DNA from: the human T2T-CHM13v2.0 reference genome, Homo sapiens
Length of the DNA stretch: 64,000 bases
Strand: one strand, 5' to 3'
Assembly (NCBI RefSeq): GCF_009914755.1
Contig: NC_060944.1
Made by a program: the position numbers and the translations under genes. This document shows, one piece after another, positions 1-64,000 of the stretch; the first letter of the stretch is position 1, and each line of letters starts with the position of its first letter. Under the pieces are notes generated by a model. It worked only from the letters and a program-made list of their open reading frames with translations. It was not told the origin of the DNA and did not search any database.

Positions 1-990
1 TGTTTAACAGTTATTCACTTAGTTCACCTCTTTAATCTTGCATTTACCATAAATATCAAAAATAAACAGATGACATCTTCAACAGTTTGCCTGGAAATCT
101 CCTTCACTAGATCACTTGTCTCACTGGGCACATTTTGTACTTTTCGTGTTACTGTAAGCAATAGTGTTACTAAACTTTTTGCTACTACATTAGAAGGATC
201 CCTTTTCCTCCAGTTTCCAATAAGATCTTCCTCACTTAAAGAAAACAAAACAAAATGCTCACTGCAGTCTGCAAAGGACGTCATGCTTCTATAAATAGTT
301 TCTCTTTGAACTCTTCAAATGTTCACTATAATTCTCATCAAAATCTTTCAGCTTCTCCCCAGTACCTGGTTCCTAAGCAATTCTCATATTTTAGGTTTTT
401 GTTATGGTAGCACTCCACTTCCAAATACCAAAATACGTATTAGTTATCCATTGCTGTGTAACAAATTGTTCCAAAACTTAGCATTTTAAAACAACAAACC
501 ATTGTTATCTGACAGAGTTGCTGAGGGCCAGCAGTCTGGGAGCATATCTGGATGGTTCTGGATCAGGGTCTCTCAGGAGACTGTAGTGAAGCTATTAGCT
601 GGGGCTTAGTGATCTGGAGTCCTGACCAGAGCTGGAGGCTCTGCTGTCAAGATGGCCCAATCAAGTGGCTGTTGGCAGGAGGTCTTAGTTCCTCACCATG
701 TGGCTCTCTTCCCAGGGCTCCCTAAGTGTCTTCAGGGCATGGCAGCTGGCTTCCCCAAGAGGAGGTAATCAGAGAGAAAAAGAGAGAGAGTGGAGAGTAA
801 GAAGGAGGAAGAGGAAGGGAGGAGCTACAGTCCTTTTATGACTGAGTCTTCAAAATCCTACACCATCTCTTCTGGTTTGTCCTATAGCTAGAAGCAAGTC
901 ACTAAGTTTGGTCCATACTCAGAATAGAGGAATTAGGTTCTACCTTGAAGGGAGGTGTGTAAAAGCATTTGTAGACGTCTTAAAACTGCT
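1..990 (-). mobile_element. MaLR (MLT1-type) LTR (~437-990) with adjoining internal sequence (1-430)
   Basis: tattagttatccattgctgtgtaacaaat is the reverse-strand MLT1 terminus. Confidence 0.65.
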
Positions 991-1050
991 GTACTTGGCA
1001 TTCAAAGCCTTCTGGTATCTGGCCCTGACTAACCTTCCAGGGCTAGATTA

Positions 1051-1402
<352 letters not shown>

Positions 1403-1929
1403 TCAACAGTAAATAAAAATAATCAATACACAATAAATTAAGTATAAGCAGGTTCACAGAGTTCTATTTTTCTCATGATAATGATTTTCATAATATTTTT
1501 AAATTATTGAAGTATAATTTACATGCAATGCTACGCATCCATTTTAAGTGTACATCTTGATGAGTTTTCACAAATGCATACACCAATGTAACCACCACTA
1601 CAATCAAGATATAGAACTTTCCTGTCCCCAGAAACTTCCCTCCATGGCCCTTTGAAGTCAATCTCTCACCACTCCTTGCCTCAGGCAACCAATAAACTGC
1701 TTTCCATCAATGTAGATCAGATTTACATTTTCCTGAGTTGCACATAGAGGAATCACGCAGGAAGTACCTTTTTGCTTCTGGCTTATTTTATTCAGCATAA
1801 TGTTTCTGAGATTAATCCATGTATCAGTAGTTTGCTCCTTTCATTCCTGAGTAGTATTTCATTCTATAACTATATACATATTTATTTACCTTTTTGCATG
1901 CCGATGAACATTTATTTTTTTCCCAGTTT

Positions 1930-2274
1930 ATTTTTATTTTTTTAAGATGGAGTCTCACTCTGTCACCCAGGCTGTAATGCAGTGGTGCGACCTCAGCTCA
2001 CTGCAACCTCTGCCTCCCGGGTTCAAGCGATTCTCCTGCCTCAGCCTCCTACACTTGATCTGAGCCAAAAGGCCGAGAAGCGATATGCCTCAGCCTCCTG
2101 AGTTGCTGGGACTACAGGTGCCTGCCACCACGCCCAGCTAATTTTCATATTTTTAGTAGAGATGGGGTTTCACCATGTTGGCCAGGCTGGTCTCAAACTC
2201 CTGACCTCAGGTGATTCACCCACCTCGGCCTCCCAAAGTGTTGGGATTACAGGCATGAGCCACTGCACCCGGCC
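1930..2274 (-). mobile_element. Alu carrying the U2 insertion
   Basis: Alu consensus on minus strand; flanking direct repeat aacatttattttt.cccagttt. Confidence 0.95.
2049..2084 (-). pseudogene. 3'-truncated U2 snRNA retropseudogene (U2 nt 1-36) inside an Alu
   Basis: Reverse complement ATCGCTTCTCGGCCTTTTGGCTCAGATCAAGTGTAG matches the U2 5' end with one mismatch; 14-bp direct repeat TGCCTCAGCCTCCT at 2037-2050 and 2086-2099. Confidence 0.92.
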
Positions 2275-2746
2275 AAACATTTATTTTTTCCCCAGTTTTA
2301 GGCTATTATCAATAAAGCTGCTATGATATTTGAGGGCTGGCCTTTGTGTGGACATATGTTTTCATTTCTCTTAGGTAAGTATATAGAAGAGGAATTGCTG
2401 GGTTGAATGGTTGGTGCGTGTTTAACTTTATAAGAAATTGCCAAAATGTTTTCCAAAGTGATTGCACCATTATGAACTTCCACCAGCAATGTATGAGAGT
2501 TTCAGGTGCCCCACAGTCTTGCTAAGATGTGATATGGTCAGTCTTTTATTTGAGCCATTCTAGTGAGTGTGCAGTGGAATCTCATTGTGGCTTTGATTTG
2601 CATCTGCTGAATAACAATGTTGAGAATCTTTTCATGTGCTTATCTGTCACTCATATATCTTCTTTGGTGAAGTATCTGTTCAGATCTCTGCTAATTAAAA
2701 AAAAATCAGCTTGAGTATCTTGTTATTACTGAGTTGTAAGCATTCT

Positions 2747-3074
<328 letters not shown>

Positions 3075-3362
3075 TAAATTCTGGATATGATGTGAGATAA
3101 GAGTTAAGCCTCATTTTTTTTCCACGTGGTTTTTCAATTGTTCTAGCAGCATTTCAGGAAAATTATCCTTTCCTTGTTGAATTGCCTTGGCACTCTTGTC
3201 AAAAGTCAATTAATTGACTGTGTATGTGTGGTTTTACATCTGGACTGTCTATTAGGTTCCATTTAACCACAGGCAATACCACTTTATCTAGATTACTGTC
3301 GGTTTATAGTAAGTCCTCAAATTAGGTAGCATAAGACCTCCTAATGTGTTCTTCTTTGTTGA

Positions 3363-3692
<330 letters not shown>

Positions 3693-5378
3693 TGGTCTTT
3701 TGCATTTCTATATCAGTTTTACAATCAGTTTGTCAGTTTCTACCAAAAGTCTGCTAGGATTTTGATTGCAATTGCATTGAATCTATAGATCAATTTGGGG
3801 AGAATTGATATCTTAATGCTATGTGACCCTGGATCAGTCACGTGCCTCCTCTGAACTGCAGCTTCCTCCTGGTCCCTCCCTGACAGGTTTTAGTGAGCAG
3901 GCAAAGCTGAGCTGAGCACAGTTATGGGCACACAAGGGAACAGGCTCCCTGTGTGTTTCAGTGGTGAGGACAGGGGCTGCCATAATGCTTTTCACAGTGT
4001 GTGCCAGCCGCAGGTCGCAAGACCATGGGGGCTGCCCCAAGCAGGGAGTCCATGGCCCTGGACTGGGTCCTGTGTCCCCACTCACTTGTTGCAACACTCC
4101 AGCCATGTGGCCTCCTCTCCCTGGGCCTCAGTTTTCTCATCTGTAAATCGGAGGCAGTGAGTGTTGCCAGGCAGATTCCACGAGATGGCGGATGAGCAGG
4201 AGCTAAGAAAACCACCTGTTTTCTCCATTTCACCCTGGGCTGCCAAGTGCTGCAGGCACAAATCACATCACCATGCCGATTGGCGCCAGCACAGATTAAT
4301 TTTCTCCAACCTTGGCTGGGTCTTAAGTGCAGCTCAGCAACCCCTTGACTGGTCCCCAAACGCCTTTCCGTTCCCGTAGCAGTTGTTCCGCCGGGGCCCC
4401 CATTCCCCCCTTGTTCCCCTGGGCCCCACAGACAAGCCCAGCTCCTGCTCAATGGAGAAAACACAGGCATTTGTGGAGGCACTGGCCGCTGCCACTCCCC
4501 TCCCTCACGCCTCTGCAGCGATCTGCCTGCACCTTCCTGTGTCCAAGGCCAGCTGTCCCTTGCCTGTGTCCTCCCGGGCCTTACATCTGTCTTTTCCTTC
4601 CTCCAGTTTCTCCATCTCTGCTGGCTCTTTTCTCTCCACCCATAAATTCTCAAAAGCTCCCATCCTGCCTCTGCCTTCATCAAAGTCCCCCTCCTTCCTG
4701 GGCACCCTTCCCTGCATCTCCCCTTCTTGTCATAATCCTCACTACCCCCATGTTTTTTTCCAGGATGCCACGAGGCTCCCACAGGCTCACCTGCCTGCCT
4801 GTCTCTTGGGGGCTTTCAACATCAGCCACAGCCAAGTGGGACAACTGCTGGGGGCCCCAGGCATGATGTAACACCACCCCGCTGCTCGGGAGGATCTGGG
4901 ACCCCACAAAGTTCACCCAGGACACGGGGATAAAGTTACACACTGAGGACTTAATGAGCTCACCTTGGCAGCTCAGCCCAACACTGAGGGATTGCTTAAA
5001 TCTGAGCCTTCCACCAGGCCTGGATCTCATCGATGTGGGGCCTCCCAGCCCATTTCTTCCTTCTTAGTATACCCTGTCTTTTCCTCCACCCCTCTACCAA
5101 CAGTCCCCCTCCTTCTCAGGCCTGGCTGCCCCTTCTGGGCTGCTCCAGGCCCTGTGGGCCATCGAAACCTCCCTGGCCAATGTCATCAGGGTCTTCCATG
5201 AGGGCTCAGCCAGTGGTGTTAGCTGGGCAGCATCTGAGACCATCAACCACCTCTTCTTCCTCAAACGTGTGACCCCTGGGTTTCCCCAGCATCCACTTCT
5301 TTCCTGGCTTTCTTGCCCATTCTCTGGCCACTTTGTGCCCTCCTCACCCTTTGTAGCTCCTCTTCCCTGGCTCGCTAA

Positions 5379-5627
<249 letters not shown>

Positions 5628-6029
5628 TGACTGCCGTTCTGGCCTCCTTACACTCTCCCTCGTGCTCGATCCTTGGCTAACACTGCTGATGACATGTCAC
5701 CACCTCAAAGTCATCGGGCCCCAAACCAAACTCTATTTTTGATGTTTATGGTAAATGCAAGATGAAATAGGTGAACTAAGTGAATAACTGTTAAAAACAT
5801 GAAGAAGCCGGAACTTGATGGTTTTGAAAAGTCTTAGCCTCTTTGCTAAAATTAAGAGGTGCTTTTTGAGCAAAGATTCAAAGATTCAAACTCTATCTTT
5901 CCTCAGAACCAGCCCTCCTTCCTGAGTGTCCCATCTGCCATGCCTTCAGTGCTTTATTTATTCAGTGATTTCAGCAAGTATTTACTGGGCACCTACCAGG
6001 GGCCAGACTCTGTTCTAGATGCTATGATG

Positions 6030-6550
6030 CTGCGTTTGAGGTGGGACGTGTTGAGGCTCTGCTAGATCCTTTCAGACCCTGCTTAGCCAGTGTTTTATGC
6101 CCCTGAACCCTATCTTTGGTATGTTAGTTTCCCACGACTAGCCCTTGCAAGTTGTGTTTGTGACTAAAGTTCCGGGAGCTTCTTTTCCCACAGGTTTTGA
6201 GAGCTGGAATTACATGGGTGTTTATGTTTTGCGTCCCAACCCCACGATGCATCCCAAATCCTATAGGCATGCCTGCCTTGGTGCAAGACTCTGAAAGCCC
6301 AGCTTCCTTGCCTCCAGGAGGGACAGCTCGGGAGTGTGACTTACCCAGTGGAGCTCCCCTGTGGGGTGAGGCTGAGGCAGCCCCCTGCGGGACCTGGTCT
6401 AAGGTCACAGCCTGGCCGGACCTCCTCTCCCTTTCCTGTCCTGCTTCCCCATTCCCTGTCCAGTTTGTCTTGAGACCGCTTCCTGAATAAATCACTTGCT
6501 CCTAAATTCTTGTCCCAGGGTCTGCTTCTGGGGACTCCAGCCCAAGGCAG
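6030..6550 (+). mobile_element. ERVL LTR (LTR16-like)
   Basis: aataaatcacttgc...gggtctgcttctgggga...ccaaggca 3' terminus. Confidence 0.6.
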
Positions 6551-6799
6551 TGTTGAACACGACGGCCAACGAGTTACCAGCACTTCCCTAATGCCCTCTG
6601 AAACCTCATTCAGACTCTCGCACCCTGCACCCTCAGGGCCATCCTCTTGAGGTGGGCCTTGTCATCCCGTTGAATGCACCAAGCACCTCCCAGACCCCAG
6701 AAGACAGGCTCGTCCACTCTGGTCTAGCTTTCCCTCCAGCCCGCTCTCAACTACACATCTGATTATGCTGTTCCTCCACTTGAAACCCTCCCAGCCAAC

Positions 6800-8690
6800 T
6801 CAACCAAAATATGAGAAAAAGATTTGAACCCCTACATACCCACTTAGAATAGCTAAAATCAAAAAACCAAACCAAACCACAAAACCTAACAATATATGAA
6901 GTGCTGGCAAGGATGAAGGGTAACTGGAACTCTCATAGGTTGCTGGTGGAAGTGCCAAAATGGTAAGCCTTTAAAAATGGTTTGACAGTTTCTTATAAAG
7001 TTAAACATACGTTTTATCGTATGACACAGGAACCCCACTCTTGGGTATTTCCCCTAGAAATGACAACTCTTGTCCACTCAAACGCCTCCACATAGACATT
7101 TATCGTAATTTTATCCATAATTGCCCCATATCCATAATGCCCCATATGTGAAACAACCCAAATATCTTTCAACTTGCAAAGACATTAAAACAAACAAACA
7201 AATTGTGGTACAGCCATATAATAGAACGATTCTCAGAAATAAGGAGGAACAAACATTTAATCATACAACAACATGGGTGAATCTCAGACGCATTACGATA
7301 AGTGAAAGAAGCCAGACCCAAAAGGCTACATACCATATGGCTCCATTTATGACATTCTGGAAAAGGCAAAGTAGAGGGACAGGGGACAGATCAGTGGTTG
7401 CCAGGGGCTGGTGGGGCATGAGGGAGTTTTGGAGTTGATGGAAATGTTTTCTATCTTAATTGTGGTGGGAGGTATGCAATGACATGTATTTGTTAAAACT
7501 GTCCACTGAGAAGAGTGAATGTCATTCTATGCAAATGGTACCTCAATAAACCTGACTTAAAAAAAAAAAAAAAAAAAAAGCCCTTTCTGGCCAGGCACAG
7601 TGCCTCATGCCTGTAATCCCAGCACTTTGTGAAGCTGAGGTAGGAGGATTGCTTGAGGCCAGGAGTTTGAGACAAACCTGGGTAACATGGCGAAATCCTG
7701 TCTCTCCAAAAAAAAAAAAAAAAAGAAAAAAAAAGAAAGAGTACAAAAATTAGCTGGGCATGGTGGTGCACACTTGTAGTCGTGGCAACTTGGGAGGCTG
7801 AAGTGGGAGGGGTTCCTGAGCCACACACTACACACCACCACACTCCAACCTTGGCAACAGAGTGAGACCCTCTCTCTAAATAAATAAATAAGTAAATAAA
7901 TAAGCCCTTTCTGCTGAGTGCAAATTGGTACAACCACTGGGAAAACTGTTTGACAATATCTGTGAAAGCTGAACATATGCCTATCCCATGACCCAGCAAT
8001 CCCACTCCTAGGGATATACCTAAGAGAAAGGAGTACACAGGCCACTCAAAGATGCACACTGAATGCTCCCAGCAGCTTTATCTGTCATAGTGAAAAACTA
8101 GAAACAACCCAAATGTCATCAATGATAGGCCCTAGAAGGACACAGGAATTAGGTTACCCATGAGAGGTAGCTGGTTTAATAAGGTCCTGTTCAACCTAAT
8201 GCCTGTGACTGCCCAGTAATCCCTCTACTATACCCCATCTGCTCACTGCTGTATCCTTAATCGCCCAGTGTCCCCAGCCCTTCCTCTTGGAGTGCTAACA
8301 CATGCACAAATAGATCCCTTGGTGGTATATTCATAAGAAGGAATACTACATAGCAATGAGAAAGAATAAACTACATTTACATACAGCAACCTGTGTGAAT
8401 CTCATAGACAGGTTTCATGAAAGGAGACAGACATGAGGAGACACACTGATTCCATTCATCTGAAGTTTAAGAAGAAGCAAAACCACTCTTGGGTGATAGA
8501 AGTCAGAATAGTAATTACTTCTGTGGGGTTGGGTACTAACGGACAAGGGGTACAAGGGAAGCTTCTAGGGGATGGAATTATTTTATATTTGGGTGGTGAT
8601 TACATGGGTGTGTGTGTAATTAAAAATTCACTGGGCCACACACTTAAGATTTGTGCACTGTATTGTGTGGGTTCTAGGTGTGTTAATACA
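6800..8690 (+). mobile_element. Old L1M 3' fragments (two), with an Alu and a 180-bp local insertion
   Basis: aaacaacccaaatgtc, gacccagcaatcccactcctagg, gtggttgccaggggctg motifs. Confidence 0.8.
7589..7903 (+). mobile_element. Alu
   Basis: Dimer with TSD aagccctttctg. Confidence 0.92.
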
Positions 8691-8696
8691 AAATAA

Positions 8697-9118
<422 letters not shown>

Positions 9119-9605
9119 CTAAGCCCTAGAAGGACACAAGAATCAGGTTGCCCATGAGAGGCAGCGGTTTAATTAGGTCCTGTTCAACCTGACACATGTG
9201 ACTGTCCGACCATAATCCCTCTGCGATGACCCATCTGCTCCCTGCTGCATCCTTAATTGTTCAATGTCCTGGCCCCTTCCACTCACTAACCCTCACACAT
9301 CTCATGCTTGATCAAAACTAGTTCTCGCTGGACCCTGCCTTCCTGCCTCTCTCCTTCCTGCCTGCCTCTCTCCTTCCTTCCTGCCTCTCTCCTTCCTTCC
9401 TTTTTCTTTCTTGAGTGGTTTCCCAACCAGTTGTGCCCCTCCCCTCTCCTCACCAGCTGCTCCCATGAAGGTCCTCCAAAGCTTCCCATCGGCCAAGCCC
9501 AGGGGCTCCATGGCTTGCTCATCCCCCATCCAAACTCTCTGCTCACAGCCCATGGGTGACCCTGTCCACCTGCTGGAAACGCCCTCCTCCCTTGCTTCCC
9601 AGAGC

Positions 9606-9713
9606 ACCTTCTCCTGTTCCCCTGGGACCCCCTTGAGGACCTTCATCAGTCTCCTTGGTACCTTCTCCTGCTCCCCTAGGACCCCCTTGTGGGCCTTCAT
9701 CAACATCCTTAGC
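9606..9713. repeat. 54-bp tandem duplication within L2
   Basis: accttctcctg(t/c)tcccct(g/a)ggacccccttg.gg.ccttcatca x2. Confidence 0.85.
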
Positions 9714-10490
9714 GGGCTTGTCTTTCTGCATCCAGTGCCTATGTCTGGCGAGGTCCAGGACTCAGCCCCAGGCCTCTTCTCCTTGGCATTCCCTCAGGTT
9801 CCTGGACTGTGTCCTCCTTCCCAGCCTGGCGTTCTAGGTTAGACGTTGGTCTCTGAGCTGTAGCCCAGGCCACTAAAGCACCCTGGCTAGCAACCATGGA
9901 TGGCACTTCTCAGCCCCCACCCTACTTGGGGTGTAAGCAGATGGCAAGGCCCTCTATGCATCTCCGCCTCAGTCCCCAGAGCAGGTGGCTCCGGAAATCC
10001 CGTTGGCCCTCCTGCTCAGCTGGCTCATGTCTGGAACCTATCCTGACATTGTCATGTCTCCCATTGTGTTCTTGCTGGGCCTGCTCAGCCCCTTTGGTGC
10101 AGAGGACTCCACCTGCAGACTTACTCGGTTACTCTCCACATGGTGGCCGGAGGATCTTTAAGAAATGGAAGTCAGTTCTCAGACCCACAACGCCCCCCAC
10201 TGCAGTTGGAATAAACTCCAACAAGGCCCTGTGTGAAGTGCCTCTGTTTCCCACTCCACCCTCTTGCTCCCTTCCCCTTGCTCGCTGGTGCAGCCACACT
10301 AGCCTTGTTGCCCGTCCTGGAACACACCAGGACATGGACATTATGGGGACATGCAATTCAGCCCATTTACAGGGCCCTGCTTTACAGGATCTCTGTTAAT
10401 GGGCTGAACTGCACCCCCCACAATTCATGTGTTCAAGTCCTAACCTCCTATACTCCAGATTGTGACCTTATTTGGAAATAGGGTTGTGCA

Positions 10491-10816
<326 letters not shown>

Positions 10817-10828
10817 TCATTAAGATGA

Positions 10829-11251
10829 TGATATGGTTTGGATCTGTGTCCCCACCTAATCTTATGTTGAAGTGTAATCCCCGGTGTTGAGGGTGAGGCC
10901 TGATGGGAGGTGATTGGGTCACGGGGCATGGGGGACATGGGGCGGTTCCTCATGAACGGTTTAGCGCCATCCCCCTCGGTGCTGTTCTCATAAGTTCTCA
11001 TGAGATCTGGCTGTTTAAAAGTGGGTAGCGCCATCCTACTCCCTTTTGATCCTGCTCTGGCCATATAAGACAAGCCTGCTTCCCCTTCACACCTTCTGCC
11101 ATGATTGTAAGTTTCCTGAGGCCTCGCCAAAGCAGAAGCTGCTATGTTTCCTGCATAGCCTGTACAACTGTGAGCCAATTAAACCTCTTTTCTTTATAAA
11201 TTACTCAGTCTTAGGTATTTCTTTACAGCAGTGCAAGAACAACCTAATACA
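10829..11251 (+). mobile_element. MST (MSTA-like) solo LTR
   Basis: TGATATGGTTTGGATCTGTGTCCCC...CTAATACA with 5-bp TSD GATGA (10824-10828, 11252-11256). Confidence 0.9.
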
Positions 11252-12568
11252 GATGAGGTCACACTGGAGTAGGGTGAGCCCCTAATCCATTATGACTGGT
11301 GTCTTTATAAGAAGGAGAGATTTGGACACAGACGCACACAGGGAGAACGCCATGTGAAGGTGAAAATGGACGTGCTGGTCTACAAGACTGGGAAGGCCGA
11401 AGGTTGCCAGCCAACCTCCAGAAGCTAGGAGAAGGCCTGGGACAGATTCTCCCTCACAGCCCCCAGAAGGAATCAGCCCTACCGACACCTTGATCTTGGA
11501 CTTCTTGCCTCCAGGACAGAGACAATACCTTTCTGATGTTGAAGCCACCAGTTTGAAGCACTTATTCTCATAGCCTTAGCAAATTAAGACAGTACCTCTG
11601 ACAGGGATGCCTCCCTCCCCGAATCAGCACATGACTTACTCCTCGTGTCATTGAGATCTCGGACAGAAAGCTACCTTTTCCAAGAGGCCTTCCCTGAATA
11701 TCCCGTCTAAATGGCTTGGCCCCTTCCCTCACCCATTGCAAGCGCAGGCTCAGGTCATCCTCCAGCCTGTCGCCCTCATCCTGCATGTTCGCCCTCACAC
11801 GCATGACCACCTGAAGACAGAGTATGTAGTCATTTGCACACCTGGTTTTTTTTGTCTGTCTCCTCTGCTAGTTTAAGAGCTTTGTGTGGTCCAGGGCTTC
11901 TGGCATCTTCTGCTGTGTCTCCCGTGTCTGGCACAGGGGCTCTCAGGTGAGATCACCATTTGGATGCTTTTAGCCAATCAGCAAATATTTAGTGGGAATC
12001 TATGCTGGGGAACAAAACAGCCCCAGTCCCTGAGGCAGGGCAGGGAGGGAAGTCAGTGTTTTGTGGAAAGCAGGAGAATGTATGGAGTAGTTACTGGGGA
12101 ATGTGGAGGGAAGCGTCTAGAGAGACGGGGAAGGACAAAGGCCTGTTTGTACCCGGTGAGCTGGAGCTGCAGCTGAGCGAGGCATCTGCTGCACCAGGCG
12201 ACTTCTGATGCTCACATCCCTTGGGTGTCCCCCAGCCCAAGATGTCCTAAACCAAACCTGTCATGTTCCATGGAGGACTCTCAGTTCGCCTCCTGCAAGG
12301 GATACTACAAACACCCACCAGGTCTCCTGGGTGGGAACCTGGGCACAAGCGTCCCATTGTTCTCCCTCCTGTACCCCACATCTGATGGGCCAGCTCATCC
12401 CGTGCACCTTCAATCCCCCACTTCCAATGCTTCTCCTCCACCCTAATGCTAGCTCCTTGAAGCCCTCAAGGATTCATGACATCCAGGTGGCTGTGGTGGC
12501 CTCTGGGGAGGGAGGGGGACACTACATCCATAAATGTATTAATTTTTCAATTATAATATCGAAGTTCA

Positions 12569-12851
12569 GGCTGGGCATGGTGGCTCATGCCTGTAATCCC
12601 AGTGCTTTGGAGGCTGAGGCGGGAGGATCACTTGAGCTCAGAAGTTTGAAACGAGCCTGGGCAACATAGCAAGATCCTGTTTCTACAAAAATTTTTAAAA
12701 ATTAGCATTAGCCTGGCATGGTGGCACACCTTAGTCCCAGCTACTTGGGAGGCTGAGGAGGAAGGATCACTTGAGTCCAGGAGCTCGAGGCTACAGTGAG
12801 CTATGATCGCAGCAATGCACTCCAGCCTGGGCAACAGAGTGAGACCCTATC

Positions 12852-12883
<32 letters not shown>
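12569..12883 (+). mobile_element. Alu (J-like)
   Basis: Dimer with long A-tail. Confidence 0.93.
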
Positions 12884-12886
<3 letters not shown>

Positions 12887-14914
12887 AAGTTTATATAAAG
12901 AGTGTGAGTGTCTGACGGCAGTTTTCCCCTTCTCAGGGGTCAAAACCCTTCACAAGACTCATGAAGGCCACTCCCCAAAGCAGCAAGAGTTGAGGGTCCA
13001 GGTGCTGTGAAGGTGGCAGGGATGGTGCTGGTGGGAGTAGCCTGGCCAGCCCCTCTTGTTGCACGGTGATGCTGTTCTAAGGCCCACTTGAGAACTTTAC
13101 CTGGCTCCCCGAGGATGTACCTCTGAAGGCTCAGGCAGACCCCAGGGCCCATTCCCACCCCTTCAAACTGCCAGAGACTGTCTTGGGGGTGCCCACTGAC
13201 CCCTTGAGCCCCCTTGCTCTGGTTCCATGACTGTGATGTGTACTAGACAACAGGGCTCTGAGTGGCCTCCGGGGCATCCGCTATAGACAGGGAAGGTGGC
13301 CTAAGGATCCCGAGAGTCCACTGTGGTCAGGGCCCAAATTGCTGGAAGAAGGGAGTGGTGGCTCTGTGCGAGCTCTCCCCGAACCACCTGCCCACTATTT
13401 CTACGGCCACAGAGACTGAGGCACAGAGAGGGGTGGCCATCTGCCTGGAGTCATGGGGTGAGGCAGGGGTCACTCTGTCCCCTGAGGCCTTTACCCTGAA
13501 AGTGATCCTTGCCCTGAGCCCATCCCATAACCCCATGGGCTTCCTGTTAGTCCAGCACCTGCCTCCAGAGTTGGGGGCTTTTGAGGCAAGGGAGGGCAAA
13601 CTTGCCCTGAGAATCCTAGTCCTACTGCATGCAGCCTTTATTTCCTGATCCCACAGGAACTCCAGGAGTCAGGAGCCCTCCCTGTCAACAGCCTCTTCTC
13701 CCCTACCCCACACCTACCCTCCCCCAAACCCAGCCTCTGCTCACTATGTCTTCCTTGACACCCCAATTGGTTTTCATCATTTTTTTTTTAAAGATTGAAC
13801 TGCATTTCAGACATTTGCATTTCATGTCAGAAAATGTGAATTCAGCAGCCGCCAGGATGAATGCCAGTCGCCAGGTGCTGAGGGTGAAGGCGAGGGCCGG
13901 TGTCTCCAGCTGTGGGGCAGGACAAAGTCCCTGTGATGCCAGCTGCCACCAGGACCCAGGGACAGGCGAGAGGACCCCAGAAGAATGCCGAGCTCACGTT
14001 ACTTGGCAGAAAGAAAATGATTCAATTTTGTTCTATTCACCGAAACACATGTTCTTGTCCAAAGCTAATTTCCTGCTGCCCCCAGCTTGATTGTGTCTCT
14101 GTTTCGTCTCTCACTCTGAACACCGTCCTCTTCTTAAGAATCTTGGGATTCTGAACTGCTTTTCTATTTCCAGAATTCCACATTGCGATTTTCATTTTTC
14201 TGTCTCTGGAAGGATGTGCCAGTTGCCTTTACAAAGGGGGCCTGAGAGGCTGGAGGAGACGGGCAGGAGGGAGACTTTTCTCTGGGTGGCCTTTTGTGGA
14301 TTTTGAATTTTGAACCATATAAATGTACTTTCTGATTTAATGAAAAACATTTAAAAATTAAAAAATTGTTTCCACTTAAAAATAATACCTTTCGGGACCC
14401 TGCTCCCCTGTCTCTCCCCCTTGTCCCTCTCTCCCTTGTAGCTAGAGCCTTCACTGCCTCCCTTTTTACGGCTCCTCTGCCTTCACCCAAGGCTGCTCCG
14501 ACAAGGATCCCCCCAAAGCCTCCCCAGGGCCAAGTCACCTCCTCTGCCCTCTCTGGACACAGCCCATGGCCAGCCAGTTCACCTTTTGGAAACCCTCCTC
14601 CTTGGGTTCCTGTGTGTCTCCTCCTCATGTCTGTCCTCTGGCCCTCCCTTTTCAATCTCCCTGGGGGGCCCCCAAATGCTGGCATGGTCTGGGCCTCTGC
14701 CTGGACTCTCTCCCACAGTATCACCCACCCCTGATGCTTCGACACCCTCCTGGACCCAGTGACCTCCAGTGTACACTCCACACCAAATCAGGTCCTTCCC
14801 TGCTTGGATCCACTCTTACCCCTCCATCCCTGCCGAGCCCCAGATCCCGGATCCACCTGCCTCCTTGACACCCCATTTGTTTACTTCAGGGACCTCACAT
14901 CAACACATCTGGAT

Positions 14915-15100
14915 GGGCTGGCTTCAAGTCTGAACTCTGCCACCTCCTTGTTGTGGGCAAGTTTCTCAACCTCTGTGTGTCTCTGTTTCCTTGTGTGTAA
15001 ACGATGATAGATGAGGTAGTATCTACCTTATGGTATAGTTGTAAGTATGAATGAATTAACATTAAGTAACACTCCTAGAACAGTGTCTGGCAAATCGTAA
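14915..15100. mobile_element. MIR
   Basis: gggcaagtttctcaacctctgtgtgtctctgtttccttgtgtgtaaa core. Confidence 0.7.
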
Positions 15101-15741
15101 ATACTAAAATGCATTTGTTGGATAAAAATGTCCCAAATGGAACTCCTGATTTTCCTCTTGCAAACCTTATCCTCTTGCAGCTTCCCTTCCCGCTGCCATT
15201 CAACCCATTCTGAATGCCAGAAACCCAGGGGTCTTGCTTGACACTGCCCTCCTCTTCCTCCTCCTCCTCCTCTGCTTCTCTTCCCCCAGGGTGCACCCCA
15301 TCCCCAACTCTGGCCCATTTTATTTCCTAAATCTCTCTCCATCTCCACCCTTTCCCTGGCCCATGGTCCCCTGAAATTGCTCTTGTTAAGCTCATCAGTG
15401 TTCCACTAATTGCCAAATCAAAAGAAATTTTCAGCCTTCATCGGTTTGGATTTTCTGCTACATTTGGTCCTGCTGATCTTGCTCTCCTAGAAACGCTTCA
15501 CTAGCCCAGTTTCCATGACAACCTGCTCTCCAGCTCTGCTCACGTGGCCACGTGGCACTGACATTTCTTTCTCTCCGTTGCTTTTGTAGGTGCCCCAGGC
15601 TCTGCCAGCCCCTGAAATGATGGGTTGGAGGTCCTTAGATTCCAACAGGACTCTCCCTACCTCTCAGTCTCCCCAAGACATGGCCACCCCAACTCTGCAG
15701 CTCTGGTTGAGATGTCCTCCTGAAAGCCAGACTGCTGGACC

Positions 15742-15792
15742 TGACTTCCCGCTGGCCATGACTTCCTACTGGCCATGACTTCCCGCTGGCCA
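15742..15792. repeat. 17-bp x3 minisatellite TGACTTCC(CG/TA)CTGGCCA
   Basis: Units at 15742, 15759, 15776. Confidence 0.9.
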
Positions 15793-15974
15793 TCTCCCCC
15801 AGGTGTCCGCAGGCCCCACAAAGTCAACTTTGAATTGTGGCCATTACCCCTCCCTAATCCACTTGCTTCTCCAAGTCCCAGTGAGATCGTCATAAGACAA
15901 ATATCTGCCTGTGGCTCTTACCTGCTCAAAACCCTTCCACGGCATCCTATTGCCTACAAGATTAAGTCCAAGAT

Positions 15975-16400
15975 GTTGAGCATCTTTTTGTATGTTAATT
16001 TGCCATCTGTTTATCTTCTTTGGGGAAGTGTTTGTTCAAATCTTTTGCTCATTTCTTATTGGGTTGTTTTTTTTTTTAATCATTGAGTTTTAAGACTCCT
16101 TTATAAATATTCTGGATACAAGTTCTTTATCAGATATATGATTTGCAAATGTTTTCTCCCAGTTTGTTGTTCGTCCCTTCATTCTCTCAGCAATTAAAAG
16201 AGCATACTTAAAAAAAATTTGATGGAGTCCAGTTGATCAATTTATTGCTTCATGAATCATGCTTTTATCATTTCGTTCTTTTATGGTGTTGTGGCTAAGA
16301 AATTTTTGCCTGACCCAAGGTTATGAAGGTTGTTCTCTTATATGTTTTATCCTAGAAGTTTTATCATTTTGGTTTTACCCTTTTTATTTTTTACTTATAT
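15975..16400 (-). mobile_element. L1M fragment
   Basis: tattctggatacaagttctttatcagatatatgatttgcaaat. Confidence 0.8.
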
Positions 16401-16899
16401 TTTTATGCCTGAGTTAGAGTTGGGTTTTTGGTATTGCAAAGAAGGGAGACCCTGCTAATATTGTAATCTATTTGAAAGGTGAAGCTTAAAGACCTTCAAT
16501 GGCTCCTCATTGCTCTTGGGATAAAAGTCCTAAACTCCCTAGCATGGCTCAAAGGGCCTGCATGAACTTCCTGGCCTGATTCCCAACCCTTTTCCTTTCT
16601 GGCCCCTCATGGTGCCCTGTGCTCTGGATGTACACACTGAATGGCAATTCCTTGAGCTCAATGCCCAGGGCAATTCTTTCTTGGAGCTTTAGGGCAGGCT
16701 GGATCAGACAGCCAGGCTGAAGCAAGACTCCATTCCCCCTCTCCTCCAGATATGAAGTTGTTTTTTATGTGAGACTACACCCAGGACCCCACTTGAGCAT
16801 CTTCCATTTATTTCTCTTTCCCCCATCAAAGCTGACCCATCCTGAGCCCTGTGCCCTTAGGTTCAGGGTCCCAGTGCACTTCCTCCCAGTCTTTATTTG

Positions 16900-17830
16900 G
16901 ATGTTCTTTTCTGTTTTCCACAGCTGAGATTATATCCTGCATATAATTTGCACCCTGGCTTCTCAGTTGCTGCTCCACTTTTTATATTATAAGAATTTTC
17001 GAGCTTTTTGTAAAAATACAATTAGTGGATGAATAATTGTCCATTTGAGTGGATATAAAATGATTTGCTTAACATTTCCTCTATAGTTGGTTTTTTGGGT
17101 TGCTTCCATTTTTTATTAGAAACAAGGGCATACTACATCTCTTTGTACATAAATCTTTGTCGATTTGAGATTATTTCCTTCTGATGGAGCACCATAAGTG
17201 TAATTACTGGGTCAAAGGCTGTGGTAATTTACATTCCCATCAGCAGTATTGTCTGTTTCATCACACCCTAGCCAGCATGGGGTATTCTCATTAAAATTTT
17301 TTTCTTCACTCTGTGATGGGCAAAATGTGTTATCTCACTGTTGTTTTAATTTACTTTTTAAAAAATAATTAGATATTGGAAAATGGGTTCAACCTATGAG
17401 CCATAAAAAATTAATCTTCTGTTAATTGAGTGTTCATCCCTTCACACTTACCCAGCAGTGATTTGAATTTTTAAAACTCAATTTGTATGGATTCTTAAAC
17501 ACCAAGGATATTAACCCTCTGCATGACATCCTCGGAAGTTGTTTTCAATTTCCACACAGTTAAATCTAAAATTTTTAATCTATTTTCTTCTTATTTTCTT
17601 TGTGATTGCTTCCCTTGCTTTTAAGCTTAGAAGGCTCACTGAGAGTTTGGGGTGAATATTCACTTCTACTTTATTCAAGTGTGATTTTTAATTTAAATCT
17701 TTAATCCATCTGAACTTGATGCTGATGTATGACATGAAGTGAAGAATGAGTGGATTTGCTTTTCCAAATAGCTTAGCGATCGTTCCAACACCATTTATTA
17801 ACTAAGCCCTTCTTTCTTCACTGCTTCATG
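16900..17830 (-). mobile_element. L1ME-type fragment
   Basis: aattactgggtcaaagg, tttacattcccatcagcagt, tctttaatccatctg. Confidence 0.65.
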
Positions 17831-20533
17831 GTGTCCCTTCTTAGCTCTGTGGAGTATGGTAATATTTTTCTGTTATACTGTGTATGGGTTTAATATCCTC
17901 CACCCTCATTCTTCGCCCCACTGTCCAAGCTTCCTGGGTGCATGGTTTTTGGGGTGCTGACATTACATAGAGTCCCTGGCTTGGCCTTTGAGCTCCTCTG
18001 TGGGCTTTTGTGAATCTGTAGCACAAACCACAATTGTGTGGACTATTGTCCACAGGGGAGTCTACAGGAATGAAAGCCATAGCTTTTCAGGACAAGAGCT
18101 GGGACTTGAGAAAGGAAACATTCTAGATTCTACAAAGCTTGGAGGATTTGGAGTTAAAGCTAAAGGAAGAGGCAAAGAGCTTATGCATAGACAATAGATG
18201 GAAAAGACAGTTCACGATGATGGTGGAGCCTGAGCCCCTTGAAGGGGGTAAGAGTTCAACCTGTGGGCAGAAGGAGAGAAATCCAAGGAAATTCAAGCAG
18301 AATATTAGTACTGGCTGGATCCCCCAGAAAAGGCTCATCTTCCAGTCCCTGAACTGAATCCCAAGGGGGAATATGATGGGGTCCCAGACAAGTCTGGGGG
18401 ATTCCAGAGCAGAAGCCTTAAGTCTAACCTGGTGGTTACATCAAGGGGAGCAAAGGCAGCAGAATTCCCTGAGCAGCCTTGTGGAGCCGAGCTGGCACTG
18501 GAGGGTGTCTGGGCTTGGTTGGGGCCAAGAGTGAGCTTGCCGACCCAGGGAAGCTAGGGTTTGCCAAATTCGGGGAGACAGAGCCTGTGGTTACCAGGAA
18601 GTGAGGAGGGACCAGAAGAGGCAAGATCCTGCCAGGCAGAGCAGAGCAGTCTATGTGTCCTGTTGACACTGTGGCATTCACGCCCATCACACACAAGTCG
18701 CCTTTCCCTGAGTCCTGGAGCTTGGACCTGCACCCTGCCACTGTCATCTCATTGATGTAGTTTTGGGTTATATTTTGCTAGCTGGGAAGGCTGGTCAAAC
18801 CTCCCACTCCAGACAGCCTTCTGGTGAATGCCTTCTCCTCATGACCTGCAAACTCCGCTTTCATCTTTCATAACTTTGACTTCTGATTGTGGACTAGATT
18901 CCCCCCGAAGTCAAGTTCTGGACATGAACCTAGTTGGAGCTCACTCTGGGATGTAGAGGGGCTGGGACGCTGGAGTCAGAGGCAAGAGGCACAGAGGTTG
19001 AGTCCGCTACCTGCCACTAGCGTGCCCTGAGGCCTTCCACAGCTAGTGCCCTGTGCAGAGTCTCATTTTCCTGCTTTGCTTCTCCGTGGAATCCCTGTCA
19101 GCCTCGTGGGGTTTGTGAGGATCATATAAAACTTAGCTCTGACTCAACTGTGTAAACTGTGAAGTCCTGTGCCCACGCTGGGGTGGGTGATCCTGGTTCT
19201 CCCTCCTGAGCAGACCTCCTGTCCCATACCCCATCATCCCTGCATGACAAGGATGCCAACCACACAACCTTCTCCTCCAACTCTCCTGGCCCCTCCTTCA
19301 CTCTGCCGTGCAAAATTAAGCAAACACACGGAATTTGTTTGTTTCGATAATCACAAACTCTTTTTGGCTAAAAATTTTTGACCTCCCATTTCAGACATTT
19401 TATTTCAAATCAGAAAATATTTGTTCAACAGCCCCAGTTGGCTGCTCCAGACTGGGGAGGATTCCAAAACGAATGAGACAGGGTCCTGGCCATGGAGTGG
19501 GATGAAATTCCTGCCAAAGGGAGACACAGTTAAAACACAAAGGTCATATACAAGTTCCCAGACAGAAAGTGGGACGCAGATTACTCAGTAAAAGGCCAAT
19601 CGAGCGCTGTCCCAGGAGGTTGGATGTGTGTTACCGCCAGGGTGGATCCCTCTCGTCCATGTGGCCTCATTTCCTTGGAGGCCTCATTTAGCTAATTGCC
19701 TCTGCTCCACAGTAACTCATATCCCACAGGTACCTTCCTTTGGGAAAATTAATATGCAAATGTTGCCCTTTTATTAAAACCAAAATGAAGCAAAAAATTC
19801 TGCCCCCCTTTGTTGACTCTCCTCTCTTGACAGATAGACCCTGTATCAACCTTGCTCCTGACCCACCCCTCCGCATCCCCGAAAAACTGACAAACGGCCC
19901 TGAAGGCCAAGTCCAGGGTCACCAATCAACTTTTACCTCCCCTGAGCTCCCTGCCACTGCCACTGTGTCCTTTTGGAAACTCTCTTCCATGGGCCGCAGG
20001 GAGTCCCCCCTGCTGCTTTCCTCTCTGGTCCTTCCTTCTTGGTGTCCTCTTCCCTTACCCAGCCACCTGAACCCGAGTGCTCGCCTGGGCTCAGCCTCTG
20101 TCATCTGCTCATTCCTCTGCACTCTGTTCCTTAATCTCACCCATCTCTGAGCTGCTTCAACACCGCCTCCACCCCGGCTTGGACCCAAAGCCTCTGCAAT
20201 GTCCAATTCCAGCCCAAGTTCTCCTATGGACTCCAGAAGCCACAAGTCCCAAAGGCACCTCATGCTCAACTGACTCAACAGACAACTCTTCTCATCCAAA
20301 TATGGTGCTTCACCAGAGTCCCACATCTCATGGAGAGATGCCACCAGCCAGTAGACCCAGGAGACGCCTGGCATCTTCCTCCACAGCTCACTGGCTCTCA
20401 CCACCTACCTCCACAGTCCAGCCTCAAGCCTGGAGACTTCATCTCCCAGTGGCTCCTGGGCCCTTCCAGTTCTCTTCAGCTCCACCCCCTCCTGCACTCC
20501 TGCCATCGCTTCCTCGCTAGAAGCCAGAGTGAT

Positions 20534-21049
<516 letters not shown>

Positions 21050-21699
21050 CAGAGTGATACTTTCAACATGCAAATTGGAACAAGTCATTGCCATGCTTAA
21101 ATGTCTCCAAAGACTCCCCAGCATTCTTGGAATAAAGCCCCAAACCTTTCCAGCTGGCTGGCTCTTCCATTCAGATTTTTTACCCTGCTTCCCCTCATCC
21201 ACTGTGTTCCAGCCTTACTGGCTTTCTTCCCCTCCCAGAACACACTCTGCCCCTCCCACTGCTGGGCCTTTGTCTGGGCTGTTTCCTCTGCCTGGAATGC
21301 TCTTTCTGATTCCTCCTAGCCTGGTTGATACCCACTCATCTTTCAGATCCCTTCTGGGGGTCTCCTCACTGTTTTCAGCACCACACACTTGTCCTTCATG
21401 AGTATCAGTGTTGCTAATTATCCTTTTATTCATGTAATTAATTCACATCTGTTTCCCCTTTTAGGGGAAGCAACAGGAGCCCCTTTTAGACAATAAGCTC
21501 CACATGGGCAGGGATGTGTGTCTGTCTTTTTCACATGGTCTCATCAACAACTAGCCAGCACACAAGAGGTGCTCAAAAAATATGTGTGGAATTGAGTTGA
21601 AAACTTTCTCTTGACTCCACATCTCACTTTCGAGCTCCCAGACAATCTTTCTCTAAACTTTTCTAATTATCAAAACTTAATTATCTAAACTTCTGTAAA

Positions 21700-22022
21700 A
21701 GGGCTGTCTTCACTGACTATCTATCATCCTCAGGCACTGCAGTCGGGGTTCTGCTCCATCACACCCCTGAAACTGCTCTTGCTGAAGGCTCCGATAACCT
21801 CCTAATTACCAACTTGAGTGGGTGTTTTTCCAACCCTGTCTTATTGGAATTCTCTGCAGGGTTTGATATTGTTGATCACTCTCGCCTTCTCGAAATGCTG
21901 GGCTCTCTTGGTTTCCATGACAACACCCTCTCCTTGTTTTTAACCCGTCTCTATGACGACTTTTCCTTCCCAGTCTCATTAATCAGAACCTCTGACTCAA
22001 CCACCCTTAAAATGTTAGGGTC
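21700..22022 (+). mobile_element. L2 fragment, reverse transcriptase region
   Basis: Translates VLLEFSAGFDIVDHSRLLEMLGSLGFHDNTL, matching the LINE RT motif LLDLSAAFDTVDH.LLL..L..LG. Confidence 0.8.
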
Positions 22023-22024
22023 CT

Positions 22025-22400
22025 GAACATTTGATATTGTAAAGATGTCAATTCTCTCAAAATTAATTTAGAAATTCAATGTCTTCCCATCAAAATCCCA
22101 CTAGGATGTTTTAATGGAACTTAATAAGCTGATTCTAAAAGTCATATGGTACAGGAGATGGGCAAGAATAGCCAAGATAATTTTGAGAAAGAAAAACAAG
22201 TGGTGGAACACAGTAGGGGAAAAAGGACTGGATTTGCCCTACTAGGTAGCATACGACAAAGCAACAAAAGGATTAAACAGTGTGGCAATGGCACAGGGAT
22301 AGACACACTGACCTACAGAACTGAGGAGCTCAGGATTTGACCTGTGTCCAGAGGGAATTTGCCATATACTAGAAAGGGCATTTCAAATGATGGACATTGG
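22025..22400 (+). mobile_element. L1 ORF2 remnant
   Basis: aaagatgtcaattctc...aagctgattctaaaa...aatagccaagataattttgagaaag. Confidence 0.8.
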
Positions 22401-22624
22401 TCACCAGGAGCTTGAAGCTCCCTCCCTGTTCTTTAGCTCTGAGGTTTTTTGAAGAAGGCCCACCCAGGCAGCCTCCTCATGCAGAACCATTTTCTTTCCT
22501 TTCCTGCCCAACCCCTCCAAGCCCTCACCCCTTCAAAAATTGCCTGATGCAGGTACCGTTTCCTTAAGACCTAGCTCTTATTTTTTTCTTCTTTTTCTAT
22601 TGTAAAAAGAAATACATGGATGGA

Positions 22625-22679
22625 TGAGTATATTGTATTCATTATATTGGTTAGATGGTGAGTATATTGTATTCATTAT
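22625..22679. repeat. 34-bp period tandem duplication
   Basis: tgagtatattgtattcattat at 22625 and 22659. Confidence 0.8.
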
Positions 22680-23764
22680 GTTATTCTTGTTCTCTTCTGC
22701 ACTTTTGAAATATATTATCATATTTCTCTAACAGTCTAAGCAAAATAAATAAGGGAAAAATGAAATATATTATCATAAAAACAGCGATATCCAAATATGG
22801 CAGAAAATTTGGAGAGAAGTAAGTCATGAAGAACTAAAACATCTTGACAAGAATCCCAACATCCATTGTCAAGTTCTGTAAAAATGCGCCGGAAAAGCAC
22901 ATCTCTTCTTAGCCTTTTTAATGCATTTATTTACAATAGATGCTTTCATTGTATGTAATTTTGCACCATCCTTTTCCATTGATTATATGCTAAACATCTC
23001 CCCATATTAGTCAACTTCCTTTGTAATTATTATGTTTAATGGCTGCCTAATAATCCAGTTAATGAATGGAACATAATTTGGTTAACTGTTCTCCTGGAGC
23101 TGAAGATTTTGATAACTTCCTTTTTTCTTTTTTGCTATGACACCTAAAGCCACAGTGCACATCTTTCTGCAGAAATCTTTGGGCATTGCTTTAGAGCACT
23201 TCTTGGGATGAGCTTCCTGCAAATGGAATTACTGAGTCAAACAGTACGAACCTTTTTGAGGCTCTTCACACATCTTAAACAAATTGCCTTGTAGAAAGAT
23301 TTTGCCACTTCACAGTCCTGCCAGCTGTGCAAGAGAGGGCCCATGCCACCGGGGCTGAATGAGCTCTGTGAGCTCTTGCTTTGTAAAGTACTCATTCGAT
23401 GGGCCAAAAGTGGTATCCCTGCATTCAAATTTACATTTATTTTATTATGAGTAAGTTCAACATTTTCAACTGAATTTGACTTTTGAACTTCATCTTTCAT
23501 AAATGGGCTCTTACAGCCTTTTATCACCCCAATGTTTCATTATGAAAATTCTTACTGCCTCTGTGAATGTTTTATTTATGAGAATTTCCAACACACAGAA
23601 GCTTTACATTTCCTATAGTCAATTATATTTATATTTTCCAGCACAGTTCTCTGTATTGCTGTAAATGCTACAATGGCCTTCCTCGACCATAGTTTGGATA
23701 ATGAATCATTTCCAGTTTTTTCTAGTTATTACTATGCTTTCTTTTTTTTTTTTTTTTGCATTTA

Positions 23765-24111
<347 letters not shown>

Positions 24112-25206
24112 TCAATTAAAAAGTAAAGAAGACAAAAAAAAAATTGAAAAAAATTTAAATAAATCACAGGACATTGATGTTGGTGGTTGGTATAAAGAGA
24201 GATAAATAATTGCTTTTCGTTTCTGAAATAGATAAAATAATTTTCCAGCCTCACTAAGTGACAAATCACTTCATTCCCCCTGCCTGCCCCCATTCATTTG
24301 CAGTGCCTCTGCTCTCATAAGTCATAGAATTAGACATTCTAGGGATCTGCATCTGGGCTTTCTATTCTGTTTCATTGAGATGTCTTTCTTTCTGTTACAA
24401 AATAATGGTTATTTTGTTTTGTTTTATTCTGCAATGTCTGTTAGGGTTAGAACACTTGAAATCTCTGTTTCATATCAGATCACTTCCCCAAGCATCTAAC
24501 TCCCACACCCAATTTCCCTTTTGGTAATCTAACCTTGAATTTCCCATAGCATGACTTTTTTACACAATACATGTTTTTCTAGCTACCTCCTCTCCCTGGA
24601 GATCACATGGTATTGTTGTGCTCCATAGGGGCAGGCCAGTGGTGCACTCAATCCTGAAATCTTGGAGGCACGGTCAGGAGATATGGCTTTGAGCCACATC
24701 CCTGCCAGTCATGCACTGTGTTGGGCCCTCCCCACGCTACTTTGTCTTGGGACATCTCAGCTTCCTTTTCTGTGAAATGGGGTTGTCAAGACCACGTGAG
24801 ATAGAGAATGTCAATACAGCCTTATTCTTCACTCAACAAATGTGTGCTAGGTGCCAGGGATAAAAGAGCAGCCAGGGTAGAAATTGTCTCTGAAGAAACA
24901 GCCTTCAAGGAGCTTACAGTCTATTAGGGGAGAGTCCTCTAAAACAGAGGAAAAGGCAGTTGCCAAAGAAGTGATTGCAAAGGCTGTGGAGGAAGCAAAC
25001 AGAATGTGAGGGAGAGCATGGGGTAGGAGCCCCACTTTAGATGGGTGGTTGGGGAGGGTCTCTCTTGGGAAACATTTAAGCTGAGCCCAAAAGTCTGAGA
25101 AGAGGGTGGTGGGAAAGTGGTTTCCAGGTATGAGGAGCAATGGGAGCCAAAGCTCTAAGAGAGGAATGAGCTTGGTGCACTGGAGGACTAGAAGAATTTG
25201 CTTATG

Positions 25207-25530
25207 GGTCGGGTGCGGTGGCTCATGCCTGTAATCCCAGCACTTTGGGAGGCTGAGGCGGCCGGATCACCTGAGGTCAGGAGTTCGAGACCAGTCTGAC
25301 CAACACGGTCAAACCCCATCTCTACTAAAAATACAAAAATTAGCTGGGTGTGGTGGCACACGCCCGTAATTCCAGCTACTCAGGAGGCTGAGGCAGGAGA
25401 ATCGCTTGAACCTGGGAGGCAGAAGTTTCAGTGAGCCAAGATCGCAGTACTGCATGCCAGCCTGGGCGACAGAGCAAGACTCCGTCTCAAAAACAAAACA
25501 AAACAAAACAAAACAAAACAAAACAAAAAA
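25207..25530 (+). mobile_element. Alu with (CAAAA)n tail
   Basis: Alu consensus. Confidence 0.95.
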
Positions 25531-26179
25531 AGGCTACTCTGGCTGCTCTGTGGGGGTTGGATTATTGGGAAGAAAGTTAGCAAGTACCTGCAGTGACCAA
25601 GCAAGAGATGACGGCTTGGACTGAGCCATTGGTCATGATGATGGAGTTGGTTAGGAGGTAAGATCAACTGACCTTTCCATGAGATGTTGCAAGAGAAGAA
25701 GGCAGAGATTCTAGGGGACCGCTAAGTGTCTCCCAAAATAGGAGACATCAGTCAAGAACAAATTTGCAGAAGAAAGATTAGGAATTTGAATTAAAGAGCA
25801 TAATGAAGTGAAAAAATAACAAACCAAGAATTTCATTTGGGATATGTTGTTGATGTCTGAGATGGTTGGCCATCAGGTTCTGGAGCTCAGACGAGAGATC
25901 AGGGCTGGATCTGGAAGAAGATGTAGAGAGGAAGATGGGTGTGTTGGACTGGAGCTTAAAGGAGCCCAGTGTGGACTATCAGTTTTGGGAATCAGCCTCT
26001 AGGAGAGAGGCAAAGCTTCAAGGATGCATGAAGTTGAGGGAAAAGGTGCACAGTGAGAGGGAAGGCTGGAGTCTGAGCCCTGGGCAGCACCAGCATTGGA
26101 CAGGGGAAGGGGAGCCTGAGAAAGAGGGGAAGACAGGGAAAGAGAGTCCCAGAAGCCCATGAAGGAACATTTCCAGAAA

Positions 26180-26791
26180 GAGAGTGGCCACTGGTGGGCC
26201 ACATGCACAGAGGTCAGTGGAGGCTCAGGCATCTCCTAGACCTGGCCTTTGGGGACTTTTGTCACAGCAACTTTGGGGCAAGGGGCAGAAGCCCCTGTTG
26301 GTGTTGGGGGAATGAACTGGGTCTGGCTGAGAAAGGAGGGAGGAGGGTTGGAGCAGGCAGCAGGTCCAGGAAGGAGCTGATTCTTCCAGGAGACATGGGA
26401 GGGAGGAAGCAGTACAAGCCCAGTTGGAAGAGCAGGGCAGGGCAGTGAGAGGGGCCCTGGAGCTCTGGGATTAAGTGTAGAGGTGAAGGGATTAGCAGTG
26501 TTGGTGAAAAGGGACAAAAGTAAATTATGTACATTTTAGCAAGTAACCTGATCTCCATGTTCTTTGGGAGGCCTTTTCTCTGCCCTCTGGGTACTGACTC
26601 CAGCTCTAGTTACCACTGGTTTCATCTGCCTCATGGCTGGGGCAATGTCTTTCTCATTTTCTTGTACCTTTCAGCACCTAGCGACAGGCAGCCAGCTAGG
26701 TAGGAGCAGAATAATTATTTTCTGCTTGAAACCCAGTGTCTGAAATGGAGATTCAGAAGTTTTTCTTTGTACCAAAAATACTTTGTGACAA
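26180..26791 (+). repeat. Inverted repeat arm A (pairs with 45681-46291)
   Basis: Near-identical reverse complement; same chance ORFs (MEIRLLAKMY..., MGHMHRGQW...) on opposite strands. Confidence 0.95.
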
Positions 26792-27220
26792 CCCTGAGGA
26801 AGTGAGATGACAGGGAAGGAGGTGTTGGGGTACATGGGGATGGAAGGGCTGGAGGGCTGGAAATGTCACCAGGTTAATTTCATGGCTGGGCACCGGGAGA
26901 TGTGATTGGCAGGGGAGGAAGGGCTAGGACTACTCACCCCACACAGGCCTATCTCTTCACAGCCGATGTGACGCTGCCCAGTGGCCTGGCCTCCCTCAAC
27001 CTGTTCACTGCTGCTATTCTTTCCAATAAACTCCATTGCCCAATCCAACAGACTTTTCCGTCTTTAACTCACTTGGCCTGGCGGGAGCATCTGACATAGC
27101 CAACCACTCCCTCATAAGAGTGGCTCTCCTTGGCTTCCATGACACCAACATCTCCCAGTTAACCTCCTGCCCCAGTGGCTGCTGCTCCTGCCTCTCCACC
27201 ACTTGCTGCCCACTATGTAA

Positions 27221-27600
<380 letters not shown>

Positions 27601-28060
27601 TCTTTGCATCTTTGTCTGTATTCTCATCCTGAGTGATTACTAATGACTCTAATTTCATGCCCTCAGCTCTGCCCTCTCAAGGGCATACCACATACCCAAC
27701 TACCCCATGACAGCTCAATCCGAATGTGAACTGCTCCCCAAAACTACACCCTCCACCTCCCACCCTCACTTGTCTTCCCCTTCTCTGCAAACGGCCCAAC
27801 CTTCAACCCAGTTTCCCAAACCAGGTTCTTCAGCATCACCTTGGCTCTTCCATCGTCCTCTCCCCTCCCATCCAATCCCAGCAAATCCTGGCAGTTCTGT
27901 CTTTGGGGAATCTTGCCCAAGATAGCCTTCTCTCCACCCTACTGCCCCATCCTGGTTCCAGCCACCTCCCATCTCTCATCTTCTTACTGTGATGGCCTCA
28001 CAACTTTCTTTTCTTCCTCCTTGCCCATCCACTTACCACACCGAAGAGCAGACTTCTTAA

Positions 28061-28492
<432 letters not shown>

Positions 28493-28938
28493 TTTCTTTC
28501 ATTTCTGATCATTGGCATGGTGGACACAATGCCTGGAGTGACTACTGCCATCCTGTGACTGTGGGGACAGGAGCCCATATGCTGAGCTTGGGAGAACTGA
28601 AGGATGGACAGAACATGGGTCCTTAATGACATTACATTTGTCTCCCTTGGGACTTCTCATTATATGTGACAATAAATGTCTCACTGTTTAAACATTTTTG
28701 AGTTAGGTTTTCTGCCACTTGTGTCAAAATCACCTTTGCTGATAAGTGCCTCAGCCCTAATGGCCTTCTGGCTCCTGGAACATGCCACCCTCCTTCCATG
28801 GAGCTTCACCCCTGCTGTTTCTTCATGTGTCCTTCTCATCCTCATTAACCTCCATGCCCCTGGTTGAATGTTAGTTCTCTGATATAGCAGGGTTCCTCCA
28901 TGCCACCTATCACAGTTTACAATTATGGACTTCTTTAC

Positions 28939-29259
28939 TTTTTTTTTTAATAATTTTTTTTGAGACAGAGTCTTGCTCTGTCACCTAGGCTAGAGTGCAG
29001 TAGCTCTCTACATCATAGCTACAATCATAGCTCACTACAGCCTCATCTCCCAGGCTCAAGTGATCCTCCCATCTCAGCCTCCCAAGTAGCTGGGACTACA
29101 GGTGCGTGCCACCACACTCGGCTAATTTTTTTGATTTTTAGTAGAGACGACATCTCACTATGCTGCCCAGACTGGTCTGGAACTCCTAGCCTCAAGTGAT
29201 CCTTCCACTTCGGCCTCCCAAAGTGCTGGGATTACAGGCGTGAGCCATGGTGCCCGGTC
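28939..29259 (-). mobile_element. Alu (J-like)
   Basis: Alu consensus; TSD ctttact. Confidence 0.92.
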
Positions 29260-29750
29260 TCTTTACTGGCTTGATTAACATCTGGCTCCCCCACTGGTGT
29301 GGCAGCTCTACACAGGCAAGGCCTAGGGCTGTTTTTGCTCACCATTGTGTACCCTCCCACTGTGAAGGCCAGAGAGCTTAGACAAGTTCACTTACTCAGC
29401 CGGGGACCTGGTAGGGGAGAGAGACAGTGCATTCCAAAGGATTAAAGTGAAGCTAATTTAATGAAAGGACCATTCACAGAGTGTAGCAGGCTCCAGGGTT
29501 GATCAAGCACCCAGGGATGAGCAACAGCTGGAAGCTATCACACTTCTAGGTTTGAAGAGATGAGAGAAGGATATGGGCTTTCGGAACCTGGAGAGAAAGC
29601 TGCTGCTTTCAGAAAGAGACCCCACCTGTGGCCATACGAAAAGGAATGCAGACACTGCCAACCCACAGCCAAAGGAAGGTGGCCAGAGAAGCTCACTCTC
29701 CTCCCTCTCTCCAGCGTCTCCTTGTTTCCTCCATTGGTCACACTCAACTA

Positions 29751-30215
<465 letters not shown>

Positions 30216-30699
30216 ATAGAAGCCAGAAGGCATGGAGTCTGGGTAGTATTAAGGTTGGCCTCCCAGGCACAGAACAGGATGGAGGATAGAGTATGGCTCT
30301 TGGAGGGGACAGCAAAGGCTATCCGGACCAGTCACCAAATGACCTCCTAGCTACTCATTTCAATGCACCCTTTTCCTTTCTTAACCACCCTACAGAATTT
30401 GATAATCAATTTTAACTTTTTCAGGATCAGAAAGTGCACCACAAAGGTCTTTTCCATGCTTTGCTCTCTTCCCTTGAGACATCTCCAATCAGACCCACTT
30501 GTTTCCTTTCAGCCGGGCTCAGAGGATAGATCCCAGCTCACTTACAAGTCTTTCTTCTTTTCATCCTCATCCTCTTTCAAGACCAGGAAATTCTAGGGTT
30601 TCTCCTGTTTTCAAAAACCCTCCCTTGATCGCTCACATTTTTCTTGCTACCATTCAACTCCTTCCCTAGTCATCCAACCTTCTCTAAGGAAGGTTCTGC

Positions 30700-31860
30700 C
30701 ACTCCTCCACCTATTCAGTCCGTTGACCCTGGGGAAGCTAGCTTTTACCCCTTTGCCCCCAAAACAGTTCCTGCCAAGGTTCATAGGAGCCCCCGATTGC
30801 TGGATTCAAAGGACTTTCTGCTTCTTATTTTTCTGAGATTCGGGGCATCGAGCTGTGGTGATTACTTTCTCCCTGAAACTCTTCCCTATCTTGGTTGCTA
30901 TGGCAACCTCCTCTCCTAGTTATTTGTCTCATTGCTCAGGTCCTTCCTTTTCCTCTCTCCTTTGTCACCCACCCACACCTCCGTCAGCCCCTCACATGTC
31001 TCCGGGACTCATGATGCTATGAGCTCTCTCCCATCTTCCCTCTACACTCTCCACCTCCCATCTTCCCTCTACACTCTCTGCCTGATGGTCTTGCTCATTC
31101 CTGGAGTCCCATTAACTTCTGTCCCCAGGTTGGTCCCTCCAGTCAGATTTCTTCCTGAGTCCCAGCTCTGGCATCCAGCTGTCTGCTAACCTCCTCCTGG
31201 CTGTACCCCCGGCCCCTCATCTCTACTTCTCTGAGACTGAGCCCATTCCCCCCACCCAAACTGGCTACCATGCTGTGTTCCCCATCTCAAGCACCTCCTC
31301 ACCATCTGCCAAGGAACCCAAAGACACACGAGAATCACCCTTGGTTCTACCCTCTCTCTCACCCCAACAGCCAACAATCCTTATGCATTTCTGACTTTAT
31401 TTTCTAAATTGGTCTCCCTGCCTAGAGACTATCTTCTTCCAAATATAGTCTTCACACTGACCATCTCAGTGGTCTTCCCAAATAACAAATCTGAATGCAT
31501 CACTCTAGTGTAAAAACTTTCAACAGTGCCCAGTGACTGCAGGACAGTGTCCAAACTCCTTGACATGGGGGCATCCAAGGCTCTGCAGGGTCTGGTCTCT
31601 GTCCACTTCATCTTGCTCTTCCCATCCCCTCCTTCTTTTGTCATAGTCCAGGAACACCAAATACCCTCCAGCTCACTCCTGCTGCTCCTCATTCCCAAGG
31701 CTATGCTTGTGCTGTTCCCTCTGTTTAAAAGGTCTTTCCAGTTCCTTCTAGCTTGCTCATTCCTGCTCATCTCTAAGGAGATAAGTCACCCTAAGACCAA
31801 TGGTCACCTCTTCTGGAAAGTTCTGTGCATATTTATGTTTCGTTACTGCACTTACCATAC
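30700..31860 (+). mobile_element. L2 (similar to 44400-45300), with 27-bp tandem duplication at 31028-31081
   Basis: L2 RT-region motif; ctcccatcttccctctacactctc x2. Confidence 0.7.
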
Positions 31861-31959
31861 TGTACTATGATGGTCCATTTAAATGCTGTGTAGTAGGATC
31901 ATATTTTATATATTATTTGATGTGCTTCCCCACCCCCCACCACACTTCCTTGCCCATCA

Positions 31960-32735
31960 CCATGTTGGTGCACAACAAACTACACCAAACATTAGTGGCT
32001 TACAAACACAATTTATTGGCCAGGTGCAGTGGCTCACACCTGTAATCCCAGCACTTCGGGAGGCCGAGGCAGGCAAATTACTTGAGCTCAGGAGTTTGAG
32101 ACCAGGCTGGACAATATGGGGAAGCCCCATCTCTATCAAAAATACAAAAATTAGCCAAGTGTAGTGGTGCACGCCTATAGTTGCAGCCACTTGGGAGGCT
32201 GAAGTGGGAGGATTGCCTGAGCTTAGGAGGTCCGACGCTGCATTGAGCCATGATTGTGCCACTGTACTCCGGCTAGATGACACAGAAAGACCCTGTCTCA
32301 AAAACAACAACAACAAAAACAAAAACAGTTTATTATTCCTCATGGTTCCGGGGTTGATAGGGCTCAGCAAGGTGGTTCTTGCTTAAGTGTTTCATGCAGC
32401 TGCAGTCAGATGGCAGCTGGGGCTGGAGTCATCTGCAGGCTCATTCACATAGTTGACAGTCAGCTGGGGGCTTGCTGAGACCGTTGACTGGAGTGACCAC
32501 ATGTGGATTTACCACAGGACCTGCACTTCTCATAGCATGGCAGCTGGCTTGTAGGAGGGAGTGTTCCAAGGCCAAGCATTGCAAGAGGCCTGGCAGAGGC
32601 CATAAGGCTTCCTGCGACCTAGTCTTACAAATCCCAGAATGTGCCTTCTGCTATATTCTATTGGCCAAGAAAGTCACTAAGGCCAGCCTAGATTCATGGG
32701 GAGGGAATTACACTTCTCTTCCTGATACAAGGAGT
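31960..32735 (-). mobile_element. MLT1-type LTR containing an Alu (32018-32326, plus strand)
   Basis: aacaaactacaccaaacattagtggcttacaaaca...gtcactaaggccagcctagattca...ggccatctttggagact. Confidence 0.75.
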
Positions 32736-34652
32736 ATGATATATATCGCAGGAAGGCAAGTATTGGTGGTGGCCATCTTTGGAGACTAGCTACCAAGGTC
32801 ACTTTTTCCTGATTCAGTCAGAGCTTTGCAGGATTTGGGTTGTTGCAGCATGAATGCAGTGAGAAAGATGGTCAGTAGTTTCAAAGAGTCTCTTGAAACT
32901 TACAGCAGACAGGATGCTTTGTTGCAGTAGCCGGGCTTTTGTAAAGAGGAAAGAGCTTGAGGGACTGAGCACTTGAAATTGATGCCAGAATGGTAAACAG
33001 GGAAGAATACAGAAGCTGTTTTTCTGCCTAAAAGGAAATAAAAGTTTGACCAGCTAGTGGGAATAAAGGAATCACAAAGAGATGTAGCTCATAGTAGATA
33101 CTAGAGCTCCCAGAGTAAATTTGAGGTATCCCAGAGCAGAAGGGACTGTTGCCTGGCTCCTCAGGTGTTGCCTGAGAGAACACAAGCTCCTGGCATGGGC
33201 TGGAGAGAGGCTGAGGACCCCTGGTGGGAGAAGGTGGCTGGGAGGTGTCCTCCAGGGTCCTGTTTGTCTTTGTAACACGGTGGTGATGGTGAGGGTGTAG
33301 AGAAGAGGGTGAGTGTAGCCGGTGGACTTGGAGGTGCCTCATGGTCAGGACAAAGATTTAGTAGGGATTCTGTGGCTCAGTGGATGGCAGTGGATAGTTG
33401 CTGGCAGACCTGAATCACTTGTATGCCCCTGGTGCCAGGTCAGAATAGAAGCTCCCAGAACACTGACTACCCACAAGGAGAAGGAGCAGTGGGAAGCAGA
33501 GGAGCTGGAAGTGGACCAAGAATCTACTTAAGATAGTCTTTTGAAATGTCCAGATGTGGCTGGGTTTACCTTCAACTAAGTTTGTGCTACTGAGCAGAAT
33601 GGAGTGGCAGTGGTGTTGGGAAGAGTGAACCTGAGTAATGAAGCAACATTTTGGAGAGGCTCTGTTTGTAGGTTTCTGGGCTAGCACCTGGGGCCACCTT
33701 CAACCTTTCATTCTGTCTCATCTCTCCCGTGCACTTGGCACCATGCCCCCTATTTCTACCTCCAAAACTTCTCTTGCCTCCGCCTTCTCTCCATCTGCAC
33801 TGTTGCTTAGCTCAGACCTGCGTTATTTCTCACCTGGACAACTGTGGTGCCTCTTAGGTACTTCCCTACCTCCAGGCTGTTGGGGCCTGATCAAACCCTT
33901 TTCTGCTGGCAGCCAGAGGGATGACCTCTGTTCTTTTTCTAGAACTGCGCCAATCCTTCTTGGAAATCATTCTGCACCCCAACCTATTTGCTTTGAAATT
34001 CACCTTCTCATTTATTGCACAACCCACTTTAATGGCCATCATTGATTTGCCAGAGGTGAACCCCAACTCAACTGGGCCAATGGAAGCTTTTGTCTAGATT
34101 TCTGGACTTGGGAACAGAGAGAGCTCATAACATGTATGGAGCACTTAGTGTCCATCCCCGAGGTAAGTACTTGATGGACATCATCTCCTTTGACCCTCAC
34201 AGCATTAAGCTGGTGCTGTTGTTATCCCCATTTCCTATGTGAGGACACTGAAGACAGAGAAATTAGACAAAACAATGAGTAAGCAAGTAGCCCTGATGCT
34301 TAACCAAGTTCCTGCGCTCCTACCTCGATCTCTTTGTGGTCATGAACCTGAGAGGTGTGAAACATTGGCAGTCACGAACGCCAGTGTGTGGAAGAGGCAT
34401 CCCTGAGAGAGGGAGCTGGCAGGCAAAGAGACGTGGAGACATGGAGATGGGAGAGGGGCAGGCTGCCAGTTAAGTCCCTGGCCCCGGGGGACCGGAAGGT
34501 CAACTGAACCTAGCTTGGCCTGTGGTTTGCGTATAGAAGCCAATTAAGTTCCTTCTGTGCCTGAGCTGGTTTCAGTTGAGCTTCTTCCACTGGCAAAGAA
34601 ACTTAACTAAATGAAAGTGATCACACCTGTCTCCCTGCTTAAGAACAGCCAC

Positions 34653-34957
34653 GGCCAGGCATGGTGGCTCACGCCTGTGATCCCAGCACTTTGAGAGGCC
34701 AAGATGGGCAGATCACCTGAGGTCAGGGGTTCGAGACCATCCTGGCCAACATGGTGAAATCCTGTCTGTACTAAAAATATAAAAATTAACTGGGCGTGGT
34801 GGCACACGCCTGTAATCCCATCTACTCGGGAGGCTGAGGCAGGAGAATCGCTGACCTGGGAGGCAGACATTGCAGTGAGCCGAGATCATGCCACTGCACT
34901 CCAGCCTGGGCAACAGAGTGAGACTCCGTCCATTAAAAAGCAAAACAAAAGAAAAAA
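34653..34957 (+). mobile_element. Alu
   Basis: Dimer with TSD aac.gccac. Confidence 0.95.
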
Positions 34958-35400
34958 CGGCCACTGGTTCCTCATTACCCTTGGATAGAAGCTCACTTCT
35001 TGTCATGACACAGCAGCACTGCAGGTGCAGCCAGCCTGATCTGTCACTGATCTCCCTCCTGCCACACCCATGCCCCCAACCCTGTGTGTCTCAAATCGGC
35101 TGGACTCCCTGCAGTTCCCTTAAGAACCCAGGAAGGTTGCTGGCCCTCCAGGATCAGGTGAGGTGAGATCCACCCACAGCTTGCTCCTCATCCCCAGCTC
35201 TAACGCCCCTTGAATCCATCTAGGATTTCACCCGGGCAGTCTCACCAGCTGTGGGCCTTTCCTTTTCTGGAGTCAAAACTTAGCTTCTCTTATGTGTCAG
35301 CTCCTAAGAACATTTGACAACATCTTAGAAAACTGCAAAGTATCCAAATGTACCCAGAGGCAACCACTGTTCACATCTTGACACACTTGTTATCAGAATT

Positions 35401-35565
35401 GTTTGTTTTTAGGGACAGTGCCTGGTTCTGCTGACCAGGCTGGAATGCAGTGGCTATTCACAGGCACAATCACAGCGCACTGCAGCCTTGAGCTCCTGGG
35501 CTCAAGTGATCCTCCTGCCTCAGCCTCCCAGGTAGGTGGGAATACAGGTGCATGATGTGCCTGGC
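35401..35565 (-). mobile_element. Fossil Alu monomer (FAM-like)
   Basis: Retains 7SL-like gtggctattcacaggc segment; TSD ttatcagaatt. Confidence 0.8.
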
Positions 35566-35861
35566 TTATCAGAATTTTTTTTTTTAATCCAAGAGAATAG
35601 AAGGGCTTTTGATGAAGAGCAGCAAGTTCGGGATGGACCCTCTCCCAACCCCAAACTCTTACCCGAGAGTGTGTGATCTCTGCTCCTGGAGGTTGTCTCC
35701 TAGCTGTAAGCTCTCAGCTTGTATTAGGAAGAATGCTTTCACCAGAACGTAATATATCACCTAAAAGTGGCTAAGCAACAAGAACATTTATTTCAAGTAA
35801 TGAAAAGTTCAAAAGTCAGTGGTTCCAGGTATCTGAGATCTGAGTGAACAGAGAACCATGA

Positions 35862-36291
<430 letters not shown>

Positions 36292-39130
36292 CCACATGCA
36301 TCTCTTTAATTAGGGAGGAAAGTGTTTCCCTGAAACTGCCTGAAGATATCCCCTTACAAGTCCCAAGTAAAAACTGGGTCATGGGAGCCCTCTAGACAGC
36401 ATCTGCTACACCCCATTTCTAGTTCATAAGATCCACTGATGTCCCAGTGGATTAGGCATTGGGTCACTTGGAAACTACTCCCCTCTATCCCTACCTCTCC
36501 TAACACAGTCTTTAAGTACCTCTGTTGGTTATCTTTTTAAGAAACCTACTTGCCCCTTCATTCCTTATTCTACCACATGTCCACAGAAGCTCTTGCCTCC
36601 CCACTATTGTCCCTGTCAACCTTCCTACCCTCTTCCCTTCACTGCTACCTCCCAACTTTTATATCTTTACTTTCACATTGTGACAGATGATAATGTTGAC
36701 ATTCTATTCTGCAACCATAATAAAATTCAGGTCAATACAAAAGTTGAATATTAATGAAAACTAGAAAGATAACATTTTCATTATTTAAGTATACCATATA
36801 TTTCCTCTGGGTATCTATATATGTAAGTTTTTAGAAACGTCTAGAAAAGTCCACATTGAGCCCATTACTGTGGTTACCTCTGGAGAGGAGGAAGGGAATA
36901 GGGTGGCAGTGGGTGGCCAAAAGGGACTCCAGCTTCATCTGCAATGTTCTCTTTTTTAAAAAAGGGGAACGTATTCATGTTTTGCTTGTGTCATTCGACT
37001 TCAATTTTTTAAAAAATTACTATTTATTTTCAGCCAATAACGTGGGCTCCGTGTGTTTGGATGTGCTTGCATGTTTGTGCCCAGGGAGGAGGAATATTTA
37101 CTTTGTGTGTGCCTGTGAATGAAGTAGAGTGATTAGTAAGCAGATGAAAAAGAAATGTAGCAAGCAAAAGCAAAACAAAAAAGGGGGCTGGAGAAAACTA
37201 ATTCACAACAATAATAAAAAGTATAGGAATAAACCCATTAGGAAATGGGCAAGTTCTTTATGGGGAGAACAACAGTGCATGAGTGAAGGACATACAAGAT
37301 AATAAGAATAAACGTAGAGCTCTACTGTATTCATGAATTCAAAGGCTCGGTATTGTATTGATGTCAATTTCTCCAACTTGACAAGCTGGCTTTACAATTC
37401 ATGTGGAGGAGTTAGTGTGCGGTACTAGTTAGCTAAGAGAGCTGAGAAGGAAGCACAACGAAACATGGCATTTGACTTCACAGATACCAAAAGGTGGGAC
37501 AGCAAAGAAAACAGTCTTGTACTGAAAGGAATAAATGGATTGTTGGGAAAAACAGGGGCTTCAGACACACCTGACTCAGAATATCAGGGAGTTTTACTTC
37601 AGGTCAGAGGGGAAAGGAAGAACTAGTCAACCCCTCATACTGCAATAATTGGCTGCCCGTTTGGAGAAAGGTTAGATCATATATCAATATGATAATCAAA
37701 ATATATTCCAGATGCATAAAGAACCAAATAAAAACAAAATTATAAAATTATTAGAAAAGAAGAAATAATATATTTAAATCTTAGGAGTAGGGAAGGACTA
37801 AACATGGTATCTGTATAAAAAAGGATCAAAGGAAAAGATTGATAAATTGGATTATGTCAAAACTAATAACTTCTAACAAAAGATTCTACAAAGAGTTAAA
37901 GGCAATGACAAGCTGGAAGAAAATATTTGTCACATATCTACAAAAGATCAATATCCAGATTATATTACAAAACTCCACAAGCCAGTGGGATAAAGACAAC
38001 CTAATGCTTAAAATGAGAAAAAATAACAGGCAATTCAGAAAAGAGAAAATACAAATGCTCAATATACATATGAAAATCTCACAAGCAAACAGGAAAATAC
38101 AAATTTTAAAAAGGATTCAATTTTTCACCCATGAGATTGGCAAATATTTAAAACAACCGCCTATGGGTGTGGGGATTACAGCCCTCTCATACCCTCTGGC
38201 TGGAAGCTTAAATGGTACAGAAATCATGGAGGACAGTGGTAGTATCTGCTAAAACTAAAACTGTGGACATATTAAGACCCAACATTCCATTTCCCAATCA
38301 CTCCCAGAGATATCCCACCACAAAGGAACATGCAATGTGGTTTCTGCAGCACTGCTCATGATGGAGGAAAGAAAAAGAAGCAATTAAATGTCCATGGAGC
38401 TTACAGAAGATAAAATGTGGTACATTCATGGGAATGAATACAACATAGCTATTAAAGGCAAAAGCAAGCTATGTGTAGCAATAGGAGTATATTGTAAAAA
38501 TGTAACACTGAGTGAAAAAAACCTGCAGCTTATAGTAAAATCGCTATAATGTGGTATGACTCATTGAAAATACATCAGGACTATGTGTTACTATGGATGG
38601 AGATACATAAAACTGTGGAGGGGGTGGGAAATGAGGACTCCAGAGGGTGGCCAAAGGGGACTACAGTTATATTCATATTGTCCTACTTTTAAAAAGGAGA
38701 ATGTATGCACACTTTACTTGTTTAATTAAAGTATAATTTGAAAAGATTCTAATTTGTTTTCAGCCAATTATGCTGCCTCTGTGCGTCTGGCTGTGCTCAA
38801 ATTTTTGTGCCCAGAGAGGGAGAACGTTTACTTTGTGTGTGTCTGTGAATCAAGCACAGTGATTAGTAAACAGGTTGAAATGGGATATGAAAAAACAAGG
38901 GCCAAACAAATAAGAGCAGAGGGCAACCTATTCACAGTTAACAGCAAAACCTATAATATACCTAGGAATGAATTCAACAAGAAATATGTCAGACTTTAAC
39001 CAGAGAAAACCATAAAACTGTCCTGAAAGATGTAAAAGATGACCTGAATTGAGAATAGAGCAATGTGCCGTGGTAGGAAGACTCTATATGATAAAGATGT
39101 CAGTTTTCCTTAAATTTATCCATAAACTCA

Positions 39131-39502
<372 letters not shown>

Positions 39503-41412
39503 TTAAAATTCATGTGGTAGGACTAATATGCAAGAATGACCAAGGTAATTTTGCAAAAACAACAAAGAGGGTGAGATTTGTCCTGCCAGTTAGCAAAGCA
39601 TATTATCAAGCTCAGGAGCAGACAAATATATCAGTGGACCAGATTTCCTACTGGGATTTAGTATCGGACAAAGGTAGCAATTTTAAATTAGTGGGGAAAT
39701 GATATAGAACTCCACAAGTAGTATTGGGACTAAAATTATTTAACCATTGTTGGGGAGATGAGAGGGAACTAAAGTTAGATCCTAAGATTCATGTATGCAT
39801 ATGGAATTTATTTTTTGCATGTGGTAAAAAAGGCATACACACACACACACACACACATATATGTAAATGATAAATGTTAGAGAAGAAATACAGGAAAAAT
39901 GCTTATGACCTCAGTACAGGAAAGGCTTTCTTAAATAAAATTGAAAAAAAGACATAAAATTAAAATAGATCGATTTGACTGTATCAAAATTTAAGATTTC
40001 TCCAAAGACACAATACAATTAAATGACAAGAATCACAATACAGAAAATATTTGCAATACACATAAAGTATACAAAATACATAAAGAACTTCTAAAAAATC
40101 AATAAGGAAAAGACAACATACCCTAAAAAAAAGAAATGGGCAAAAGATTTGGACAAGTAATGCAGAGAAGGAAATATAAATGGATAGGAGACACAGACTT
40201 CAGCCATCCTGGTAATTCAGAAAAATGCAAACTAAAACAAGATATTATTTTTCACCCACCAGATTGGTTAAAATGTAAAACTTGGAGATGGTCTGGAGAA
40301 ATGGACACACATACTGCTGGCATGAAATTAAATCAGAAAGGTACTTTGAAGAACATTTTAGCAGTTACTATTAGAATTTAAGATGTGTAGACTCTATGAC
40401 CCATCAATTCTGTTTCTAAGTATCTGCTCCAGAAAAACACTTGTACATGAGCAAAAGTGGCATGTACAAGGATGCTGTTACAGGTTTGTCTTATTGAAAC
40501 AAGACTGGAAGCCTTTTAATAGTCGATCAATAAGCAACAACTAAATAAATCATAGCACAATCAGTTCTGGTTGCCAGCGGCCAGCTGAAAGGGGCAGTGG
40601 AGCCAGCTGCGGCAGGTGACACGCGACATGAGGAGAGTCCCGTAAGGTGCCCTGAGCTCAGGAGCAGCACCTCCAGTGTGTACACCACCACATCTATGCA
40701 AGCAAACAAAAGCAACAATAGAACACAGGACATGTTTCAATGCGCATAGGAGAACATTTTGGATCAACAGCAAATGCCTAACAGCAGCTGCCTCTAAAGT
40801 GGGGAAGGGGCCTGAGGTCAGGCTGGGGAGGCCAGTAGAGACTTCTTTACCTAAAATGCTCTAATTTTATTTAAAGGAAAATGTATTCATGTATTACTTG
40901 TATAATTAAAATTTAATTCAAAAATTCTAATTCATTTTCAGCCAATTAGCTCTGATTTACATGTGTGCTGTGTTTTCATTTGTGTGCCCAGGGACAAAGC
41001 ACATTTGCTGTGTGTGTGTCTGTGAATGAAGCATAGTGATTAGTAAACTGATTAAAATTTGGAAAGCAAAATGAAAAAAGGGAAAGTTTTTCCACTCACA
41101 AAAGCAACAAAACTAATAAGGTTTTCAGGAATAAACCTATTAAGAACTGTGAAAAATCTTTATGACAAAAGCAACCAACCTTTATTAAAAGGCATTAAAA
41201 ACAAAACAAAACAAAACAAATACAATTCTGATTAAAAAGAGACAGACACCATGTCCACAGATGGGAAGAACTTATATTCTAAAGATGTTAATTTCCCCTT
41301 CAATGCAATTCTTCTCAAACTTCCAACAGACATTTTGTTCACAGAACTTTGACAAGCTGATTATAAAATGTACCTGAAAAAGTAAATGTGCAATATGACC
41401 AAGACAATTTTA

Positions 41413-41722
<310 letters not shown>

Positions 41723-44399
41723 GGAATAAAGGCCTTGGGGGAAGGGTGGAGTGCTTATCTTATCAAGCCATAAGACACTTTATTAAGCTTTGCTCATTAA
41801 TATGTACTATTGGCTCAGAAATAGACAAATAGATCAACAGAACCGGAGTCTAGACAGGGAATTGAGAGAAAAGATGGTGTTGGAACAATAAATGGTGCTT
41901 AGCAAACTGGATATCTGGAAAAAGAGCAAATTAGAGCTCTGTGTCACACCATACATGAAAACACATCTCAGATGGGTTAAAGATTTAAACATTTCAAACA
42001 ACTATAGACGTTTTAGATGCAAACACACAATGTATATACACTGCGGTGGGGACCTGCTTTCATCAGCAGTGCGGCAGGACACTTAAGCATCCAGTAGGGT
42101 TCCAGGCCGACCTCACCTCCCACCTTTGGAAAGGGCCTGCCGAGCATCTCCATCTGGACCTCACAGACTCCTCTTCCTCCTTCTCTCCAGCTCCACCTGG
42201 TCCTGGGAAGAGGGACTGCCACACCGGATGGACTGAGGTCTGAAGCCAGCTCCTGCCACTTGTGCTCTGTGTCAATAAGGCATCTCCCTCTCTGGCTTCC
42301 AGTTCCTCCTCTATGAGTAGGTAATGGGGTTACGCTCCATTTCTTGTGGGGAAATGTGAAGCTCGTATGAGATGATCAATGTGAGCATGGATAAATGGCA
42401 TGGAGCTTACAAGGATGAGGGGAGCAGATACCTCTACTTTGTCTTGATCCACTCCCCATAACCCCTGCTACGCAAGACTTAACATCCAATTCTTCTTCCT
42501 TGCATTGTAACTTCTGGATAATTGTCGTAGAATCTTTTTGGTCAAAAGAAGTTTGAGTGTTGACTTCTGACATTTGATTCCAAGGCAGAAAATACTGATT
42601 CGGCACCCAAGGAGCTTACTACCTGTTGCTAGGTGCTGAGAAACACACAAAATAATAAGACATAATCCCAGCCAAAAGACAGGATAAAACTGGTGCTAAT
42701 TAGAACTATAGTCGGTACACAGGTCAGATAAAAGCTCCCAAAAGAACATGGAGATCAAGTTACTCTCTAAAAGGTACATAATTTAATTTTGCCCCATTCA
42801 GTCAAATACACATTATTGCCCCAAACTAATTTATCCACCTCCATAGTTGATCCCAGCCCCTTTGGGAGCTCATCTCACTAATTGTCTCCATCCCTAATCG
42901 CTCAATTACTCAGGCTCCTTATCCTCAGAATGTTCATCTGCCAGCATTTCTCTCTCTTTTAAGATTAAAAGTCCTGGATCTTGCTGCTTCTTTCCTTAAT
43001 CGACTCCCACCCAAACTGCTCTGGCAGAGATTCTCAGAGGTCCCCCAATGGCCCCTTGGGGTGCTCATCAGCAGGGCCACCATGCTACCCAATTCCAGAG
43101 GCACCATGGAGGTTGTGCAGGTGCACACTGGAGTAGTTCAGGGATTGCCCTGGTCCTCCTGACCTCTCTGCACACACCCACTGCTGACCACCCTGTCTTT
43201 CTGCTGAGACACCTCCCGGCTCTTTCTTTTCAGTGCTCTCAGAGGATTCTTCTTCTCTTTTCTAATCTCCAAATGTTGGTGCTCCTTGGGCTTGATTTTT
43301 TTGTCCTCAGCCATCCCCTCGCCTAAAAATGCCCCAGAAGCCTGTCAACATCTGGATCCATATTTCCATTTGGGAGCCCCCTGGAGCCCTGGACTGGTCT
43401 CCATAATTTCTCACCTTGTGCTCTGGAGCTGTGCCTTCAGCTGTTTCTTCTCCATCTGCATTGGGATGTCTCAGCTTTTACCACTGGACTTGGGGTCTAC
43501 CTTACAGACCTGGCCCCTTTCCAGGGCTCCCCAGCTCTGAAAATGGCATTGCCATCTCACCAGTAAGGCAAACCAGAAGCTCAGGGGTCATCCTGAACGC
43601 TGCCCTCTTCCAGCCCCTCTTCATTCCATCCAGCACCAAGACTAACCAGAATATGCAGATCATGTCCAAATCCTGTCCACTACAACAAAGCTTCCGAACT
43701 AGCCTCCCTGTCTACCCATGCTGCTCTAATGATTTCTCCACAGAACAGCCAGAGTCCCAGGCAGATTACAGCAACATACCAGGGCAGGTCACATCCCCTG
43801 CTTCCCTCGCTCTCAGGATGTTGGCAGGAGCTCAGCCCTGGTCTCCAATGCTCTGTATAGCCAGAACTGCTTGTCTCTCTGGTCTCACCTCTCCTTCCTC
43901 TCTAGTCAGGCCCTTTGCTCAGAATGCTTTCCAATTTGCTTTGTCGTCAACTTTGTTCTCTTCTTTCTATCTTGGTTTGGAGGATCACCTCCTCAGGGAA
44001 GCCTCCCAGAGTCAGATGAGGGCAGGTCCCCTGGTGGCACACCCTTCAGTACTCAGTACCATTCCTTCAGAGTGCCTATCAGTGTTGGAAATTGTACATT
44101 TACATATGTGATTATCTGACTATGTCTTTCTCCCCTACTACCATGAGAACAGGGATTCTGACTATTTTAATTCATTCACCCAAGTATCCACAGTGCTAGG
44201 CACACTGCTGGGCTGGGCACACAATTAGGTGCTAAAAGAGAATTATGTGGAATGTATCAACTTTCGTATTAAACAATGGATGCTTAACACTTTGGGAGCT
44301 GAGCCTATACACCTGCTCATCTTTCCTAGCCTCAGCCTCCCAGCCCCTACCCTTCACATCTCCAAATCTCCCTTCTGGACTCCTTAGAGGACTCCTAGT

Positions 44400-45300
44400 G
44401 ACAGATCCATGTCCTCTCACATCTCACCATTATTCCAGCCTAGGCCATCACTCCCTCAACATGCTCTTATTAAGGCCATCAAAACTTACTAATTATGAAA
44501 TCCAAAGGAAAAATTCTCTATCTTATTGGAATTCTCTGCTGCATTTGACAGTGTTGATTACTTTCTCCTTGAAACTCTTCCCTAACTTGGTTGTCATGGC
44601 AACCCCCTCTCCTGGTTGTTTGTCACATCTCTCAGGCCCTTCCTTTTCTTTCTCCTTTTTTGCCTGCCCACACCTGGCTCCTCAAATGTCACTATGACTC
44701 ATGATTCTGACCTGAGCCCTCTCCCATTTTTTCTCTACACACTCTCCCTGGTAATCTCACTTATGCTTAGGGTCCCCATTACTCTGAGTGGTGACAGCCC
44801 TGGGCTAGTGCTTCCAGCTAAATCTCTTCCTGAGCCCTGGACACCAGGATCTAAGTGTCTGCTGGGCCCCACTTGGCTGTGTCTGAGTCCACTATCCTGT
44901 CCCTCAAACTGGCTCTCCATGCTGTGTTCCCCACCCCAGGGGCCTCCCCACCATCCACCCAGGACTCCACTCAAGATACACGGGACTGGGCATGGTGGCT
45001 CATGCCTGTAATTGCAGCACTTTGGGAGGTCAAAGTGGGAAGATTGCTTGAGCCCTGGAGATGGAGATCAGCCTGGGCAACATGGTGAGACCCTGTCTCT
45101 ATGAACGAACAAACAAACAAACAAAACCAAGACACATGGGAATTACCTTTGGCTTGACCTTCTCTCTCACTCTCACAGATAAGTACTCACTAATTATTTC
45201 TGGTTTTTATCTACCACAAGTTCTGATCTCTCTCCATCCCCACTGGTCTACTTCAGGCCTTCCCCTCTCTTACCTGGAAGTCTCCTGCCTCTGAACTGGC
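44400..45300 (+). mobile_element. L2 (similar to 30700-31400) with Alu monomer at ~44983-45128
   Basis: ggaattctctgctgcatttgacagtgttgattactttctccttgaaactc RT-region motif. Confidence 0.7.
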
Positions 45301-45680
45301 TACTTCTTCTAATGGATATCTGGGAGTTTTGGCTTTTTAGCATGCCTTATTCCTCCCTGAAGCCCCTTATTACTTTTAGGGAAATTTTCTATCTTATGTG
45401 GCTGTGGTGGGACCTGGGCCGTTCTCTCACATGGAAGCTATGGAGGCCCCTCCTCCAGGTCCTGCCTCTTACCACCCAGGTCCTATCGGGGATGGCACAA
45501 GGCCCAAGCTCAGCCAGCTAAACCAAGCCTCTCTCTGGACTTTGACTTCTGTCCAAATAGCGAAGAAATAGAATTCTTTGATGTCTAGGCAATACCAACA
45601 AATAGAACTGCTACTGAGACCCTGAATGTCCCATTCAAGCCTGTGACCTGGACCTTACCTATTTCATTGCTCCCTGGATA

Positions 45681-46291
45681 TTGTCACAAAGTCTTTTTGA
45701 TACAAAGAAAAATTTCTGAATCTCTATTTCAGACACTGGATTTCAAGCAGAAAATAATTATTCTGCCCCTACCTAGCTGGCTGCCTGTTGCTAGGTGCTG
45801 AAAGGTACAAGAAAATGAGAAAGACATGGCCCTAGCCACGAGGCAGACAAACCCGTGCTAATTAGAGCTGGAGTCAGTACCCAGAGGGCAGAGAAAAGGC
45901 CTCCCAAAGAACGTGGAGATCAGGTTACTTGCTAAAATGTACATAATTTACTTTTGTCCCTTTTCACCAACACTGCTAATCCCTTCACCTCTACACTTAA
46001 TCCCAGAGCTCCAGGGCCCCTCTCACTGCCCCGCCCTGCCCTTCCAACTGGGCTTGTACTGCTTCCTCCCTCCCATGTCTCCTGGAAGAATTAGCTCCTT
46101 CCTGGACCCACTGCCTGCTCCAACTCCCCCTCCCTCCTTTCTCAGCCAGACCCAGTTCATTCCCCCCACACCAAGAGGAGCTTCTGCCCCGTGCCCCAAA
46201 GTTGCTGTGACAAAAGTCCCCAAAGGCCAGGTCTAGGAGATGCCTGAGCCTCCACTGACCTCTGTGCATGTGGCCCACCAGTGGCCACTCT
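45681..46291 (-). repeat. Inverted repeat arm B (pairs with 26180-26791)
   Basis: 46201-46291 is an exact reverse complement of 26181-26271; remainder ~90-95% by eye. Confidence 0.95.
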
Positions 46292-47940
46292 GTCCTTTTG
46301 GAAACTGTCCTCTGGCTTCTAGGAACCCCATGTTTTTGGTCTTCTCCTCTGGCCCCTCCTTCTCAGTCTCCTCAGCAGGACTCTCTTCCTGTACCCATTC
46401 CTAAAATGTCACGAACTCGTTTCTGGCCTTGTCCTTCTTTGAGTGCATCTCTGGTTCTTCATCTATCCCTGTTGAGATGCTCACCCTTCTTTGGTGAGCT
46501 CCCAACCGGTACAGGTACATACACTTTCCTACTTGATGCCAGCTATGCACATTTTCCTTCCTTGCCCACCCTCGCCCTTTGCTCCTGCCTCTGACTCAGA
46601 CAGGTGGGAGGACTCTAGGTGATAGCCTTCTGGACTGCTTCTATCACATCTATCCTTAGGTCATCTCAGTCCAGAGCCAGCTCAGAAATTGTCCCCTGGC
46701 CCAAACTGTTACTCTAGCAGCTTTCCCTGAGAGGTGGCCATGCTGCCTGCTTTCCTTGCCCTTTCATTTTCCTCTGCCCCATCTCTCACAGGAAACTGTT
46801 CTTGATGAGGGTCTAGTGGCCCCTAATTACTACATCCAGTGGGCTCTCGGTCCCTGTCTAGCTGGCCTTTCTCTTTTGTCTGTTGGCTCTCTTTTGGAAG
46901 TGCTCCACATCCCCAGGTTTCCATGCCAACATAGGCTACAGGTGCTTTTTCTATGTCTCTCTGACTTCTTTTTCACCTTTGTGGGCTCCCCTCTCTCTGC
47001 CCACCCCTTAAATGGGGGCAAGGCTCTTTCTTGTTCCTGGACCCCTCTTTTCTCAGCTGACACGTTCTGCTAGAGCCAGCTCACCAAAGCCCATGGCTAC
47101 AATGACCATAGTCTCAAACCAAATCTCTTGTTTAAATCTCCTGCTGGATCTAGACCCTCTATCTAGCTCCTTGCAGGCCACCTCCTCCTGGATGCCCACC
47201 TCTGACTCAACCTGTCCAAAATTGAGCTCAATAACTTTCTCTTAGCCCCCAAACCTGCTCTTTCTCCTAGGTGTTCTTCCATTCACCCAGTCACTCACGA
47301 CAGAAAACAGGAAAGGTATCCTTTACTGTCTTTCTTTAACACCAGCAACCAACCAGTCAGCAGATTCTCCCAATTTCACCTCCTGGATCCGACCACTTCC
47401 TTCCATCCTCTTGGCCCCTACCCTTATCCCTCCTGGACCCCACCTGGACCAAGGCAATCATCTCCTCTCTGGCCCACACGCCTCCAAATTTCTCCAAGCA
47501 ACCAGAGTAATCACCTCAAAAGAGAAATCCTACCATGGCACCTGCTTGCACAAAATGCTTCAGGGGCTCCCTGCTGCAATTGAAGACCCAAGTCTTAAAT
47601 TAGACATAGTAACACTATGTGATCTGGTTCTGCTTTCTCCACCCCTAGCCTCTCATTTCATGCTTCAGCAATCCCCAGCTGTCTGAGTTCATCCATGATG
47701 GCTCTCACCTCTGCCTCTGCCTTCTACTTGAGTAACTCCTACCCATCCAGTCACCTCTTCTAGGAACCTCCTTGGATATTCCCATGAGATTTCACACCTG
47801 CACCACCAACCCCAGCTGCCCATGCTTCCATGTCCCAGGCACCTCTCTGGCCTTCTCCTTCCTATGTATCATTTTAGTGTCTGTCTGTGTGTTTTTCTTA
47901 ACTCTTTGAACTCCCAAGGGCAAGGATCATATTTATCTTC

Positions 47941-47942
<2 letters not shown>

Positions 47943-47996
<54 letters not shown>
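47943..47996. repeat. (TG)n microsatellite at tail of an Alu monomer (47997-48121, minus)
   Basis: ~27 TG units. Confidence 0.97.
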
Positions 47997-48000
<4 letters not shown>

Positions 48001-48239
48001 TTATAGATACAGGATCATGCTATGTTGCTTAGGCTGGTCTTGAACTTCTGAGCTCAAGCAATCCTCCTGCCTTGGCCTCCTAAACTGCTGAGATTACAAG
48101 CATTAGCCACTGTGCCTGGCCAATATTTAAAAACCTATCATCATGCCTGACGCAAAGTAGATACTCAATAAATGTTGAGTAAAGTTACAGGCCACTTACT
48201 CTCTCTGAAAACTTCTCTCTTCTTCCGACTTTCCAAGAA

Positions 48240-48840
48240 GTGTACACCAATTCACATTCCCCCCAGTAGTGTGAAACAGTGCCTATTCCACTATCCTCAT
48301 GAACATTGGGTATTCTTAAATTTCTTCCCCTAATTTGTTAGGGAAAATTTGTATTTCCTTGTTGTTTTTATTGTTGATCTTTGGTTATTAGTGAAGTTGA
48401 ATGTTTTTTCAAAAAGTTTTTCAGTCAATTCCATTTCTTTTCCTGTAAACTCAATTCAGGTGACTTACACACACTTACCTGTTTTGCTTTTACTATTAAA
48501 GTTTTGGGTGTGTTCTTTTATACATTAAGAATCTGCAACCACTCTGCTTTTTGGTTGTTTGTGATATTACTTGACTTTGAAAATATTTAGTTTTAATGTA
48601 GTCAAATTGGTTGGCCTTTGCCTTCTTGATGTCATTTTGCTGCTTTTTAGCTTAAATGGGCTCCCTCATTCAGTCACTTGTTAAATATTCCTTTTCCCTC
48701 TGGTTTTTAATGGGCTCATTTTTCCTTTTGACCTTTGAAAATAATTTTTGAATTTGGGTGTGTGCTCTGAGGTGAAGTTGGAATGGACTTTTTCTCTTTT
48801 TAGTGAATCAACAGTTCATGCCTCAATTTTGGGTAACCCT
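48240..48840 (-). mobile_element. L1ME-type fragment
   Basis: tgtacaccaattcacattccccccagtagtgtg...ttttaatgtagtcaaat. Confidence 0.65.
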
Positions 48841-50028
48841 TTCCTTCTTGGCTCTGGCTCTGAGCTTAGCTATTCCCGGCTGATTACAGCATTTATGGTC
48901 CCAGCCTTCTCAGAGCACATACCACCTGAACAGGAACTGGAAGGCTACAGGAAGGTATGATTCCAGGCACAGTGACAGTGAAACACAGGGAGGTGTTTTA
49001 AGGGATGGGAGCAGAAAGCCTTTCTGGAAGCCTGACAGAAGAGTGTGTGGAAAGATGGATCACCTACTTTGCCAATGTGAATGGCTAAATCTAGCTGGCA
49101 TCCACCTGTCCTAGAGGCTTCCAATTCTGCAAGGAAACATTATTCGGGGTCACAAGAGACAAAATGCCCACCCCACTCCTCACCTACACCAACCTACCTG
49201 TATAGACTCTGCCAGCACATTTCACCATCAGCAGAAAAATCATCTCAGCCAGCTCCTGCCAAGTTCACCTTCTGGGGGCTGCAGCCATCATCACGATTCC
49301 TCCATGCTGCAAGATGAGTTCTTGACCCAGAACCTGGGGTCCCCATCCTCCTTGTTCAATTACTGCTCTAGGCACCAGGGTATCTGAGGGTAATGCTAGA
49401 GCTGGAAGGGAACTGTGGAATTATCTAATCCAACTACCTCATTTCACAGACGGGGAAACCAAGGCCCAGTGAGGGGAGGTGACCCACAGCCATCCAGCAA
49501 GTGAGTGGAAAGCATCCTTGCTGGGAAAACTCAGTGTGAGGACTTTGCCCGTCGAATCTTGACCACAAAAATATGTGGACCCTGGGTTCTAAAATAATTA
49601 CATGGTAAACTTGTATATTGTTCAGGAAAGTGGCATGGTGCGTAAAGAAGACAGTGAAGTCAGAGGAGTACAGGCCTATTTTTGCCAGTTCTTTCTGGAA
49701 GAACTGAAGTTTGTTCTCTCCTCTAAAAAATAGGGATAATCAAGAATCCAAGATGATAGAAGCAAACTCACCCAACAGACTGAGGGTAAGTCTACATAGG
49801 GTCCTCAAACCTCAAGACCCTAAATGGGTAATACCATGAGTATGTGAGGCCCGCCCCCACCGAAAAAAAAAAAAGAAAGAAAAAAAAAACCCTTGTAAAC
49901 TGTACAGAACTGTGCCCATAGGAGAGGTTGGTCATCCTAGTACTGGCCACCATGTAGGTGTCAATTCTCAATACTCCAGGCAGCCCAACTTAACTAGCCA
50001 AGGGTGGTTCCTGGCCTTCCTCTATCAT

Positions 50029-50356
<328 letters not shown>

Positions 50357-52656
50357 TAATGCTGGTATTTTTCCTCTTTGATCTAATTTCCCATTTCAGT
50401 TATTTCACCCCAGCAAATATTTATTGAGTACCTCCCAGTGATGGCTTGAGAACAGATGAGGTCACCTGCCGAGTGCTAAGCCTCCCAGGTTTGGGTGGGT
50501 GGGTCGTTGCATGCTTGCTATCCAAGGCTAAGCCCCTATCTGTCCATCTAGTGCCGTCCACTCCAGGCCACTTGGGACACAGGCCATCACTTATCCCTGT
50601 TCGCTGTTGGCCTTTCTCTTCTTGATGTCATTTCCTTGCTTTTCAGCTTAGAGAGGTCCTCCACGCAGATACTTAAAGATTTTATTAAACATTTTATTCC
50701 TTTCCTCCTGGTTTTTAATGGGCTCATATCTATTTGGCTATTAAAAATAGCCTCTCTCTTCCCTGGCCTCTTCCCCCTCTGAAAAATGATGTGTCCCAGA
50801 CTTCCAGTCCTATCTGAGCACCGGGAGCCTCCCTGGTGCCTTTGCCCCAGCTCCCTAACTGCAGGCAGCCCTCCACCTCCTTCTTCCCCTCATGACTACA
50901 GGGAAGACAAGGACAGTGGTGAAAGTGAGGCTCTGAAGGGCAACAGAATGGGACACAAATCCCAGCTCTGCCCCCCATCTTGGGAAAGTGCCTTCATCTT
51001 TTGAAGCTCTTCTGTATAGTGGGCAAAACCACGTCAACCCTAGGATGTTCTCTTAAGGTTTCAGGGAGATATTGTTGACAAAATGCTCATCAGGGCCTGA
51101 TCCAGAAAAGCACAGGCCAAATATTAGCTACATAAAAAAAGACCAGTCCAAACGGGTCACTTCCACTCATCCACCTCTTTCCCTTCATAGTTGGAAGAGG
51201 TGACCTGTTCCTCTCATCTCCACTTCTTCCTCTTATTCTCTTCTCTTCCCATGGTGATGTGATGTCTGTCTCTATTGCTCTGCCAACCCCAAGATGGATG
51301 ACAAGACCTCCTAACTGACCAACCCAACTGCCTCTTCTTGGTCGTCTTGCTGGTACTGCTTACCACTGGAGGCTTCATATTCCTTCTCAAAACCCCTCCC
51401 TCCACACCTTCTCCCTGGGCAATCTCCTGGAATCTCAAGTGAAAGGGGCCATCTCTTCCGGGAGGACAGGTGGGCTCCTCTGGCTGGGCACCTGCAGAAG
51501 CAGAGCAGGAACACCTAGGGGTAGGGAACCAGGCTGTGAAATGCTCTGCTCCATTAACAGAGAGAATGCCATCCTCTAGGCAATAGGGAAGGACGAAGTT
51601 AAGCCAAGAGCCACAGAACATGACCTAAGCTGGTAAAGATGGCCAATGGTGGCCATTTGGTTGATGGGTTGAAAGAGACAAGATTGAAAGCAGAGAGACA
51701 TCTGGTGCAACTGTTCAGCAAGAGATGATCTGAATTAAAAGAAGGAGATGGATACAGGAAAGATCAAGGGACCGGAGAGACAGGACTAGAGGTGCAGTGG
51801 TGTCATCACGACCAGGGATCGGGAGGCCCAATCCAATCTTGCTGGTTTTGGACATCACTCATACTGCACACCCAGACTGTTAGGAGGGCACAGCTGCCAG
51901 GGCTATTAGTCACAGTAGCTGTGGTGTGTGCTATGTGCCTGTGGTCCCCAGTTCCTGTCAGTACAAAATGGAACCATATGGCGTTCATAAAAATGGCTCT
52001 GAGGGTGGAAAGAAGAACTGGATCCTATTTGGCCAGTAAGTAAAAACAAACAAAACCAAAAGCCAACCACCAAAAAGCAGCCCCCCAAATGGCCCACCCC
52101 ATCTGTGAATAGTAGTCTAACCCCCACAGTATTGTAGCTGGAGTCTGGGGGTTGGACTGAGGACAGTTTTTCCCTGGAATGGTCTGAGGGAATAGGATGA
52201 AAGGACTTAAATCCCGGTGATGGGCTCATATGGGTGTGTGTGGCAGTGGGGCCCGGCTGCAGGGAGTTCTCAGACTGTCTAAAGAGGACACTCATGATCT
52301 AGGAGGGGAAGAGGAGATGGAAATGGGAAAATGAGCAAGGCAGAGGACCATCTAAGATGTGATCAGAGTTCAGGAATCAAGGGCCAGCCTGGCCTAGCTG
52401 TGAACTCTTGGGCAAGTCAAGAAACCTCTCAGCAGAGCTTCGGTCAACTCTCTGTGAAACAGTAGTTCACGATCTGCACTCCTGCAAGCTCACCTGCCTG
52501 CCAGCCTATGGGGAGGAATTCATAAAAGCGGGAAAGCTGGGGAAGTCCCATATGCAGGGTTAGGGGGTGGGAAAGGTAGAGGGAGGGAAGAAGAGGGAAT
52601 CCCCTTGGCTTACAAGTGACCCAGGAGTCCACCTACATCCAGACCTTACAGGGTGT

Positions 52657-52670
52657 CTACCACCTGGTGG
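52657..52670 (-). promoter_or_regulatory. Candidate CTCF site
   Basis: CCACCAGGTGGTAG on minus strand, one mismatch to CCACCAGGTGGCAG. Confidence 0.4.
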
Positions 52671-55600
52671 GGCTACTCCTAAACCACATGTGAGCTGCTG
52701 CCACAGCGAGGATGCCAGGCTGGGCAGTCTTTTATAAGGTTCTTCTCGCATATCTTTGTTCACAATACTAGTCTGGAGGCTGGAAAATAATCTCTGTCAC
52801 TTCAGAGTTGCCAAGAGATTTGGGAGGCAAACAGAGTTCCTTTCCTTCTAGGAAAGACTGGGCCACCCAATTACTTAGGGACTCTTAGCAATTGATTGAA
52901 CCACCTATTCATCTAGCCACCAGGTCAGCCAACCAGCAGGTACTATGCCAGGCCTGGTCAGGTAAATTCTGTGCTTGGTCAAGGAACAAAGACTAAGCCC
53001 CTTATCTTCAAGGGTTGTGCAGGGCCTTGATGACCAAGCCAAGGGATTGGGCCCATAAACAATATGGAATTACTGAAGGGCTTTGTCTGTCTTTCCTGCC
53101 TCATAGACACTTCCATGTCTTCTTTGGCTCTAAGCTAAGATCCTTGACAGTTCTGCACCCAAGAGACTTCAAGTTTATTTTTTAATGCAAAAGATCCTTT
53201 GATTAAACACTTGATTGTCTTAATATACTTTCTTTCAACCACTGTCTCTAAGACTAAAATAACAAGGAGATAAATGTCACTGATGTTTCACAGAAGACAG
53301 CTTTGGAAATGTTAAAGATATCTTGGTCCAGCCCCCTCCTTGACTTATAAATGGGGAAACAGAGGCCTAGAGAACAGTAAGGAGAGCAAAGCCACATGGA
53401 AAATGGATGGGAATCAGTCCCAGGGCCTTAGCACCTGCCTGCCTGCCCCCTCCTTGGAGGGTCACCACTACCAGTGTGGGGCAGGAGGCTGGCAGAGGGT
53501 TTGGCTTTGGAAAAGGTGTTGAGCTGTCCAAGTACAGGCTCCACACAAGCTGCTCAGGAAAAGTACTGAGAGGCCAGAACCACCCAGAAGATTAGTCTTT
53601 GAAGAAGACTCATATCTGACCCTTTGGGATATTTGACAAAGCACTCTCAAACATATGCTTCCTCTGGTTCCTCGTTGGGAGGAGGCTGGACAGACAGGGG
53701 TTACTCTCCAAGAGAGGGAAATCCATGGAGGGTTGCTGGGTAAAATGGTGGCTAAGTAGGGGCTCAAACTGAGGACTTTGGTCTCCCAGAAAGAAAGCTA
53801 CACCTTGGTGTTTTCCTTTTCAGGATACTGCCTTTGCAGAGAAGGTAAAAAATAATTAATGGACTTCACACAGAGGTACTGAGATATGGTCTCCCAAATA
53901 ATCTCTACCTAACTCCACTAAAGCCCTAATAACATGGTATTATCTACCCACAAGAATGACTCTGCCCTCCCTCCTGCTGATCTGAGCTCCTCAAGGAGGG
54001 CACAGTCATTCTGCACCAGCTTCTCAGAGCTTGGAAAAGAGCCTGGCAAATGCTCCTCAAATGAATGAATGAGAGGGAGAGCTGGGGGATCAGATCACAT
54101 CCCTAACAGGCTGGAGCTTAGTAAAGGCCAGTGGCAGGGAGCCATAAAACAGAGGAAATAACATTTACGGAGACTGTGCCTTGGGGCCGATGCTGTAGTG
54201 GTGGTGTGTTCTCTATGAGACAGGTGAGGTATAGTCACAAAGGCAGGGCGTAAGCGCTGGGACTCTCTCAAGCCTTGCATCAAGGTTCTTCAGTCCTTAA
54301 AGTCTATCTCTGCCCAGCCTCTGAGTCCCTTTTCCAGGATCCCAAAGGGAGACCCAAGGCTTCTGTCTGAAGCCTTCAGTTGCTGCTTAGGCAGGTTCTC
54401 TTCTTCACCTCAAGCCTGCCTAACAATAGAAGTTTTTCTCAACATACTTCATTCTCCCCTTGAAGCCTGGCAGATCAAACTGTGTTCTTCCTGGGACTTT
54501 CAGGAAGATACTGGGGAGGGAGGGTTGCTGGGCTGAGACAGGCCAAGCTCCCTAGGCAGGACCATCTTCCATCAGGGAGAGCACTTCTTCAGTCATTCCT
54601 CTTTTCAGAACAGTGGCCCTTTCACACATTTTGGTGCGTTGGGGAGTGAACTTTGCATTGGATGGTAGAAGACAGGGTTCTGGCTCTGCCCACCAAATGG
54701 ACACAGGTGACAGCCCTTCTCTGGCCTCCTTTCCTGCAGCTATTCAATAGGAGTTGGCTTTCCTTCTATCATCTTTCACTGCTTCCTTCTCCCCAGCCTA
54801 CCTTTTCTCCTGTGTCCCTGCCTCACCCACACTCACTCCTTATGTCTACTTCTCCCCATTCCCAGTCATCTAGAGAAGCCAGTAGCCTTCTCCATGGCCC
54901 TGCTACTGTCACCACTCAAATGCTGTCCTGTTTCTTGCCGACAGAATCCCATCTCAAAGGCTGTTCTGACTGGGTTACTCCCCAACTCCCATCAGATCCT
55001 CGTTTGTGATGGTTCCCAGTTGGATGGAAATGAAGAGTTCTTAGGGCTGAGTTTAGGGGCCTGCCAATAGCATTTCAGCTTTAGATTTCCTTAGTATCTC
55101 CCAACAATTTGCTAGCTTTAGATAGACTGACCTCTTTATCCCAAAAAGCCTTTTTGGGTTCTGATTCTAGGGCAGCCAGATAGTGGTGGTCCTTCATTTT
55201 ACTTTCATCCCAGTCTCTTTATCTGTAAGCAGAGATGCTTGATTAGATGGTAAAATAATAATAACATCTCATTCATTACTTCACTGCTCAAACCTTTATA
55301 TTTGTTCTTCAGGTCTCCACCTGAAAGTCAATCCTTCCAGGCCTACATTGGGTCCCCTCTTAGACCTTCTCTTCTAGCAGCTGACACAGTCCACGGTTGT
55401 GTATCGCTGGCATTATCTGCTCAATGTTGTGCCCTTTCCCATTAGCCTGGAGGGCTCCCTAATGGCAGGAACTGTCCACCCTGTAGTCTCAAGGCCTATT
55501 CCTGCATGGGATTCTGCCAAATACCAGCCAAATGACTGACAATGCAGGCCCCCTTGGGAGACAAGAGGAGCCCATGAACTCAGTCGCTACAGAAGGGGAA

Positions 55601-56569
55601 GTCTGCGTAACACTAGCAGTAGCACTCAACAGAAGGCTGAGTGAAATGCTCCAGTCAAGTAGATCCCCAGGGAGAAGAAATCCAGGGAAGCTTCCTGACA
55701 GAGGAAATACCTGGGCTCACATGGTACACTGACTAAAGCATAAAGCCCATGCCATCCTGAAAGTGCACTGCCACCTACTCAGAGCCCAGCTAACATCCTC
55801 AAATGGGTCCAGGAAGACCCTAGATCTTGGGAGAAAGAACTCCCAGGATATTAGGACTAGAAAAACTGTCTGCTCCAAAGACCACATTTTACCTCTCTGG
55901 AAACTGGGGCCCACAGCAGGGTAAGAACCAGTTCCTAAAGAAGCCCAGACCTAGGCCTTATGGTGTCTTGTGGTCACTAGGTACCATGTGGGCAACCGTT
56001 TCACACTGAGCCACAGTGACCAATGTAATTGTGTGTTTTTCTAAGGCCTGCTGCCCCTACTCTTTTCCAGAAAAGGTATCTACTTTTCATTTTCCTAAAA
56101 GGCAGTTCAGGAAGAGGGGGTGGTTGCCTGGCAAGGTAGGAAGCACTGTGGGGTGACAGAATGCTGATTTGGCAGTCACTTTGGGAAGGGGTGGGCTGCA
56201 GGCTCCCTGCTGGAAAGGGCCACAAATCTTTCAGAGGGAGGCCTGTTTGTGACTCTTAAGCGGGCTTGACCTAAAACAGAAAGCTGCTTTCCGAGGGAGA
56301 GCAAAATAAGCAATAATCTTGGCTTCATTTATCATCCAGGTGTCGCCACAGGAGAGTAGGGACACAAAAGCCTTTTTTTTGTTTGTTTTGTTTTTGGAAT
56401 TTGCAATTGTCTATTTTGTTAAGTCTTCCCACTAGGCTACAATCATGAGCTCCTGAAGAGTCAGGTCTGAGTCTTGCCCCTGAAATCCCCAGCAAGCCTA
56501 GTACAGGGTCTCAATGTTTGTTGAACAAACCATCCTTTCCAGGTATGACTCCTCAGCTTGTCAAGACTT

Positions 56570-56850
56570 TGCAGAACCACGAAATCTATCCAGAAACACA
56601 GAAAAGAAGAATTCAGAGATAAAAGCATAAAAGAATCAGGTAAGAAAATTACCCAGCAGATATGATCGATAAAAGTTTGGTTCTTTGAAAATACCTCTAA
56701 AATAGACAAATCTTTGGCAAGTTTTGAATGAAAAAAGGAATAAAGTGACAATGGGGAGACTTAAGTGAACAGGAGAAAACCATACTCAATTTTATAGCAA
56801 CAAATTTAAAGCCTAGGTAGAACAGGTGATCTTCTATGAAATTACCAAAG
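56570..56850 (+). mobile_element. L1 ORF2 remnant
   Basis: aaaagtttggttctttgaaaata...aaaatagacaaatctttggcaag. Confidence 0.7.
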
Positions 56851-57526
56851 CCCTTCACGACTGTGACTCAATAAAACCTCACGACAGCCCTGTGCCTTGG
56901 ACAGGCAGTATTCCTACCATGCTTTCTAGAAGAAGGAGATTCAGAGGTGAATACTCAGCACAGGACCTGACAAACTAGCCTACACTGTCTCAAAGGTCAT
57001 GGCCATGGGAGCACGTGCATACCTACAACATGGAACCACACCACTCTCGGCACTTCCAGCCATCACCTTACATCCGGCTGGTTGGACAGCCAGTCTTATT
57101 TATTTTTCCACTTGAAATGCCATAAGGGGTTTCACTATTTTTACTTCAAAAGCAGCACCATAAAAATCCTTGATGATTAGAGCTCCAGCTGTCTTAAGTT
57201 GTTTGTCAAGGGATCGGTTACTCAAATCTCCTATGGAGGGAAACAATTTCAGGCAAGAAGCCATGGGAGCTGAGAAACGCAAATGTCTCATCTCTGAAAA
57301 CTTTCAGACTCCCTCCTGTTCACCGCCTGTCCTGCCCCCTGCTCCCCCTCCCCCATCCCCACCATCTGCTCTCCAGAAAGCAGATCAAATTTTCAGGCTA
57401 AGGTACTCTGGCGCCAAAGACTCAGCCCCTCCATGCTTCCCCCTGCCCCCCACCAACTCCGAAATCCAACACCACGACCCAAATGGACTGCAGCCACATA
57501 AAACCACAAAGTAAAGTTTATAAAGC

Positions 57527-57532
57527 TTTATT
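57527..57532 (-). terminator. BLCAP polyadenylation signal AATAAA
   Basis: TTTATT on plus strand; GU/U-rich element (tttgtggttttatgtgg on minus) lies just downstream. Confidence 0.8.
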
Positions 57533-59005
57533 AAACATTTCAAACAGCTGTGCAACGAACACACCAAATAAAAGCTCTAGAATAGCAGTCCAGACGTTTC
57601 ACAAGTATGGCCTCACAGTCCCATTCCCTAGATGGACTGCCTCCAGTTCTGTTCTCTGCCTGGCCCATCTCTCTTTCCCCTCAGGCAAGAGAGAGATGGA
57701 TGGATCAGACTGAAAGGACAGGCATGCTGATCTCCAGCAGGCAGGGGCCAGGAGAAAGTCTCGTTTGCCAACACTTGTTACTGAAGCGCAGAAAAAGCAG
57801 CAAGTGACAGTCACAAAGTCTTCCTGGGTATTCTTCATAACGTACAGTCTATATGCGCAGGAACGAAGAAGCTCCTGGCGGGAGGATGATGGCCACTGCT
57901 CCCCTCTGTCTTGTCTGAACCACCTCGGAGTCCAGTGTGCTGGTCACTCTGCAATCCCCATGCTAAATAAAAACTGTAGCGGCACCTACCATATATAGCT
58001 AGCTATTGCTAAACCTCAAAATCAGACCACGTTCGATAAAGCTTCTTTAAAAGGAATATACACATGTATTTGTACACACACACACACAGGGCACACCAAA
58101 AAATATCCAAACATCTATCAAGGGGATCAAGGCCGTTACGAAACACACAGGTACTCTCCCACTCACTCAGCTGGGGACTGCTAGAACTACGTGAACACAC
58201 CATACTTCAATGCTGCAGAGCATGCACGGGAGACACAATGAGGCCCCCTCCTTGGGACAGTTGAGAAAGGCAGGAGGAAGGGCAAAGGAAGTGAGGCTGG
58301 GCGGGAAAGCTTGAGCCCAGACACCCAGGTGAAAGAGCAACATCTATCTGTTGCTTCCTTTCTTAAAAATGAAGTGGAGAAAATACTGAAGATTTGTGGA
58401 CAACTAACAGTCAAGACATGTTTCTGTCTAGCCTGCTGAACAAGGAAAGAAGGATGAAAAAGCGAGGCTCTCGGGCGTCAGCAATCTCTTCAAATTCGAG
58501 ATAAGTGCAAAAATGAGCCCTGTCTTGGACAGGTACTCCCCAAAAAAGGAAAAGGGTAGAAGAGAAATAAAGGGAAACCAGAAGAGGGACTGAGGAGTCA
58601 GTAACATTCTGGGAAGGAAGGAGACCCTGACAAGGAGGGGTCACAGAGGTGACAATGAGACTGGCATTTTATCTGCCCCAGGTCACATTGGGGCAGCTGA
58701 CCAGGATGGACCCAGACTCCTCACAGTAATGAGGCGAGAGGGGTGGTCATGCGGCCAGCCAGGACCTAGATGGGGACAGAACACACACAACCACAAGACC
58801 ACCCACGACTATAGGACTTTACAATAAAAGCACCGGTCAGTGCCATTATTCACATTGTAAGGATAAAACATCACAGGCCAAAAAGGCGCCGTCAGGAATG
58901 TGACACCCGCGAGGCTGCGGGATTTGAAACTCCAATGCTTTATGACCTATGTCAATGCCTCCCCTCCCGTCTTCTGCTTCCTTGGAAAGCTAACAGGGCA
59001 GGCCG

Positions 59006-59269
59006 TTAGGTGCCCACAACGCCGGGATCATGCGCCGATTCTGGAAGCGGGGAATCGGAGCAGTGGTACAGGAAACAGTTTCCCCAGCAGCTATAGCAGA
59101 TAAGGAACAGGGCTGCCAGGAAAACCAAGGCACAAATTGTGCAAGGCTTCCGTTCCAGGAGGAAGCTGAGCAGGTAGAAGCCCATGAACATGGAGTGGCT
59201 GAACCACAGGGCGGGGTTGAGGGGCTTGGGGATGAGGAGGACGGGCAGCAGCCACTGGAGGCAATACAT
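59006..59269 (-). CDS. BLCAP: Bladder cancer-associated protein (BC10), 87 aa, single coding exon
   Basis: [90 protein letters not shown] is recognisable as BLCAP; two hydrophobic segments; ATG at 59269-59267. Confidence 0.98.
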
Positions 59270-59445
59270 GATCTCTGCCGGGCAGGGCCTTCACCAAGGC
59301 TGCCGGGCACCGCTGCAGGAACCGACCTAATGGGAGCCAGCGGGCGCAGGCGGCTGCCCTCCGCTTTCTTCAACCCTCACTCTCCAGGAGCTGAGCCGCT
59401 GTGCTCTCTGGCTGTCAGCCCGGGATCACCAAGGCAGCAGGGATC

Positions 59446-59501
59446 CTGAAGAGAAAAGTCAACACAACAGACAAACAGACAAAGAACAGACAGACAGACA
59501 A

Positions 59502-59533
<32 letters not shown>

Positions 59534-59545
59534 AACAGGAACAGA
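59446..59545 (-). other. BLCAP 3' splice site with long poly-T and (TGTC)n pyrimidine-rich tract
   Basis: Plus strand reads ctgaagagaaaagtcaacacaacagacaaacagac... followed by an A-run of ~35 nt. Confidence 0.85.
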
Positions 59546-59749
59546 ATGTATACTTATTTGGGAAAATGGATCATGGTTAACAACAGCAAATGTGAAATGC
59601 CCTTTCCTCCCTGCCCACCCGTGAAAGTTCTACTCCTCTCCAAGTCACTAATTCGGGAAGCTTCCTGGGATGTCTCCCCGGGGCTTCTCCTGGGGGATCG
59701 GGGAGAGGGCTCTTTGGCACGGTTTCACACAGTGGGCTGGCTTTGCCTG

Positions 59750-59841
59750 GGCCCTGCCCAGCAGAGATCATGTATCGCCTCCTGGGGCTGCAGCCCGTCC
59801 TCAAGGGGCCCAGACCTCACAATACCGCCCAGTGGTTGCCA
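59750..59841 (-). promoter_or_regulatory. Editing complementary sequence (ECS) for BLCAP A-to-I recoding
   Basis: Inverted repeat of 59196-59289; core 59750-59802 matches 59237-59289 at 48/53; BLCAP Y2C/Q5R/K15R editing is established. Confidence 0.9.
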
Positions 59842-61239
59842 AAGGACGACCAAGGGCTCCCTGCTGTGCCCCCACGTGGTAAGGACAGGGTTCTGTATCT
59901 AGCATCTCTCACAGCCATAGGTGCTCAGGCACTAAGTGCAGAGTTAAAGCTGTTAGCGGGGCACTGCCGGCCACCAGACCACAGGCAAAGGATCCTGAGG
60001 CAGCTACAGCCTCGAAATATTTTAAGATGGCAGCCTAGGCTAAGCTTGCCTTTTTCAAACAGCCCAGCGTCACTTTGCCAGAATCTGCCAACTTCTCCGA
60101 AAGTCAATGTAGAAAAAAAGTCACTATGCTACTTTGTCCAAACTGAACTCGTTTGGATCATTACACCTCCATCTGCTGCTGGCACTGTACAGAACCTGAC
60201 CTCTGGGAGCTTTTAATGAAAATTAATTTTCTATCCACATAGGGGCAAATGCCAGTTGGTCCCTGGGCCAGGCAGCTTGCTGGAAAGAGGTGCTTTCGGC
60301 TGGCTACCGGTGCGCGGGGACCACACTCACAAACCGCATTCCGGTCTTCCCGCCCGAAAATCCGCGCTGTGCGAGGGACCCACAAGACTGGCGGTCTAAA
60401 AGGGACCCGCCTCACTTGGAAACGGGGCTGCGGTAGCCACAACCCTCCGGTAGCGGTAGCGTAACCCCGTTCGGTGATCCAGCCGCACAGCGCAACGGGT
60501 ACAAAGAACCCCACTGGCTAAGGCCGACCTACCAGGGCTTGGGGGAGGGGAGCGGAAGACTGAGGTCGAAACGACCTGTCCAGCAGAAAACTATCCCCAA
60601 GCATATTCCAACCACTTCTCCGTAGAGCTCATTCCTTCCGTGCATACGAAGGGCGCCAATCCTTCCTGTATCCCTCCCACAGATACCGGGTGACTACTGC
60701 TTTTGCGCCCAAAGCGCAGTGCTCTGGCTCAGCTCCCTACAGTAGCGACCTCCACCGCAGATTCTCATCTCCTCGCTACCGTAAGAGAGATGTAAAGAAT
60801 CAGACGGGTTACGCGCTCAGGCACCCTCATGAAGCAGAGGACCTGGGCTTAAAACTCATTCAGTATTAGGAAAAGAGCGCCGAGCACGGGCCTATTATGC
60901 CAAAGCTTCTGAAAGGGGCACCACGTTTTTTGCTCTATGGGGCAGATGACCCCTCCCTAATTTCGGTTTTCCATCCATCCCCAAGGTAGGCTTTGGAGTG
61001 GCACCGGAGACTGAGCTCAAATTTGCAGGCCAGGGACTGGGGAGAAGGGCGCCACACTAAGAGACCTGCACCCCCATTCTCGCCCTGTACTCTACCCAGA
61101 GTCGTGGTACCCCTCCATTTTAAAGCAAAATCCAAAAGCAAGCACGGCGGAATCTTCTGGAAGGGGGCTAAGATGGAACTCAGGAGGCGGGGGTCGGTAT
61201 GGAAAGAGCAGATGGATTATTTTTTTCCTCTCCTGGCGA

Positions 61240-61426
61240 ATGAGGAGCGCCCCCAGCCACCCCTCCTCATAAACACCCCCCAAGGCGCGCATGCGCACTT
61301 AGGTGGCGGGCGGGTACTTAAGGCGCGGCCACCGCGGCTGCGGCAGTGCGCCCAACAGCGGACTCCGAGACCAGCGGATCTCGGCAAACCCTCTTTCTCG
61401 ACCACCCACCTACCATTCTTGGAACC
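61240..61426 (+). promoter_or_regulatory. NNAT core promoter and 5' UTR
   Basis: TATA-like CATAAA 61268-61273; NRF1-type GCGCATGCGCA 61287-61297; GC boxes (GGCGGGCGGG); CpG-rich. Confidence 0.7.
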
Positions 61427-61498
61427 ATGGCGGCAGTGGCGGCGGCCTCGGCTGAACTGCTCATCATCGGCTGGTACATCTTCCGCGTGCTGCTGCAG
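61427..61498 (+). CDS. NNAT: Neuronatin coding exon 1 ([24 protein letters not shown])
   Basis: Strong Kozak accATGG; recognisable hydrophobic N-terminus; donor CAG|GTAAGT. Confidence 0.97.
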
Positions 61499-62454
61499 GT
61501 AAGTCTGACGGGGTTTCGGGTGGGAGAGGGTTCCCAACTCGCGCCCCTAGAACCCGCAAGACTGCGTCGCGATTGCCGCTTCCCGGACCCGTCCTATTCC
61601 GATTGCCGCGATCCTTGCCTGCCCAAGTGCCGCTGCCGGCACCGCGCGCCCCCTGCCCATTCCCTGCGCCGTCCTCCTCGCGCTGACCCTCCCTAGTGCG
61701 CCCGCGCCTGCCAGGGAACAAAGACTCGGGGCGCGGCGGGCGACCGCTGCGGACGATCACCCAGGCATTTAGCGACCTACGCGGTAAGAAAAACCCGCTA
61801 CACCCGGACTCGACCCCAGGAGGGAGGCGGGGCACTACTGTGTTGAAAGACTTTACAGCTCGCAGAGTGAAAATTTTCCACCTTAAAAAATTGCGCATTG
61901 CGGAGAAATTTTATTTAAAAAAACATATAGCGCTTGCGGGGGTGGAACAAAAAATAAGTTAGAAAAAGGCACTTCTCAGAAAAAATAAAAATTACTTCGC
62001 AAAAAAAAAAAACCCTACAACGAATTAGAGAAAAAGTAGTTCACAGGAAAACAGAAAAACGCGCATTGCAGGAAAAATAAATCGGAGAAAAGCACTTGGC
62101 AGAAAAAAATGCATTAGATTAAAAACGCACTGCAGAAAAAAATTAGACAAGGGAGCTAACGGAAAAAAATGGATCGGGCAAAAACGCTTTAAAGAAAAAA
62201 ATTAGAGGAAAAAGCCCCTCGAGAGAAAAATAGAAGGGGAAAAAAAGCACTTCCAAAAAAGGACAATTGCTTTACAAAAAAAAAAAATAATAATAAAAAA
62301 AAATAAAAAAGAGGCAAAAGCGCTTGGTGTAAAAAGAGATAAATCAGAAGAAAGCGCTTTGCCCATAAAATCATTTACCCTAAAAGCTCCCTTTGCAGGA
62401 AGAATTCCCTGCTAAAGGAATCCTTTGCCAAAGGAATCGCATATTTCCTTCAAG

Positions 62455-62535
62455 GTGTTCCTGGAATGCTGCATTTACTGGGTAGGATTCGCTTTTCGAA
62501 ATCCTCCAGGGACACAGCCCATTGCGAGAAGTGAG
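62455..62535 (+). CDS. NNAT: Neuronatin cassette exon 2 ([27 protein letters not shown]), alpha isoform only
   Basis: 81 nt, frame-preserving; acceptor tttccttcaag|, donor GAG|GTATAC. Confidence 0.95.
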
Positions 62536-62763
62536 GTATACCTAAGTTGTGGGTCCAATCAGCTTGCCGCCATGCAGCTCTCAGCACAGTTGGAAAAGCT
62601 CCAGCTGCCCTGACTCGTGGACAAGCTGCGCCCGCGCCCGCCTCTCCAGCCTACGCTGGATGGGCGGGCGGGGCAGGGGGTGGGGCGGGGGTGGGCACGG
62701 CAGCACCACAGACATGCTGTGGGTGCTCTCCACTAAGGGTGGGTCCTGGGTTTCTCGTCGCAG

Positions 62764-62856
62764 GTGTTCAGGTACTCCCTGCAGAAGCTGGCATACACGG
62801 TGTCGCGGACCGGGCGGCAGGTGTTGGGGGAGCGCAGGCAGCGAGCCCCCAACTGA
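62764..62856 (+). CDS. NNAT: Neuronatin coding exon 3 ([30 protein letters not shown])
   Basis: Acceptor tttctcgtcgcag|; TGA at 62854-62856; 24+27+30 = 81 aa (alpha), 54 aa without exon 2 (beta). Confidence 0.97.
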
Positions 62857-63668
62857 GGCCCCAGCTCCCAGCCCTGGGCGGCCGTATCATCAGGTGCTCC
62901 TGTGCATCTCGGCCAGCACGGGAGCCAGTGCCGCGCAGGAATGTGGGGTCCCCTGTGTTCCCTCGCCAGAGGAGCACTTGGCAAGGTCAGTGAGGGGCCA
63001 GTAGACCCCCGGAGAAGCAGTACCGACAATGACGAAGATACCAGATCCCTTCCCAACCCCTTTGCACCGGTCCCACTAAGGGGCAGGGTCGAGAGAGGAG
63101 GGGGGATAGGGGGAGCAGACCCCTGAGATCTGGGCATAGGCACCGCATTCTGATCTGGACAAAGTCGGGACAGCACCATCCCAGCCCCGAAGCCAGGGCC
63201 ATGCCAGCAGGCCCCACCATGGAAATCAAAACACCGCACCAGCCAGCAGAATGGACATTCTGACATCGCCAGCCGACGCCCTGAATCTTGGTGCAGCACC
63301 AACCGCGTGCCTGTGTGGCGGGACTGGAGGGCACAGTTGAGGAAGGAGGGTGGTTAAGAAATACAGTGGGGCCCTCTCGCTGTCCCTTGCCCAGGGCACT
63401 TGCATTCCAGCCTCGCTGCATTTGCTCTCTCGATTCCCCTTTCCTCCTCACTGCCTCCCAAGCCCACCCTACTCCAAAATAATGTGTCACTTGATTTGGA
63501 ACTATTCAAGCAGTAAAAGTAAATGAATCCCACCTTTACTAAAACACTTTCTCTGAACCCCCCTTGCCCCTCACTGATCTTGCTTTTCCCTGGTCTCATG
63601 CAGTTGTGGTCAATATTGTGGTAATCGCTAATTGTACTGATTGTTTAAGTGTGCATTAGTTGTGTCTC

Positions 63669-63690
63669 CCCAGCTAGATTGTAAGCTCCT
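63669..63690 (+). promoter_or_regulatory. miR-708-5p target site in NNAT 3' UTR
   Basis: CCCAGCTAGATTGTAAGCTCCT is the reverse complement of nt 2-23 of miR-708-5p (AAGGAGCUUACAAUCUAGCUGGG, recalled sequence). Confidence 0.85.
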
Positions 63691-63716
63691 GGAGGACAGG
63701 GACCACCTCTACAAAA

Positions 63717-63722
63717 AATAAA
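63717..63722 (+). terminator. NNAT polyadenylation signal AATAAA
   Basis: First canonical hexamer seen after the NNAT stop, ~860 nt downstream. Confidence 0.75.
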
Positions 63723-64000
63723 AAAAGTACCTCCCCTGTCTCGCACAGTGTCCCAGGACCCTGCGGTGCAGTAGAGGCGCACCAAAACTTTGTCTCTTGT
63801 GATTTCTTTAGCGGCATCAACATACACTTCTAAGACTCAGCTGATGTGCCCACTGTGGAACAGGCACACTGCTTGGGGGAGGGAGGAAAAGGAGGGCCAT
63901 CAAAATTGCAATAAGCTGGGCCCCTCACACACCCAACCCCATCTCAATGCTGTCCTGTGATAAAGGACCATCTCCCCCTCTCCCCAAAGAGAAAGGCTGA

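What the first reader, a model, noticed from the sequence alone, without database searches (positions are those of the whole stretch)
59196..59841. BLCAP recoding hairpin: intronic inverted copy of the start-codon region
Seen: 59750-59802 mirrors 59237-59289 at 48/53; two differences give G-U wobbles, so 50/53 positions can pair, and looser similarity extends to 59841/59196. In the pre-mRNA the duplex covers the ATG and loops out ~460 nt containing the 3' splice site (59446). The adenosines of Y2 (59265), Q5 (59256) and K15 (59226) fall in the paired region; Q5 faces an A-A mismatch. Established: ADAR recodes these BLCAP codons. Inference: editing must precede splicing, and antisense NNAT transcription could influence it allele-specifically.
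Basis: partly seen in the sequence, partly recalled or inferred. Interest (0 to 1): 0.7.

Follow-up and report, generated by a model that had tools for sequence, protein, structure and literature searches.

The report
Known BLCAP intron-exon RNA editing hairpin
An intron stretch pairs with the start-codon region of BLCAP exon 2 to make the double-stranded RNA that ADAR enzymes edit; this hairpin is real but was published years ago, so it is ordinary.

Summary
On the BLCAP (minus-strand) pre-mRNA, intron bases 59802-59750 pair with exon-2 bases 59237-59289 at 50 of 53 positions (48 Watson-Crick, 2 G-U). The predicted helix runs on to 59841:59196. This is far beyond chance: the best 53-base window in 100 shuffles reached 32 matches, against 48 observed. 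The intron arm is not a dispersed repeat; in the whole genome it matches only itself and the exon arm.

In the predicted fold, Y2 (59265) pairs with U, Q5 (59256) faces A, and K15 (59226) faces C.

It is the published intronic editing complementary sequence of BLCAP. Galeano et al. (PMC2958456) predicted this intron/exon-2 duplex. They found 11 intronic, 3 5'UTR and 3 coding editing sites in it, and mammalian conservation. Later mouse work states that editing needs the upstream-intron sequence and is done by nuclear ADAR1 p110/ADAR2 before splicing (PMC10404624, PMC8118328).

The NNAT clause is untested, and its geometry is off. NNAT starts 1.5 kb away and is transcribed away from the hairpin.

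Verdict: already known, low interest.

The parts
59725..59841 (-). Intronic arm, the editing complementary sequence (ECS), 279-395 nt upstream of the last intron base. Core is 59750-59802, outer part 59809-59841. The inner extension 59725-59749 is predicted with low confidence.
   Evidence: In the whole genome it matches only itself and the exon arm.
59196..59320 (-). Exon-2 arm: the end of the 5'UTR plus BLCAP codons 1-25. Core is 59237-59289, outer part 59196-59230.
59267..59269 (-). BLCAP start codon ATG, fully paired inside the core helix (A 59269 pairs with U 59770, probability 0.999).
59265..59265 (-). Y2 (Y/C) adenosine, context UAU, paired with U 59774 (probability 0.999).
   Evidence: Editing itself comes from PMC2958456.
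59256..59256 (-). Q5 (Q/R) adenosine, context CAG, in a 1x1 A:A mismatch with 59783.
   Evidence: Editing comes from PMC2958456.
59226..59226 (-). K15 (K/R) adenosine, context AAG, in a 1x1 A:C mismatch with C 59813, flanked by the pairs 59227:59812 and 59225:59814.
   Evidence: Editing comes from PMC2958456.
59231..59236 (-). Exon side of the 6x6 internal loop that separates the core helix from the outer helix. The intron side is 59803-59808.
59290..59749 (-). The 460-nt stretch looped out between the core arms. It holds the T-rich and (TCTG)n tracts, the pyrimidine tract, the 3' splice site (intron ends at 59446, exon 2 starts at 59445) and most of the exon-2 5'UTR.
   Evidence: hub annotation
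59006..59269 (-). BLCAP coding sequence (87 aa), which has no intron.
   Evidence: hub annotation

Best explanation
This is the known site-selective ADAR substrate of the BLCAP pre-mRNA. As RNA polymerase II transcribes the minus strand, the intronic ECS (59841-59725) is made first. About 400-640 nt later the start of exon 2 (59320-59196) is made and folds back on it. The result is an imperfect duplex of about 77 high-confidence base pairs in two helices split by a 6x6 internal loop. The 3' splice site lies in the 430-460 nt loop. Nuclear ADAR1 p110, and to a lesser degree ADAR2, bind this duplex. They deaminate the adenosines of codons 2, 5 and 15 (Y/C, Q/R, K/R), three 5'UTR adenosines and eleven intronic adenosines. 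The ECS leaves with the intron, so recoding can only happen before splicing, and cytoplasmic ADAR1 p150 cannot do it.

Shown here: the duplex, how improbable it is by chance, that it is unique in the genome, and where the three adenosines sit in it. Shown in print: editing at these sites, ADAR dependence, correlated intron and exon editing, and mammalian conservation. Inferred: that this duplex is necessary. I found no ECS deletion or compensatory-mutation test for BLCAP.
For: Structure: 48/53 identity and 50/53 pairing. 103-nt repeat. MFE -299.8 kcal/mol, z -7.33, 0 of 20 shuffles as good. Helices of 50 and 27 pairs with mean pair probabilities 0.98 and 0.95.

Controls: 100 shuffles reached at most 32/53. 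Duplex energy z is -13 against 300 shuffled arms. Among 111 natural 117-nt tiles of the intron from 59446 up to the window's end (tile starts 59446-63846), the ECS tile scores -170.3 kcal/mol, the best non-overlapping tile -111.8 and the median -66.2.

Uniqueness: a whole-genome search with 59725-59845 returns 2 places, itself and the exon arm (80% over 88 nt, opposite strand).

Site geometry: Y2 A:U, Q5 A:A, K15 A:C; none of the three has a 5' G.

Literature passages read:
- PMC2958456 predicts the intron/exon-2 duplex and a 'hypothetical ECS'. It reports 17 editing sites within it, intron-versus-exon editing R2 = 0.85, and conservation in human, chimp, cow, mouse and rat. Its intron primer maps to 59997-60026, so its 580-bp amplicon covers the ECS.
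- PMC8118328: editing is lost in p110/ADAR2 double-knockout brain.
- PMC7075269: the three sites are ADAR1-dependent.
- PMC8659423: the three sites are edited in bowhead whale.
Against: No strand asymmetry supports the sense strand. The plus-strand RNA folds just as well (MFE -298, z -9.98; arm duplex -173.6 against -170.2). The strand assignment therefore rests on annotation and published editing, not on the fold.

Conservation and covariation could not be tested here, because no vertebrate genomes are held. They rest on a figure legend and text of PMC2958456.

[quoted passage not shown] The difference is unexplained and may be loose wording.

The inner extension of the helix (59749-59708:59295-59338) has mean pair probability of only 0.32.

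Necessity of the ECS has not been shown by deletion in anything I could find. Levanon 2005 and Riedmann 2008 were not held.
Confidence: 0.93

Rival explanations
1. The duplex mainly controls RNA processing, and editing is a by-product. By looping out the 3' splice site and pyrimidine tract, or by hiding the start codon in unspliced RNA, it would tune splicing rate, nuclear retention or intron retention.
For: The 3' splice site and an 84%-pyrimidine tract lie inside the loop. A confident local hairpin (59495-59468:59422-59398, 23 pairs, mean probability 0.93; 59446-59440:59430-59423, 7 pairs, 0.96) spans the splice junction. The ATG is fully paired.
Against: There are no data on BLCAP splicing as a function of the duplex. 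The recoding sites are conserved and edited in several mammals, which argues that the editing itself is kept. The two roles are not exclusive.
Confidence: 0.06
2. One reading: transcription of imprinted NNAT on the paternal allele changes editing of the BLCAP hairpin in an allele-specific way.
For: NNAT lies inside the BLCAP intron on the opposite strand (hub annotation). BLCAP V1 transcripts are maternally biased and V2a transcripts are paternal in brain, and transcriptional interference by NNAT has been proposed (PMC2666296). All three annotated alternative first exons have GT donors 489-1572 nt upstream of the ECS, so every isoform keeps the ECS in its intron while intron length differs.
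Against: NNAT starts at 61345 and runs away from the hairpin, so NNAT RNA does not overlap either arm. The hairpin lies outside the CpG-rich block at 60000-62250; its own CpG o/e is 0.33-0.46. No allele-resolved editing data were found. V2a is only about 1% of V1a in mouse newborn brain, so any isoform effect on bulk editing would be small.
Confidence: 0.07
3. It is a neutral local inverted duplication, or a DNA-level element (cruciform, or part of the RefSeq-annotated enhancers 58690-59553 and 59554-60417), with no RNA role.
For: The plus and minus strands fold equally well. RefSeq enhancer features overlap both arms (hub annotation).
Against: Published editing on both arms of exactly this duplex, correlated between intron and exon. 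ADAR knockouts abolish the editing. Conservation of the intron stretch among mammals is reported.
Confidence: 0.02

Closest known systems
The BLCAP intron 1 / exon 2 editing duplex itself (Levanon et al. 2005, recalled and cited by others, not read; Galeano et al. 2010, PMC2958456, passages read)
   Same: Same gene, same intron-exon pairing and same three recoding sites. Their intron amplicon (primer at 59997-60026) covers the arm found here.
   Different: Nothing of substance. The paper's text says the edited intron cluster is in the last 150 nt of the intron; here the arm is 279-395 nt from the intron end.
GluA2 (GRIA2) Q/R and R/G sites, 5-HT2C receptor sites, CAPS1 E/G: exon paired with an intronic ECS
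   Same: An imperfect exon-intron duplex, site-selective recoding by nuclear ADARs, and editing obligatorily before splicing (PMC10404624).
   Different: In those genes the ECS is in the downstream intron. In BLCAP it is in the upstream intron, so the loop holds a 3' rather than a 5' splice site, and the duplex covers the start codon.
Editing inducer elements (Daniel et al. 2017, PMC5654063; one table row read)
   Same: BLCAP Y/C is listed there with conserved, stable adjacent stems on the 5' side (71, 59 and 64 nt).
   Different: Those are helper stems next to the edited helix, not the ECS. I did not map them onto the window.
Inverted Alu pairs, the promiscuous ADAR substrates
   Same: A long intramolecular dsRNA formed from an inverted repeat.
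   Different: The BLCAP arms are unique sequence with only 2 places in the genome. One arm is coding, and editing is site-selective. Of the other 11 inverted pairs in the window, 7 have both arms and 3 have one arm inside the hub's listed masked repeats.

Membership tests
Exon / intronic-ECS substrate of ADAR (site-selective recoding) | An imperfect intramolecular duplex between the edited exon and a complementary intron stretch on the transcribed strand. | tested here: met
   50/53 core pairing; helices of 50 and 27 pairs with mean probabilities 0.98 and 0.95; z -7.33.
Exon / intronic-ECS substrate of ADAR (site-selective recoding) | The complementarity exceeds chance and does not come from a dispersed repeat. 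| tested here: met
   Maximum 32/53 in 100 shuffles against 48 observed; duplex z -13. Only 2 genomic places, itself and the exon arm.
Exon / intronic-ECS substrate of ADAR (site-selective recoding) | The recoded adenosines lie within the duplex, paired or in small mismatches. | tested here: met
   59265 A:U, 59256 A:A, 59226 A:C.
Exon / intronic-ECS substrate of ADAR (site-selective recoding) | A-to-I changes are seen in RNA at these positions and on the intron arm. | not testable with these tools
   No RNA data here. In print: 3 coding, 3 5'UTR and 11 intronic sites (PMC2958456); whale (PMC8659423).
Exon / intronic-ECS substrate of ADAR (site-selective recoding) | Editing depends on ADAR1 and/or ADAR2, and on the nuclear isoforms. 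| not testable with these tools
   In print: PMC7075269, PMC8118328, PMC10404624.
Exon / intronic-ECS substrate of ADAR (site-selective recoding) | The ECS is conserved, with pairing kept, across species. | not testable with these tools
   No vertebrate genomes are held. PMC2958456 reports conservation in five mammals (text and legend of its Fig. 5). Covariation was not counted.
Exon / intronic-ECS substrate of ADAR (site-selective recoding) | Removing or mutating the ECS abolishes editing. | not tested
   This is a bench test. No BLCAP ECS deletion was found by searches. The papers that say 'requires' cite Levanon 2005 and ADAR-mutant mice.

The most novel reading that the evidence does not exclude
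Editing of the BLCAP hairpin differs by parent of origin in brain. The cause would not be NNAT RNA pairing with the hairpin, since it does not overlap. Rather, the two alleles make different pre-mRNAs around the same ECS. The maternal allele makes mostly V1, with the full first intron (the selected transcript's first exon lies beyond the window's end, which is about 4.5 kb above exon 2) running through a silent, methylated NNAT. The paternal allele makes V1 colliding with active NNAT, plus V2 forms with 0.9-2 kb introns. The paternal BLCAP intron could also pair in trans with NNAT RNA 1.5 kb upstream of the ECS and recruit ADAR, in the manner of an editing inducer element. Parental alleles would then give different ratios of BLCAP protein isoforms.
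Probability: 0.08. Interest if true: 0.5.

Novelty: already known. Interest (0 to 1): 0.12.

Why it matters
The hairpin lets one intronless coding sequence give up to eight BLCAP protein isoforms. BLCAP editing levels are reported to change in several cancers (PMC2958456; PMC5503622, listing only). None of this is new.

The finding's value is as a check: a reader working from raw sequence recovered a published ADAR substrate with correct coordinates. Two things appear unpublished in the library I could search: a direct ECS deletion or compensation test, and allele-resolved editing at this imprinted locus.

Tried and rejected
- Rfam scan of 58800-60300 at E <= 1 gave one weak match (flavi_FSE, 59179-59250 +, 16.5 bits against a gathering score of 43, E 0.81). 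I treat it as chance.
- Strand test: I expected the sense strand to fold better because of the two G-U pairs in the core. It does not; plus and minus are equal within error. Fold energy therefore says nothing about which strand acts.
- Dispersed-repeat origin is rejected.
- Conservation and covariation could not be run, because no vertebrate sequence collection is available.
- Levanon 2005 (by DOI and by PMC id) and Riedmann 2008 were not held. What I say of them is recall or what other papers cite.
- I did not map the three 'adjacent stems' of Daniel et al. 2017 onto the window.
- I did not look up REDIportal; no such tool is available.

Full report

Yes. I read the minus strand of 59150-59900 and compared the two stretches directly.
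- 59237-59289 equals the reverse complement of 59750-59802 at 48 of 53 positions.
- On the minus-strand (BLCAP-sense) RNA, two of the five differences become G-U pairs (59776:59263 and 59760:59279), so 50 of 53 positions pair.
- The three true mismatches are U:U (59792:59247), C:U (59785:59254) and A:A (59783:59256). The last is the middle adenosine of codon 5.

An independent repeat search reports the longer ungapped version: 59202-59304 against 59735-59837, 103 nt, 76% complementary, 430 nt apart.

Translation of 59269 downwards gives [15 protein letters not shown]... The intron ends ...TTCAG at 59446 and exon 2 starts GATCC at 59445, in agreement with the hub's annotation.

**2. Is it more than chance, and is it a repeat element?**

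- Minus-strand 59190-59850 folds to -299.8 kcal/mol, against -241.6 +/- 7.9 for 20 dinucleotide shuffles (z -7.33).
- In 100 dinucleotide shuffles of 58900-60200, the best complementary 53-base window averaged 28.9 matches and never exceeded 32, against 48 observed.
- The two arms alone give a duplex of -170.2 kcal/mol, against -87.6 +/- 6.3 for 300 shuffled intron arms.
- I paired the exon arm with 111 natural 117-nt tiles of the intron, from 59446 up to the window's end (tile starts 59446-63846). The ECS tile scores -170.3, its overlapping neighbours -129.7 and -108.6, the best unrelated tile -111.8, and the median is -66.2.
- A search of the whole assembly with 59725-59845 returns two places only: itself, and the exon arm on the opposite strand (80% over 88 nt). 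The tool warns that its DNA search skips very common words.
- The window holds 12 inverted pairs of at least 40 nt within 2 kb, and this is one of them. Of the other 11, 7 have both arms and 3 have one arm inside the masked stretches the hub lists; one (I12) has neither. The hub lists only the longest masked stretches.

**3. Anatomy of the predicted structure**

- Core helix: 59802-59750 with 59237-59289, 50 pairs, mean pair probability 0.98.
- Outer helix: 59841-59809 with 59196-59230, 27 pairs, mean probability 0.95.
- The two helices are separated by a 6x6 internal loop (59808-59803 / 59231-59236).
- A further inner extension (59749-59708 with 59295-59338, 33 pairs) is uncertain, with mean probability 0.32.
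- The start codon is fully paired.
- Y2 A 59265 (context UAU) pairs with U 59774, with probability 0.999.
- Q5 A 59256 (CAG) sits in a 1x1 A:A mismatch.
- K15 A 59226 (AAG) sits in a 1x1 A:C mismatch opposite C 59813. It lies in the outer helix, not in the 53-nt core.

None of the three sites has a 5' G.

The looped-out stretch (59290-59749) holds a long T tract, (TCTG)n repeats, an 84%-pyrimidine last 100 nt of intron, the acceptor, and most of the exon-2 5'UTR.

**4. Strand**

I expected the sense strand to be favoured, because the two wobble pairs exist only on it. Over the whole structure this does not hold. The plus-strand RNA folds to -298 kcal/mol (z -9.98), and its arm duplex is -173.6 against -170.2. 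The fold therefore cannot tell which strand acts. That rests on BLCAP being transcribed from the minus strand and on published editing.

**5. What is known**

*Galeano et al. 2010 (PMC2958456; abstract, section 11 and passages read).*
- They found 11 intronic, 3 5'UTR and 3 coding sites (Y/C, Q/R, K/R).
- They showed the intron stretch conserved in human, chimp, cow, mouse and rat.
- They found intron and exon editing correlated (R2 = 0.85).
- Their intron primer maps to 59997-60026 on the minus strand. The 580-bp product is therefore exactly the last 580 nt of the intron and covers the arm found here.
[quoted passage not shown] The arm here is 279-395 nt from the intron end. I cannot resolve this without their figures.

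*Later mouse work.*
[quoted passage not shown] ADAR1 p110 and ADAR2 can edit them and p150 cannot, and editing is unchanged in p150-knockout mice.
- PMC8118328 (passages) reports loss of editing in p110/ADAR2 double-knockout brain.
- PMC7075269 (passages) finds the three sites ADAR1-dependent.

*Other species and related elements.*
- PMC8659423 (passages) reports the three sites edited in bowhead whale.
- PMC5654063 (one table row) lists BLCAP Y/C with conserved adjacent 5' stems.

*Not held.* Levanon 2005 and Riedmann 2008 were not held. I know them only from citations and recall.

The structure, its role and the 'before splicing' inference are all in print.

**6. The NNAT clause**

By the hub's annotation, NNAT occupies 61345-63787 on the plus strand. 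Its start is about 1.5 kb above the intron arm and it is transcribed away from it. NNAT RNA is therefore not antisense to either arm, only to a more upstream part of the BLCAP intron.

The CpG-rich block of the NNAT region spans roughly 60000-62250 (CpG o/e 0.60-1.25). The hairpin itself has o/e 0.33-0.46.

Schulz et al. (PMC2666296; passages) show BLCAP V1 transcripts maternally biased and V2a paternal in brain. They discuss transcriptional interference by NNAT, and they mention editing only as a source of false A/G SNPs.

The three annotated alternative first exons in the window (60331-60398, 60533-60684, 61414-61546) all have GT donors 489-1572 nt upstream of the ECS. Every isoform therefore keeps the ECS in its intron; what differs is intron length and promoter.

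Searches for allele-resolved BLCAP editing found none:
- 34 papers, 15 listed;
- 4 papers, all 4 looked at by title; for 2 of them one term's passages were read, and the Schulz paper;
-.

The idea is open but unsupported. V2a is about 1% of V1a in mouse newborn brain, so an isoform effect on bulk editing would be small.

**7. What remains unproven**

I found no deletion or compensatory-mutation test of the BLCAP ECS:
- 6 papers;
- 1 paper, where the minigene is a GluR-B control;
- 9 papers, none on this by title.

**8. Verdict**

The NNAT addition is speculative and geometrically imprecise. Novelty: already known. Interest: low.

Noticed in passing
window 59398-59495: Inside the big loop, the fold predicts a confident local hairpin that spans the 3' splice junction. 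The (TCTG)n part of the intron (59495-59468) pairs with exon-2 5'UTR 59422-59398 (23 pairs, mean probability 0.93). A 7-pair stem joins 59446-59440 with 59430-59423 (probability 0.96). It could affect acceptor use. Prediction only.
   Followed up: no
window 59458-59545: A long T tract (two runs broken by a C) is followed by (TCTG)n-like repeats just upstream of the acceptor. Such tracts are often length-polymorphic. Here that would change only the loop length of the editing hairpin.
   Followed up: no
window 59190-59850, plus strand: The antisense (plus-strand) RNA of the same region would fold as well as the sense RNA (MFE -298 against -299.8; arm duplex -173.6 against -170.2). No plus-strand transcript is annotated here.
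   Followed up: partly
window 61414-61498: By the hub's annotation, an alternative BLCAP first exon (61414-61546, minus strand) overlaps NNAT exon 1 (61345-61498, plus strand) by 85 nt in antisense, inside the CpG-rich block at 60000-62250. This looks like the promoter region of the paternal BLCAP V2 forms described in PMC2666296.
   Followed up: partly
window 59725-59841 against the text of PMC2958456: The paper says the edited intron cluster is in the last 150 nt of the intron. In this assembly the complementary arm lies 279-395 nt from the intron end, although the paper's own 580-bp amplicon (primer at 59997-60026) covers it.
   Followed up: partly
window 59179-59250, plus strand: A weak Rfam match to flavi_FSE (16.5 bits against a gathering score of 43, E 0.81). 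I take it as chance.
   Followed up: yes
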